Below are positions 1 through 64,000 of a stretch of DNA of 64,000 nucleotides, piece after piece. Position numbers and translations under genes: made by a program. A model generated the notes under the pieces. The model did not search any database and was not told the origin of the DNA. It was given only the letters and a program-made list of their open reading frames with translations. How positions within the stretch are numbered: position 1 is the first letter of the stretch; each line of letters begins with the position of its first letter. Source of the DNA: Naegleria gruberi (taxonomy: Eukaryota); the NCBI GenBank assembly GCA_000004985.1, contig GG738863.1. One strand, given 5' to 3'.

Positions 1-210
1 TTATACAACAATTCAGACTTATTACTTGATTCAGAAGAGTTGGGAGATATCCAAATCGAAATTGAAAAGGTTGACGCTTTAAAAAGAAGAATATTTGGAG
101 AGGATGTAAACAAAATTAAGGATCACATATTTTTGATTATACTGCTATCCTTACTCGGTTTTAGATACACTGAGAGCAGGCAATCTATCACTTTTTTGAA
201 ACGAAAATAA
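1..210 (+). CDS. 3' end of an upstream gene (partial; C-terminal ...DHIFLIILLSLLGFRYTESRQSITFLKRK*); function unknown
   Basis: Open frame runs from the window edge to a TAA at 208-210 in frame 1. It has a hydrophobic C-terminal segment. It is not in the ORF track because it lacks a start in the window. Confidence 0.3.
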   Translation, partial: LYNNSDLLLDSEELGDIQIEIEKVDALKRRIFGEDVNKIKDHIFLIILLSLLGFRYTESRQSITFLKRK

Positions 211-257
211 TCTCACTTTATTTATCACATTGTTATCACTCAATCGAGAATGGCTAT

Positions 258-635
258 TTAACAATATCTATAACCGCCATATCCACCATAGTATGGAACA
301 CCATAACCATATCCTCCATAATATGGAACACCATAGCCATAACCACCATAATATGGAGCTGAATAAGCACTTCCGTAATTGGTGCCATAACTAGATGGAC
401 CAGTGTAATAAGATCCATAACTTGAATATGGTGAATAGTTGACTGCACTGATTTGATTGGAATAAGCTTGAGTATTTTGAGCATATTGATTGTAACTACC
501 ACCTGTTACTCCATAGTTTTGACCAGCACCACCATAAGAACCATAATTGTTTCCATAATTATTGCTGTATTGACAGTTGGCAAATGCAAGACACAATACG
601 AGGGCAATGAGACAGCTGCACAATGTTTTAATCAT
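258..635 (-). CDS. Secreted Gly/Tyr-rich low-complexity protein (signal peptide, then YGG/NYG repeats, C-terminal Cys); paralog A
   Basis: 125-aa ORF. The N-terminus MIKTLCSCLIALVLCLAFANC is signal-peptide-like, followed by QYSNNYGNNYG...YGGYGYGVPYYGGYGGYRYC. It is a near-identical paralog of 43871..44266. The overlapping ORF 254..502 is an alternative frame and was rejected. Confidence 0.6.
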   Translation of the reverse strand: MIKTLCSCLIALVLCLAFANCQYSNNYGNNYGSYGGAGQNYGVTGGSYNQYAQNTQAYSNQISAVNYSPYSSYGSYYTGPSSYGTNYGSAYSAPYYGGYGYGVPYYGGYGYGVPYYGGYGGYRYC

Positions 636-685
636 TTTTAGATGTTTTTGTTTTGATTTGTTGATAAAGTCTCAGATAATTGTTG

Positions 686-698
686 GGTATTTAAATGA
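686..698 (-). promoter_or_regulatory. Putative TATA element (gGTATTTAAATGaatttc) about 55 bp upstream of the Gly/Tyr-rich gene start
   Basis: The same 18-nt motif GGTATTTAAATGAATTTC is conserved upstream of paralog B (about 44305-44322), while the surrounding flanks have diverged. Confidence 0.4.
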
Positions 699-1132
699 AT
701 TTCCATATTGCATACCATATTTTGAGTTGGATTTGGAAAGTTTTTATTTTAGGAAATTCAACAGTTTTGAAAATCCACTTTTCTAAACTTGACGAATAAC
801 CATTTACATCTTTGCTGATTGAAATTGAGTGTCCAGTCAATATCAATTAAGATTTTTGAATAAACTCTTTGAAATAAGTACAAACGATGCTATGGGGAAA
901 CTGTAGTTAACATTCAGACCTTAGGTATAGAAGATTACAAAAAAAATTCATGATCCTATTCATGAATGCATTTCGAATTACCTTACAATCTTTTCAACTC
1001 AGAAACTAAAAGTTCATCAAGAGGAACAATATCAATACATGCTATTTCACACAAGTTTTTGAGGTTCTTTTTTATTGTTTTTCAAGAAGGCCCAAAAACA
1101 GACTCAAGCTTTAATTTTTCAAAAAGGAAAAA

Positions 1133-3442
1133 ATGTTGCCATCATCAGATAGTAACACATCAACAGCTACTACTGCGCAAAATGGTGTGAGTAGTGATGG
1201 TGATTGTTGTTATTATTCAAATAATGTTGGATCATTTGGAGAAATGTATTACCGATTGTTAAAAAGGTTTCGGGATGAAGAAATGGATGGCAAATATGAA
1301 AAGGATCATAACATTTTGATTACAGCTGATTCTTTATTGCATGCTTTTCATTATAGTTACAAATCGATATTGGAGTCTATTGAAGTGCAAATATTATTTC
1401 CAAAATGTAAACATTTATTTACCAAGTTATTTAAAAGTATGAAGGAAACTTTGATTAAACATAAATTTTCGGACTTTGCTAATCCTTCTCCTCACTCCCT
1501 GTTGAATGGATTTGAGTTGGAACCAAGACCTATTGGTCTTATAGAGCAAGGATTATATGATTTGGATTTTTTCATAACACTTTCCACATCTCTCATTCAT
1601 GGAAAGGTTGAGGATTCATATTTTATGCAGAATAGACATAATGTACATTATTTATTTGAATTAATTCATAGAAGATGCGAACTTGGAAATGATTTCAGTT
1701 CATCATGCTGTTTATTTACAATTTTCGGAGAGAAGAGGTTTTTGGAATTTAGACTCTATCAACCAAATTGGTTTTACATTAGGGATTACATGAATAATTA
1801 CTTTAAATTATTGAGTTGGTGTAATAATACATTTATGGACATTACAAACATTCAACAATTTACACTCATTTTGTTGGTGTGGCTTTTAGTTGAAGAATCT
1901 AAAACTCTTGGTTGTGAATATTCTCAAATTGAACATTGCTACAAGAATATGATTGGAATCTCAGATTCTGCCAATTGTGATGATATCACTACTACTTTGA
2001 GAGAATATTTCAATATGACTGAATCTGGTACGGAAAAGATTGCAGAAAAGCTTTACTACACTCTTACTCTTCCTGAAAATGAAAAGGCCATAAGAGAAAT
2101 TCAGCAATTTGTAATTAAGAAGAATATTGGGCTGAATCAAATTTCTAATGCCAATTTAAAATCACCAAAAGAAGGAGTTGGTCACAAGGATGAATTTACA
2201 TTTTGCTTTTTTGGAAGAAAGTTCACTTTGGATTCATTCATATTCCATAATGTTACATTTGACAGACTTAAAGATGAAGAAAATATGAGATATCTTCCTA
2301 GAGTTATTCCAACAATTTTAGATGTTGGATACACATTTTTAGATTCTCCTGTTGCTGAGGAAATTTTAAAGAACACTGATCCATATCATGACATTGTGCT
2401 TGACAAGTTGAATGAACTCAAAACCAGTATTAATGAGTACAATTCCCATCCAAGCATTCATAATATATGGCTTGATACTTTGAAAGGGTTATCGACTATT
2501 TCACCATTGTTCCAAAAGGTGGAAAAGTATACCGCCAAAGTGTTAATAACCCAATTTTCAAGCTTTTCTCATCTCAAATATGACTCTTCACTATTTGCAA
2601 AGCAGCACATTGAAACAGATATTGAGCTTATGGTAAATAAGGAAGTATTTGATATTGATACCGAAGCATCAGAATATGTGGATATTGGATTTCTTGTTGA
2701 GGGAAGCACCACTTTCTTCACAAAATTTGTTGCATTAGTAACTTTTGTCAGAGATTTACTTCAAAATGATGTTCAATTTAGCTCAATGCCCATCAGCTCA
2801 GAATCTGTGAAATTCTATAACAATTTCATCTCAACCCTGTCAGTGCTAGCTGAAATTAATAGGAAACAAACTGAGACTGGAGAAAAGTTGACTGAACAAG
2901 AAACGTCGTTTTTATCCAACATGATATTTGCAAAGAAGGATCCAAAACAATTCAAAACACAAACATTCAAACAAGTGTTGGGTACTACCTCTCAAAACTA
3001 TTCTGTCAGTGGCTGGTATCCTAACTTGTTTTTCAAAAGAGATGATGCAGGAAGATTCAAACCAATAGTGATTGACATTCACAGATATCCAGATGTTGAT
3101 AATGGTGTAATCTTGTGGGAGGCAGTTGGTCCCATTCATCTATTTGAAATGTCTCTAAAGGATAAAAAGTTCTTTGGACCAATGTTCTCTCAATTCGAAT
3201 TCATAACACCATACACCACCAAATTGAATAATGCAACATGGAAGAGTAAGCTCCAACACCCAAATCTTGAATATAACGAGTGGATGAAAATGTTGAGTAC
3301 TGAAATTTGTTTAGGAAAGAACTTTATTGGATACAGTCATTTGGATCACTTTACATGTGCTGAGTATACTACTGGCTCTCCACCTTCTTCAGGGTCTTCA
3401 TCCTCTCCAAACTCTCCCAGCACGCCCAATGTTGGTGAATAA
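1133..3442 (+). CDS. Hypothetical protein, 769 aa, no family recognised
   Basis: Long uninterrupted ORF with an ATG at 1133 in an A-rich context (aaaaaATG). Composition looks globular with no obvious motifs. Confidence 0.5.
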   Translation: MLPSSDSNTSTATTAQNGVSSDGDCCYYSNNVGSFGEMYYRLLKRFRDEEMDGKYEKDHNILITADSLLHAFHYSYKSILESIEVQILFPKCKHLFTKLFKSMKETLIKHKFSDFANPSPHSLLNGFELEPRPIGLIEQGLYDLDFFITLSTSLIHGKVEDSYFMQNRHNVHYLFELIHRRCELGNDFSSSCCLFTIFGEKRFLEFRLYQPNWFYIRDYMNNYFKLLSWCNNTFMDITNIQQFTLILLVWLLVEESKTLGCEYSQIEHCYKNMIGISDSANCDDITTTLREYFNMTESGTEKIAEKLYYTLTLPENEKAIREIQQFVIKKNIGLNQISNANLKSPKEGVGHKDEFTFCFFGRKFTLDSFIFHNVTFDRLKDEENMRYLPRVIPTILDVGYTFLDSPVAEEILKNTDPYHDIVLDKLNELKTSINEYNSHPSIHNIWLDTLKGLSTISPLFQKVEKYTAKVLITQFSSFSHLKYDSSLFAKQHIETDIELMVNKEVFDIDTEASEYVDIGFLVEGSTTFFTKFVALVTFVRDLLQNDVQFSSMPISSESVKFYNNFISTLSVLAEINRKQTETGEKLTEQETSFLSNMIFAKKDPKQFKTQTFKQVLGTTSQNYSVSGWYPNLFFKRDDAGRFKPIVIDIHRYPDVDNGVILWEAVGPIHLFEMSLKDKKFFGPMFSQFEFITPYTTKLNNATWKSKLQHPNLEYNEWMKMLSTEICLGKNFIGYSHLDHFTCAEYTTGSPPSSGSSSSPNSPSTPNVGE

Positions 3443-3688
3443 AACATCTCTTTACTGAAAAACATAAATTCTTGTCATCTTGGCAATTTATTGGAAGCAA
3501 AATTGCACATAACGGTTTTTAAAGTTAAACAAATAGAGCGCCAAAACTTTCAGTTACACATTTTAAAATTCATCTAAATAAAAAAATAGCACCACACGAA
3601 ACACAAGGTTGTTGCTCTCCTGCTGTAAAAATATCAAAGACTTGATAGTACCCCGACCAACAAGAAGAACATCATCAACAACAGCAAA

Positions 3689-6600
3689 ATGTTAAAACAA
3701 TTATTAGGAGAAATTGATGGCATTGGAAAGTCATCGATGGATGGTTTACATTCGCTGTTCGAGTCTCAAATGAATGATCTTACCATGAGAGCACAAAATT
3801 ATAAGGAACAAATAACAAATACATCATCATACTTTTATGCTACTCCATCATTTAAAGTGGGAGTGAAAGGACAATTAAATAGTAACAAGAAACCATTCCC
3901 GTTCTCCTTCAATTCTGGCAGTGCAAAGAAGACACCACTCAAGAGTCCTCCACATCTTCATAAAACTCCAATCGGATCACCTCATTCATTTAGAAAACAA
4001 ACACCTCTTGGTACAAGGAATTTTGATCAGGAACTTAATATTCAACCACACAATGTAACAATATCACAATCACCTCTCTTCAAATTTAAATCACCAATAG
4101 CAATGACCTCTGGTGGAAATAAGAAGAAACGAAAGTCTTCTTCCGTATCCAAGAGAAATATGTTATCGCCACCACCAATGATCGATTCAAATGTTGAATT
4201 GCCAAAGGAAATTGAATTATATGCACCAATACCTCCTCTTGAATTTGATAAGGATTTGGGTATTGATAAAGATGATGAAATGGACACTGATTCAATTAAG
4301 CCAATAGAGCCAGTCTTGATGAGTAAGAAGAATTCAGTGATGAGTGTAGATATGGAACTTGGTGTTGTTACTGCCTTACCTCAACCAGAAAGCAAGCAAG
4401 AAATGATTTCATCGCCACCACCTCCACAAACAATTACACTCCTCCAACAATTCCAAGAACCACAACAATTATCATACGAGAGACCACTTCAACCAGTTGT
4501 CATTCCACCATCAACAATATTCCAACTTCCAAAGGTCAAAGAAGAACCAATAAGTGATGAAGAAGAAATTGTTGTGAAAAAGAATAGACAACCTAAAAGA
4601 AAACCTAAACTTATTGCAGTGCAACAACCAAACAATAACACTACTAATGCTAATGTCAGTGTTTCAACAGTTGCTCAAGAACCACCAAAGGAACCTGAAG
4701 TCATTGTTATTGATGATGCTAAATCTGATGTGACAGAACAGTTATCTTGTCTTTTGATTTCTGAAGCATTGAAAGAAAATGAAAAGAATGAACAAGCTCT
4801 TGAACAATCAAATATTGTTCCTGTTCATTCATTCATTGTAAAACAAGAAATTGTTGATTCACCTGAAGTGGTCAATAAGACCTTCAATAGAACTTGTTTG
4901 GATGAAATGAATATTTCTATGATTCAACCAATCGAAGAAGATAGAAAGCAAACTGAATTCTCATTCCTCTCCAAAACTAAATTATTCCAAGACGCACATG
5001 ATGAAAGTGATGATAGTATCTTGTGCTTTAGTGCATCAGATGATGATCTTTTTGAAGATGACAAGGAAGAACATGAGAACGATGTTTGTGTCAAAATCAA
5101 TTTTGCCCCTCCTCCAGTTGTTAATATTTTCGAAAGACAACAATCAGTCCAAATTCCAAATCCGTTCAGTAACTTGAAAAAGACCAATAGTGCAGAGGCA
5201 GTTAAGGTCACATCCCTTCAAGAGAAGATTAAATCCTTAAAATCAGAGCCATGCATTCCTTCCATTCACTCAATGATGCAAAAGGCAGATGCAGATAGAC
5301 CATCTCTTGAACTTTCTGAACCGCCATGCACTCCAACTAGAACTCCTTCCATCTCAGGAGCCATTGAGAAACTTGGACAATTGTCGATTCACAATAAGAT
5401 TGAAGTAATGTTCTCACCACCAGAGGTTCAACTTTCTCCTCCACCTTTCGACTCTATTCCAGATTTCTCCTCACCAAAGTATTCTTCACTTCAACACATT
5501 AAATCTGAGGTTGCCACACCAAGGCAAGTGCAATCCCAAGATGATAACAATGCCCTCACACCAAAGAATGATATGCAATTGAGTACACCTCCAACAACCT
5601 CTAATGTCAAAGAGCCACCAACAATATCGCAACATGGCAAGTACAAACCATTTACTCCTAAATTTATGGAACCAAGACCTAATCCTACTGCTTCTTCTGA
5701 AATTCCATACGAAGATCCATTTGCTACTTTGAGGAGAGACTCTATCGATATCATTGATGTTGATGAGAATGAACACAAGAGAAAGTTCACCAATAAGGTT
5801 TCAACAGAGAGTAATGATCAAAAGAGACTGAAACTCAGCGAAACGAACCGTATTTCAATTTCTTCAGTGTCTTCCTGTTCCTCAATTTCCTCATTCCACA
5901 GTAATGCCAGTATTGGAGAGTTAAGCAATCCAGGAGTAGGCAATGTTGTGTCTAACATCTTTACTGGTGTCAAGTCATTTGTTTTCAAAGTTGCACAAAA
6001 CAAGAATAAGAGCAGTGTTGGTGCCTCAAAGAAGGCAATCAGCAGTTTGAAACTTGCAGAAGCTGCCAAAAAGAAGGAAGAAGATAAGAAGAATGCCAAG
6101 AAGGAAAAGTTGGAAAAGCAATTAGCTTTACAAAAGAAAAAGAAAGAACAAGAAGATAAATTAAAGGAAGATGCCAAGAAACAAACTAAACTTGTAAAGA
6201 CAAATAGTTCCAATAATACTTCCCAAAAGTCCATCGTAGAAGGATTGGCTCTAGCATCTGGTTCACGTTCCAGTAATATTTCAACTTGTTCCAATAGTAC
6301 CAATTCTCAAACCAATAAGAAGATAATAGGTCCACAAATAGGTCCAATGAACAAACCACAACCACCTAAGAAACAAACAACCCTCACAACAAAGCCACTT
6401 ACTGCTGTTCCTGAACCTAGAGTTTCCTCATACGATTTGAGTGATGAATATGACAGCTCAGAGGACGATGAAGTTGCTAAGAGAAGAAGACAACATAAGA
6501 AGATTCCATCTTGGGCTCAAGGTGAAACCCTCAAGAAGAATATCATTCGTACAACTAAGATTGACCCAGACAGAATATTTGGATCTGTTAGAACCTGTAA

Positions 6601-6745
6601 TCTTGAAGATATTTTCAAGGGAACTACTAACCAAGTTATGATTAATAGATTTAGACAACGTACCTCATCCTCAAATTGGACTGCTGATCACTTTACTCTT
6701 GAAGAGGAAGAAGAATACAGAGAAGAAATGGGATTCACCCTTTAA
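3689..6745 (+). CDS. Inner centromere protein (INCENP)-like chromosomal passenger protein
   Basis: 1018 aa. The N-terminal two-thirds is long and Ser/Pro/Lys-rich and disordered. A charged K/E-rich helix follows (AEAAKKKEEDKKNAKKEKLEKQLALQKKKKEQEDKLKEDAKK, like a single-alpha-helix or coiled-coil region). The C-terminal IN-box is canonical: IPSWAQGE...IDPDRIFG...LEDIFK...RFRQRTSSSNW. Compare human IPAWASG...IDVDRMYG...LEELF...KRTSSAVW, which includes the Aurora-B TSS phosphosite. Confidence 0.75.
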   Translation: MLKQLLGEIDGIGKSSMDGLHSLFESQMNDLTMRAQNYKEQITNTSSYFYATPSFKVGVKGQLNSNKKPFPFSFNSGSAKKTPLKSPPHLHKTPIGSPHSFRKQTPLGTRNFDQELNIQPHNVTISQSPLFKFKSPIAMTSGGNKKKRKSSSVSKRNMLSPPPMIDSNVELPKEIELYAPIPPLEFDKDLGIDKDDEMDTDSIKPIEPVLMSKKNSVMSVDMELGVVTALPQPESKQEMISSPPPPQTITLLQQFQEPQQLSYERPLQPVVIPPSTIFQLPKVKEEPISDEEEIVVKKNRQPKRKPKLIAVQQPNNNTTNANVSVSTVAQEPPKEPEVIVIDDAKSDVTEQLSCLLISEALKENEKNEQALEQSNIVPVHSFIVKQEIVDSPEVVNKTFNRTCLDEMNISMIQPIEEDRKQTEFSFLSKTKLFQDAHDESDDSILCFSASDDDLFEDDKEEHENDVCVKINFAPPPVVNIFERQQSVQIPNPFSNLKKTNSAEAVKVTSLQEKIKSLKSEPCIPSIHSMMQKADADRPSLELSEPPCTPTRTPSISGAIEKLGQLSIHNKIEVMFSPPEVQLSPPPFDSIPDFSSPKYSSLQHIKSEVATPRQVQSQDDNNALTPKNDMQLSTPPTTSNVKEPPTISQHGKYKPFTPKFMEPRPNPTASSEIPYEDPFATLRRDSIDIIDVDENEHKRKFTNKVSTESNDQKRLKLSETNRISISSVSSCSSISSFHSNASIGELSNPGVGNVVSNIFTGVKSFVFKVAQNKNKSSVGASKKAISSLKLAEAAKKKEEDKKNAKKEKLEKQLALQKKKKEQEDKLKEDAKKQTKLVKTNSSNNTSQKSIVEGLALASGSRSSNISTCSNSTNSQTNKKIIGPQIGPMNKPQPPKKQTTLTTKPLTAVPEPRVSSYDLSDEYDSSEDDEVAKRRRQHKKIPSWAQGETLKKNIIRTTKIDPDRIFGSVRTCNLEDIFKGTTNQVMINRFRQRTSSSNWTADHFTLEEEEEYREEMGFTL

Positions 6746-6876
6746 ACTTACTAGGAGATTACAATGTAAATATTTGAGATTTTCACAAGTTAATTCTTTG
6801 TGATCACTCAATAAAATTTCAATCTTGATCAATTCCTAGAATTAGAATATTTTATTTACAATCACAATATTATACA

Positions 6877-7854
6877 TTAATTTAACATCATTTCAACATG
6901 AGAAAATTCTAAACCTTCAAAATTTTCAATAATAGTTTGAACCCCATTATCATTCATTTCTTTTAGATCAATCTCTTCACTAAGGTCTGAACTTTTTACG
7001 CCAATAATATTTCCATTTTTGAGAGCTCTGACTGCTGAAAGACAACCTTGAGTAGTTCCTTCAAATACAACAACTTCATTTGGTTCAATTTTCAATTGTT
7101 CTAAAGCAACTTGGTATATTGATGGATCTGGTTTTGGTTTTTTCAATCCATAACTTGAGAGAATTACATCGAAATAGTCCATCAACTTTAGTTTTGTCAG
7201 TAAACTCTTTGTCTCCTTGTTTGAAAGATCTGAAACAACTCCCAACATAATTTCATGATCCTCTTCTCCCTTATGTTCGTTTTTCTTCTTGATTGTTTCA
7301 AGGAATTTTTCAATACCTCTCAATGCTCCAAGAGATAGTACAAAGTCCGAATGGTTAATATGGTTGATGAATGCCATTTGTTTTTTCTTTGATATTTCAA
7401 TGTGATCATCAATGGTGGAGTATGGCAATAGGAAGAATAACACATTAGCTTCATGTTCAAACAAGAACCATTGCAAATAGTCCTGATAAGATAGCTCATA
7501 GCCATATTCCATCAAAATTTCACTCCATACTTTATAATTGAGTTCATTAATATTTCTAATCATTCCATCAATACCAAACAAAACGGCCTTAATTGGAGAC
7601 TTGATGTCCTTTAGTATGGCAATATTTTCCTCTTCCAATGTTGCTTCTGGCTCCTCTATTCTTCTCACTTGTATTTCATAGGAATCATCAGAAAGTGCTG
7701 GTGATGAAGGACTCTCTTCTTTGTGTTTCATTTTTGCCGCTTTTTTTTGTATTTTTGTAGTAGCTTCTATTCGTTCGTATTGGGAACTTTTCTGGAATAC
7801 CTCCTTGAATATCACCTGCAATGAAACGCAATGAGTAAAATTTTTAGATTTCAA
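6877..7854 (-). CDS. HAD-superfamily (beta-phosphoglucomutase-like) hydrolase homologue; nucleophile Asp apparently replaced
   Basis: Motif I reads KAVLFGIDGMI where the HAD consensus is hhhhDxDG(T/V). A motif-IV-like VVFEGTTQGCLSAVRALKNGNIIGV lies near the C-terminus. A TTGCAG acceptor just downstream of the first ATG suggests the true N-terminus may be MKHKEE... or include an upstream exon. Confidence 0.5.
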   Translation of the reverse strand: MKSKNFTHCVSLQVIFKEVFQKSSQYERIEATTKIQKKAAKMKHKEESPSSPALSDDSYEIQVRRIEEPEATLEEENIAILKDIKSPIKAVLFGIDGMIRNINELNYKVWSEILMEYGYELSYQDYLQWFLFEHEANVLFFLLPYSTIDDHIEISKKKQMAFINHINHSDFVLSLGALRGIEKFLETIKKKNEHKGEEDHEIMLGVVSDLSNKETKSLLTKLKLMDYFDVILSSYGLKKPKPDPSIYQVALEQLKIEPNEVVVFEGTTQGCLSAVRALKNGNIIGVKSSDLSEEIDLKEMNDNGVQTIIENFEGLEFSHVEMMLN

Positions 7855-7996
7855 CTCATTGATAAATGATATCTAAAGCAGAATTTGAGAATTCTTTGAG
7901 GCAACTAATTTTCTTGCTTCAAATAATCTTGCCATATCACCAAGCTTACAGCTTTACTCAAACGGAAAAGATCCAAGAATAAATAGAATTAAAAAA

Positions 7997-10900
7997 ATGG
8001 AGCCATTTATTGATGAAGAAAACTCTGACGATGAAGAAATGGTAGATGAAGAACAAGTGATGCCAATCCTACCAGAATTAAATGCTGGCCGTTTGGGTCT
8101 CGGAGATGATGAAGATGATGATGAACCTCAACTAGAAGAAGACGATGACGATGATGGAGAAGGTGAAGGAGGTGAAGCTGAAGAAGATCAATCCGAAGAA
8201 ATTTATGATGATCAAACTGATGACGATGATGGAGAAGAACAACGTATGTATTATATTAATAGCAAATAGTAATTAATATTGTTATTATATAGAAAACGTC
8301 TTTTTAAATGTGGGTCAAGCAGTTGCTATGGGAGACATGGTAGAAGTTTTTGAAGATCAAGTGGATTTGGATGATGATTATGAAGAAGATTTGAATGAAG
8401 AAAACTTGAGATCATCAATGATAAGTTTAGTTGGTGCTTTAAGAAGAGATCCAATTACTCACTCATATTTGCCACTTCAACAATCTGCACAACCAAGAAG
8501 AAGCCTCCTCAACCTTTCACCAGGAGAGTACTTTGCATTTTCTACTCCTAATCGTGAAGATTTGTATCCAAGACTTGGTGGAGCCTTGACTGGAGCTATT
8601 AGAGGTGAAGGTAGAGATGTAGTACCACAGGAATTGGAACAAATGTTGCTTGAATTGTTGGCTGATTCCGATACATCAAGAACACCATCAAGAACCACTC
8701 CAACTCCAAGCAGAGGATCAACTAGACCTTTTGATAATATTTTCGGAAATTCATTGTTTGGTAATTTATCAGGTCTTGGAGTTACTCCAATTCGTGGAGG
8801 TTCTTCTCTTTCTAATCCTACCAACAACAACAACTCACAAATGGATACTTCAGGAGATGTGACTACACCTGTTCAAACCAACAACACTACTTCTGTTGAA
8901 GCTCAAACTGAATTATTAACACCAACAACACCAATTCAATTAACACCTATTCCACCAATAGTAGAATCATCAAATGTGGCATCAAGCTCACCTTCTAGTG
9001 ATGCAGTTCCTTCTGAACCTCAAGCATCTGCTTCCACTGAAACAGTAGCAACTCCAGTAACTACTACTCCAACAACAACTGTGGAGCCTACCACACCAGT
9101 AGTTACAGAAGCAGCAACATCATCAAGTGCTACCACTGAAGTCATTGTTGAACCAGTAGAAACAGTAGAACCTGTCGCTACTCAACCACAACAACCAAGA
9201 CAACAAAACTTCCCAATTGATCCAGCATTTTTCACTGAAATGCCTGATTTTATCAGACAAGAGTTATTGGAAATGCACTATGACCAATTGATTGACACTA
9301 CATCTAGTAATGAGGAAACAGCCATCAGCCAAGATTTCTTGGATGCCCTTCCAAATGAAATCAGAAATGAAGTTTTACGTTTTGAACGTGAACAAAGACC
9401 AAGAAGACCACCTCCTGTTACTAGACCAACCACTACAGTTCCAACCACTACAACCAATACTACAACAGAGGCAGTAACAACCAATCCTACAACCCCTCCA
9501 CCTCCACCACCTCCAACAACTTCAAATACTGATACTGTAAATCCTGTCGAATTTTTGTCAACTCTTTCTCCTGAACTTCGTAGAACAGTTTTGTTGGAAG
9601 CAGATGATGACTTGATTTCAATGTTGACACCAGATCTTGCCAGAGAAGCTGCTGAGTTAAGACTTAGAGCACATCAAAGAATCAGAGCTCAACAACAATA
9701 TATTGATAGACGTCAAGAAGGTACAATGAGAGAAAATGCATTCGCTAAAGCTGTCAAAAAACAAATTATCGAAAATGAAAAGGAGGAAGAAAAAGAAACA
9801 ATTTTCAAAGAAAAGGAACTTGTCCTTCTTTTGAGACTCTATATGCTCACAAGATCTTTTTCATCCACTCAACAACCATTTTTCTCTAAAATTTGTTTGG
9901 CTCACAAGGAAACAAGAAAGATACTTGTTGACATTTTAATTGAAATTGTTTTGAATTATAACACCCCATTAGATCAAATTCCAGAAAGAATGAAGATTTT
10001 GTGTGACATCCCACAAAGGGAAGGAGTATTTGTGAAAGAGGAAAATATGATTCCACCAGTTGTAATTAATTGTACATTATATTTGCTTGCATCCTTGTGC
10101 AAGAGTGAAGTAGGTCCATACATTTTACCTATTATTACAGGTATTGAATTTACTGAAACCTCTGAAGGGGTAAGAGGCGAAAAGTTTGTCAAGCTTTTGT
10201 CTCTCCTTCAACCAAAAATGTTTTCTTCTAACTTTTTCCTTGGATTTATTCAACTAGTGGATAGTTGTGCCAAGTTTATTAGTGAGTCTGTTAAGGTTTT
10301 GAATGAGGAAAATAATAAGTTAAAGAAGTCAATGACTACTCTCGAAGAACAAATCAACAAGTTGCCTGGAAAAGCATCTGCTGAACAATCTGAAACTAAT
10401 GAAGAAGGAAGCAGTAGTACAACCGAACAATCAGAGTACACTGAAAAGACTAAACAATTGGAAGAAACTACCGAAAAGTACAAGGCCTCTCAAACTAAAT
10501 ATGAAACTCTTATTTCTTATGTAACTGGCTTGTATAACGAGGCTGTGATCAGAAATGTCATATCTTTGATTCCTGATGTAGATGTTCAAGAAAAGGCCTT
10601 AAAACTTGTTTCATCAATTTTGGATAATATTGCATGTTCACTCCCAATTAGAAAAGTAATTTTGGTTGAACTTTCAACAAAATGTAGAGAAGAAGCCAAG
10701 AAGGTCAAGGAAAGTCTCAGCAAGGTTACCCTCTTTAAGTCAAACTCTTTGTTGCCATTCGACAATGAAAAGTTGGCATTCTGTAGAATTGTCAAGATTT
10801 ACAGTTCCATTCTTAAGAGATACAAGAAAGAAAGAGAAGCTGTTGAAGGTCCATTTATTGATCACAGTTTGCTTTCTGAACACTCTTTGGATTATGTATG

Positions 10901-12410
10901 GGAAGCTCTTGATTCATTCCTTTCATCAGTTCCGATCGAAAGAGACGAAACAGATGAAAAGACAAGAGCCTTGTCTTCATTGAAGAAGAAGAGAAATAAT
11001 AATTCTTATAATGAATTGTTCCCATTCATTGAAGCATTCTTTGCTTTCCAATCTGGTTTCAGTGAAGAAAAGGAAGAAAAGAACTCGACATTGCTTTCTT
11101 CCATGGAAGAGCACACCCCAACATCCGCCAAGGGCTTTGGCGACAAAGCTATTATTGAAAATTTCCTTGAAAAACATAGAGAAATTTTGAATGCACAAAT
11201 TGAAGCCAATCCATCATTGCTGACCTCTACACTTTCTCTCATGATGAAGTATCCAAAATATGTTGACTTTAAGAATAAGCTCGTTTGGTTCAAGGCTAAA
11301 TTGAAGGAAGAATCAAAGAAGACTGGTGGCGTTGCTCCAATGTCTGTCAGAAGATCTCAAATATTCACTGATTCCTACTTTTATATTAATGGTTTGCTTC
11401 CAGAGGAATGTAAAGGAAAATTACAGATCAAATTTGAAGGAGAGGAAGGTTATGACGCTGGTGGTGTAAAGAGAGAATGGTTTTCAACCCTCTCCAGAGA
11501 AATGTTATATCCTGGTTATGCCTTGTTTGCACCATGCGCTGATAGAACAACCTACCATCCAAACCCTTCATCCTATGTCAATCAAGAACACTTGTCTTAT
11601 TTCAGATTCACTGGTAGAATAATTGCTATGGCCATCTATAATGAACAACCTTTGGATTGTCACTTTACCAGATCTTTCTACAAGCATATTCTTGGTATTC
11701 CAATCACTTACCATGATATTGAAAGTATTGATCCTAGCTATTACAAGAATCTCAAGTGGATGCTCACCAACAGCATTGGAGATGTTTTATTCCACACTTT
11801 CACTCATGAATTTGATGAATTTGGTAAAACAAAAGAAATTGAATTGAAACCAAATGGTAAGAATATCCCTGTTACAGATGAGAATAAGGCCGAATATGTT
11901 CGTTTAGTTACTGAGCTCAAGATGACCAAATCCATTGAAAAACAACTTGAACAATTCCTTAAGGCATTCTATGATATTATTCCAAGAAAGCTTATTCAAA
12001 TTTTCAATGAACAAGAATTGGAATTGCTCATTTCTGGTTTACCAGATATTGATATTCAAGACTTGAAGAATAACACTATTTACGGACATGGTTACACCAA
12101 GGATTCAGTCCATATCAAATGGTTCTGGAATGTTGTTGAATCATTCGGAAAGGATGATAAGGCCCTTTTACTCCAATTTGTTACTGGTACAAGTAAGGTT
12201 CCACTTGGTGGATTCTCCCAATTGATTGGTGCTAATGGTGAAAATCAATTGTTCTGCATTCAAAAAGCAAACGTTGGTTCTCAACGTTTACCAACAGCTC
12301 ACACTTGTTTCAATCAATTGGATTTGCCAGAGTATGACACTGAAGATGTTTTGAGAGAGAGATTGCTTGTGGCGTTGAGATTTGGTTCAGAAGGATTTGG
12401 TTTTGTCTAA
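7997..12410 (+). CDS. HECT-domain E3 ubiquitin-protein ligase (2 exons: about 7997..8243 and about 8293..12410; 49-nt GTATGT...TAG intron)
   Basis: The C-terminal HECT domain is intact (...GANGENQLFCIQKANVGSQRLPTAHTCFNQLDLPEYDTEDVLRERLLVALRFGSEGFGFV*). The ATG sits at 7997. Exon 1 is an acidic 82-codon exon ending in phase 1. The donor gtatgt is at about 8244 and the acceptor tatatag at about 8292. The joined frame reads ...GEEQ-Q-NVFLNVGQAVAMGDM with no stop. The M at 8310 in the ORF track is a GTG, not a real start. Confidence 0.85.
8244..8292 (+). other. Spliceosomal intron (49 nt, GTATGT...TAG) joining the acidic first exon to the HECT ligase body
   Basis: The phase-1 donor and phase-1 acceptor restore a continuous frame. 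The intron is AT-rich. Confidence 0.6.
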
Positions 12411-12423
12411 ATAATAAAATAAT

Positions 12424-14157
12424 TTACTTCTTTAACTCTTTGAGTTCGGCATCGACTTGCTTTGCGGCCAACTTGGCACGAGAGTGTAAAACTTCTTCGA
12501 ATGGATAACCAGAAGCCTTATTACACTTTTCCAAGTTCTTCTTTACTTCTGTTAACAGTTCAACTTTCTTGTTGGTATCTGTTTCATTCTTGGCATTGTT
12601 CAAATAGAGAGATTCGGCAACTTCATAATATGAGAAGGCTATCCATTGTTTTTCAATCTTGACCTTATTTTCAAAAGACAATGCCTTCTTGAATTCGGCA
12701 TTACTTTCTTCCTTCTTACCAACTTGTCTATAGAATTGTCCCTTCACAACAGCCATACCAGCTTCAACATCTCCATAAATCTTGCTCTTTTCATCAATCT
12801 TTACATCAGCACATAAAGAATTGAAGAATTCAAAGAGTGGTTCTGCGTGTTGTTCATCAATATTAGCTAAATCTCTTCTCAAATAAAGATATTGGAAGCT
12901 GGAAACGAGCATCATGAGATGTTTTTCTTCTTCAGATCCAAGAGTTTTGATCAAATCAACCTTTTCCAAAGTATATTTGTCAATTCTAGAGTTCTTTGAA
13001 ATGTACTTTTCTAAATTCTTAATCAAGTCGTTAGCAACATCCTTTTCGCCTAATTTCAATTTACAAACGGCGAGCAACATTGCAGAGATACCCTTGGTAT
13101 CGAATTCTTTTTCAACCTTAATTAAATCAGAGAAAATAAGAGAGGCATCACTGAAATTAAGAGTGAGGAGGTGACAAACTCCCAATTCATGGAGGAAGTT
13201 ATTTGGTGTAGATCCCATAGCAGTTCTACAAATAGCGACAGCTTGTGTAAGACTTTCAATGGCTGCTGTAATATCACCTCTCTTTCTTTCATAGTGAGAT
13301 TTAATGAACTTGAAAAATCCACCTTGTGGTAAAATCTTTCCGACTCTTTCCAAAATTGGTCCAACTTCAGTCAAATTCTTTTCTCTATCTTGCAAAGCTC
13401 TTGGAATGAATAAATAATTCAAACAGAGCATAAATGAGGAATTACCAACTTGTCTTCCTCCGTAATCATGTACCTTCTTTAAAAAAGATAAACCTTGTTC
13501 TCTATCAGCATCAAATCCTAGAACGCTCAAAATTTTAGTAAGTGCAGGTGGCAAAATTGAAAGCATAAAATTGAAAATACTTTACAATGTCAATCACAAA
13601 ACGTCACAATAACAACCTACCCCATTCCGAAATAAACACAATGAATAAGATCACTGTGGATAAACTTTGCAGATGTGTTTGGTTCATTCTTTGTATCTTC
13701 AATTGCAGCATAGACATCTTTAAATTTAATGTAAGCCTTTCTCAAGTTATATAAACCTTTAAGGTAAGACCCAGCATGGAATTGTAAAATACCTCTCATC
13801 AAGTGAGCTTCTCCATCCAAAACATCATTATCGAGTTCAAAATTGTAAATAATTTGTTCGGAAGTCATCTTTTCCAAATCCAAAAAGTTTGGATGTGACT
13901 TTTCACTCTCTGTATAATAATCTTCGGAAGCTTCTTCCAACTTTTTGTTGAGAGTTTTATATTCTTCAACGATCTTGAGAATATCATCTTTCTTTGATAC
14001 TTTTTTGAGGGCCTTTTCAGCATTTTCAATACCTTGCATACCTTCCTCTCTCATTGAGGTTTCTCCCGAAATGTTGGAAGCAAGAGCAGCTATGAAAGGT
14101 CAAATAACACTACTACTAATACTAGTACTTACGAATAGTTGCAAGTTCGAAGGCCAT
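12424..14157 (-). CDS. TPR-containing protein, TTC39/Iml2 (DUF3808)-like; 3 exons: complement(about 12424..13579, about 13621..14089, about 14133..14157)
   Basis: The ATG on the minus strand at about 14157 gives MAFELATI + P. A 43-nt intron (GTAAGT...CATAG) follows, then exon 2 (...ALASNISGETSMREEGMQG...LMRGILQFHAGSYLKGLYNLRKAYIKF...VYFGMG). A 41-nt intron (GTAGGT...GTAAAG) follows, then exon 3 (IFNFMLSILPPALTKIL...). All junctions are phase-consistent. The family assignment is from memory of TTC39/Iml2 N-terminal motifs and is tentative. Confidence 0.5.
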
Positions 14158-15194
14158 TCTTGGGATGTGTACAAGAGGTGTCAAATACTTTTTAGCTTCA
14201 TCGAATTGTGTGTTCCTAATTATTTTCCGAAATAGAGATCATATACGATTTTTAAATAATTATATATACAAATTAATAAAACACCTACCACACAAATCTA
14301 TTTCCCTTCATAACACAGTTGAACATTTTTCTGTGCAGCAGAAATTGAAAGTGTTGAATTGTAATTGCGTATTATCACAATAAATCATTATCCATATCAT
14401 CAACATCACCCATAAATTTCACCACATGATTTGATTATGAATCACACAACACAACAATAAAAACCCTCTGATTACAGAACAACCTCGAACACATTCCACT
14501 TACATTGAGACGTTACGTTTTGATACTTTTTTTTTGATTAATGTTCATCACGCAGTTTGGTCGCAACCAACGGTTTATTGAAATGCATCACTATTTGGCG
14601 GGCTTTGAAATCTTTCGAAATTCCGTTACTGAGGCTACTTGAGCTTTTAGAAAATATTGATCACAACGAAAGAATGCAAGTGAAAAATTAGGCTAAAGTG
14701 AGGTTTTATATGAAGGCTGCATTGAAGTAAGGAGAAGTATTTTCAAAAGATTCAACATGTTGATAAGGTTCAAATGTTGATGGAGATGGAAAAGGCAAGG
14801 AGTATGATGGTGATTTTTCATGGTTTAAAAGAGGCAATTTTTGAAATGTCGAATGAGAATTTGGAAACATGTTGGTTGGTCAATCAGAGCAATCTTCATG
14901 TTTACAATTTGGAAGAGTATTGTTTCAAAATCATTACCTCACGAGTTTGAGTACTGATTGGAATGAATCTAGTGATGTTGTGGTTTTTTTCAAAATATTA
15001 TCATCACAAAGCTTGAACAAAGCTTGATTACAATAAGAATTTAAAAAAAAGCCTTTTTCATCACAACGAAAATTTAATTTTTTTGCAAAACTTCCGAACA
15101 AAGCCTTCTTCTGTTTTTTATTGAAGCCTTGTTTCATCAAAACTTTTATTGGGGAGTGTAGTATTTGAATATTATAAAATATTAAAATTGAAGG
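14158..15194. promoter_or_regulatory. About 1-kb AT-rich divergent intergenic region between the TTC39-like gene (-) and the ARID gene (+); presumed bidirectional promoter
   Basis: The two gene starts face away from each other. No convincing ORF lies between them; 14934..15140(-) is low-complexity. Confidence 0.35.
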
Positions 15195-17303
15195 ATGAAT
15201 GGAAATAGTTCGGATGAGGTGATATCGAATGATAACACTATTGTTATCAATGGTGATGACACCACAACATTGTTACCACCAAGAGATGAAATGATTATTG
15301 ATATTCATCATCAGGATTTAAAGGATCCTTCCGTGCTAGGAAAAGGGTTATTTGGATTGTATGATTTTGTTCAAACAGAGGATGGTGCTGATAATCCTGA
15401 TTCATCATTACCACCAATCGGAAGGTCTAAAGTATTATATAGTAAATTTTCTAGAAAGCCTAAGAGACCTATCATCACACCAAAAGTGGTGATTAGCACT
15501 GCAACACAAAATTCAACAACAGATGATTCGTCGCCATCACCATCATCACCATCAAATACAAGAGAATCAACAAAATCCATTGTTGAACCAACATCCACAG
15601 AAATTGAACCAGAATTATTAATAACAGAACCAATACCTTCACTAACTGGCTCACCAATCTTGAGCAGGGAAACAGCCATCGATTCCCTTATGGAATACTA
15701 TTCAAAGTTCTATAGTATTGTTCCGAATTATGGTGTGGGTCAGCTTGAAAAGCAGTTCTTACAACTTTTCTTTGAGTACATGTTGGATAAGAATACTGAA
15801 GATTTTCCAAGTCCAGTTCCAATGTTGAGGAGTGTTCCTTTGGATATTTTTCACTTATATGGCAGAGTATTGGAGAAAGGAGGATTTCTATACATGGATT
15901 CAGGTGATTGGGAGCTTGTTTTCAAAAAAATTAGGAATTATGATGAGTTAATGAAAAAACCTGAAGAAATGCTCAAATCTATGTACGAACAATATTTAAA
16001 GAATTTTGAGGGTTTCGTTACAAGACAAGCAAATTCGGCTGAGTTTACCAATATCATTTTAGAATATATTCAGAAACAAAATTTGGAAGAATTTCACAGT
16101 AAGACTGCTGAGTTACGTAAAAGAATTTTGGCTAAAGTGAGAAGTAATTGTGAGCAAGAGGCCGCACGATCTAGTGGTAGTGCTGTGAATAATGAGAAAA
16201 AGGGTCATGTAATAGCTGATTATAGTGATGAAGACCAACGCTTACCAATGCCAGAATTACCTAAAAAATTAACAAAAAATATTCTCTTAGAAATGCAAAA
16301 ATCTACAAAGAGAGCCTATCTCAGTTTTATTTCCAAGAAAGGGAGATCAATTAACTTGAAAATTGATGTCTACAAAACACCGTTGGGTTTAGAATTACTG
16401 AGAAGGGAACCTATTATTGGAGATTCTGAAAATTATGGTCAATTAATTTATTATCAATTTGATGCTGCTCAAATTTCTAGGGATGACACAATAAGGAAGG
16501 AGTACAAGATGATGGGTATGGACGTAATTGAGCCAGGATCTCTTTGCTATTGGATGGGTGGAAGTTCAATTATCTTTGGTTATGGGCGAACACCAAAGTC
16601 AAAGAAGCAAGAATGTAGATTGACTGAGAAATGTCTTGTATTTGGAAAGTTAAACGATCCAAACTATACGTTTGAGGTGAGTGATACAAACTCTTCACTG
16701 TACCTTCCTTCAGTGCTACACGATATTGAAAAGGACGGAGCTGGGGTATGGACCGTAAAGCTCTCCTCTCATCCACCAATCTCTGAAGAACCAGTACCAC
16801 TTAAAAAGAGAGCTCGAGCTTTTGTAACAGAAAGTCCAAGAAAAAAAGTAGATCCTACACCATCAGCATCTTCACCAAATGTTCAAAAAGAAACACCTGT
16901 ACAAGCAACAACACCAACTAAAGAACCATCAGAACCATCGACACCAGTTGTAATAATTTCGCCAACAACACCAACTAAGGAATCAACTAAGGAAATACCT
17001 AAAGAATCACCAAAAGATGTGGACGATTCATTTGAAAGAAAGATTTTAACTCTAAGATATAGATATCAAAGCGAGGACGAAAATAGTTGCAAAATAGCCA
17101 CAGCTTCTTTTGTAGCTAGAGAATATATTGACTATTCTACGATACTTTCTCTCCTACGAAGAGATAATGTCAAAACCGAAAGCTTGGCAGAAATTCGATA
17201 CAATGCGGATTCCATTTGGCAAATCCTCCACGAGAATTTCAAACTCAAACTTGTTTCTAATCAAACTATTATACAAATTTTACTTTTCAGAAAAAAATAC
17301 TAA
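15195..17303 (+). CDS. ARID/BRIGHT DNA-binding domain protein
   Basis: ARID signature: ...FYSIVPNYGVGQLEKQFLQLFFEYMLDKNTEDFPSPVPMLRSVPLDIFHLYGRVLEKGGFLYMDSGDWELVF... The ATG is at 15195. The tails are Ser/Thr/Pro-rich. Confidence 0.7.
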   Translation: MNGNSSDEVISNDNTIVINGDDTTTLLPPRDEMIIDIHHQDLKDPSVLGKGLFGLYDFVQTEDGADNPDSSLPPIGRSKVLYSKFSRKPKRPIITPKVVISTATQNSTTDDSSPSPSSPSNTRESTKSIVEPTSTEIEPELLITEPIPSLTGSPILSRETAIDSLMEYYSKFYSIVPNYGVGQLEKQFLQLFFEYMLDKNTEDFPSPVPMLRSVPLDIFHLYGRVLEKGGFLYMDSGDWELVFKKIRNYDELMKKPEEMLKSMYEQYLKNFEGFVTRQANSAEFTNIILEYIQKQNLEEFHSKTAELRKRILAKVRSNCEQEAARSSGSAVNNEKKGHVIADYSDEDQRLPMPELPKKLTKNILLEMQKSTKRAYLSFISKKGRSINLKIDVYKTPLGLELLRREPIIGDSENYGQLIYYQFDAAQISRDDTIRKEYKMMGMDVIEPGSLCYWMGGSSIIFGYGRTPKSKKQECRLTEKCLVFGKLNDPNYTFEVSDTNSSLYLPSVLHDIEKDGAGVWTVKLSSHPPISEEPVPLKKRARAFVTESPRKKVDPTPSASSPNVQKETPVQATTPTKEPSEPSTPVVIISPTTPTKESTKEIPKESPKDVDDSFERKILTLRYRYQSEDENSCKIATASFVAREYIDYSTILSLLRRDNVKTESLAEIRYNADSIWQILHENFKLKLVSNQTIIQILLFRKKY

Positions 17304-17386
17304 GACAATTAGTAGAAGAAACAATGCCAGTATCTCTTTTTTATCTACTGTAAATTTCCAAACAAAACCGACATTCCTTTCTCAAC

Positions 17387-18472
17387 ATGTCAAAAACATT
17401 AAGAAAAAAAATGAAGCTTGACGGATTATTTTCAAACACGCCATTTCTTCTTTGTTGTGAGACATGCTTTAGAGATTTTGCCCATCAGGTAAAGGCAACA
17501 CATCAATGCAGAAATTGTGGTTTGAAGACTTGTGTCTTGCACTCTAAATATCATGTCAAATATGTTCCTCATCATGTTGTTTCTCTAATTGAGGTTGAAA
17601 ATGTAAATGAATCTTCAGAAGAGGAAGAATCCGATTCAGATTCTTGTAAGTGTTGCTATGAAAAGTCTCAAACATTCGAAACTCCAAGAGAGAGTGAACC
17701 ACCATCAATCATTAGAACAATTAATGAAAATTTGAGATCGCCAATTAGACCATCCTCAGCTGGCACCAGTTCAAGAATTTATTCTAAATCTCCTCTCATC
17801 TCTAGAGCTAGCAGAGTAATCAATGAAGATTGCAGTAGAGCTAGTTCAAGATTGGACAATGATGCATTCAAGAGAGCGGCAAGTCCTAGCAGTAGACAAG
17901 TAAATCGTCTTGAAAAGAAGAATCTAGAACACGTTCAAAAGGCGTACGAGCTAAAATCTCAATTCGAACAATTGAAATCAGAGCTCAAAGATTGGCAATA
18001 TGAGAATTCTCTTTTATCCGATTCTCTCATGTATGAAATTGAAAATGTAGATAATGAAAGATTGAGACTGGAATTGGAATGTAAACATGTTTTCCAAAAA
18101 TTGAGAAGTATTCTCAACGACAGAGAAGATATTGTCCTTTCTAATATACATCGTGTTAGTAATGATCAAAAGGATAATGTTATGAAGATTAGTTCACTAA
18201 AGAATAGTTTGAAATTAATCATTACAGATCTGGATTCAGTAAGTGAGGATTTATATGAGGAGGGATCTAGCACTCAATTTGTACTCATTGAAAGAAAGTT
18301 GAAGAAATTAAATTCCACAATTGAAGTGTTGAAATATCAGTGCCAGGTTAAGAAGGTAAATTCAATGGAGAAGAATTACTTGAAATTCATTCCACATATT
18401 CATCAATTAGAGGAACAAATTAAGAATATTTGCCAATTACTCAATGGTGAAGGTAAAATAATTGGCTACTAG
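17387..18472 (+). CDS. FYVE-like zinc-finger (degenerate) plus coiled-coil protein
   Basis: CCETCFRDFAHQVKATHQCRNCGLKTCVLHS resembles the FYVE R(R/K)HHCRxCG core without the basic patch. The C-terminal half is heptad-rich (LKSELKDWQYENSLL...). Confidence 0.35.
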   Translation: MSKTLRKKMKLDGLFSNTPFLLCCETCFRDFAHQVKATHQCRNCGLKTCVLHSKYHVKYVPHHVVSLIEVENVNESSEEEESDSDSCKCCYEKSQTFETPRESEPPSIIRTINENLRSPIRPSSAGTSSRIYSKSPLISRASRVINEDCSRASSRLDNDAFKRAASPSSRQVNRLEKKNLEHVQKAYELKSQFEQLKSELKDWQYENSLLSDSLMYEIENVDNERLRLELECKHVFQKLRSILNDREDIVLSNIHRVSNDQKDNVMKISSLKNSLKLIITDLDSVSEDLYEEGSSTQFVLIERKLKKLNSTIEVLKYQCQVKKVNSMEKNYLKFIPHIHQLEEQIKNICQLLNGEGKIIGY

Positions 18473-18497
18473 TTGTCATATTATTTGACCATATATA

Positions 18498-20095
18498 TTA
18501 CAAGGAAAAGCTTTCAATCATTTGCAAGAATAAATTTCTACATTGCAATCCAATAGAACTCGTATAACTAAAGACATATTTTTGTCTAGATTCGGCACCA
18601 GTGAAAACAATTACAATTTGTGAGATATTTCTCTCAGAATTGGTTAGTGTATGATCCTCAACAAACTTTACCTCGAATCTGTAGCCATATACCAAATTGG
18701 AACCCAATTCCAAATCAATCAATTCTAAATCTTCAACAATGGCCAATTGTTTCCTCTCCTTAAATTGATTCTGGATTAAGGTGGCAGTCTTGACCAATGA
18801 AGCACCAGTTTCCAACAATTGAATCATGAAATTGTCACAAATAATATCCTGATAACATTGCTGAATGGGGCTAAACATGAAAACTATTCCCGATTCACTT
18901 CCAACCTTGAATCCAAATGGTACCTTCATTGATGATCCTTCGAATATCTCAGTGTCGGTCCAAGGTAAATTCTCAGTCTTGATAAAAGTCGATTGTTGAA
19001 TAAAATTCTCATAAACTTCTCTATTTCTCGATGCACAATTACTATAATATGTAACCACATAGGCACCACTCGATCCAGAATCAATGACAGTTGTATATTG
19101 AGTTAGAAATATTCCACTTCCCTCCTCCAAATAGGAACAAACAAAATCCATAGCACTCAAATGCTTTCTAATCATGTGAGGAGTATCCTGTCCAGCATCC
19201 ACCAATGAATACATGGCTCTCTTTCTCTTTTTTTCATTTCCTGGATTGGGAGCTCCCTTTGGAATGTCCTCAAACTGCGATTGAAATTTCAAATGAAATG
19301 TAAACTCTTGCATACTAATAATTCCCAAAACTCTTTCAACTGTGAAATAATCTCTATTGATTTTCTCATTATACAAATGAGAAGGTGAATAGAAATAGAG
19401 AACAGAGTCTTTTAGTGAGATTTCCCATGTATCAAATATTCTAAATGTTCCAAAATAGGGATAATCATCAAATGTACTTGTAACTGATCCATAATCATCA
19501 GCTTTTGTCGTTCTTTCGATTGTAAATTTGTAAGTTATATACGAAAGTGCTTCCGATCCTTTGTTTTCCTCAATTTCCATGTTTAAAGTTACATCCTCTC
19601 CATCATTTAATATCGGAATTTTAACATGTCCAACTGTACAATATTAGAAAGTTGGTTTATGTTTCTAATAACTTACCAAACTAGCGAAAATTCATCATCA
19701 ATTTCGAATAATTATTATTATTAAATTATTTACCTTGTCTTGACTCAACATGTCATAATCCCAAACTTCTACAATTGCATGAGTTTCCTTTCTTTCCAAC
19801 TATTTATATTCGAAATAAATTATTCGAAAATTAGTCACTTACCGGAATGTCAAAAGTTTCATTAAACTTGGGATTTCGTGTTCTCTTGACAGGTTTAGTT
19901 TGTTTAGAATAGGCATTTCCCAACTTTACTTTTAAATACGGATCTATTTGATCTTTCTAATAACAAGAATAAAATTATTAGAAACTTACTAATCTGTTTT
20001 TGTTATTTTCATCATCCATTATCATCTTCTTCACTTACGTTTCCACTTCCGACGTTGGTGGCAGATAAAATAACCAACTTGAAAATATCATCCAT
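18498..20095 (-). CDS. C2-domain-containing protein (multi-exon; N-terminal C2, C-terminal about 360-aa domain of unknown function)
   Basis: Minus-strand exons upstream of the 360-aa ORF read, in order:
- MDDIFKLVILSATNVGSGN, then GTAAGT
- KDQIDPYLKVKLGNAYSKQTKPVKRTRNPKFNETFDIP, then GTAAGT
- LERKETHAIVEVWDYDMLSQDK
- VGHVKIPILNDGEDVTLN, joined to MEIEEN...
Together these give the classic C2 pattern (DPY.KV...T....NP.fNE.F). There are at least four small introns with GTAAGT donors. Confidence 0.55.
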
Positions 20096-20138
20096 TTTTT
20101 TATTCTAAATTGAAACTGTTTCGAATAATATTCTTTTA

Positions 20139-21269
20139 TCATTTGTTTAAATAATTGACAAGTGAATAGCTCAATAAACCAGTCAAACCAAGTCCAACAA
20201 CAGCAGAACCAATCATTTTACCATAATATTTAACAGGATGATAATGTTGATAATCAATATCATAAATTCCAAACCAATTTTCAATCTTGTTTACAATGGG
20301 ATTCAAATCTCTCAGAGTTCCAATAACTTGAATGTCAAATCTGTGTTCGAAACCAATCTTTTCATAAATTGGTCTTCCTTCCATGGTTGCTTGCAATACA
20401 CAATATTGATAATTATTTAAAAGAGCAATTTCTAATAGCAGAGTCACAACCATGGAAGCATATCCTCTTCCTTGATAGTTTGGCCGTGTGGTAATGGAAA
20501 ATAGAGAAGCAGTTTCTTTTCCCTTAATAACTTGTCCACAAGAAACAACTTTTCCATCTTGTTTGACGAGAACCCATTCATAATCTTTGGATTTCAATAA
20601 ATATTGAGCATAGTATTGACTTGCTTCTTTTGGTAATTCTTCTCCTTCAAAGAATGCTTCGTAATAAGTTTCTGCAATTTCAATAGCTTCTTCAGGAGTA
20701 CTCAAAGTTTTAATTGTAAATTCCTTTCCTTGGGCTAGAATGACCCCAGATTCATTTTGTAATTTTTGTAAACTTTCCTCGTTATATCCAAAATCATTTT
20801 TCAACTTTTTCAAATTCTTTTCTCTTAAATTCCTACTCTCCTTCAAATCACATATCATTCCAGTACTAACTTCAATCCAATTAATTGGCATCTTGTCAAA
20901 TATTACTTGTTGCAATTTGTCAAACTTGCTCGTTCTATTTTTCGAGTCATACATTGGTACAAACAAGTAGACAGGTACTCCATCCGATTGTTCCCGAATA
21001 GTTTCCAATAATTGCAAGTGATTCTCACTTCTGGTAACATAATAAAGGTCAGGTACGGGCAATTTCTTGATCCCTTTTTTGAAACCAGGCATGCATTCAT
21101 TCTCATTCTCATGCAACTCAAAAATAGAGGAAAAGCTTTTAACAGTGGCTCTGTTAAAGTCAAAGAGTGAGTCCACAATGAGTCGATTCATTTTTTTGTA
21201 AGGAAAATTGATAATAATTGGTTTGCTCGGAGTTATGGCAGGAGTTAATTTTTCAAAATTGAAGCTCAA
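20139..21269 (-). CDS. GNAT-family N-acetyltransferase domain protein
   Basis: C-terminal GNAT motifs: VVSCGQV...RPNYQGRGYASMVVTLLLEIAL...EGRPIYEKIGF. The N-terminal about 200 aa is unassigned. There is a hydrophobic C-terminal tail. Confidence 0.55.
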   Translation of the reverse strand: MSFNFEKLTPAITPSKPIIINFPYKKMNRLIVDSLFDFNRATVKSFSSIFELHENENECMPGFKKGIKKLPVPDLYYVTRSENHLQLLETIREQSDGVPVYLFVPMYDSKNRTSKFDKLQQVIFDKMPINWIEVSTGMICDLKESRNLREKNLKKLKNDFGYNEESLQKLQNESGVILAQGKEFTIKTLSTPEEAIEIAETYYEAFFEGEELPKEASQYYAQYLLKSKDYEWVLVKQDGKVVSCGQVIKGKETASLFSITTRPNYQGRGYASMVVTLLLEIALLNNYQYCVLQATMEGRPIYEKIGFEHRFDIQVIGTLRDLNPIVNKIENWFGIYDIDYQHYHPVKYYGKMIGSAVVGLGLTGLLSYSLVNYLNK

Positions 21270-21864
21270 ATTGATTGCAAATCAAAATTGAAATTCATAA
21301 AATCACAGTTTGCAATTATTATAGCAAGACTCAATTCTTAAATTATACAAAGAATTAGTGTGGACATTGAGCTTAATGGCTTCGTTGCGTATTAGTTTAA
21401 GGTTGCTTTTCATTTTACCTTAACTGCCTCATAACTAATTCCAAAGTCATTTCTCAATTCTGTTCCAACAAAATTCAATCTGGTTTTTCTTGATAGAAAG
21501 TTTTATTGATTTCAGTATGAAACTTCGATCTTTCAACAAAAAGCTCATTGATCGCGGACATATTTCGATAAAGAGTTCGAAATGACGTGAAAGAAATTCT
21601 TCAGGAATGCATTGGAAGTTTAAACTTGTTGAATTGTTGAGAGTGAATTTGGTTAATTGGTGATAGAGATGAAATCACGTGATTGATGTAAACAACCTAG
21701 CACAAAATCTTGATTCATTGTTTAATTTCGAATAATTGTAGTTTCTCCAAATACTATAATAAGCAACATGTAATTTTGAATTACTTCAGAATTGTTTCTC
21801 ACACACGTTTATTTAAATCAAAATTGTTAATTTTTCAAAAGAATTCTCTAAATATTGAGCAAAA

Positions 21865-23079
21865 TTAATTCTTCTTTTCAATGTAATTGTCATGTTTCTT
21901 CTTATGTTCCTTCTTCTTGTGTTCCTTCTTTTCTGGAACATACTTGTCAACCTTAATTGGAGAACAAATCTTCTTCTTCTTTGAACAAACTGATTCTTCA
22001 CCATATTTGACACATTTCTTATGACCACCAACGAATTGATACTTGGCACAGACCTTATAACCAGGAGACTTCTTGACACACTTCTTCCAGTGCTTCTTCT
22101 TGATACATCTTGATTTGGTATGATGGTATTGAGTACAGAAGTTGACTGCCTTATAATTGGCACAGAATTTACGTTCCTTGAACTTTTCACAGACACGAAC
22201 TCTCTTCTTGAAATCACAGAATTGATTTTGACTCCACTTGGTACAGAAACGAGCCTTCTTTTGAGCAACACAGAACTTTCTATCAACGAATTTGACACAT
22301 CTCTTAGTGTAACCCTTCTTGAGACTGAATTTAACCTTATTGTATCTGACACACTTCTTAGTCTTGGTATATTTGGCACAAATCTTGTGACACTTTTGTT
22401 GACAGAAGGCATGATAATAAGTATCAGTCCATCCCTTGTAATGTTTACCGTTAACCTTCTTCCATCCCTTTTGGCATTTACAGACTTGCTTGTAGGCAGA
22501 ACAGTAAGCATCGAGCTTGTATTCAGCACATCTCTTCTTATAGTGATATCCGACCTTTGGAACATTGATGAATTTAGCACAGACATTTGACTTGTCATAC
22601 TTGGTACAAACGAAATGATAAGCATATTCATCACAAGCATTGTTCTTGCCCTTATGTTCACACAAATTCTTCCAGTTAGACTTGATACAATACTTTTCAG
22701 TCTTGTGCTTGTCACAAACTTGTTTGTAACCTGAAAAAAAGTTTACAAAAATTGTAAAATTTCAAATTAACTTACCATGACCCAAACACAACTTTCTAGC
22801 CTTGGAGTACTTGTCACACTTGCTGAATCTCTTGTATTGCAAACATTTGCCCTTACCAACCAACTTCCAGTCACAGCACTCTTTCTTGGTACCAATCCAT
22901 TCATAATCTGAACACTTTCCCTTGACTGTCTTGTAGTGAGTACACTTGTTGTAACAGAATTGTTGATGTTCTCCATAAGTATCAACATTCTTGGATGGTT
23001 CTGGTTTACTTGGATTTGCCAAGACCAAAGCAGCGAATGCAAGAGCAATGCACAAGCTTATAATGAATTTTGTTTTCAT
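21865..23079 (-). CDS. Secreted cysteine- and lysine-rich repeat protein (2 exons: about 22776..23079 and 21865..about 22729; 46-nt GTAAGT...TTTCAG intron)
   Basis: The ATG (minus) at about 23079 gives MKTKFIISLCIALAFAALVLA (signal peptide). The mature protein is about 400 aa with about 50 Cys and about 25% Lys. It has quasi-periodic units of about 10-12 residues, for example RKFCVAQKKARFCTKWSQNQFCDFKKRVRVCEKFKERKFCANYKAVNFC. The C-terminal tail is KKEHKKKEHKKKHDN. ORF 21813..22715 and ORF 22120..22590(+) are alternative or antisense frames. Confidence 0.6.
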
Positions 23080-23389
23080 TTTGTTTTTTTTGATATGGAT
23101 TATGATTGTGCAGTTGGCAATGAGTTTAAATAGTATTTGGATGAACAGCAAAGTCTTATTGCTGCTGAAGGTATCGGTTGAGTCAATGTCATTTCCTAAT
23201 TTATCCAATGCACATTTATCAAAATTCATTCTTTTAAAATTTGACTCTTTTTAATACTATTCTCAAAAGTGATTTGGTGCTTTGATTGAAACTTTACAAC
23301 TTTGATAACAAAATATAAAATGAATTTCACCAGAGGAAGAATGACAAGAACCGTTCTATTTAATTTATTAAATCAATTTTATAATGTAT

Positions 23390-24802
23390 TTATGGAACTA
23401 TCTTGTCTCTAATCTCCTTTGGTAGGGACATTTGGGTTATGTTGCATTGAGAGGCTCGGATAGATTTCAAATATTTACAATTTTTAGAAAGTATTGTAAT
23501 GCCATTATTTGTAACTGGATTTCCACTAATATCAAGATACTCCAAGTATGGTAATTCAGCTGATAATATTTCTACAAATCTGTCATTAATATCTTGGTCT
23601 GTGACTGTGAGACTTCTAAGGGCTTTGAATTTGAATAAGCTATCAATTGTTAATTGAGGAGAACGATTAATAATGAGCTCATTCAATTCGCATGCAACTT
23701 CCGTAGAGCCCTCAATCGATACGTTTTCAATCAATCCTAGTTTGAGTTTCTTCAAAGAAGGTATTGCTAACAGAGAAGTAAATGAATAACCAAGTCCACA
23801 CGAGATGAATTCTGCTGTTCTTATCGAACGATTGGAAAGTCGCTTGAGCATTCCAGGATAAATATATTCGTGGTCGAGACTGAGAGTCACTAATTTTGGT
23901 CCAAGATTTGAAAAGAATTCAGCTTGTGCTCTTTCTGGTGGTGTATCGTAGACGGTAGCCCATCCATTCGCCGATCCACCATTTTCACCCTTAAGAACTG
24001 ATCTGACAGTTCTCAAATTTGGCCAATGCTTGATTGCTTCAGCGAACCTGAACACTGATGAAACACTAGTTTGAATATCTATCGTTGTCAAAGAAGGGGT
24101 ATTAATTGAAAAATCAATAATGTCCTGCTCCTTCAAATCTCCCTTCTTCAATGAATAACCTTTCCATCTCAATACTCTCAACTTGGGGAATTTAATCTTT
24201 TTGAAAACATCAAAATCATACATGAGATACTTGTCCTGTATGAGTTGAATCTCTTCCAATGTATTTGCCATTGCCTCCAAACAAATCCTTAGTGCCTCAG
24301 GTGGCAATAATGTATGTTTTGCAACCAATCCAGTAATTTTATCAATAGGCAGCAATTTCAATGTTTTCCTTGTTTGTGACAAGGCCTTCTCTTCATCAGC
24401 CACAGCAATATCAAACAATAATTTTGAAAATGGTTGTTTCATCACAATATTTGCTCCGTGAGCACCCATCGATTGAACCAGTCTTAATAACTCGGACCTT
24501 TGATAAGGTTTAGCAGGATCTAGCTCCAATTTTCTAAATAAAAACTTTGGTTTGCAATCTCTTTGGCCCGACCTAGTAAATTTTCCAAAATACAACATTA
24601 AAAACTTTTTACGATTCGATCCACATGATTGATCGAATTTTCCTCCATAAAACTCCAAAATTTTCAGCAATAATTCAATCGGAAGCTTGCATAAACTTCT
24701 CTTCAATTCCTCCTCCAGTGGAGGTGCCTTAGGGAGAGGCGTTTTATTCTTCCTCAAGTTTTGCAAATTTTGTTTCGAGTTTGAAGGAGTTACGAGAGGC
24801 AT
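23390..24802 (-). CDS. F-box/leucine-rich-repeat protein
   Basis: An F-box-like LPIELLLKILEF motif is near the N-terminus. C-terminal LRRs (LEYLDISGNPVTNNGITILSKNCKYLKSIRASQCNIT). The likely start is MPLVTPSN (ATG about 24802). The ORF-track start further upstream is in poly-A context. Confidence 0.5.
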   Translation of the reverse strand: MPLVTPSNSKQNLQNLRKNKTPLPKAPPLEEELKRSLCKLPIELLLKILEFYGGKFDQSCGSNRKKFLMLYFGKFTRSGQRDCKPKFLFRKLELDPAKPYQRSELLRLVQSMGAHGANIVMKQPFSKLLFDIAVADEEKALSQTRKTLKLLPIDKITGLVAKHTLLPPEALRICLEAMANTLEEIQLIQDKYLMYDFDVFKKIKFPKLRVLRWKGYSLKKGDLKEQDIIDFSINTPSLTTIDIQTSVSSVFRFAEAIKHWPNLRTVRSVLKGENGGSANGWATVYDTPPERAQAEFFSNLGPKLVTLSLDHEYIYPGMLKRLSNRSIRTAEFISCGLGYSFTSLLAIPSLKKLKLGLIENVSIEGSTEVACELNELIINRSPQLTIDSLFKFKALRSLTVTDQDINDRFVEILSAELPYLEYLDISGNPVTNNGITILSKNCKYLKSIRASQCNITQMSLPKEIRDKIVP

Positions 24803-25056
24803 TTTTTCTCTTGCTTGAAAGTTAGTTTTTTCAAAGCAGCAAATGGCGGCTTTTTTTTCTGATGACAAATTAAAGAGCAACGTTTGGAGTAACGGTTCTT
24901 TAATATATTGAGCTTTTCATTTGGTTTGTTCAATGTTTGTTGAGTTACTGGAGGAGATTACAGTACTGTATTTGGTAAGGTTATGTGAAGAATGGGATGG
25001 ATTCTTCATTCCTCTATGGAATGATGTAATTTTGGTATTAATATATTAGTTAGTTA

Positions 25057-25776
25057 TTAAGATTTGTAACGGGTATTGTAATAGATGGATGGTATAATAT
25101 AGAGTACTCTTCTCCAATCTATTTGAGTTTGATTGTTGTGGGTTTGAATTGTTAATTTCCAATTCTTATTGAGATAGGTATTTTCACTTGCTTTAATAGT
25201 TCCATAAATGGTATTACTAGTGGTTGATTTAATATTGTAATTATTCCACACAGTGTCATATTTTTCAATAATTAAATTTAAATTATTATTTTCATCATAG
25301 ATTTTGTAATTCATCAAATCGTAATTAATTTTACCAAAATATAAAAATGGAATTTCACTTGAATTTTGGCATTTGTTTAATTCCACTTTAAATGTATTCA
25401 AAGATAATGAAATTAATCTTCCATCAATACTTCCTTGATCCAAATTTGTTATTAAATCAATTCTCGAAGGAATTGCCCAACTTCTATATTTGAATTTTCC
25501 AATTAAATTTCCTTTTTTGAATAAATTAAATACCAAATTATTATTTAATTCAATATCAATAACAGTTCCATATTCAAATGATTTTAATTCATCGGTACTG
25601 TAACAATAAACTGGTGGTTGACTATTTAAAATACCAATCGGAATGACAACAATTCCAATAATAGCCAAAACAGAACAAATTATTATTGTTGAAATTAGTG
25701 TTACGATTAATTGTTTTCGTTTACGTTGTGTGGAGGTTTGATAATCATGTGATAGCAGAGGTTTCCGTGTTGACAT
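25057..25776 (-). CDS. Hypothetical type-II membrane protein (single TM after a basic N-terminus)
   Basis: MSTRKPLLSHDYQTSTQRKRKQLIVTLISTIIICSVLAIIGIVVIPIGIL... The extracellular remainder is Asn-rich. Confidence 0.4.
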   Translation of the reverse strand: MSTRKPLLSHDYQTSTQRKRKQLIVTLISTIIICSVLAIIGIVVIPIGILNSQPPVYCYSTDELKSFEYGTVIDIELNNNLVFNLFKKGNLIGKFKYRSWAIPSRIDLITNLDQGSIDGRLISLSLNTFKVELNKCQNSSEIPFLYFGKINYDLMNYKIYDENNNLNLIIEKYDTVWNNYNIKSTTSNTIYGTIKASENTYLNKNWKLTIQTHNNQTQIDWRRVLYIIPSIYYNTRYKS

Positions 25777-26055
25777 TTTTTTTGAACATGTCACAACTTG
25801 ACAAACAAATAAGGACATGTGATCTACAGTGCATTTACAGATGAGATTAACAAGTGTTACAATCAAAACATTTTTCTCCTAATTTTTGCTAATTTGTGAT
25901 ATTGGAGCAAAATCCAATTTGAATTTGATTGAAATTCTTGCAAAAATTCGAACTGCAATCAACTAGAACAAAACTAATCAACAGCTTCTCATTGGCTATT
26001 TAATTAAAGGTCTCATTGTTTTTTCAACAACACATATAATATCATCCATAAAAAA

Positions 26056-26568
26056 ATGTCCCATCTCACAATTGCCCTTCGATCTCTGTTGGCCCTCACC
26101 ACACTCCAAAGCACATCCTTCTTCCTCGGAGCTCTCAAAATTAAAATCAAACAATGGCTCATGTTTAATTCGTGTGCAGTTGCCAATTATTCATTACTTG
26201 CTGCCTTGGCTTCTTCACATGTTTTAGATGAAAACTATTCGAGAATGATGGTACATGCTAGCTTACCTGGATTGATGTATTATGGAGGATTGGGATTAGT
26301 GGTTTTCCCGTGGAAACTTGGAATGAATTTAATTCCTCAATTTTCACATTTGATCATGAGTGCCAATGTTCTGATGGAATTGAACAAGACATTGGCAGTT
26401 GGAGATTTTGAGAATGCATTTAAGGGAACCATGTTGGGTTTATTGTTTTGGTTACCTTTCATTTTCATTCAGAATAAGTACTTGTATTCACATCAGGAGG
26501 AAGCAAGTGAAATTTTATGGAATCCAGAAGAAAGAATGAAAAAGATGGGCATTATCAAGTCTGAATAA
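26056..26568 (+). CDS. Hypothetical small multi-pass membrane protein
   Basis: 170 aa with 3-4 hydrophobic segments. No family recognised. Confidence 0.4.
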   Translation: MSHLTIALRSLLALTTLQSTSFFLGALKIKIKQWLMFNSCAVANYSLLAALASSHVLDENYSRMMVHASLPGLMYYGGLGLVVFPWKLGMNLIPQFSHLIMSANVLMELNKTLAVGDFENAFKGTMLGLLFWLPFIFIQNKYLYSHQEEASEILWNPEERMKKMGIIKSE

Positions 26569-26934
26569 TCGAGTGGAAACACAAAATTCAAGAATGTTTC
26601 ATGTAAATTTATCAAAATAAACCAGAATCAAAGAATTTGACCCAAACAATTTCAATGATCTCAAGACTATCCTCTTATCAATTTTTAAAGCACCAACTGC
26701 TAATTGGAGATTTTTTGTAATCTATTGGTGATGGTCATGTAGATCATTTGAGGATGGCGGTGTAGAGTGGAGTCCTTTCCTCTTTGATCCAACGAAATCT
26801 CAATACACTGCCAAAATTCAAGCAAAATTCACTCAAAATAACATTGTGCAGGTAAGGAAATTCGAAACTGCCACTGTTTATTGCGACACACTTATGAGAA
26901 AACTAATTGATTGATTATATATACATTGGAAATT

Positions 26935-27805
26935 TTAATGATTGGTCATCCACTTTTCTGTAATGTACTTTTCCATTAATTGTAAAGATTCTTCCTTAAT
27001 CAAGCCATGTCCATCCTTAACTTGAGAAATTTCAACACTCCTCTCAGAAAATCCATTTTCTTCAATTGATTTTACGAATTTCAAACTATTTCCATAAGGA
27101 ATAACTTTATCTTCACTTCCATGAATGATGAAAACTCGTTGATTGCCTTCTTGATCATCCTTTCTAATCAACAATTCTTTTGGTAAAGGGAATATTGGAT
27201 GCTCCAACAAATCTTTCAAATGTGAGGATTTGATATTTCTATTCTCATTATACTTGTAATTAAATACTGGAATAGCTCCTAATTTTTCCCATTTTTCAAG
27301 TGTAATGAAAGATTGCCAAACTCCTTGAATGTCAAATGCTGGAGCTAATAAGAGAAGTGAATCAATAATACCAGGATAAAGTTGTGCAAATCTACATGCA
27401 GTAAAACCTCCCAGAGAACTAGCCACCACTCTCCATTTAATATTTTTCTATTTTAACATTTTACAATATTATTAAATATTATTAAATATTATTTAACAAA
27501 ATAATTGCACTAACCTCACCATCCCGAACAATGAAAATTTCCTCCTTTAAATAATTTAACATATTTGTGACGGTAAGATCTTCAAAAGTTGGTACATTCA
27601 AATCGGGACACACCATTTCAATATTATATTTATCTTCCATAAATTGTTTCAAATGAACAGCCTTCTCAGTTTGAGGTGATGAGGCAAATCCATGAAGGAA
27701 TGCATATCGATATTCAATATTGGAACAAGATGGGGAGGACATTGGGAATTTTTTTGTGTTTGAAAAAGTAAATTGTCGGATATTTAAGTGCATTGAAATG
27801 TTCAA
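26935..27805 (-). CDS. Alpha/beta-hydrolase, esterase YqiA (UPF0227)-like; 2 exons joined by an about 44-nt intron (GTTAGT...AATAG) containing a tandem TATTAAATAT repeat
   Basis: Exon 1 reads ...YRYAFLHGFASSPQTEKAVHLKQF...IVRDGE, where LHGF.SSP is the YqiA hallmark. Exon 2 reads KNIKWRVVASSLGGFTACRFAQ (nucleophile elbow SLGG) ...IIHGSEDKVIPY...DGHGL (His). Confidence 0.65.
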
Positions 27806-28378
27806 TTAATGTTGAGATTTTTTGAACGACCGTAGCAAATTCGAGAAGATTATGGACGATGAGTGAGCACTTTGGTTTTCTGTGAAGTTTCTTCATAAAA
27901 ACTCCACACATATCCTTCCGATTGTTGAACAAAAGAAAATTGGAAAGTTCTTGATTAATTCACTAACAATCTCATTATTAGGATGATGAGAGAATGTTCT
28001 TTAAGGATTTGGTTCATTGATCCACAATGTTCCTTCTCCTCTTTGCAGAGTTTTGCAGCTCCTTGTACTTTGGTTGTAACTCTTCGTATTTGTGCAATTC
28101 GTCATACTTCATTTGGAGGGTTCTTTCTTCTGCATTCTCTTCAGGAATTGAAAGATTAAATTGTATCATTTTGATGAGCAACCTAACATGATTATGTCAA
28201 TAGTACTACTCCAACACAGAAAGTGGATATTCGAAAGTTGTAAAAAATTGTGAGAAACCATCAAAATCAATTAAGGACAAAACATCACTCAATTAGTTCG
28301 CACAAACTGAAACCACTTTCTTGGAGTAATATTTCGGTAAATGTCTAAATATGTAATAGTTTCAAATTAATTGAAAAA

Positions 28379-29253
28379 ATGAAAAAAGTGATTAAACAAT
28401 TTCGAATAACATCAAGCTTAAACAGGTGCAACAACGGAAAGAAATTTTGCTTCTATTCTCTGAGTCATGAATCAACTCCTGAATTGTTGGAAGAAATTGC
28501 ATTTCAAAATCATTACGAACAACATGCTCCTCTAAAAACTTATGAAAATTTGAATAATCCTCATAGAAAACTATACGAAAGGAAATCATATCTTGAATCA
28601 AAATATGTAACTGAAAAACGAGAACCCAAAACTTTCACAGACAAGCTTGCCAAAGGAATTGTAACGTGTATCAAAGCAATGATTGAATTATACTTTGGTA
28701 AGAGTAGGTACTTTCCAATAATCCATTTCTAATACTATAATTTTCCAAAAACTGTATAGATTATATGCAACATGCCATGTGTCTGGAAGCAATAGCTAGT
28801 ATTCCACCTCTCATCTTGGGAGTTATCAAACATTTTTCATTCGTCTTGAAAATGGACTACAAGGAATGCTTTGAATCAAATGCTCTTTTTGAGGAGGCTG
28901 AAAATGAAAGGATGCATCTAATGATTTGGCTTCAATTGTGTAAACCAACTAGATTGGATAGAGTCTTGGTTTTTCTTTCACAGTTTAGTTTTGCATGGTT
29001 CATATTGATTTCCAATATCATTTCTCCAAAATTTGTTAACAAATTATTGGAATATTTGGAGGAGGCATCCATTGATTCGTATACAGAATTTATGAAAGCC
29101 ATAGATAATGGAAATTACAAGCATGTTCCAATTCCAGAAATAGCCCTCGAATACTATCACATGGTTCCTCATACAGTTACTTTGAAAGATGTGGTTCTTT
29201 CCATAAGGGCAGATGAAGTTTACCATAGAGATTTTCACTTTAGGTTGCAATAA
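28379..29253 (+). CDS. aox: Alternative oxidase (AOX), mitochondrial; 2 exons (intron about 28697..28759, GTAAGA...TATAG)
   Basis: Di-iron carboxylate motifs: HAMCLEAIASIPP (compare RAMMLETVAAVPG), LFEEAENERMHLM, LEYLEEASIDSYTEFM (LEEEA...Y), RADEVYHRDFHF (RADEA.HR..NH). The splice restores ...IELYF-D-YMQHAMCLE. Confidence 0.85.
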
Positions 29254-29271
29254 ATTTGAAGTAAACTTCTT

Positions 29272-30222
29272 TTATACTTCTGCTTTGTCTTTGATTTCTT
29301 GATCATTTTTCAATTCCACACTCAGATATCTGTAAATTTCTTTAGTAATATCTAACAATTCCAAAATGAAAGTTTTATCTTCCCTCAATTCACGTCCCAT
29401 GATATGATAAAACTTTTCTTCCTTTGTTTTCTGAAATGCAATCCTAAACAAATCTCTATCGTTTTCCATTCCGGGAACATTCACTCTACGTGCTTGGAAG
29501 ATAAAATCACGCAACGCATAAGGATTTTCTGATAGAATATCCTCTAAACAATTTCTATCGTTAAGAAGTGAATTAATGATATCAGAGTCAATGTATTCCA
29601 TTACTTCTGCTCTTCCCTTAATTGCCTTGATAGCAAGATCTCTATCTCTTTTCAATCGATTGCTTGCAAATTGAAGAGCCAAACCAGAAGTTTTAATAGC
29701 ATTCAATACTACTTCTTCATCATTTCTCAACTCTTCACTTGCATATTTCAAACTAAAGGCCGATTTTTCCAATACTTTACAAACAAATTCTCTGTCTCCT
29801 CTCAAATCATCAGGAACCAATGAAAATCCATCGATAATATCACCCTCCACCGAAGCTAAAATCACCTCCCTATCCCTCTTCAACTCATCACTCACTTCAG
29901 AGTAAGTGTACACTGATTTTTTCAAGCCTTCGATAACAACCTGCCTATCAGCCAGAAATTCCTTGGAAAGATCTCGATACTCCCACGCAGTCTTGCCAAT
30001 CAAAAAACTAAATGATGCCAAGGAATTATACTTTTTAATAGCCTCTAATAATATTTCTCTCTTTTGAAAACGGTCCATCTTTTCCCTTATTGTTAATTTG
30101 TAATGTTCTTCGAGTAGATTGATGGTAAGAGGCTGGGAAGTAATTTCTTCTCCAGTTTCGTCATTTTCCGAATTATTGGAACTTTGTGTATGGATGATTA
30201 AATCGTCGACTGCTTTTTGCAT
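29272..30222 (-). CDS. DUF4116 repeat protein
   Basis: Repeated units of about 38 aa of the DUF4116 type: ELKRDREVILASV..., DLRGDREFVCKVLEKSAFSLKYASEELRNDEEVVLNAIKTSGLALQFASNRLKRDRDLAIKAIK. Confidence 0.55.
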   Translation of the reverse strand: MQKAVDDLIIHTQSSNNSENDETGEEITSQPLTINLLEEHYKLTIREKMDRFQKREILLEAIKKYNSLASFSFLIGKTAWEYRDLSKEFLADRQVVIEGLKKSVYTYSEVSDELKRDREVILASVEGDIIDGFSLVPDDLRGDREFVCKVLEKSAFSLKYASEELRNDEEVVLNAIKTSGLALQFASNRLKRDRDLAIKAIKGRAEVMEYIDSDIINSLLNDRNCLEDILSENPYALRDFIFQARRVNVPGMENDRDLFRIAFQKTKEEKFYHIMGRELREDKTFILELLDITKEIYRYLSVELKNDQEIKDKAEV

Positions 30223-30379
30223 TTTTTTTTAAAGTTTTCTCAGAACAAGATTGGATTTTGTAATCATTAAATATAATCACATTTTGTAAAGTATTGAACA
30301 ACTATTTAATTTTCTAATTATTGTTATTTACTTCACCTTCAAAAATTGTTTTTTTAAGAAAATATTAATTTAAAAAAAA

Positions 30380-31436
30380 ATGGTGCACAATCAACAACAG
30401 CAACCACGAGGTGGTGATCAATATGATGATGACGAGGAATATGACGACTATGAACAATCGGAACAATCATACAACAATCAAGGATCATCGGATCAACCAA
30501 GAATTAAAAAATCAAACAAGATTAATGTTTGGGGAAATTCATCAACCATGAATATTACTCCCTATTTATATAAAAAGGTTTTGGCATCACCTTATTTTAA
30601 ATCATTGTATGAATACAAGACATATCATGAAGTTTTGGATTTAATTAAAAATATTAAATATATTCATCCATTTACTGATGGAGATACAAATGCAGAGCCT
30701 AGTATTGCATTTTCACTTTTATTCAAGTTGCATACATTGAAATTATCATATAAACAATTGAAGGGAATGTTACAAAAGGATATGTCAACAAATACAAAAG
30801 CTATGGCCTTGCTTTATGTGAGATTTGCTGTACAACCTGATGAAATGTGGGATTATTTTAGAGATTTTGTCAATGATGAAAATAATACTGTGAATATTTA
30901 TACGAAAAGAATGTAAGTTTAATTTTCGATTAATTATTAAATTTTCTTAATTTAATTATAATAATCGATTCAATAGTTCGTTGGGAGAATTTGTCAGGTC
31001 ATTAATTACAAATCAAAAATTATTTGGATCTCAATGTATTCTTCCAATATTGCCAGCAAATTTAGTGAGAAGAATGGAAGATTCTGATGAATTTTCTCAA
31101 TCATACCAAAAGAATAAGAGAAAGTATTATGAGAAGGATTATTCGGATAGGAGATCTTCATCATCTTATCAATCGGATTACTCAAGAAAGAAGCAAAAAT
31201 CTGATTCTAATACCACTCAACCATCTAAGAGCAATACAGAAACAGCAAACTCAGAGAAAGAAGATTTTGAACCTGCTGAATCTAGATTTTCAAAACCAAC
31301 CTTCGCCAAGACAGCCAATAATTCTCAATCATATTCGAAAAAATATGGAGCTATCACAAAGGAATACACAACCAATATAAGTTTTTCAAAAAAGGACATT
31401 ACTGAAGTCGAAACAGTAAAGCTCAGTAAAGACTAA
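30380..31436 (+). CDS. Pre-mRNA-splicing factor 38 (PRP38/PRPF38B-like); 2 exons (intron about 30915..30977, GTAAGT...CAATAG)
   Basis: VWGNSSTMNITPYLYKKVLASPYFKSLYEYKTYHEVLDLI...EPSIAFSLLFKLHTLKLSYKQLKGML...AMALLYVRFAVQPDEMWDYFRDF matches PRPF38B (IWGN.ETMN...SPYFK.LYELKTYHEV...AFCLLYKLFTLKLT.KQ...ALGFMYIRY...LWDWF). Exon 2 reads LGEFVRSLITNQKLFGSQCILPILP with a Ser/Arg/Lys-rich tail. The M at 30981 in the ORF track is a TTG. Confidence 0.8.
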
Positions 31437-31516
31437 TGTAAATATTCATGAAATTATTTTTTTTAATATTTTATTTTAGATTTAATAAATTAAAACTAGT
31501 GATTAGTGATTCAGAA

Positions 31517-34368
31517 TCAGATTTTAAAGTATTTGACACAGATACGACCGATAACACGGAGGATGTAACTGAATGGAATACACAAAATACCCAATACAAT
31601 ACAGACGAGCCATTGATACCAGTTGAGTGGGACAGTGTTAGTGAATCTACCACAGAATTGGACAATGATTGCTTGCATAATACCAGTGAAGAAGAAGATG
31701 ACAATAAACATCCATGACTTGTGAATGGATTCGAAGATGTTCCATTCGTTGTTAATCTTTCTACTGTTGAGTTCGTTGAAAAGTTGGCAGAAGACAAAAG
31801 CATTGAAAACAATAGTATTGTTGACTTCAGAGGCAGAGTAATCTCCAACAGCAGTAGCAAGACATTTACCATCATAACACAAGTATTGATAACCAGTATA
31901 GTAGAGACCCAAAAGGACAACCAATTGATATAAACCTTGACCAATAATGTGAATCCACATATTCTTAGTAATCAAACCATCATTTCTACCGTATGGCTTT
32001 CTGTCCAACAATTCTGGAATTGGAGGTTCAGTTGCGAGGGCCAAAGCAGCAAAGGTGTCCATGATCAAGTTAACCCACAAAAGTTGGATAGCAGTCAATG
32101 GAGGATCCATATGCTTACTATGAGAACCAGCTGGTGGACTAATAATGAATGAGGTCAAAGCAGTAATGACAGTAACCAACAAAGCACAAACGTTAACAGT
32201 CAATTGGAAGACTAAGAATTTACGAATATTTTCATAAATAGTTCTTCCCCACAAGACAGACTTGATAATAGAGCTAAAGTTATCATCCATAATAATAATA
32301 TCAGAGGCTTCCTTAGCAATTTGAGTACCAGCAATACCCATACTCAAACCAACATCAGCTTCCTTAAGAGCAGGACCATCGTTAGTACCGTCACCAGTAA
32401 CAGCAACAACTTCACCGAGAGCTCTGAGTCTCTTAACTAACTTAAACTTATCAGTTGGAGAAGATCTAGCCATAACTTGGAGTCTTGGCAAGATATCATC
32501 AATTTGATACATTGTCTACAGCATCATAACTTCACACGCAATGGATCCTTAATACCGACAATAGCAATCAAAGTAGAACCATTTTCAATAGCTTCTTGAT
32601 CTTCGAAATCTTCATTTCCTCTCAAATCCTTATAGGCCAAAGTCAAAGTTCTCAAACCTTGAGAAGCCATATTTTCAATATCTTGCATCCACTTCTTCTT
32701 TTCAGATTCGGACAAAGCAGAAACTGAACCATCCTTCAAAATTTGACTAGTACACAAACCCAAAACAATTTCAGAAGCACCCTTCAAGTACAATCTATGA
32801 GCACCTTCATCAGTCTTGACAATGACAGCCATTCTCTTCTTGGCAGATGAGAAGGTGTACAACTTTTCAATCTTATCATTTTCAGTATAATGCTTTCTAA
32901 TTGGAACATAATCAATACCCAAATCCTTCAAGAGAATCAAGAGAGAAGCTTCAGTCTTGTTACCACTGACTTCATATTCCTTCAAGGAACCAGTCTTTGG
33001 CTTGTTCAAAGAAGCCTTTGAGTTGACAGAAATACCGTGAGAAAGGACTTGAACAACCTTGGTATGCATTCCATCAGTATTATCTGGCAAACCATCAAGA
33101 TATTCTTCACCTGCAATGACAGCCTTGACAACTCTCATTTCGTTCAAAGTCAAAGTACCAGTCTTATCGGAACAAATGTTAGTAGCACCACCCATAGTTT
33201 CACAAGCTGACAAGTGTCTGACGAGATTGTTATCCTTCATCATCTTCTTGACAGAATAGGCCAAAGAAATAGTGACAGCCAATGGTAAACCTTCTGGAAC
33301 AGCAACGACGACAATAGTTACTGAAATAATAACAAATCCTACAATAGTACTAATATCAGACCAAGACCAAACATCGGTACCAACATTGGTTTGCCAAATC
33401 TTCTTAATCAACCAACCAGCCATCAAGACACAGAAAGTAGCAACAGCAAAACCAACACCGAATTTACCAATAAGAGTAGCCAAATCATCCAACTTGGCTT
33501 CAAGTGGAGTCTTGTCATCTTCATCATCAGCAGTAATCTTTGCCAATGTTTTACCCCATTCGGAGTTAACACCAACACAAGTAACTAACATTCTACCATA
33601 ACCTTCAGAAACAACTGTTCCGGAGAGAAGGAATGGAGCTTCGTCATTCTTCTTGATAAGATCAGTTTCACCAGTCATTACAGATTCATCAGTCTTCAAA
33701 TCGTGATATTCACAAATAACACCATCAGCTGGGACTTGATCACCTTGTTCAATTTCAACAATATCACCAACTACAATTTGACCAATTTGTACAGTACTTG
33801 TTTCACCATCACGGACAACTTTAATTTTGATGTCTTCGCTTTCCTTTGATAATTCTCTGAATTTACGTTCCTTTTGCCAATCGTTAACAGAGGCAACAGT
33901 GGAAACAATTAAAACGGCCAAAACAATGGCAAAACCTTCAATCCAACCGAATGGTCTGTCTTCTTCTCTTTCTGGGAAAGCAACACCCAAAACGATAGAG
34001 ACAACAGCTAATACTAATAAAACAATAAGAAGTGGATCTTGAATAGCTTCAAGGAAGAGTTTCCACAAAGGTACCATAGGTTTCTTTGGATATTCATTCT
34101 TACCAAATTGTTCTTGTCTGTCAGCTTCTTCAGCGAAGTGAATACCTTTTCTAAGATCAGTATTTAAAGCGTTAGCAAGACCTTCAGAACCTCCCAATTC
34201 TCTGAGAGCTAACACATCTCTACTTTCCAACAAGTCATCCAATTGTTGGAGAGTCACGCTATAGGAACCGTAGCTGTCCCTCATTTCTACGTCGCGTGGC
34301 ATTTTTTTTTGGGCTTTTTCATAGAAGGGGTGTTGGGTAATAAATATAACTGAAGAAGTTTGGCGCAA
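31517..34368 (-). CDS. P2B-type (PMCA-like) Ca2+-transporting P-type ATPase; apparently disrupted between ORFs 32524..34368 and 31517..32512 (see findings)
   Basis: Motifs present: DKTGTLT phosphorylation site, TGE-like actuator region, KGA(S)EIV, DPLR, and then MARSSPTDK...VAVTGDGTNDGPALKEADVGLSMGIAGT...DDNFSSI plus TM7-10. The likely start is MPRDVEMRD (ATG about 34303). Confidence 0.85.
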
Positions 34369-35078
34369 ATGATGTGTTGTGAAACAAAGGCTCTGTGCTT
34401 GTTGTATGAGAACAATGCAGCTTGTGGAAAGTATGCTCTTTGTCGAAAAACAAGAAGGGCAACCTCTAGCAGAGTAGATTCATTATTGAATGTTAAAAGA
34501 ATGTCTTTGAGAATGTTGTAGCGTGTTTAGCTCGCTCGTGTTATTTGAGGACCGTTTTGAAGCTCGAGCACAAATTTGTTGCCCCCAGAAGTAATCAACT
34601 CAGGAGCAGCATTTAGAGTTCCGTTTTATGGAAAGGTCGTGGATTTTCTCTTTGTTAACGCTCTCGCTTGGTTTTTGTGGGAGGGCGAAGAAAATGCTTG
34701 GATGAACACTGAAAATATAATCACATTTACAATAGAGATTCTATCTTCATATCAACAACCATCAGAATAGATTCCACACTGTAACTACCTACCTCTTGTG
34801 TGCTGCTGCTGTGATTCAATGATAATGTTGAACCACAGGGATCTACGGTTTTTTAACATGTTTGAAAGTATATTAATCTATTGAAAATAATATATGAAAT
34901 ATTGTCCAAGTATGGATTATACCACAGAACAGTTTTCGTGAACATATTGTTTGATACAAAAAAGTGCCTGACTTTATTTTTGGCCAGCAGGAGGATATTT
35001 TTGGTAAGGTTTTTTGATTTTTATTAAAAATTCAAATTTTAATTAATGCAAATTCACAACAACAATTAGAATCCATTC

Positions 35079-64000: not shown

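What the first reader, a model, noticed from the sequence alone, without database searches (positions are those of the whole stretch)
258..700. Near-identical Gly/Tyr-rich secreted-protein genes 43.6 kb apart: mature region about 98% identical, signal peptides and flanks diverged, TATA element conserved
Copies at 258..635 and 43871..44266 are on the same strand. They share about 350 bp of the YGG/NYG-repeat coding region with only about 6 substitutions. By contrast the 5' about 60 bp encoding the signal peptides, and the UTRs, are largely different. The exceptions are an 18-nt GGTATTTAAATGAATTTC block about 45-55 bp upstream of each ATG and short 3' blocks (TCTCACTTTATTT, TATTTAACAATATCTATAACC).

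This pattern suggests a dispersed duplication with ongoing gene conversion confined to the repeat region, or very recent duplication with rapid signal-peptide change. The proteins resemble structural Gly/Tyr-rich wall, coat or eggshell-type proteins.
Basis: seen in the sequence. Interest (0 to 1): 0.55.

Follow-up and report, generated by a model that had tools for sequence, protein, structure and literature searches.

The report
Gene-converted Gly/Tyr-rich secreted-protein gene pair
Two unannotated genes 43.6 kb apart in the amoeba Naegleria gruberi encode almost the same small secreted glycine/tyrosine-rich protein because a 342-bp stretch was recently copied from one gene to the other; the case is clean but the mechanism is ordinary, and the protein family's function is unknown.

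Summary
The window is Naegleria gruberi. Both genes lie on the minus strand: CDS 258..635 and 43871..44248, each 125 aa. The second gene's end needed correcting.

A single 342-bp block (255-596 vs 43868-44209) is 98.2% identical and is the window's only long repeat. Divergence differs sharply between parts:
- The first 13 codons differ at 14 of 39 nt; the other 339 CDS nt differ at 6 (p=4e-11).
- Tract dS is 0.057, but dS is saturated in codons 1-13.
- The 200 bp upstream align at only about 75%, with indels. The 3' flank aligns only at an AATAAA block.
- Codon bias cannot explain the identity: 4 synonymous codon mismatches against about 45 expected.

The best explanation is an old dispersed duplication with recent ectopic gene conversion. 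The conversion covers the last 8 signal-peptide codons, the whole mature protein and the stop codon.

The proteins belong to a small family known only from Heterolobosea (N. lovaniensis, Willaertia magna, environmental contigs). It has no Pfam or PDB match and is predicted disordered. Its core is conserved under purifying selection. A wall or matrix role is inferred from composition only.

Verdict: new member of a known kind; modest interest.

The parts
258..635 (-). Copy 1 CDS: 125 aa plus stop, no intron. It encodes a signal peptide of about 21 aa and a 104-aa mature protein rich in Gly, Tyr, Ser, Asn and Gln.
   Evidence: Translation. It is the only ATG-started ORF in the frame that the homologues support. 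The exact protein is absent from the protein collection, which does hold the N. gruberi proteome.
43871..44248 (-). Copy 2 CDS: 125 aa plus stop. It is 92% identical to copy 1 at the protein level.
   Evidence: Translation. The extension to 44266 contains no ATG. tblastn with copy 1 finds only these two loci in the window.
255..596 (-). Homogenised (conversion) tract in copy 1: CDS nt 40-378 plus 3 nt beyond the stop codon. Internal differences lie at 538, 516, 496, 375, 312 and 276.
   Evidence: Self-blastn: 342 bp at 98.25%. Difference map. dS 0.057, dN 0.008.
43868..44209 (-). Homogenised (conversion) tract in copy 2.
597..635 (-). Diverged 5' end of the copy 1 CDS: codons 1-13 (MIKTLCSCLIALV).
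   Evidence: 14 of 39 nt differ from copy 2. Nine of the 13 codons differ, eight of them changing the amino acid. dN is 0.32 and dS is saturated.
44210..44248 (-). Diverged 5' end of the copy 2 CDS: codons 1-13 (MFKSVCCCVFVLI).
636..835 (-). Copy 1 5' UTR and promoter, homologous to copy 2 but diverged. Collinear conserved blocks: AAGTGGA (780-774), AATTTCC (758-752), CTTTCCAA (740-733) and GAAATTCATTTAAATACC (703-686), which contains the TATA-like TTTAAATA at 695-688.
   Evidence: Global alignment gives about 75% identity in aligned columns, with indels; z is 5-8 against shuffles, and there is no similarity beyond -200. Block positions. Exact 18-mer.
44249..44448 (-). Copy 2 5' UTR and promoter. 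The same blocks occur with the same spacing: AAGTGGA (44401-44395), AATTTCC (44379-44373), CTTTCCAA (44361-44354) and GAAATTCATTTAAATACC (44323-44306). A 9-bp tandem duplication (ATCAAAGTG twice) lies at 44255-44272.
211..223 (-). Conserved 3' block AAATAAAGTGAGA, 35 nt past the copy 1 stop codon. It contains AATAAA, and I infer it is the poly(A) signal.
   Evidence: Exact match at both loci. The rest of the 3' flank cannot be aligned.
43801..43813 (-). The same 3' block, 58 nt past the copy 2 stop codon.
277..357 (-). Internal 30-bp tandem repeat, 2.7 copies, encoding GVPYYGGYGY units in the C-terminal tail. The same repeat is present in copy 2.
   Evidence: Tandem Repeats Finder. Self-blastn off-diagonal hits.

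Best explanation
The window is Naegleria gruberi nuclear DNA. It carries two intronless paralogous genes, in direct orientation and 43.6 kb apart, that are missing from the reference annotation. Each encodes a 125-aa precursor: a hydrophobic signal peptide of about 21 aa, then a 104-aa mature protein. The mature protein is almost uncharged and is predicted disordered. It is 28% Tyr and 23% Gly; Gly, Tyr, Ser, Asn and Gln together make 79%. It has one Arg and a single C-terminal Cys.

Both genes belong to a small family known only from Heterolobosea. The family has a conserved core (GG-N-Y/F-N-x-Y-A-Q-N-T-Q-A-Y-S/N-N-Q-x-x-A-x-N-Y-x-P-Y/F) followed by a variable Gly/aromatic tail.

The duplication unit runs from about -200 to about +60 past the stop codon. 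It is old: neutral flanks are randomised apart from promoter blocks and the AATAAA block. A recent non-reciprocal recombination event, ectopic (non-allelic) gene conversion, then copied a tract of at most 342 bp from one gene into the other. The tract spans the last 8 signal-peptide codons, the whole mature region and the stop codon. Six substitutions have accumulated since.

Shown: the ORFs, their paralogy, the uneven divergence, the homogenised synonymous sites, purifying selection across the family, and the absence of a fold or a known domain.

Inferred: secretion; the recombination mechanism (double-strand-break repair using the paralogue as template); co-regulation through the conserved TATA and upstream blocks; and a role as a self-assembling, possibly Tyr-cross-linked, extracellular matrix component such as cyst wall. 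I put the cyst-wall or matrix role at only about 0.3. The confidence given here refers to the genetic explanation.
For: Organism:
- Neighbouring ORFs are exact matches to N. gruberi XP_002678107.1 and XP_002678112.1.

Tract:
- It is 342 bp at 98.25% identity and is the only long repeat in the window.
- CDS differences: 14 in the first 39 nt against 6 in the remaining 339, Fisher p=3.6e-11.
- Tract against the alignable promoter: 6/342 against 41/167, p=6e-16.
- NG86 estimates: tract dS 0.057 and dN 0.008; codons 1-13 dN 0.32 with dS saturated.
- Codon choice inside the tract is mixed (Gly: GGT 14, GGA 7, GGC 3; Tyr: TAT 24, TAC 5) yet matches position by position. There are 4 synonymous codon mismatches against about 45 expected from independent draws.
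- Synonymous sites are free to change in this family: dS is 1-3 and dN/dS 0.15-0.35 between members, and another nearby paralogue pair (L006) has dS 1.8.

Flanks:
- The region -1..-200 aligns at about 75% with indels (z 5-8). Nothing aligns beyond -200. In the 3' flank only the AATAAA block aligns.
- The promoter blocks are collinear with conserved spacing.

Family:
- Members were found in N. lovaniensis, Willaertia magna and environmental contigs.
- There is no Pfam hit and no significant PDB hit.
- The AF2 model has mean pLDDT 45, and only the signal-peptide helix is confident.
- Composition of the mature protein.

Precedent: N. gruberi flagellar alpha-tubulin genes are about eight dispersed, exceptionally similar but non-identical copies (PMC2115128 abstract).
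Against: - Only two sequences are available and no close outgroup. The classical phylogenetic test, in which tract and flanks give different trees, could not be run.
- The rest of the N. gruberi genome could not be searched, so a third copy acting as donor cannot be excluded.
- None of the N. lovaniensis loci is syntenic with the window, so the age of the duplication is not independently dated.
- No expression data were available, and the genes are unannotated.
- The functional reading rests on composition alone. I found no literature on Naegleria wall proteins.
- No N. fowleri homologue was found among annotated proteins.
Confidence: 0.78

Rival explanations
1. A very recent duplication of the whole unit, followed by unusually fast change of the signal peptide and flanks.
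For: Signal peptides tolerate many substitutions. Eight of the first 13 residues differ while the mature part differs at only 2 of 104.
Against: The non-coding flanks should then be no more diverged than synonymous sites in the tract (dS 0.057). Instead the promoter shows about 25% mismatches plus indels, and the 3' UTR and everything beyond -200 cannot be aligned. dS in codons 1-13 is saturated.
Confidence: 0.04
2. Sequence-level selection, such as codon bias, mRNA structure or an overlapping element, keeps the two old copies identical without any recombination.
For: The gene is compositionally biased. The core QNTQAY segment shows some nucleotide conservation even across genera.
Against: Codon choice is mixed yet matches position by position: 4 mismatches against about 45 expected. 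Family members elsewhere have dS of 1-3. The boundaries are sharp and do not coincide with the signal-peptide/mature junction. No Rfam family matches the region, and no other frame carries a supported ORF.
Confidence: 0.05
3. Assembly artefact: one gene, or two alleles, represented twice, or a chimeric join.
For: N. lovaniensis has one family member encoded identically on two contigs, inside an 8.8-kb block that is 94-98.5% identical. That block could be a haplotig.
Against: In this window the two copies sit on one gap-free stretch 43.6 kb apart (no Ns). Their flanks are entirely different and unique. They differ at 6 sites inside the tract. Their promoters are homologous but diverged, which a mis-join would not produce.
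Confidence: 0.03
4. Same genetics, different function: the products are secreted defence or antimicrobial peptides, or adhesives, rather than wall or matrix structural proteins.
For: Small secreted Gly/Tyr-rich products of rapidly duplicating genes also occur as C. elegans NLP/CNC antimicrobial peptides and as marine adhesive proteins (my own knowledge). The family is multi-copy and locally dispersed in three species.
Against: The mature protein has one basic residue and no dibasic processing sites, so it is not cationic. Relatives carry long Gly/Ala/Phe elastomer-like tails, as in P0016 and P0018, and one carries two cores in a single 449-aa protein (P0011). Both features look structural. No direct evidence favours either function.
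Confidence: 0.25

Closest known systems
Interlocus (ectopic) gene conversion between dispersed paralogues, e.g. silkmoth chorion gene families and primate globin genes (my own knowledge); dispersed near-identical N. gruberi alpha-tubulin genes (PMC2115128)
   Same: A short coding tract is homogenised, synonymous sites included. The flanks keep an older, much larger divergence. The boundaries are sharp. The paralogues lie on the same chromosome in direct orientation.
   Different: There are only two copies here. No outgroup is available to show tree incongruence. The donor and the direction of transfer are unknown. The tract of at most 342 bp ends inside the signal peptide and 3 nt past the stop codon.
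Shematrins (pearl-oyster shell framework proteins); UniRef labels the N. lovaniensis homologue 'Shematrin-like protein 1'
   Same: Secreted Gly/Tyr-rich low-complexity proteins that form a multigene family.
   Different: No sequence homology was detected: there is no Pfam hit, and the whole-library searches returned only heterolobosean-type proteins. The label looks compositional. The conserved QNTQAYSNQ core is not, to my knowledge, a shematrin feature.
High-glycine/tyrosine keratin-associated proteins and insect chorion or cuticle Gly/Tyr-rich proteins
   Same: Small size, 35-60% Gly plus Tyr, terminal Cys, a matrix-forming role, and multigene families that evolve in concert (my own knowledge).
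   Different: These are animal families with no detectable homology here. The Naegleria proteins have a conserved Asn/Gln-rich core and a single Cys.
C. elegans NLP-27..31 / CNC (YGGYG) antimicrobial peptides
   Same: A signal peptide followed by Gly/Tyr repeats; clustered, rapidly duplicating genes.
   Different: Those peptides are cationic and are processed at basic sites. This mature protein has one Arg and no Lys.
Tyrosine-rich oocyst and cyst wall proteins cross-linked by dityrosine (e.g. Eimeria GAM56/GAM82)
   Same: Tyr-rich secreted precursors of a resistant wall in a protist. This is the model behind my functional guess.
   Different: No homology, and no evidence here for cross-linking, stage-specific expression or wall localisation.

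Membership tests
Ectopic gene conversion tract | A tract whose identity is far higher than that of the homologous flanks | tested here: met
   6/342 differences in the tract, against 14/39 in the 5' CDS and 41/167 in the promoter; p=3.6e-11 and 6e-16.
Ectopic gene conversion tract | Synonymous sites are homogenised, so protein-level selection cannot explain the identity | tested here: met
   Tract dS is 0.057 against saturated dS in codons 1-13. There are 4 synonymous codon mismatches against about 45 expected. Family dS is 1-3.
Ectopic gene conversion tract | Phylogenetic incongruence: the tract groups paralogues within a species while the flanks group orthologues | not testable with these tools
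   No close relative's genome was available, and no syntenic locus was found in N. lovaniensis.
Ectopic gene conversion tract | Both copies are real and separately located, not an assembly duplicate | tested here: inconclusive
   Unique flanks, no Ns and 6 internal differences argue for two real loci. Read depth and long reads could not be checked.
Secreted protein (classical signal peptide) | An N-terminal basic residue, a hydrophobic core, and small residues at -3 and -1 | tested here: met
   The N-terminus reads M-x-K followed by a 15-residue core with mean Kyte-Doolittle hydropathy of 2.7-3.0, then A-x-C|Q. AF2 predicts a helix at residues 2-24. All homologues have the same layout once their true ATGs are restored. 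No dedicated predictor was run.
Heterolobosean Gly/Tyr-rich core family (unnamed) | The conserved core GG-N-[YF]-N-x-Y-x-Q-N-T-x-A-Y-[SN]-N-Q-x-x-A-x-N-Y-x-P-[YF] placed after a signal peptide | tested here: met
   Invariant columns across 13 sequences. Profile search hits reach E=1e-40 and come only from Naegleria, Willaertia or environmental eukaryotic contigs.
Shematrin / chorion / KRTAP / plant GRP families | Detectable sequence homology, i.e. a Pfam or profile match | tested here: not met
   No Pfam family matched at E up to 10 for either N. gruberi copy or for three homologues. The best PDB hit has E=0.15.
Cationic YGGYG antimicrobial peptides (NLP/CNC type) | Net positive charge and basic processing sites | tested here: not met
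   One Arg, no Lys or His, and no dibasic sites in the 104-aa mature protein.
Cyst-wall structural protein | Induced at encystment and located in the wall | not testable with these tools
   No expression or proteomic data were accessible. The literature searches found no Naegleria wall-protein study.

The most novel reading that the evidence does not exclude
These unannotated genes may define a Heterolobosea-specific family of secreted, uncharged proteins with a prion-like Tyr/Gly/Asn/Gln composition. On this reading, the conserved Q/N/Y core drives self-assembly (amyloid-like or dityrosine-cross-linked) into the cyst wall or another extracellular matrix, and gene conversion keeps co-assembling subunits identical. 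That would supply the first molecular components of the Naegleria/Willaertia wall.
Probability: 0.25. Interest if true: 0.5.

Novelty: new member of a known kind. Interest (0 to 1): 0.3.

Why it matters
- The pair is a compact textbook example of ectopic gene conversion in a heterolobosean: a tract of at most 342 bp with sharp boundaries and diverged but still recognisable promoters.
- Two real genes are missing from the N. gruberi reference annotation.
- The proteins belong to an uncharacterised lineage-restricted family of secreted low-complexity proteins. I found no published identification of Naegleria cyst-wall proteins, so the family is a cheap candidate to test by RNA-seq and wall proteomics.
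- The conserved promoter blocks give candidate cis-elements in an organism whose promoters are poorly described.
- None of this overturns current understanding.

Tried and rejected
- **Metagenome contig scans.** A search with the family alignment matched 60 pattern stretches, but none was confirmed. A degenerate DNA pattern for YAQNTQAYSNQ gave one hit, which is a chance match outside any ORF.
- **N. gruberi gene calls around the loci.** Fetching them through neighbouring proteins failed because the genes are not on record. I therefore could not count family members across the genome.
- **Synteny.** I compared the window with every fetched homologue locus: N. lovaniensis L004, L010, L011 and L012; environmental L001, L003 and L006; and L007 from a Logan assembly. 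Only the gene itself matches.
- **Structure.** The AF2 model has pLDDT 45, so no fold search was warranted.
- **Domain and structure databases.** Pfam and PDB sequence searches found nothing. Rfam found only two tRNAs elsewhere in the window.
- **Literature.** Searches for Naegleria cyst-wall, glycine-rich, tyrosine or dityrosine proteins found nothing relevant.
- **Bacterial promoter/terminator scan.** It does not apply to a eukaryote.
- **Conversion elsewhere in the family.** The W. magna pair (30.9 kb apart, same strand) is 81% identical with no sharp tract. The L006 pair has dS 1.8. Conversion is therefore not a general feature of the family.

Full report
**Identity of the window.** Two long ORFs in the window (37860-39539 and 50468-51913) are exact matches to Naegleria gruberi proteins XP_002678107.1 and XP_002678112.1, which lie on a 467,654-bp contig. 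The window is about 34% GC and is densely packed with long, mostly intron-free ORFs. The finding therefore concerns nuclear DNA of a heterolobosean amoeboflagellate.

**The observation.** Both genes read on the minus strand.
- Copy 1 is CDS 258..635 (125 codons plus TAA).
- Copy 2 is CDS 43871..44248. That end is only the GTG-started ORF given by the bacterial code.
- A self-BLAST of the whole window finds a single long repeat: 255-596 vs 43868-44209, 342 bp, 98.25% identical. The only other hits are off-diagonal matches of a 30-bp internal tandem repeat.
- tblastn with copy 1 finds no third family member in the window.
- The window has no Ns.

**Pattern of divergence.** Within the 378-nt CDS there are 20 differences. 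Fourteen fall in the first 39 nt and six in the remaining 339 (Fisher p=3.6e-11).
- The six tract differences lie at window positions 538, 516, 496, 375, 312 and 276. Four are synonymous and two are replacements (S33Y, S47N).
- The tract begins at codon 14, inside the signal peptide, and ends 3 nt after the stop codon.
- NG86 estimates give dS=0.057 and dN=0.008 in the tract. In codons 1-13, dN=0.32 and dS is too saturated to compute.
- Upstream, the first 200 nt still align at about 75% identity in aligned columns, with several indels (z=5-8 against shuffles). Beyond -200 there is no similarity. Downstream only a 13-nt block aligns.
- Tract against alignable promoter is 6/342 against 41/167 differences (p=6e-16).

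**Codon bias does not explain the identity.** Codon use inside the tract is mixed (Gly: GGT 14, GGA 7, GGC 3; Tyr: TAT 24, TAC 5; Ser uses five codons). Even so, the same codon is used at the same position in both copies. If codons were drawn independently from the gene's own usage, about 45 of the 110 same-residue codons should differ; only 4 do. Synonymous sites are also free to change in this family. Between members from other organisms dS is 1-3 and dN/dS is 0.15-0.35. Two paralogues 2.4 kb apart on an environmental contig (L006) have dS 1.8.

**Conserved non-coding blocks.**
- The 18-mer GAAATTCATTTAAATACC is exact at 686-703 and 44306-44323. About 0.25 matches are expected by chance even when 3 mismatches are allowed. 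It contains a TATA-like TTTAAATA at -60 in copy 1 and -67 in copy 2.
- Three further blocks (AAGTGGA, AATTTCC, CTTTCCAA) lie upstream in the same order and with the same spacing in both copies.
- Nearly all homologues from other organisms also have a TATA(A/T)A element 33-87 nt upstream of their true ATG; L007 is the exception.
- The 3' block AAATAAAGTGAGA (211-223 and 43801-43813) contains AATAAA. It lies 35 nt past the stop codon in copy 1 and 58 nt past it in copy 2. I infer that it is the poly(A) signal.
- Together these blocks indicate that the original duplicated unit was a whole gene, from about -200 to about +60, and that both copies keep the same regulatory architecture.

**The proteins.**
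- Each precursor has an M-x-K start, a 15-residue hydrophobic core and an A-N-C|Q cleavage-type site.
- AF2 predicts only an N-terminal helix (residues 2-24). It gives pLDDT below 50 for everything after residue 21.
- The 104-aa mature protein is 28% Tyr and 23% Gly. Gly, Tyr, Ser, Asn and Gln together make 79%. It has one charged residue (Arg) and one Cys, at the C-terminus.
- No Pfam family matches at E up to 10. The best PDB sequence match has E=0.15.

**The family.**
- Three searches of very large protein collections returned only a handful of relatives.
- N. lovaniensis has three distinct proteins: C9374_006701, C9374_009743 and C9374_003234. UniRef names the first 'Shematrin-like protein 1'.
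- Willaertia magna has ABK040_015033, ABK040_015046 and ABK040_001469. The last carries two copies of the core in a 449-aa protein.
- Several further proteins come from ENA, JGI and Logan contigs that carry eukaryotic-type neighbouring genes.
- After restoring the true ATGs, all members have signal peptides.
- A core of about 35 residues (GG-N-Y/F-N-x-Y-A-Q-N-T-Q-A-Y-S/N-N-Q-x-x-A-x-N-Y-x-P-Y/F) is nearly invariant. The C-terminal Gly/aromatic tail varies widely in length and repeat type.
- Neither N. gruberi protein is in the collection, either by exact look-up or as a close hit, although the N. gruberi proteome is there. Both genes therefore appear to be unannotated.
- No N. fowleri homologue was found among annotated proteins.

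**Arrangement in other genomes.**
- The family tends to occur as locally dispersed copies in the same orientation. In W. magna two members lie 30.9 kb apart on one strand. On contig L006 two members are separated by a zf-MYND gene.
- Those pairs are ordinary diverged paralogues. The W. magna pair is 81% identical with no sharp tract, and the L006 pair has dS 1.8.
- In N. lovaniensis one member is encoded identically on two contigs, but inside an 8.8-kb block that is 94-98.5% identical including its flanks. That is a plain segmental duplication or haplotig. It contrasts with the N. gruberi pair, where identity is confined to 342 bp.
- No homologue locus is syntenic with the window, so I could not date the N. 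gruberi duplication independently.

**Explanation.** The data fit an old dispersed duplication of a complete small gene. A recent ectopic gene conversion, or an equivalent non-reciprocal repair event, then replaced at most 342 bp of one copy with the other's sequence, and six substitutions have accumulated since.
- Rapid signal-peptide evolution after a recent duplication is rejected by the diverged non-coding flanks.
- Sequence-level selection is rejected by the codon test and by the family's dS values.
- An assembly artefact is unlikely, because each locus has unique flanks and a homologous but diverged promoter. Read-level confirmation was not possible.

**Function.** The function is inferred, not shown. 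The evidence is a signal peptide, near-absence of charge, 51% Gly plus Tyr, a conserved Asn/Gln/Tyr core and, in relatives, long elastomer-like Gly/Ala/Phe tails. These features point to a self-assembling extracellular matrix component. For cyst-forming amoebae the cyst wall is the obvious candidate, with Tyr cross-linking and C-terminal Cys disulfides as plausible chemistry. I put this at about 0.3. A defence or adhesive role is not excluded, although the protein is not cationic. Literature searches found no study identifying Naegleria wall proteins.

**Verdict.** The modest added value lies in two unannotated genes, an uncharacterised lineage-specific protein family, and candidate promoter elements.

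Noticed in passing
window 51935-52007 (-) and 54085-54157 (-): Two tRNA genes, tRNA-Ile(AAT) and tRNA-Ala(TGC). The tRNA-Ile region is the only sequence apart from the family gene itself that matches the N. lovaniensis locus L004 (2607-2693).
   Followed up: partly
window 21865-22665 (-) and 22762-23229 (-): Two adjacent ORFs encode Lys/Cys-rich proteins. One has an internal signal-peptide-like segment (MKTKFIISLCIALAFAALVLA...). Neither has a Pfam match. They may be another lineage-specific secreted family.
   Followed up: partly
window 702-695, 44322-44315, 44462-44455 (- strand); L004 about -104 and L010 about -114 from the ATG: The octamer AAATTCAT recurs upstream of family genes in N. gruberi (once in copy 1, twice in copy 2) and in two N. 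lovaniensis paralogues, where it sits inside a shared 28-nt block AACAGTGAATTTCCAAATTCATC. Its background frequency in the window is 0.16 per kb per strand. It is a candidate family-specific cis-element.
   Followed up: partly
window 44255-44272 (-): A 9-bp tandem duplication (ATCAAAGTG twice) lies in the copy 2 5' UTR, just upstream of the ATG.
   Followed up: yes
L011 7203-16024 vs L012 7206-16020 (N. lovaniensis PYSW02000049.1 / PYSW02000018.1): An 8.8-kb block that is 94-98.5% identical sits on two contigs, and each copy carries an identical family member (C9374_003234). It is either a segmental duplication or an uncollapsed haplotype.
   Followed up: partly
L010 11798-13285 (-) (N. lovaniensis PYSW02000003.1): A gene with HTH_OrfB_IS605, OrfB_IS605 and Cas12f1-like TNB domains lies 1.4 kb downstream of family member C9374_009743. 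It is a TnpB/Fanzor-type gene in a eukaryote; such genes are, to my knowledge, already described in N. lovaniensis.
   Followed up: no
L008 3001-3456 and L009 3001-3780 (Willaertia magna JBEGDK010000077.1, 59120-59575 and 90046-90825): Two family paralogues lie 30.9 kb apart on the same strand and are 81% identical over the first 330 bp. A patch of about 70 nt in the QNTQAY core is nearly identical. One copy has a Gly/Phe/Pro-rich tail about 100 aa longer.
   Followed up: partly
window 1133-3442 (+) and 44735-45205 (+): Each family gene is transcribed divergently from an unrelated neighbour whose ATG lies about 490-500 bp away. The neighbours are a DUF3160 protein and a small multi-pass membrane protein. 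The similar spacing looks coincidental, because the shared sequence ends at about -200.
   Followed up: partly

What the first reader, a model, noticed from the sequence alone, without database searches (positions are those of the whole stretch)
21865..23079. Novel secreted Cys/Lys-rich protein built from about 10-12-residue Cys-spaced repeats
After a clear signal peptide the protein is about 12% Cys and about 25% Lys/Arg. Cys recur every about 10-12 residues in a loosely repeated (K/R)KFC..(Y/K)K....FC pattern. The protein ends in a KKEHKKKEHKKK tail. I do not recognise it as any named cysteine-knot, EGF, granulin or defensin family.

The strongly cationic, disulfide-rich, repetitive architecture suggests an extracellular matrix, spore-coat or antimicrobial role. 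That is speculative. The gene sits between a GNAT acetyltransferase gene and an F-box gene, with a second cationic segment at its start.
Basis: seen in the sequence. Interest (0 to 1): 0.6.

Follow-up and report, generated by a model that had tools for sequence, protein, structure and literature searches.

The report
Naegleria secreted disulfide-ladder hairpin protein
This is a real gene of the amoeba Naegleria gruberi for a secreted, very lysine-rich protein whose cysteines are placed as mirror images in its two halves, so it probably folds into one very long hairpin stapled by about 17 disulfide rungs; this architecture has no described counterpart and its function is untested (most likely a cyst-wall or matrix rod).

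Summary
A two-exon gene lies on the minus strand (23079..22776 and 22730..21865, 45-nt intron). It encodes a 389-aa secreted protein: K 23%, C 9%, Y 7.5%, net charge about +71. It is Naegleria gruberi NAEGRDRAFT_48501; the reference model loses four conserved residues to a different splice acceptor.

The Cys period is 9 (C-x8-C), not 10-12. There is no Pfam hit, no PDB sequence hit and no significant fold match. Only 21 relatives were found among 1.84 billion cluster representatives: Naegleria species plus unnamed environmental contigs.

The Cys positions are mirror-symmetric about residue 199 (i+j=398). Across homologues, Cys gains, Cys losses and insertions occur at mirrored places in both halves. 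AlphaFold gives one long two-stranded beta hairpin for this protein and for a paralogue type. I infer a cationic hairpin rod with about 17 disulfide rungs. A D-x-Y-x-P motif marks its tails and loops, and there are surplus Cys.

Function is inferred only. A structural cyst-wall or matrix protein is most likely, and a giant cationic antimicrobial is the main rival. No expression data could be found. The neighbouring genes are unrelated.

The parts
22776..23079 (-). Exon 1 (codons 1-101 plus the first base of codon 102)
   Evidence: ATG at 23079; GTAAGT donor at 22775. The translation matches N. gruberi, N. lovaniensis and N. fowleri proteins.
22731..22775 (-). 45-nt intron (GTAAGT...TTTTTTCAG)
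   Evidence: Removing it restores the motif CLGHGYKQVC, whose H, first G, Q and both Cys are invariant in all seven aligned sequences and which reads CLGHGYKQ in six of the seven. The reference model P0028 uses an acceptor 12 nt further on (57-nt intron) and lacks GYKQ.
21865..22730 (-). Exon 2, including the stop codon TAA (21865..21867)
23017..23079 (-). Signal peptide, residues 1-21 (MKTKFIISLCIALAFAALVLA)
   Evidence: n/h/c regions seen in the sequence; AlphaFold helix 3-20; equivalent hydrophobic N-termini in all full-length homologues. Not run through SignalP.
22957..23016 (-). N-terminal tail, residues 22-41, with the VDTYG motif; low AlphaFold confidence
   Evidence: pLDDT below 50 for residues 22-39. 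The D-x-Y motif family is described.
22474..22956 (-). Ladder arm 1, residues 42-187 (18 Cys, including the CC doublet 68/69); contains the intron
   Evidence: Cys positions; AlphaFold strands 42-197; coordinates.
22405..22473 (-). Hairpin tip loop, residues 188-210 (QKGWKKVNGKHYKGWTDTYYHAF); symmetry centre near residue 199
   Evidence: The sum i+j = 398. The DSSP turn is at 198-202. Homologues of type B carry their largest insertion here.
21964..22404 (-). Ladder arm 2, residues 211-357 (17 Cys), mirror image of arm 1 in Cys spacing
   Evidence: AlphaFold strands 203-357. The translation was checked.
21868..21963 (-). C-terminal polycationic tail, residues 358-389 (SPIKVDKYVPEKKEHKKKEHKKKHDNYIEKKN)
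   Evidence: pLDDT below 50 for 361-389. A 15-nt tandem repeat lies at 21896..21930. The tail differs in length and sequence among homologues.

Best explanation
Shown:
- This is a genuine, conserved two-exon gene of Naegleria gruberi (NAEGRDRAFT_48501, with a corrected splice site).
- It encodes a secreted, roughly 44-kDa, strongly cationic protein.
- The family is known so far only from Naegleria species and from unnamed environmental contigs.
- The protein is built from about 30 degenerate nonamers, C-h-K-[YF]-K-x-x-K-[VFYI].

Inferred with fair confidence (about 0.7): the chain folds back on itself near residue 199 into one very long two-stranded antiparallel hairpin. Cys i of arm 1 (residues 42-187) would be disulfide-bonded to Cys 398-i of arm 2 (residues 211-357). 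That gives about 17 rungs:
- 42-357, 46-350, 56-341, 68/69-329, 79-319, 88-310
- 98-300, 107-291, 116-282, 125-273, 134-264, 143-255
- 152-246, 169-228, 178-219, 185-215, 187-211

If the arms are extended beta strands, the result is a stiff rod of about 50 nm with a net charge of about +71. Flexible Tyr/Lys/Pro-rich tails carrying the D-x-Y-x-P motif sit at its open end. One Cys (68 or 69) is left over.

Inferred with low confidence (about 0.35-0.4): it is an abundant extracellular structural protein, most plausibly of the cyst wall or surface matrix. On this reading the rods bind polyanionic or glycan material through Lys and aromatic side chains. They would be locked into a network through the surplus Cys and the Tyr/Lys motifs at tails and loops.
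For: Gene and identity
- 96% identity to an N. gruberi predicted protein, with orthologues in N. lovaniensis and N. fowleri.
- The product equals P0028 (NAEGRDRAFT_48501) apart from the four residues GYKQ.

Period 9
- z = 9.2 at lag 9.
- The periodicity persists weakly when Cys are ignored.

Mirror symmetry
- 11 Cys pairs sum exactly to 398, and all 17 pairs lie within 396-400.
- Shuffling the Cys-to-Cys spacings reaches this in 0.08% of trials.
- Permuting the arm-2 intervals against arm 1 gives P = 0.0004.
- The irregular intervals run in reversed order in the two arms: 10,9,10 ... 17 in arm 1 against 18 ... 10,9,10 in arm 2. A direct duplication would not produce this.

Covariation across homologues
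- Cys 185 and 187 (arm 1) and Cys 211 and 215 (arm 2) are all absent in N. fowleri and P0002.
- An extra Cys at position 163 and one at 237 are present together in P0006, P0009, P0013 and P0012. Both are absent in the four type-A sequences.
- Mirrored interval lengths change together: 9/9 to 11/11 (P0013), 9/9 to 12/12 (P0013, P0012), 9/9 to 17/24 and 15/21 (P0006, P0009), 17/18 to 19/22 (P0013), and 12/12 to 9/9 (P0020).

Structure prediction
- The best AlphaFold model of the window protein (pLDDT 69.9) is all-beta. It has strands 42-197 and 203-357 with mirrored breaks.
- The model of paralogue-type P0006 again gives one hairpin. Its two insertions form opposite loops, 155-170 and 290-312.
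- The weak top Foldseek hits are the long beta-hairpin stems of pore toxins.

Support for the function
- A signal peptide is present; the C-terminal tail is hydrophilic, and no membrane-anchor prediction was run.
- Codon bias is strong: AAG 74 of 91 Lys codons, TTC 17 of 17 Phe codons, GC3 0.45 against 0.19-0.37 in the other window ORFs. This suggests high expression.
- D-x-Y-x(0-2)-P occurs 29 times in 11 family sequences against 1.0 +/- 1.0 expected. It lies almost only in tails, the tip loop and insert loops.
- The Cys count is odd or in surplus.
- Acanthamoeba cyst-wall proteins are likewise lineage-specific secreted Cys-domain proteins, some with Thr/Lys/His-rich spacers (PMC6541295).
Against: Structure
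- The alignments are shallow (7-8 sequences).
- Only one or two of the five AlphaFold models reach pLDDT 57-70, and pTM is about 0.2.
- I could not read coordinates, so no S-S distances were measured.
- A spacing of 9 is odd. In a regular antiparallel ribbon, cross-strand disulfides favour non-hydrogen-bonded pairs, which recur at even spacings (textbook knowledge). A perfectly regular ribbon is therefore unlikely; bulges or irregular segments are needed.
- With i+j=398, many cross-strand neighbours are Lys-Lys or Asp-Asp.
- Several covariation events may share ancestry, so the number of independent events is small, roughly 5-6.

Function
- No expression, localisation or proteomic evidence was found.
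- The literature states that Naegleria encystation is poorly understood at the molecular level (PMC8063937).
- The more distant relatives P0012 and P0013 are much less lysine-rich (K 13%, though still basic at pI 9.1-9.2) and lack the D-x-Y-x-P motif.
Confidence: 0.5

Rival explanations
1. The architecture is the same, but the protein is a secreted or phagosomal antibacterial or bacteria-binding effector. It would be a giant version of the cationic disulfide-stapled beta-hairpin peptides (protegrin, tachyplesin, theta-defensin). It would bind anionic bacterial envelopes of the amoeba's prey, possibly after cleavage at its many dibasic sites.
For: Net charge about +71 and pI 9.7. The predicted hairpin has mirrored Cys pairs. 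A signal peptide is present. Codon bias suggests high expression. Naegleria feeds on bacteria (general knowledge).
Against: It is about 20 times larger than any known hairpin antimicrobial peptide. There is no amphipathic face: basic and aromatic residues alternate on both faces. The framework is conserved 1:1 across species, with only a few subtypes seen per genome, rather than the large, fast-evolving arrays typical of effectors. Less lysine-rich homologues exist (K 13%, pI 9.1-9.2). The D-x-Y-x-P tails and the surplus Cys have no obvious role in this reading.
Confidence: 0.2
2. The mirrored Cys pattern is used between molecules rather than within one. Arm 1 of one chain pairs with arm 2 of another, as an antiparallel dimer or a run-on 'domain-swapped' polymer. 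This would give disulfide-linked fibres instead of monomeric hairpins.
For: A palindromic Cys pattern fits inter-chain antiparallel pairing as well as it fits a hairpin. Surplus Cys are present. It would give a simple route to an insoluble wall polymer.
Against: AlphaFold monomer models close the hairpin. The tip region is a conserved short loop in type A, and the innermost rungs (185-215 and 187-211) lie only about 24 residues apart, which favours intramolecular closure. No multimer prediction could be run.
Confidence: 0.12
3. There is no long hairpin. The nonamers would form local structure, such as neighbouring-Cys disulfides, a solenoid or a stack of short hairpins as in granulin. The mirror symmetry would be a by-product of a regular repeat.
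For: Most spacings are 9, so a regular array is automatically near-palindromic. AlphaFold confidence is moderate. The odd spacing is awkward for a regular ribbon.
Against: The irregular intervals are the ones that mirror each other (P = 0.0004-0.0008). Indels and Cys gains or losses in homologues are compensated at mirrored, not translated, positions. Pfam, including its granulin model, gives no hit.
Confidence: 0.1
4. The Cys and His residues bind metal, as in a secreted metallothionein-like or metal-storage protein, rather than forming disulfides.
For: The protein has 36 Cys and 17 His, and a K/H-rich tail.
Against: It has a signal peptide, and so an oxidising folding route. There is one C-x-C, two C-x3-C and no C-x-x-C cluster of the metallothionein kind. 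The strict 9-residue spacing and the mirrored covariation point to pairing.
Confidence: 0.03
5. The ORF is not a functional gene but a low-complexity or annotation artefact.
For: It has no known domain, and I found no expression data.
Against: Full-length orthologues exist in three Naegleria species and in several environmental assemblies, with about 33 invariant Cys at 51-62% overall identity. The reading frame stays intact across a canonical intron. Codon bias is strong. There is no DNA-level repeat.
Confidence: 0.02

Closest known systems
Cystine-ladder beta-hairpin peptides (theta-defensins, protegrins, tachyplesins, arenicin, capitellacin). From my own knowledge; the term 'cysteine ladder' for theta-defensins appears in papers listed.
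   Same: A cationic antiparallel hairpin whose two strands are tied by parallel disulfide rungs between mirrored Cys positions.
   Different: Those peptides have 2-4 rungs in 16-25 residues, with even Cys spacings (2 or 4). This protein has about 17 rungs over about 316 residues, with a spacing of 9. There is no sequence relationship, and antimicrobial activity was not tested.
Amoebal cyst-wall lectins: Acanthamoeba Leo (8-Cys domains, some with a Thr/Lys/His-rich spacer) and Jonah(1) (Thr/Lys/Cys-rich domain); Entamoeba Jacob (6-Cys domains). Source: PMC6541295.
   Same: Secreted, lineage-restricted, Cys-rich proteins with basic low-complexity segments, in a cyst-forming amoeba.
   Different: There is no homology and the Cys patterns differ (compact 6- or 8-Cys domains against a continuous ladder). 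Glycan binding and cyst-specific expression are shown for those proteins and untested here.
Apicomplexan oocyst wall proteins (Cryptosporidium COWP and Toxoplasma OWPs). From my own knowledge.
   Same: Secreted wall proteins with Cys recurring at a regular interval of roughly 10-12 residues. They are thought to be cross-linked by disulfides.
   Different: Their repeat units are about 50-65 residues. No mirror symmetry is reported for them. I could not test the relationship directly because no COWP sequence or model was available here.
Twin CX9C (CHCH) proteins. From my own knowledge.
   Same: Two antiparallel elements are held by disulfides between mirrored Cys pairs.
   Different: Those are helix hairpins with two rungs and C-x9-C spacing, located in the mitochondrial intermembrane space without a signal peptide. 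This protein has C-x8-C spacing, is predicted to be beta, is secreted and has about 17 rungs.
Granulins. From my own knowledge.
   Same: A disulfide-rich, all-beta rod in which disulfides form a ladder along the axis.
   Different: A granulin is a 12-Cys module with CC doublets that forms a stack of short hairpins. Pfam, which includes the granulin model, gives no hit.
Tyr/Lys/Pro repeat wall and adhesive proteins: plant proline-rich proteins (PPVYK), extensins, and mussel foot protein 1 (AKPSYPPTYK). From my own knowledge.
   Same: The tails and loops of the family carry short Tyr-Lys-Pro repeats, such as DTYKPPKKV and IDSYKP. The overall rod-plus-reactive-ends layout is similar.
   Different: Here the shaft is a disulfide ladder, not a polyproline helix. 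Hydroxylation, DOPA formation and Tyr cross-linking were not tested.

Membership tests
Any Pfam-A family (including granulin, EGF, defensin, cystine-knot and chitin-binding domains) | A profile match at or near the gathering score | tested here: not met
   The window protein has zero families at E<=1. Homologues P0006, P0009 and P0020 have none at all, and P0030 has only sub-threshold noise: Chromo_shadow at E 0.051 (14.1 bits, cut-off 22.4) and CGDB at E 0.23 (11.8 bits, cut-off 27.6).
Any protein with a solved structure | Sequence or fold similarity to a PDB chain | tested here: not met
Naegleria 'ladder' family (this protein, D2V6N9, N. lovaniensis C9374_012983, N. fowleri FDP41_004030, and others) | A signal peptide, C-x8-C nonamers, and the conserved motifs GKGKC, CLGHGYKQ and FVGG | tested here: met
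   E-values of 1e-102 to 1e-244, with 33 invariant Cys. Only 21 hits among 1.84 billion cluster representatives.
Naegleria 'ladder' family | A Cys pattern that is mirror-symmetric about a central loop | tested here: met
   Window protein. P0006: pair sums of 464 in the outer segment and 456-457 in the inner segment, worked out by hand from the Cys positions. P0020 is self-symmetric about its 15-residue gap, read off the spacing list. Homologue table.
Cystine-ladder beta-hairpin antimicrobial peptides | An antiparallel hairpin with mirrored Cys pairs | tested here: met
   Sequence symmetry and AlphaFold topology. This is prediction only.
Cystine-ladder beta-hairpin antimicrobial peptides | Small size (under about 40 aa) and an even Cys spacing that places all rungs at non-hydrogen-bonded sites | tested here: not met
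   The ladder spans 316 residues and the spacing is 9.
Cystine-ladder beta-hairpin antimicrobial peptides | Membrane-active antimicrobial activity | not testable with these tools
   This needs an assay on the oxidised protein.
Twin CX9C / CHCH | C-x9-C spacing in two helices, with no signal peptide | tested here: not met
   The spacing is C-x8-C, the protein is predicted to be all-beta, and it has a signal peptide.
Metallothionein-like metal binders | Clusters of C-x-C, C-x-x-C or CC | tested here: not met
   There is one C-x-C (185/187), one CC (68/69) and no C-x-x-C.
Apicomplexan COWP/OWP | Type I and type II Cys repeats of about 50-65 residues | not tested
The absence of any Pfam hit is only indirect evidence.
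Cyst-wall protein (functional class) | Encystation-specific expression and presence in purified walls | not testable with these tools
   No Naegleria cyst-wall proteome or encystation data set naming this gene was found.

The most novel reading that the evidence does not exclude
The family would represent an undescribed protein architecture. It would be a single beta hairpin of about 315 residues, closed by 15-18 consecutive disulfide rungs. That would make it a covalently stapled, roughly 50-nm polycationic rod. The rods would be joined through surplus Cys and D-x-Y-x-P Tyr/Lys motifs into the still uncharacterised proteinaceous wall of Naegleria cysts, including those of the pathogen N. fowleri.
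Probability: 0.3. Interest if true: 0.8.

Novelty: new variant of a known kind. Interest (0 to 1): 0.6.

Why it matters
Architecture. If confirmed, this would be by far the longest disulfide-laddered hairpin known. It would be a genetically encoded, covalently stapled nanorod with a simple 9-residue code. That would interest structural biologists and protein designers.

Biology. The family is conserved in the brain-eating amoeba N. fowleri (FDP41_004030). The molecular make-up of Naegleria cyst walls, which protect the organism in water systems, is essentially unknown. An abundant wall or surface protein restricted to this lineage would be a candidate marker or target.

Testability. The disulfide map predicted here makes the hypothesis directly testable.

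Annotation. The reference gene model NAEGRDRAFT_48501 should be corrected by four residues.

Tried and rejected
- Pfam on the protein and on five relatives: no family reached threshold. The window protein, P0006, P0009 and P0020 had no hit at all; P0030 and P0024 gave only sub-threshold noise; and P0019 matched SAM and PB1 only in its unrelated N-terminal part.
- PDB sequence profile search: nothing at E<=10.
- Paralogues in the window by tblastn: none.
- DNA-level tandem repeat: only a 15-nt repeat in the tail. The repeat finder failed because of a strand restriction.
- Synteny: the neighbours differ in N. fowleri and N. lovaniensis. I therefore rejected any functional link with the GNAT or LRR genes.
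- Reference locus of P0001: not on record.
- Literature search by gene, UniProt and locus identifiers: 0 papers.
- Supplementary tables of the N. gruberi copper proteomics paper and the N. fowleri genomics/transcriptomics paper: no occurrence.
- Searches for Naegleria cyst-wall composition or proteome data returned only Acanthamoeba, Entamoeba and Giardia work.
- A second word-indexed homologue search with a broader profile added only P0012.
- The hits P0024, P0026 and P0027 were set aside as repeat-driven matches, not homologues.
Full report
**1. What is at the coordinates**

The window is AT-rich eukaryotic DNA, about 33% G+C. On the minus strand an ATG at 23079 opens a frame that is interrupted by a 45-nt GTAAGT...TTTTTTCAG intron (22775..22731). 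The frame ends at TAA, 21867..21865.

The spliced product is 389 aa. It begins with a typical signal peptide, MKTKFIISLCIALAFAALVLA|N. I judged this by eye and from the AlphaFold helix 3-20; SignalP was not run.

Composition:
- K 23.4%, C 9.3% (36 Cys), Y 7.5%
- 14% aromatic residues
- Over residues 23-389: 43.8 kDa, pI 9.7, net charge (K+R-D-E) +71
- No N-x-S/T sequon

The KKEHKKKEHKKK tail is present.

**2. Identity**

The best database match is a 'predicted protein' of Naegleria gruberi at 96% identity.

Cluster look-up shows that the window gene is NAEGRDRAFT_48501 (UniProt D2VCS7, P0028). Its sequence is identical to mine except that it lacks the four residues GYKQ. That model uses the same splice donor but an acceptor 12 nt further downstream, giving a 57-nt intron.

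The upstream acceptor gives the motif CLGHGYKQVC, whose H, first G, Q and both Cys are invariant in all seven aligned sequences. It also restores the 9-residue Cys spacing. I therefore consider the 45-nt intron correct and the reference model slightly wrong, or an alternative splice form.

The 96% copy is NAEGRDRAFT_64508 (D2V6N9), on another scaffold. It is a recent paralogue or the other haplotype. Its C-terminal tail is shorter, which fits the 15-nt tandem repeat found in the tail-coding DNA.

**3. Family and distribution**

A word-indexed search of 5.8 billion proteins found 8 relatives. An exhaustive HMMER profile search of 1.84 billion cluster representatives found only 21 hits at E<=1e-3. 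The three weakest of these are unrelated repeat proteins.

Named members come only from Naegleria:
- N. gruberi: NAEGRDRAFT_48501 and NAEGRDRAFT_64508, plus a distant paralogue NAEGRDRAFT_67458 (P0020)
- N. lovaniensis: two types, P0003 and the insert-bearing P0009
- N. fowleri: FDP41_004030 (P0004)

The remaining members are environmental contigs. They include less lysine-rich relatives (P0012, P0013; K 13%, pI 9.1-9.2).

No family member reaches a Pfam threshold. The window protein, P0006, P0009 and P0020 have no hit at E<=1, and P0030 has only sub-threshold noise. The family profile hits no PDB sequence at E<=10.

**4. The repeat**

The Cys period is 9, not 10-12. Eighteen of the 34 Cys-to-Cys spacings are exactly 9, five are 10 and two are 12.

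Cys autocorrelation at lag 9 gives 18 pairs against 3.2 +/- 1.6 in shuffles (z = 9.2), with harmonics at lags 18, 27 and 36.

From 144 C-x8-C units in nine family members, the consensus is C1-h2-K3-[YF]4-K5-x6-x7-K8-[VFYI]9. A BLOSUM autocorrelation that ignores Cys still peaks at lags 9 and 18, with z of 2.6 to 2.9.

There is no 27-nt periodicity at the DNA level. The repeat is therefore old and is maintained by selection. It is not recent slippage or low complexity.

**5. The main finding: the Cys pattern is a mirror image**

Listing the 35 Cys after the signal peptide shows that Cys i in the first half has a partner at 398-i in the second half. The 17 pairs are:
- 42/357, 46/350, 56/341, 68-69/329, 79/319, 88/310
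- 98/300, 107/291, 116/282, 125/273, 134/264, 143/255
- 152/246, 169/228, 178/219, 185/215, 187/211

Eleven pairs sum exactly to 398, and all 17 fall within 396-400.

The departures from 9 are the informative part. Read outwards from the centre, the two arms run as follows:

| Arm | Intervals, from the centre outwards |
|---|---|
| Arm 1 | 9(=2+7), 9, 17, 9 x 6, 10, 9, 10, 13(=1+12) |
| Arm 2 | 8(=4+4), 9, 18, 9 x 6, 10, 9, 10, 12 |

Shuffling the spacing list reaches this symmetry in 0.08% of trials. Permuting the arm-2 intervals against arm 1 gives P = 0.0004.

A tandem duplication would repeat the irregular intervals in the same order, not in reverse. An inverted DNA repeat cannot encode a mirrored protein.

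**6. Covariation in homologues**

In an alignment of nine family members, changes occur together at mirrored places:
- N. fowleri and P0002 have lost Cys 185 and 187 (arm 1) and Cys 211 and 215 (arm 2) together.
- An additional Cys at window position 163 and one at 237 are present together in P0006, P0009, P0013 and P0012. Both are absent in the four type-A sequences.
- The interval between rungs 143/255 and 152/246 is 9/9 in type A. It is 17/24 in P0006 and 15/21 in P0009.
- P0013 has 11/11 where the others have 9/9 (interval 125>134). It also has 19/22 instead of 17/18.
- P0013 and P0012 both have 12/12 instead of 9/9 (interval 169>178).
- P0020 has 9/9 where the others have 12/12 (interval 56>68).
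- The only uncompensated changes are single-residue ones.
- P0020, read on its own, is also symmetric about its 15-residue central gap.

These are compensated changes across about 100-300 residues of sequence. This is what physical pairing of the two arms predicts.

**7. Structure prediction**

AlphaFold2 on the 7-sequence alignment gave a best model with mean pLDDT 69.9 and pTM 0.21. The other four models scored 35-49.
- It is all-beta. DSSP strands cover 42-197 and 203-357, with a turn at 198-202.
- The strand breaks are mirrored: 63-64 opposite 336-337, 75-78 opposite 323-325, and 92-94 opposite 307-309.

A second run used the insert-bearing relative P0006 as the target. Its pLDDT was 60.5, and two of five models scored above 57. 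It again gave one hairpin, with this layout:
- Arm 1 strands run 52-154, then loop 155-170, then strands 171-212.
- The tip loop is 213-246.
- Arm 2 strands run 247-289, then loop 290-312, then strands 313-413.

The two lineage-specific insertions therefore face each other.

**8. Interpretation of the structure (inference)**

I read this as one very long two-stranded antiparallel hairpin stapled by about 17 disulfide rungs. With about 150 residues per arm at roughly 0.33 nm per residue, it would be a rod of about 50 nm.

Caveats:
- The alignments are shallow and the confidence is moderate.
- I could not inspect coordinates.
- A spacing of 9 is odd. Cross-strand disulfides in regular antiparallel sheets prefer non-hydrogen-bonded pairs, which recur at even spacings. 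Bulges or irregular inter-rung segments are therefore required.
- With i+j=398, many facing residues are Lys/Lys. This argues against a textbook-flat ribbon. It suggests that counter-ions or polyanionic partners matter.
- An inter-chain version of the same pairing (an antiparallel dimer or polymer) is not excluded.

**9. Elements outside the ladder**

The motif D-x-Y-x(0-2)-P occurs 29 times in 11 family sequences, against 1.0 +/- 1.0 in shuffles. It lies almost exclusively outside the ladder:
- the N-terminal tail (VDTYG in the window protein, DTYKPP in N. fowleri)
- the C-terminal tail (VDKYVP in the window protein, (DTYKPPKKV)x3-4 in P0002, (IDSYKP)x4 in N. fowleri)
- the hairpin tip loop and the mirrored insert loops of type B and of P0020

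In the hairpin, the N- and C-terminal tails lie side by side at the open end.

The window protein has 35 Cys after the signal peptide, an odd number. Every full-length type A and type B member examined has one or two CC doublets at non-mirrored, lineage-variable positions. At least one thiol should therefore be free, or engaged between molecules.

**10. Function (inference; nothing here is shown)**

The facts are these:
- The protein is secreted.
- Its C-terminal tail is hydrophilic; no membrane-anchor prediction was run.
- It is extremely cationic, Tyr-rich and disulfide-stapled.
- Its Tyr/Lys/Pro motifs sit at the ends and in the loops, and it has surplus Cys.
- It has the strongest codon bias in the window: AAG 74 of 91, TTC 17 of 17, GC3 0.45 against 0.19-0.37. 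This suggests high expression.

The best fit is an abundant extracellular structural protein, most plausibly of the cyst wall or surface matrix. The rods would bind polyanionic or glycan material and become cross-linked.

The analogy is with Acanthamoeba. Its most abundant cyst-wall proteins are lineage-specific secreted Cys-domain lectins, some with Thr/Lys/His-rich spacers (PMC6541295). It is also with Tyr/Lys/Pro wall and adhesive proteins of plants and mussels (my own knowledge).

I put this reading at about 0.35-0.4. The main rival, at about 0.2, is a giant cationic antibacterial or bacteria-binding hairpin. Metal binding and artefact readings are unlikely.

I found no expression or localisation data:
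- The identifiers occur in no searchable paper.
- They occur in no held supplementary table of two Naegleria omics papers.
- A 2021 paper states that Naegleria encystation is poorly understood at the molecular level (PMC8063937).

**11. Genomic context**

- The downstream neighbour (20139..21269, minus strand) is a GNAT acetyltransferase (E = 1e-10).
- The upstream neighbour (23390..24880, minus strand) gives only weak LRR hits. Its F-box is visible by eye (LPIELLLKILEF) but was not found by Pfam.
- The orthologues in N. fowleri and N. lovaniensis sit among entirely different genes.
- The rest of the window encodes ordinary housekeeping proteins: HECT ligase, INCENP, P-type ATPase, glycine dehydrogenase and two tRNAs.
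- No paralogue lies in the window.

Position therefore carries no functional information.

**12. Comparison and novelty**

It works like a cystine-ladder hairpin (theta-defensin, protegrin, tachyplesin) scaled up about twenty-fold. It may be used like an amoebal cyst-wall protein.

It is a member of none of these families. Size, spacing and sequence all fail the membership features that could be tested.

The protein is in public databases as 'predicted protein', so the sequence itself is not new. The nonamer code, the mirror symmetry with compensated changes, the ladder model and the D-x-Y-x-P motif appear to be undescribed, as far as the held literature shows.

I rate it a new variant of a known kind (disulfide-stapled hairpins, or secreted Cys-repeat wall proteins). 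There is a real chance, about 0.3, that it is a new architecture with a new structural role.

Noticed in passing
window 22719..22730 (minus strand): The reference gene model NAEGRDRAFT_48501 (D2VCS7, P0028) skips these 12 nt by using a downstream splice acceptor. This deletes GYKQ, which completes the CLGHGYKQVC motif conserved across the homologues, and breaks the 9-residue Cys spacing. It is probably an annotation error.
   Followed up: yes
window 21896..21930: A 15-nt tandem repeat (2.3 copies) encodes the KKEHK units of the tail. The 96%-identical second N. gruberi copy (D2V6N9) has a shorter tail, which suggests repeat slippage.
   Followed up: partly
family proteins P0002, P0004, P0006, P0009, P0010, P0015, P0020; window residues 32-36 and 362-367: The motif D-x-Y-x(0-2)-P occurs 29 times against about 1 expected. 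It is confined to tails, the hairpin tip and insert loops. It may be a cross-linking or modification site.
   Followed up: partly
window residues 68/69 (genomic about 22873..22878) and homologues: One or two CC doublets occur at non-mirrored, lineage-variable positions in every full-length type A and type B member examined. This gives an odd or surplus Cys count. They may be free thiols or inter-molecular bonds.
   Followed up: partly
P0024 (2774 aa, ENA metagenome contig of 30 kb): A very large protein has long arrays with the same 9-residue Cys period (CSSFITSST / CFDYATLAA), but Ser/Thr-rich and not cationic. It is only a weak hit (E = 5e-8) and is probably analogous rather than homologous.
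   Followed up: no
P0012 / P0030 (ENA and JGI contigs; locus L004 3836..5977): A less lysine-rich relative of the ladder (K 13%, pI about 9.1) is fused to a roughly 350-residue N-terminal region full of C-P motifs (CPAGKKR and similar). That region has no Pfam match above threshold. The gene lies next to small GTPase genes on an unidentified eukaryotic contig.
   Followed up: partly
P0019 (443 aa): SAM and PB1 domains are joined to half a ladder. This is most likely a merged gene call, not a real fusion.
   Followed up: no
window 21865..23079 compared with the other window ORFs: This gene has the strongest codon bias in the window: AAG 81% of Lys codons, TTC 100% of Phe codons, and GC3 0.45 against 0.19-0.37 elsewhere.
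   Followed up: partly
An F-box-like LPIELLLKILEF is visible by eye.
   Followed up: partly
window 1133..3439 (plus strand): This ORF has a strong DUF3160 match (E = 1e-58). I did not examine its origin.
   Followed up: no
L002 and L003 (N. lovaniensis contigs PYSW02000063 and PYSW02000075): The orthologue and its neighbours (ASC-like, mitochondrial carrier, choline kinase, ORMDL) occur on two contigs in nearly the same arrangement. This is either haplotigs or a segmental duplication.
   Followed up: no
window 51935..52007 and 54085..54157 (minus strand): tRNA-Ile(AAT) and tRNA-Ala(TGC) genes.
   Followed up: no

What the first reader, a model, noticed from the sequence alone, without database searches (positions are those of the whole stretch)
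32440..32600. PMCA-type Ca2+-ATPase lacks about 80 codons of the P-domain and changes frame at 32512/32524
The upstream ORF ends ...LIAIVGIKDPLRVKL*. That is the DP(P/V)R motif, which in P2 ATPases is followed by about 80 residues containing (M)VTGDN and the run leading into ...ARSSPTDK. Here the next ORF begins 12 nt later with ...QIDDILPRLQVMARSSPTDK, so those about 80 residues are absent.

The two ORFs are in different frames. The only GT...AG candidate between them is 15 nt, too short for an intron.

The resulting protein would lack part of the nucleotide-binding and P-domain hinge. Possible explanations are a recent internal deletion that made a pseudogene, an assembly collapse, or a very unusual truncated pump.
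Basis: partly seen in the sequence, partly recalled or inferred. Interest (0 to 1): 0.6.

Follow-up and report, generated by a model that had tools for sequence, protein, structure and literature searches.

The report
Broken calcium-pump gene, probably assembly error
A plasma-membrane-type calcium pump gene of the amoeba Naegleria gruberi lacks 139 bases, including an essential catalytic motif, at one spot in the public draft genome; this is most likely a local sequencing or assembly error, or else a recent knockout mutation, and not a new kind of pump.

Summary
On the minus strand, ORF-A (32524..34368) ends ...GIKDPLRVKL*. ORF-B (31517..32512) starts MYQIDDILPRLQVMARSSPTDK in another frame. 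The TGDN segment is absent from the whole window.

The window is Naegleria gruberi NEG-M. The gene is already public as XP_002678219.1 (915 aa).

Three syntenic orthologues (75-82% identical) are single uninterrupted ORFs. Against them, N. gruberi lacks three single bases (at about 32535, 32527 and 32518) and 136 nt (between 32509 and 32508). That is 139 nt, or 46 codons plus 1, not about 80 codons. The "intron" is garbled coding sequence for VEVIDAV.

Every other indel in the 2.8-kb gene, apart from the poorly aligned first ~25 nt of the CDS, is a multiple of 3. There is no excess of amino-acid change. 119 of the 120 best homologues keep TGD.

Four lesions within 27 nt of an otherwise pristine gene, in a Sanger draft, point to a local sequencing or assembly artefact (about 0.6). 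The rival is one recent complex mutation giving a null allele or pseudogene (about 0.33). A functional truncated pump is very unlikely. No independent N. gruberi data could be reached, so the choice stays open. Interest is low.

The parts
32536..34284 (-). Exon 1 of the public model XP_002678219.1, which is the in-frame part of ORF-A (the ORF itself runs 32524..34368). It encodes the cation-ATPase N-terminus, the A-domain (MTGETD), TM1-4 (PEGLP), the phosphorylation site DKTGT, the N-domain (KGASE) and the DPLR motif.
   Evidence: 583 codons here plus 332 in exon 2 give 915 aa, which is the length of P0001. Pfam hits: PF00690, PF00122, PF13246.
32516..32535 (-). 20-nt pseudo-intron GTGAAGTTATGATGCTGTAG, which the public gene model uses to bridge the frame. 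It is in fact a garbled remnant of the codons for V-E-V-I-D-A-V.
   Evidence: The P0001 alignment joins DPLR|TMYQIDD. It is the only short GT..AG that restores the frame. It aligns base for base with orthologue coding sequence apart from three 1-nt gaps. Real introns in the window are about 44-110 nt, AT-rich, and start GTAAGT, GTATGT, GTTAGT or GTAGGT.
32509..32535 (-). Remnant of the VEVIDAVKQC codons. It carries three single-base gaps relative to the orthologues (after 32535, after 32527 and after 32518) and one A-to-G difference (32516). These gaps create the in-frame TGA at 32526..32524.
   Evidence: The three-frame translation shows RV / EV / DAV / RQC in successive frames.
32508..32509 (-). 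Junction of the 136-nt gap (45 codons plus 1 nt). In the orthologues this stretch encodes KKSGIFVRMVTGDNILTAQHIARECGILFGDGIAIEGPNFRKMSD.
   Evidence: Placement is uncertain by a few nt, because CAATGT on the left resembles (A/G)GATG on the right.
31517..32512 (-). ORF-B, the C-terminal third of the pump. It starts at an incidental ATG (MYQIDDILPRLQVMARSSPTDK) and contains GDGTND, TM5-10 and the Cation_ATPase_C domain. Exon 2 of the public model is 31517..32515.
   Evidence: (PF00689, E = 5e-47).
30380..31436 (+). PRP38-family gene, convergent with the pump gene. It serves as a synteny anchor showing that L001-L003 are positional orthologues.
   Evidence: PF03371. Searches show PRP38 downstream of the pump, on the opposite strand, in all three orthologous loci. 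It has a 63-nt GTAAGT...ATAG intron.

Best explanation
The window carries the single-exon PMCA/ACA-type (P2B) Ca2+-ATPase gene of Naegleria gruberi NEG-M (XP_002678219.1 / D2VCT4).

In the deposited 2010 Sanger draft assembly the sequence is corrupted over about 30 nt. Three single bases are dropped within 18 nt, and 136 nt are missing immediately downstream. Together these remove or garble the segment VEVIDAVKQCKKSGIFVRMVTGDN...FRKMSD of the P-domain.

I think the most likely cause is a local sequencing or assembly error. This would be a consensus built from poor-quality or aberrant reads, for example low-quality read tails or a deleted clone at a thinly covered spot. On this reading the real gene in the organism is intact and encodes a normal pump about 46 residues longer than the public 915-aa model (about 961 aa).

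The annotation pipeline then papered over the frame break with an artificial 20-nt intron.

Shown: the anatomy of the lesion, its uniqueness within the gene, and the non-intron nature of the 20 nt.
Inferred: that the cause is technical rather than biological.
For: 1. Identity. The query built from the two ORFs is 100% identical to P0001, 'P-type II calcium ATPase [Naegleria gruberi]', 915 aa. This equals exon 32536..34284 plus exon 31517..32515, so the model uses a 20-nt intron.
2. Orthologues. Three positional orthologues are single uninterrupted ORFs of 975-1008 aa that carry the segment. PRP38 is convergent downstream of the pump in all three, as in the window.
3. Gaps. The DNA alignment gives gaps of 1, 1, 1 and 136 nt at 32535, 32527, 32518 and 32509. 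Every other indel across 2.8 kb is a multiple of 3, apart from the poorly aligned first ~25 nt of the CDS.
4. Clustering. If four independent lesions fell at random in 2,786 nt, the chance that all lie within 27 nt is about 7e-6 (my arithmetic). So this is one local event or one local technical fault.
5. Type of error. All three small lesions are single-base drop-outs, two of them in TT doublets. This is the typical error of poorly resolved Sanger base-calling (my knowledge).
6. No decay. N. gruberi has 20 lineage-specific residue changes where the other three orthologues agree, against 18, 35 and 76 for the others. Its four changes at sites invariant in all six others are conservative: L>I, A>S, V>I, V>I.
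7. Assembly type. The NEG-M assembly is a Sanger draft with 1,977 contigs in 784 scaffolds.
8. Motif conservation. TGD is present in 119 of the 120 best homologues. The DPxR-to-GDGxND spacing is 96-113 residues in 118 of them, against 44 here; the one other short value, P0032, comes from a second DPxR and TGD is present there.
Against: - No independent N. gruberi reads, transcripts or second assembly could be reached, so the artefact is not demonstrated.
- The break lies inside a contig with no N anywhere in the 64-kb window. Poor base-calling alone cannot remove 136 nt, so a second fault is needed, such as a deleted clone or a spurious join.
- The flanks share only 5-7-nt exact words in the orthologues, too short for an ordinary assembler overlap.
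- I could not demonstrate any other frame-broken gene in the window. The assembly is therefore not generally poor here.
- Naegleria is described as mainly a heterozygous diploid, and N. gruberi has at least two other P2B pumps (P0019 and P0023). A real null allele would therefore be tolerable.
Confidence: 0.6

Rival explanations
1. The lesion is real. A single recent complex mutation occurred in strain NEG-M or its lineage: a deletion of about 136 nt with error-prone repair synthesis on one flank. It inactivated this pump gene, giving either a fresh pseudogene or a null allele of a heterozygous locus that happened to enter the consensus. ORF-A would be translated into a 580-590-residue fragment ending ...DPLRVKL. 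There would be no pump activity, and paralogous PMCA genes would cover the function.
For: - The sequence as deposited is unambiguous, lies within a contig, and the window has no N.
- Short similarity between the left flank (CAATGT / GAAGTTATTGATG) and the right flank (GATG / GAAATTGATGAT) in the orthologues would suit microhomology-mediated deletion.
- Paralogues exist in N. gruberi: P0019 and P0023, 48-49% identical.
- Naegleria is described as mainly a heterozygous diploid, and long-cultured strains accumulate changes.
- The absence of any other decay fits a very recent event.
Against: - Three separate 1-nt deletions spaced 8-9 nt apart beside a large deletion are unusual for a natural mutation and common for poor sequence reads (my knowledge).
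- The gene is otherwise under evident constraint, and its position and structure are conserved in three relatives.
- There is no population or read evidence either way.
Confidence: 0.33
2. The public model is right. The 20 nt GTGAAG...TGTAG is spliced out as a miniature intron, and N. gruberi makes a 915-aa P2B ATPase that naturally lacks the TGDN segment and has some altered or non-pumping role.
For: The 20-nt segment has GT..AG ends and is the only short candidate that restores the frame. Both flanking ORFs are intact and conserved. The model is in RefSeq and UniProt.
Against: - Introns seen in this window are about 44-110 nt, AT-rich, and start GTAAGT, GTATGT, GTTAGT or GTAGGT. The average N. 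gruberi intron is 203 bp.
- The 20 nt align to orthologue codons VEVIDAV with three 1-nt gaps, so they are damaged coding sequence and not an intron.
- The orthologues have no intron here.
- TGDN is a core P-type ATPase sequence involved in Mg2+ coordination, and proteins lacking core sequences are judged non-functional.
- 119 of the 120 best homologues keep TGD.
Confidence: 0.03
3. The missing coding segment exists elsewhere and is supplied by an unusual route: a displaced exon, trans-splicing, ribosomal frameshifting or translational bypass.
For: None beyond the bare fact that the two ORFs are intact.
Against: - No trace of the segment exists anywhere in the 64-kb window by motif search, tblastn or blastn.
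- Frameshifting cannot join the ORFs. The ORF-A stop (32526..32524) lies upstream of a TAG in the ORF-B frame (32518..32516), so the two open frames do not overlap.
- Even a bypass would not restore TGDN.
Confidence: 0.01

Closest known systems
P2B (PMCA/ACA-type) plasma-membrane Ca2+-ATPases, e.g. Arabidopsis ACA8 (PDB 8qmp), human PMCA1 (6a69) and PMCA2 (9gsd)
   Same: The intact orthologue P0002 matches these at E = 1e-226 to 1e-233 over nearly its full length. The window gene keeps MTGETD, PEGLP, DKTGT, KGASE, DPLR, GDGTND and TM5-10.
   Different: The deposited N. gruberi sequence lacks the stretch that aligns to the VRMVTGDN...CGIL...EG..F region of human PMCA1, within residues 637-855 of chain 6a69_A. 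It is also split into two frames.
Positional orthologues in close relatives: ENA contigs ERZ2098899 NODE_181 (P0002) and ERZ27315067 k141_449019 (P0003), and Willaertia magna ABK040_007865 (P0004)
   Same: They are 75-82% identical in protein and 77-81% in DNA. They have the same neighbour, a convergent PRP38 gene, and the same intron-less structure.
   Different: They carry the 139 nt that N. gruberi lacks and read through as single ORFs of 975-1008 aa.
Annotation artefact: tiny 'introns' placed by homology-based gene modellers to step over frameshifts in draft assemblies
   Same: The public model XP_002678219.1 places a 20-nt GT..AG intron exactly over the two stop codons at the frame break.
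   Different: I could not inspect the annotation pipeline's records. That the intron is a modelling device is inferred from its length, its sequence and its homology to coding sequence.

Membership tests
P-type ATPase, subfamily P2B (PMCA/ACA Ca2+ pump) | Phosphorylation motif DKTGT | tested here: met
   ICSDKTGTLT at about 33168 on the minus strand.
P-type ATPase, subfamily P2B (PMCA/ACA Ca2+ pump) | A-domain TGES-type motif and M4 PEGLP motif | tested here: met
   SVMTGETD (the TGET variant, shared by all seven aligned sequences) and VPEGLPLAV.
P-type ATPase, subfamily P2B (PMCA/ACA Ca2+ pump) | Core sequence TGDN in the P-domain, between DPxR and GDGxND | tested here: not met
   It is absent from the gene and from all six frames of the window. 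It is present in 119 of the 120 best homologues. It is described as core sequence 6 and as involved in Mg2+ coordination.
P-type ATPase, subfamily P2B (PMCA/ACA Ca2+ pump) | Hinge motif GDGxND and the C-terminal TM5-10 domain | tested here: met
   VAVTGDGTNDGP at about 32395. PF00689 Cation_ATPase_C at E = 5e-47.
P-type ATPase, subfamily P2B (PMCA/ACA Ca2+ pump) | Closest solved relatives are PMCA/ACA rather than SERCA, SPCA or Na,K-ATPase | tested here: met
   ACA8, PMCA1 and PMCA2 score 756-778 bits, against at most 361 bits for the other classes.
P-type ATPase, subfamily P2B (PMCA/ACA Ca2+ pump) | One continuous reading frame (after credible splicing) that encodes all domains | tested here: not met
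   There are two ORFs in different frames. No credible intron joins them, and frameshifting is impossible because the open frames do not overlap.
Spliceosomal intron of N. gruberi (applied to the 20 nt at 32516..32535) | Length and sequence like the organism's other introns | tested here: not met
   It is 20 nt, against about 44-110 nt for introns seen in this window and a 203-bp genome average. Its donor is GTGAAG rather than GTAAGT, GTATGT, GTTAGT or GTAGGT, and its composition is that of coding sequence.
Spliceosomal intron of N. gruberi (applied to the 20 nt at 32516..32535) | Non-coding: no homology to exon sequence of orthologues, or a shared intron position | tested here: not met
   It aligns to the codons VEVIDAV of three orthologues, which have no intron anywhere in the gene.
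Spliceosomal intron of N. gruberi (applied to the 20 nt at 32516..32535) | Removal seen in transcripts | not testable with these tools
   No N. gruberi transcript data could be reached. RNA-seq exists publicly.
Old (decayed) pseudogene | Several independent disabling lesions and relaxed constraint along the gene | tested here: not met
   All frame-breaking gaps lie within 27 nt, and the rest of the 2.8 kb has only 3n indels apart from the poorly aligned first ~25 nt of the CDS. There is no excess of lineage-specific substitutions. A very recent pseudogene is not excluded.

The most novel reading that the evidence does not exclude
The most novel reading not formally excluded is this. The 20-nt GT..AG segment is really spliced in N. 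gruberi, which would make it one of the shortest spliceosomal introns known outside ciliates and nucleomorphs. The cell would then make a conserved P2B ATPase that lacks the TGDN core motif and has a non-canonical function.

A milder version is that NEG-M truly carries a freshly inactivated PMCA allele produced by one complex deletion event.
Probability: 0.03. Interest if true: 0.55.

Novelty: not a real feature. Interest (0 to 1): 0.08.

Why it matters
The practical value is for curation. The RefSeq/UniProt entry XP_002678219.1 / D2VCT4_NAEGR is a defective model of a normal Ca2+ pump: 915 aa, no TGDN, and a 20-nt intron. It should not be used as evidence for a TGDN-less P-type ATPase or for ultra-short introns in Heterolobosea. 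It should also not be taken at face value in comparative surveys of Ca2+-signalling toolkits.

If the lesion proved real, it would be an ordinary strain-specific loss of one of several PMCA paralogues. It does not open any long-standing question.

Tried and rejected
- Tiny-intron organism (Stentor/Blepharisma- or Paramecium-like). I considered this first because of the 15- and 20-nt GT..AG segments. I rejected it once nearby introns proved to be about 44-110 nt and the organism was identified as N. gruberi.
- Missing exon elsewhere in the window. Motif, tblastn and blastn searches found nothing.
- Ribosomal frameshift. Excluded by the order of the stop codons.
- Other frame-restoring GT..AG pairs (44, 47, 62 nt and longer). 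All remove conserved codons such as GIKDPLR or IDDILP, and none has a consensus donor.
- Search for independent N. gruberi evidence. Two targeted protein searches for read-derived fragments gave a best identity of 75% and 50%, so none came from N. gruberi. Exact-product look-ups for P0001, ORF-B and a neighbouring single-exon gene found nothing on record. Two metagenome scans, one with peptide patterns and one with a 25-nt flank, gave no hits.
- Search for other broken genes in the window, as a gauge of local assembly quality. Other adjacent different-frame ORF pairs are explained by ordinary introns or have no shared family.
- The genome paper (PMID 20211133) is not held.
- I did not run structure prediction, because it would not discriminate between an artefact and a real deletion.
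Full report
**What is in the sequence**

The feature lies on the minus strand. ORF-A (32524..34368) ends ...STLIAIVGIKDPLRVKL, with TGA at 32526..32524. ORF-B (31517..32512) starts MYQIDDILPRLQVMARSSPTDK, 11 nt further on and in another frame.

Pfam places the cation-ATPase N-terminus, the E1-E2 ATPase domain and the N-domain in ORF-A, and Cation_ATPase_C in ORF-B. DKTGT, PEGLP, SSPTDK and GDGTND are each present once. No TGDN occurs in any frame of the 64-kb window. tblastn and blastn with the orthologues' missing segment find only the retained (E/Q)ID(E/D)ILPRLQV, and nothing elsewhere.

**Whose gene it is**

A search with the two ORFs joined returned a 100%-identical 915-aa protein, 'P-type II calcium ATPase [Naegleria gruberi]'. 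Its accessions are EFC45475.1, XP_002678219.1 and D2VCT4_NAEGR, from strain NEG-M, on a 467,654-bp scaffold.

The length of 915 aa corresponds exactly to exon 32536..34284 plus exon 31517..32515. In the alignment the protein reads ...GIKDPLR|TMYQIDD.... The public model therefore removes the 20 nt GTGAAGTTATGATGCTGTAG (32516..32535) as an intron.

There are in fact 15-, 20- and 22-nt candidates ending at the same AG, and the 20-nt one restores the frame.

**Comparison with orthologues**

The next-best hits are 975, 1008 and 1003 aa long and 82, 80 and 75% identical. Two come from ENA metagenome assemblies and one from Willaertia magna. Their loci were fetched as L001-L003. In each, the pump is one uninterrupted ORF, and a PRP38 gene lies convergent just downstream, as in the window. 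They are therefore positional orthologues.

In the protein alignment the N. gruberi model lacks 53 columns, (V/P)EVIDAVKQCKKSGIFVRMVTGDNILTA.HIARECGIL.G.G.AIEGP.FRK(M/L). Its TMYQ replaces (S/T)D(D/E)E.

At the DNA level, N. gruberi reads CGTG-TGAAGTTA-TGATGCTGT-AGACAATGT[136-nt gap]ATCAAATTGATGATATC, against CGTGTTGAAGTTATTGATGC(C/T)GTCAA(G/A)CAATGTAAAAAG... in L001 and L002 (L003 begins CGTCCT, with a proline codon). A whole-gene alignment puts the gaps after 32535, 32527, 32518 (1 nt each) and 32509 (136 nt). Every other indel between N. gruberi and the three orthologues over 2.8 kb is a multiple of three, apart from the poorly aligned first ~25 nt of the CDS.

The loss is thus 139 nt, or 46 codons plus 1. 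This is not about 80 codons. The supposed intron is recognisable, damaged coding sequence for V-E-V-I-D-A-V. The three-frame translation shows the remnants RV, EV, DAV and RQC in successive frames.

**Why it is not an intron, a frameshift site or a hidden exon**

- Introns visible in this window are about 44-110 nt, AT-rich, and start GTAAGT, GTATGT, GTTAGT or GTAGGT.
- The genome-wide average intron in N. gruberi is given as 203 bp.
- The other frame-restoring GT..AG pairs (44, 47, 62 nt and longer) would delete conserved codons and lack consensus donors.
- Ribosomal frameshifting cannot join the ORFs. The ORF-A stop lies upstream of a TAG (32518..32516) in the ORF-B frame, so the open frames do not overlap.
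- None of these routes would restore TGDN in any case.

**Could the truncated protein be a working pump?**

Among the 120 best homologues, 119 have TGD between DKTGT and GDGxND. The DPxR-to-GDGxND spacing is 96-113 residues in 118 of them, against 44 in the N. gruberi model. The one other short value, P0032, comes from a second DPxR, and TGD is present there.

The missing piece aligns to the VRMVTGDN...CGIL...EG..F region of human PMCA1 (6a69), PMCA2 and Arabidopsis ACA8. TGDN is one of the core sequences of P-type ATPases. It is described as involved in Mg2+ coordination, and family surveys treat proteins lacking core sequences as non-functional or as pseudogenes.

From established structural knowledge of SERCA and PMCA (my knowledge, not tested here), this stretch forms part of the Rossmann-fold core of the P-domain. 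A functional pump without it is very unlikely.

**Artefact or real mutation?**

Outside the lesion the gene shows no decay. N. gruberi has 20 lineage-specific residue changes at positions where the other three orthologues agree, against 18, 35 and 76 for those three. Its four changes at positions invariant in all six other aligned proteins are conservative: L>I, A>S, V>I and V>I. An old pseudogene is therefore excluded.

All four frame-breaking gaps lie within 27 nt of a 2,786-nt gene. For independent events the chance of this is about 7e-6 (my arithmetic). So there was either one local technical fault or one complex mutational event.

Points that favour a technical fault:
- The three small lesions are all single-base drop-outs, two of them in TT doublets. 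This is the typical error of poorly resolved Sanger reads (my knowledge).
- They lie directly beside the large gap.
- The NEG-M assembly is a Sanger draft of 1,977 contigs in 784 scaffolds.
- The pipeline's 20-nt intron is the sort of device used to step over assembly frameshifts (inference).

Points against a technical fault:
- The site lies within a contig, and the window has no N.
- Bad base-calling alone does not delete 136 nt.
- The flanks share only 5-7-nt exact words in the orthologues.
- I found no other demonstrably broken gene in the window.
- A real null allele would be tolerable. Naegleria is described as mainly a heterozygous diploid, and N. gruberi has other P2B pumps, P0019 and P0023.

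My estimates are: artefact about 0.6, real recent lesion about 0.33, and everything else about 0.05.

**Attempts at independent evidence**

All attempts failed.
- Two targeted protein searches for read-derived N. gruberi fragments across the junction gave a best identity of 75% and 50%.
- Exact-product look-ups of P0001, ORF-B and a neighbouring single-exon gene found nothing on record.
- Two metagenome scans were empty.

Decisive data do exist outside these tools. A 2025 study generated a nanopore assembly of N. gruberi polished with public Illumina reads, and it used public RNA-seq.

**Verdict**

The gene is an ordinary, already annotated PMCA-type pump. The break is most likely a local error of the 2010 draft, and otherwise a recent null mutation. 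Neither is novel biology. The useful outcome is a flag on a defective public gene model. Interest is low.

Noticed in passing
window 30380..31436 (+): A PRP38-family splicing-factor gene, convergent with the pump gene. It has a 63-nt GTAAGT...ATAG intron at about 30914..30976. The same neighbour is conserved in all three orthologous loci.
   Followed up: partly
window 28379..29253 (+): An alternative oxidase (AOX, PF01786) gene, split by a short intron of about 60 nt around 28700..28760 (GTAAGA...TATAG).
   Followed up: partly
window 29272..30222 (-): A 316-aa single-exon protein made of six DUF4116 repeats (PF13475, E = 6e-49).
   Followed up: partly
window 35079..37191 (-): A leishmanolysin (peptidase M8)-like gene. 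ORF 35079..36401 matches only the C-terminal half of the profile and ends in a TM segment with a Cys-rich tail. The upstream ORF 36481..37191 has no Pfam hit and may be the N-terminal half across an intron of about 80 nt. The catalytic half was not checked.
   Followed up: no
window 56737..57725 (+) and 5489..6306 (-): Pairs of adjacent or overlapping long ORFs in different frames, with no GTAAGT-like donor nearby. One member contains a BTB_2 domain. No shared family was found, so there is no evidence that they are frame-broken genes, but this was not resolved.
   Followed up: partly
P0123 (Naegleria lovaniensis C9374_005958, 351 aa): This short N. lovaniensis model, named 'PH domain-containing protein' in UniRef, is 70% identical to the reconstituted junction region. 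It may be a fragmentary or mis-modelled orthologue of this pump.
   Followed up: no
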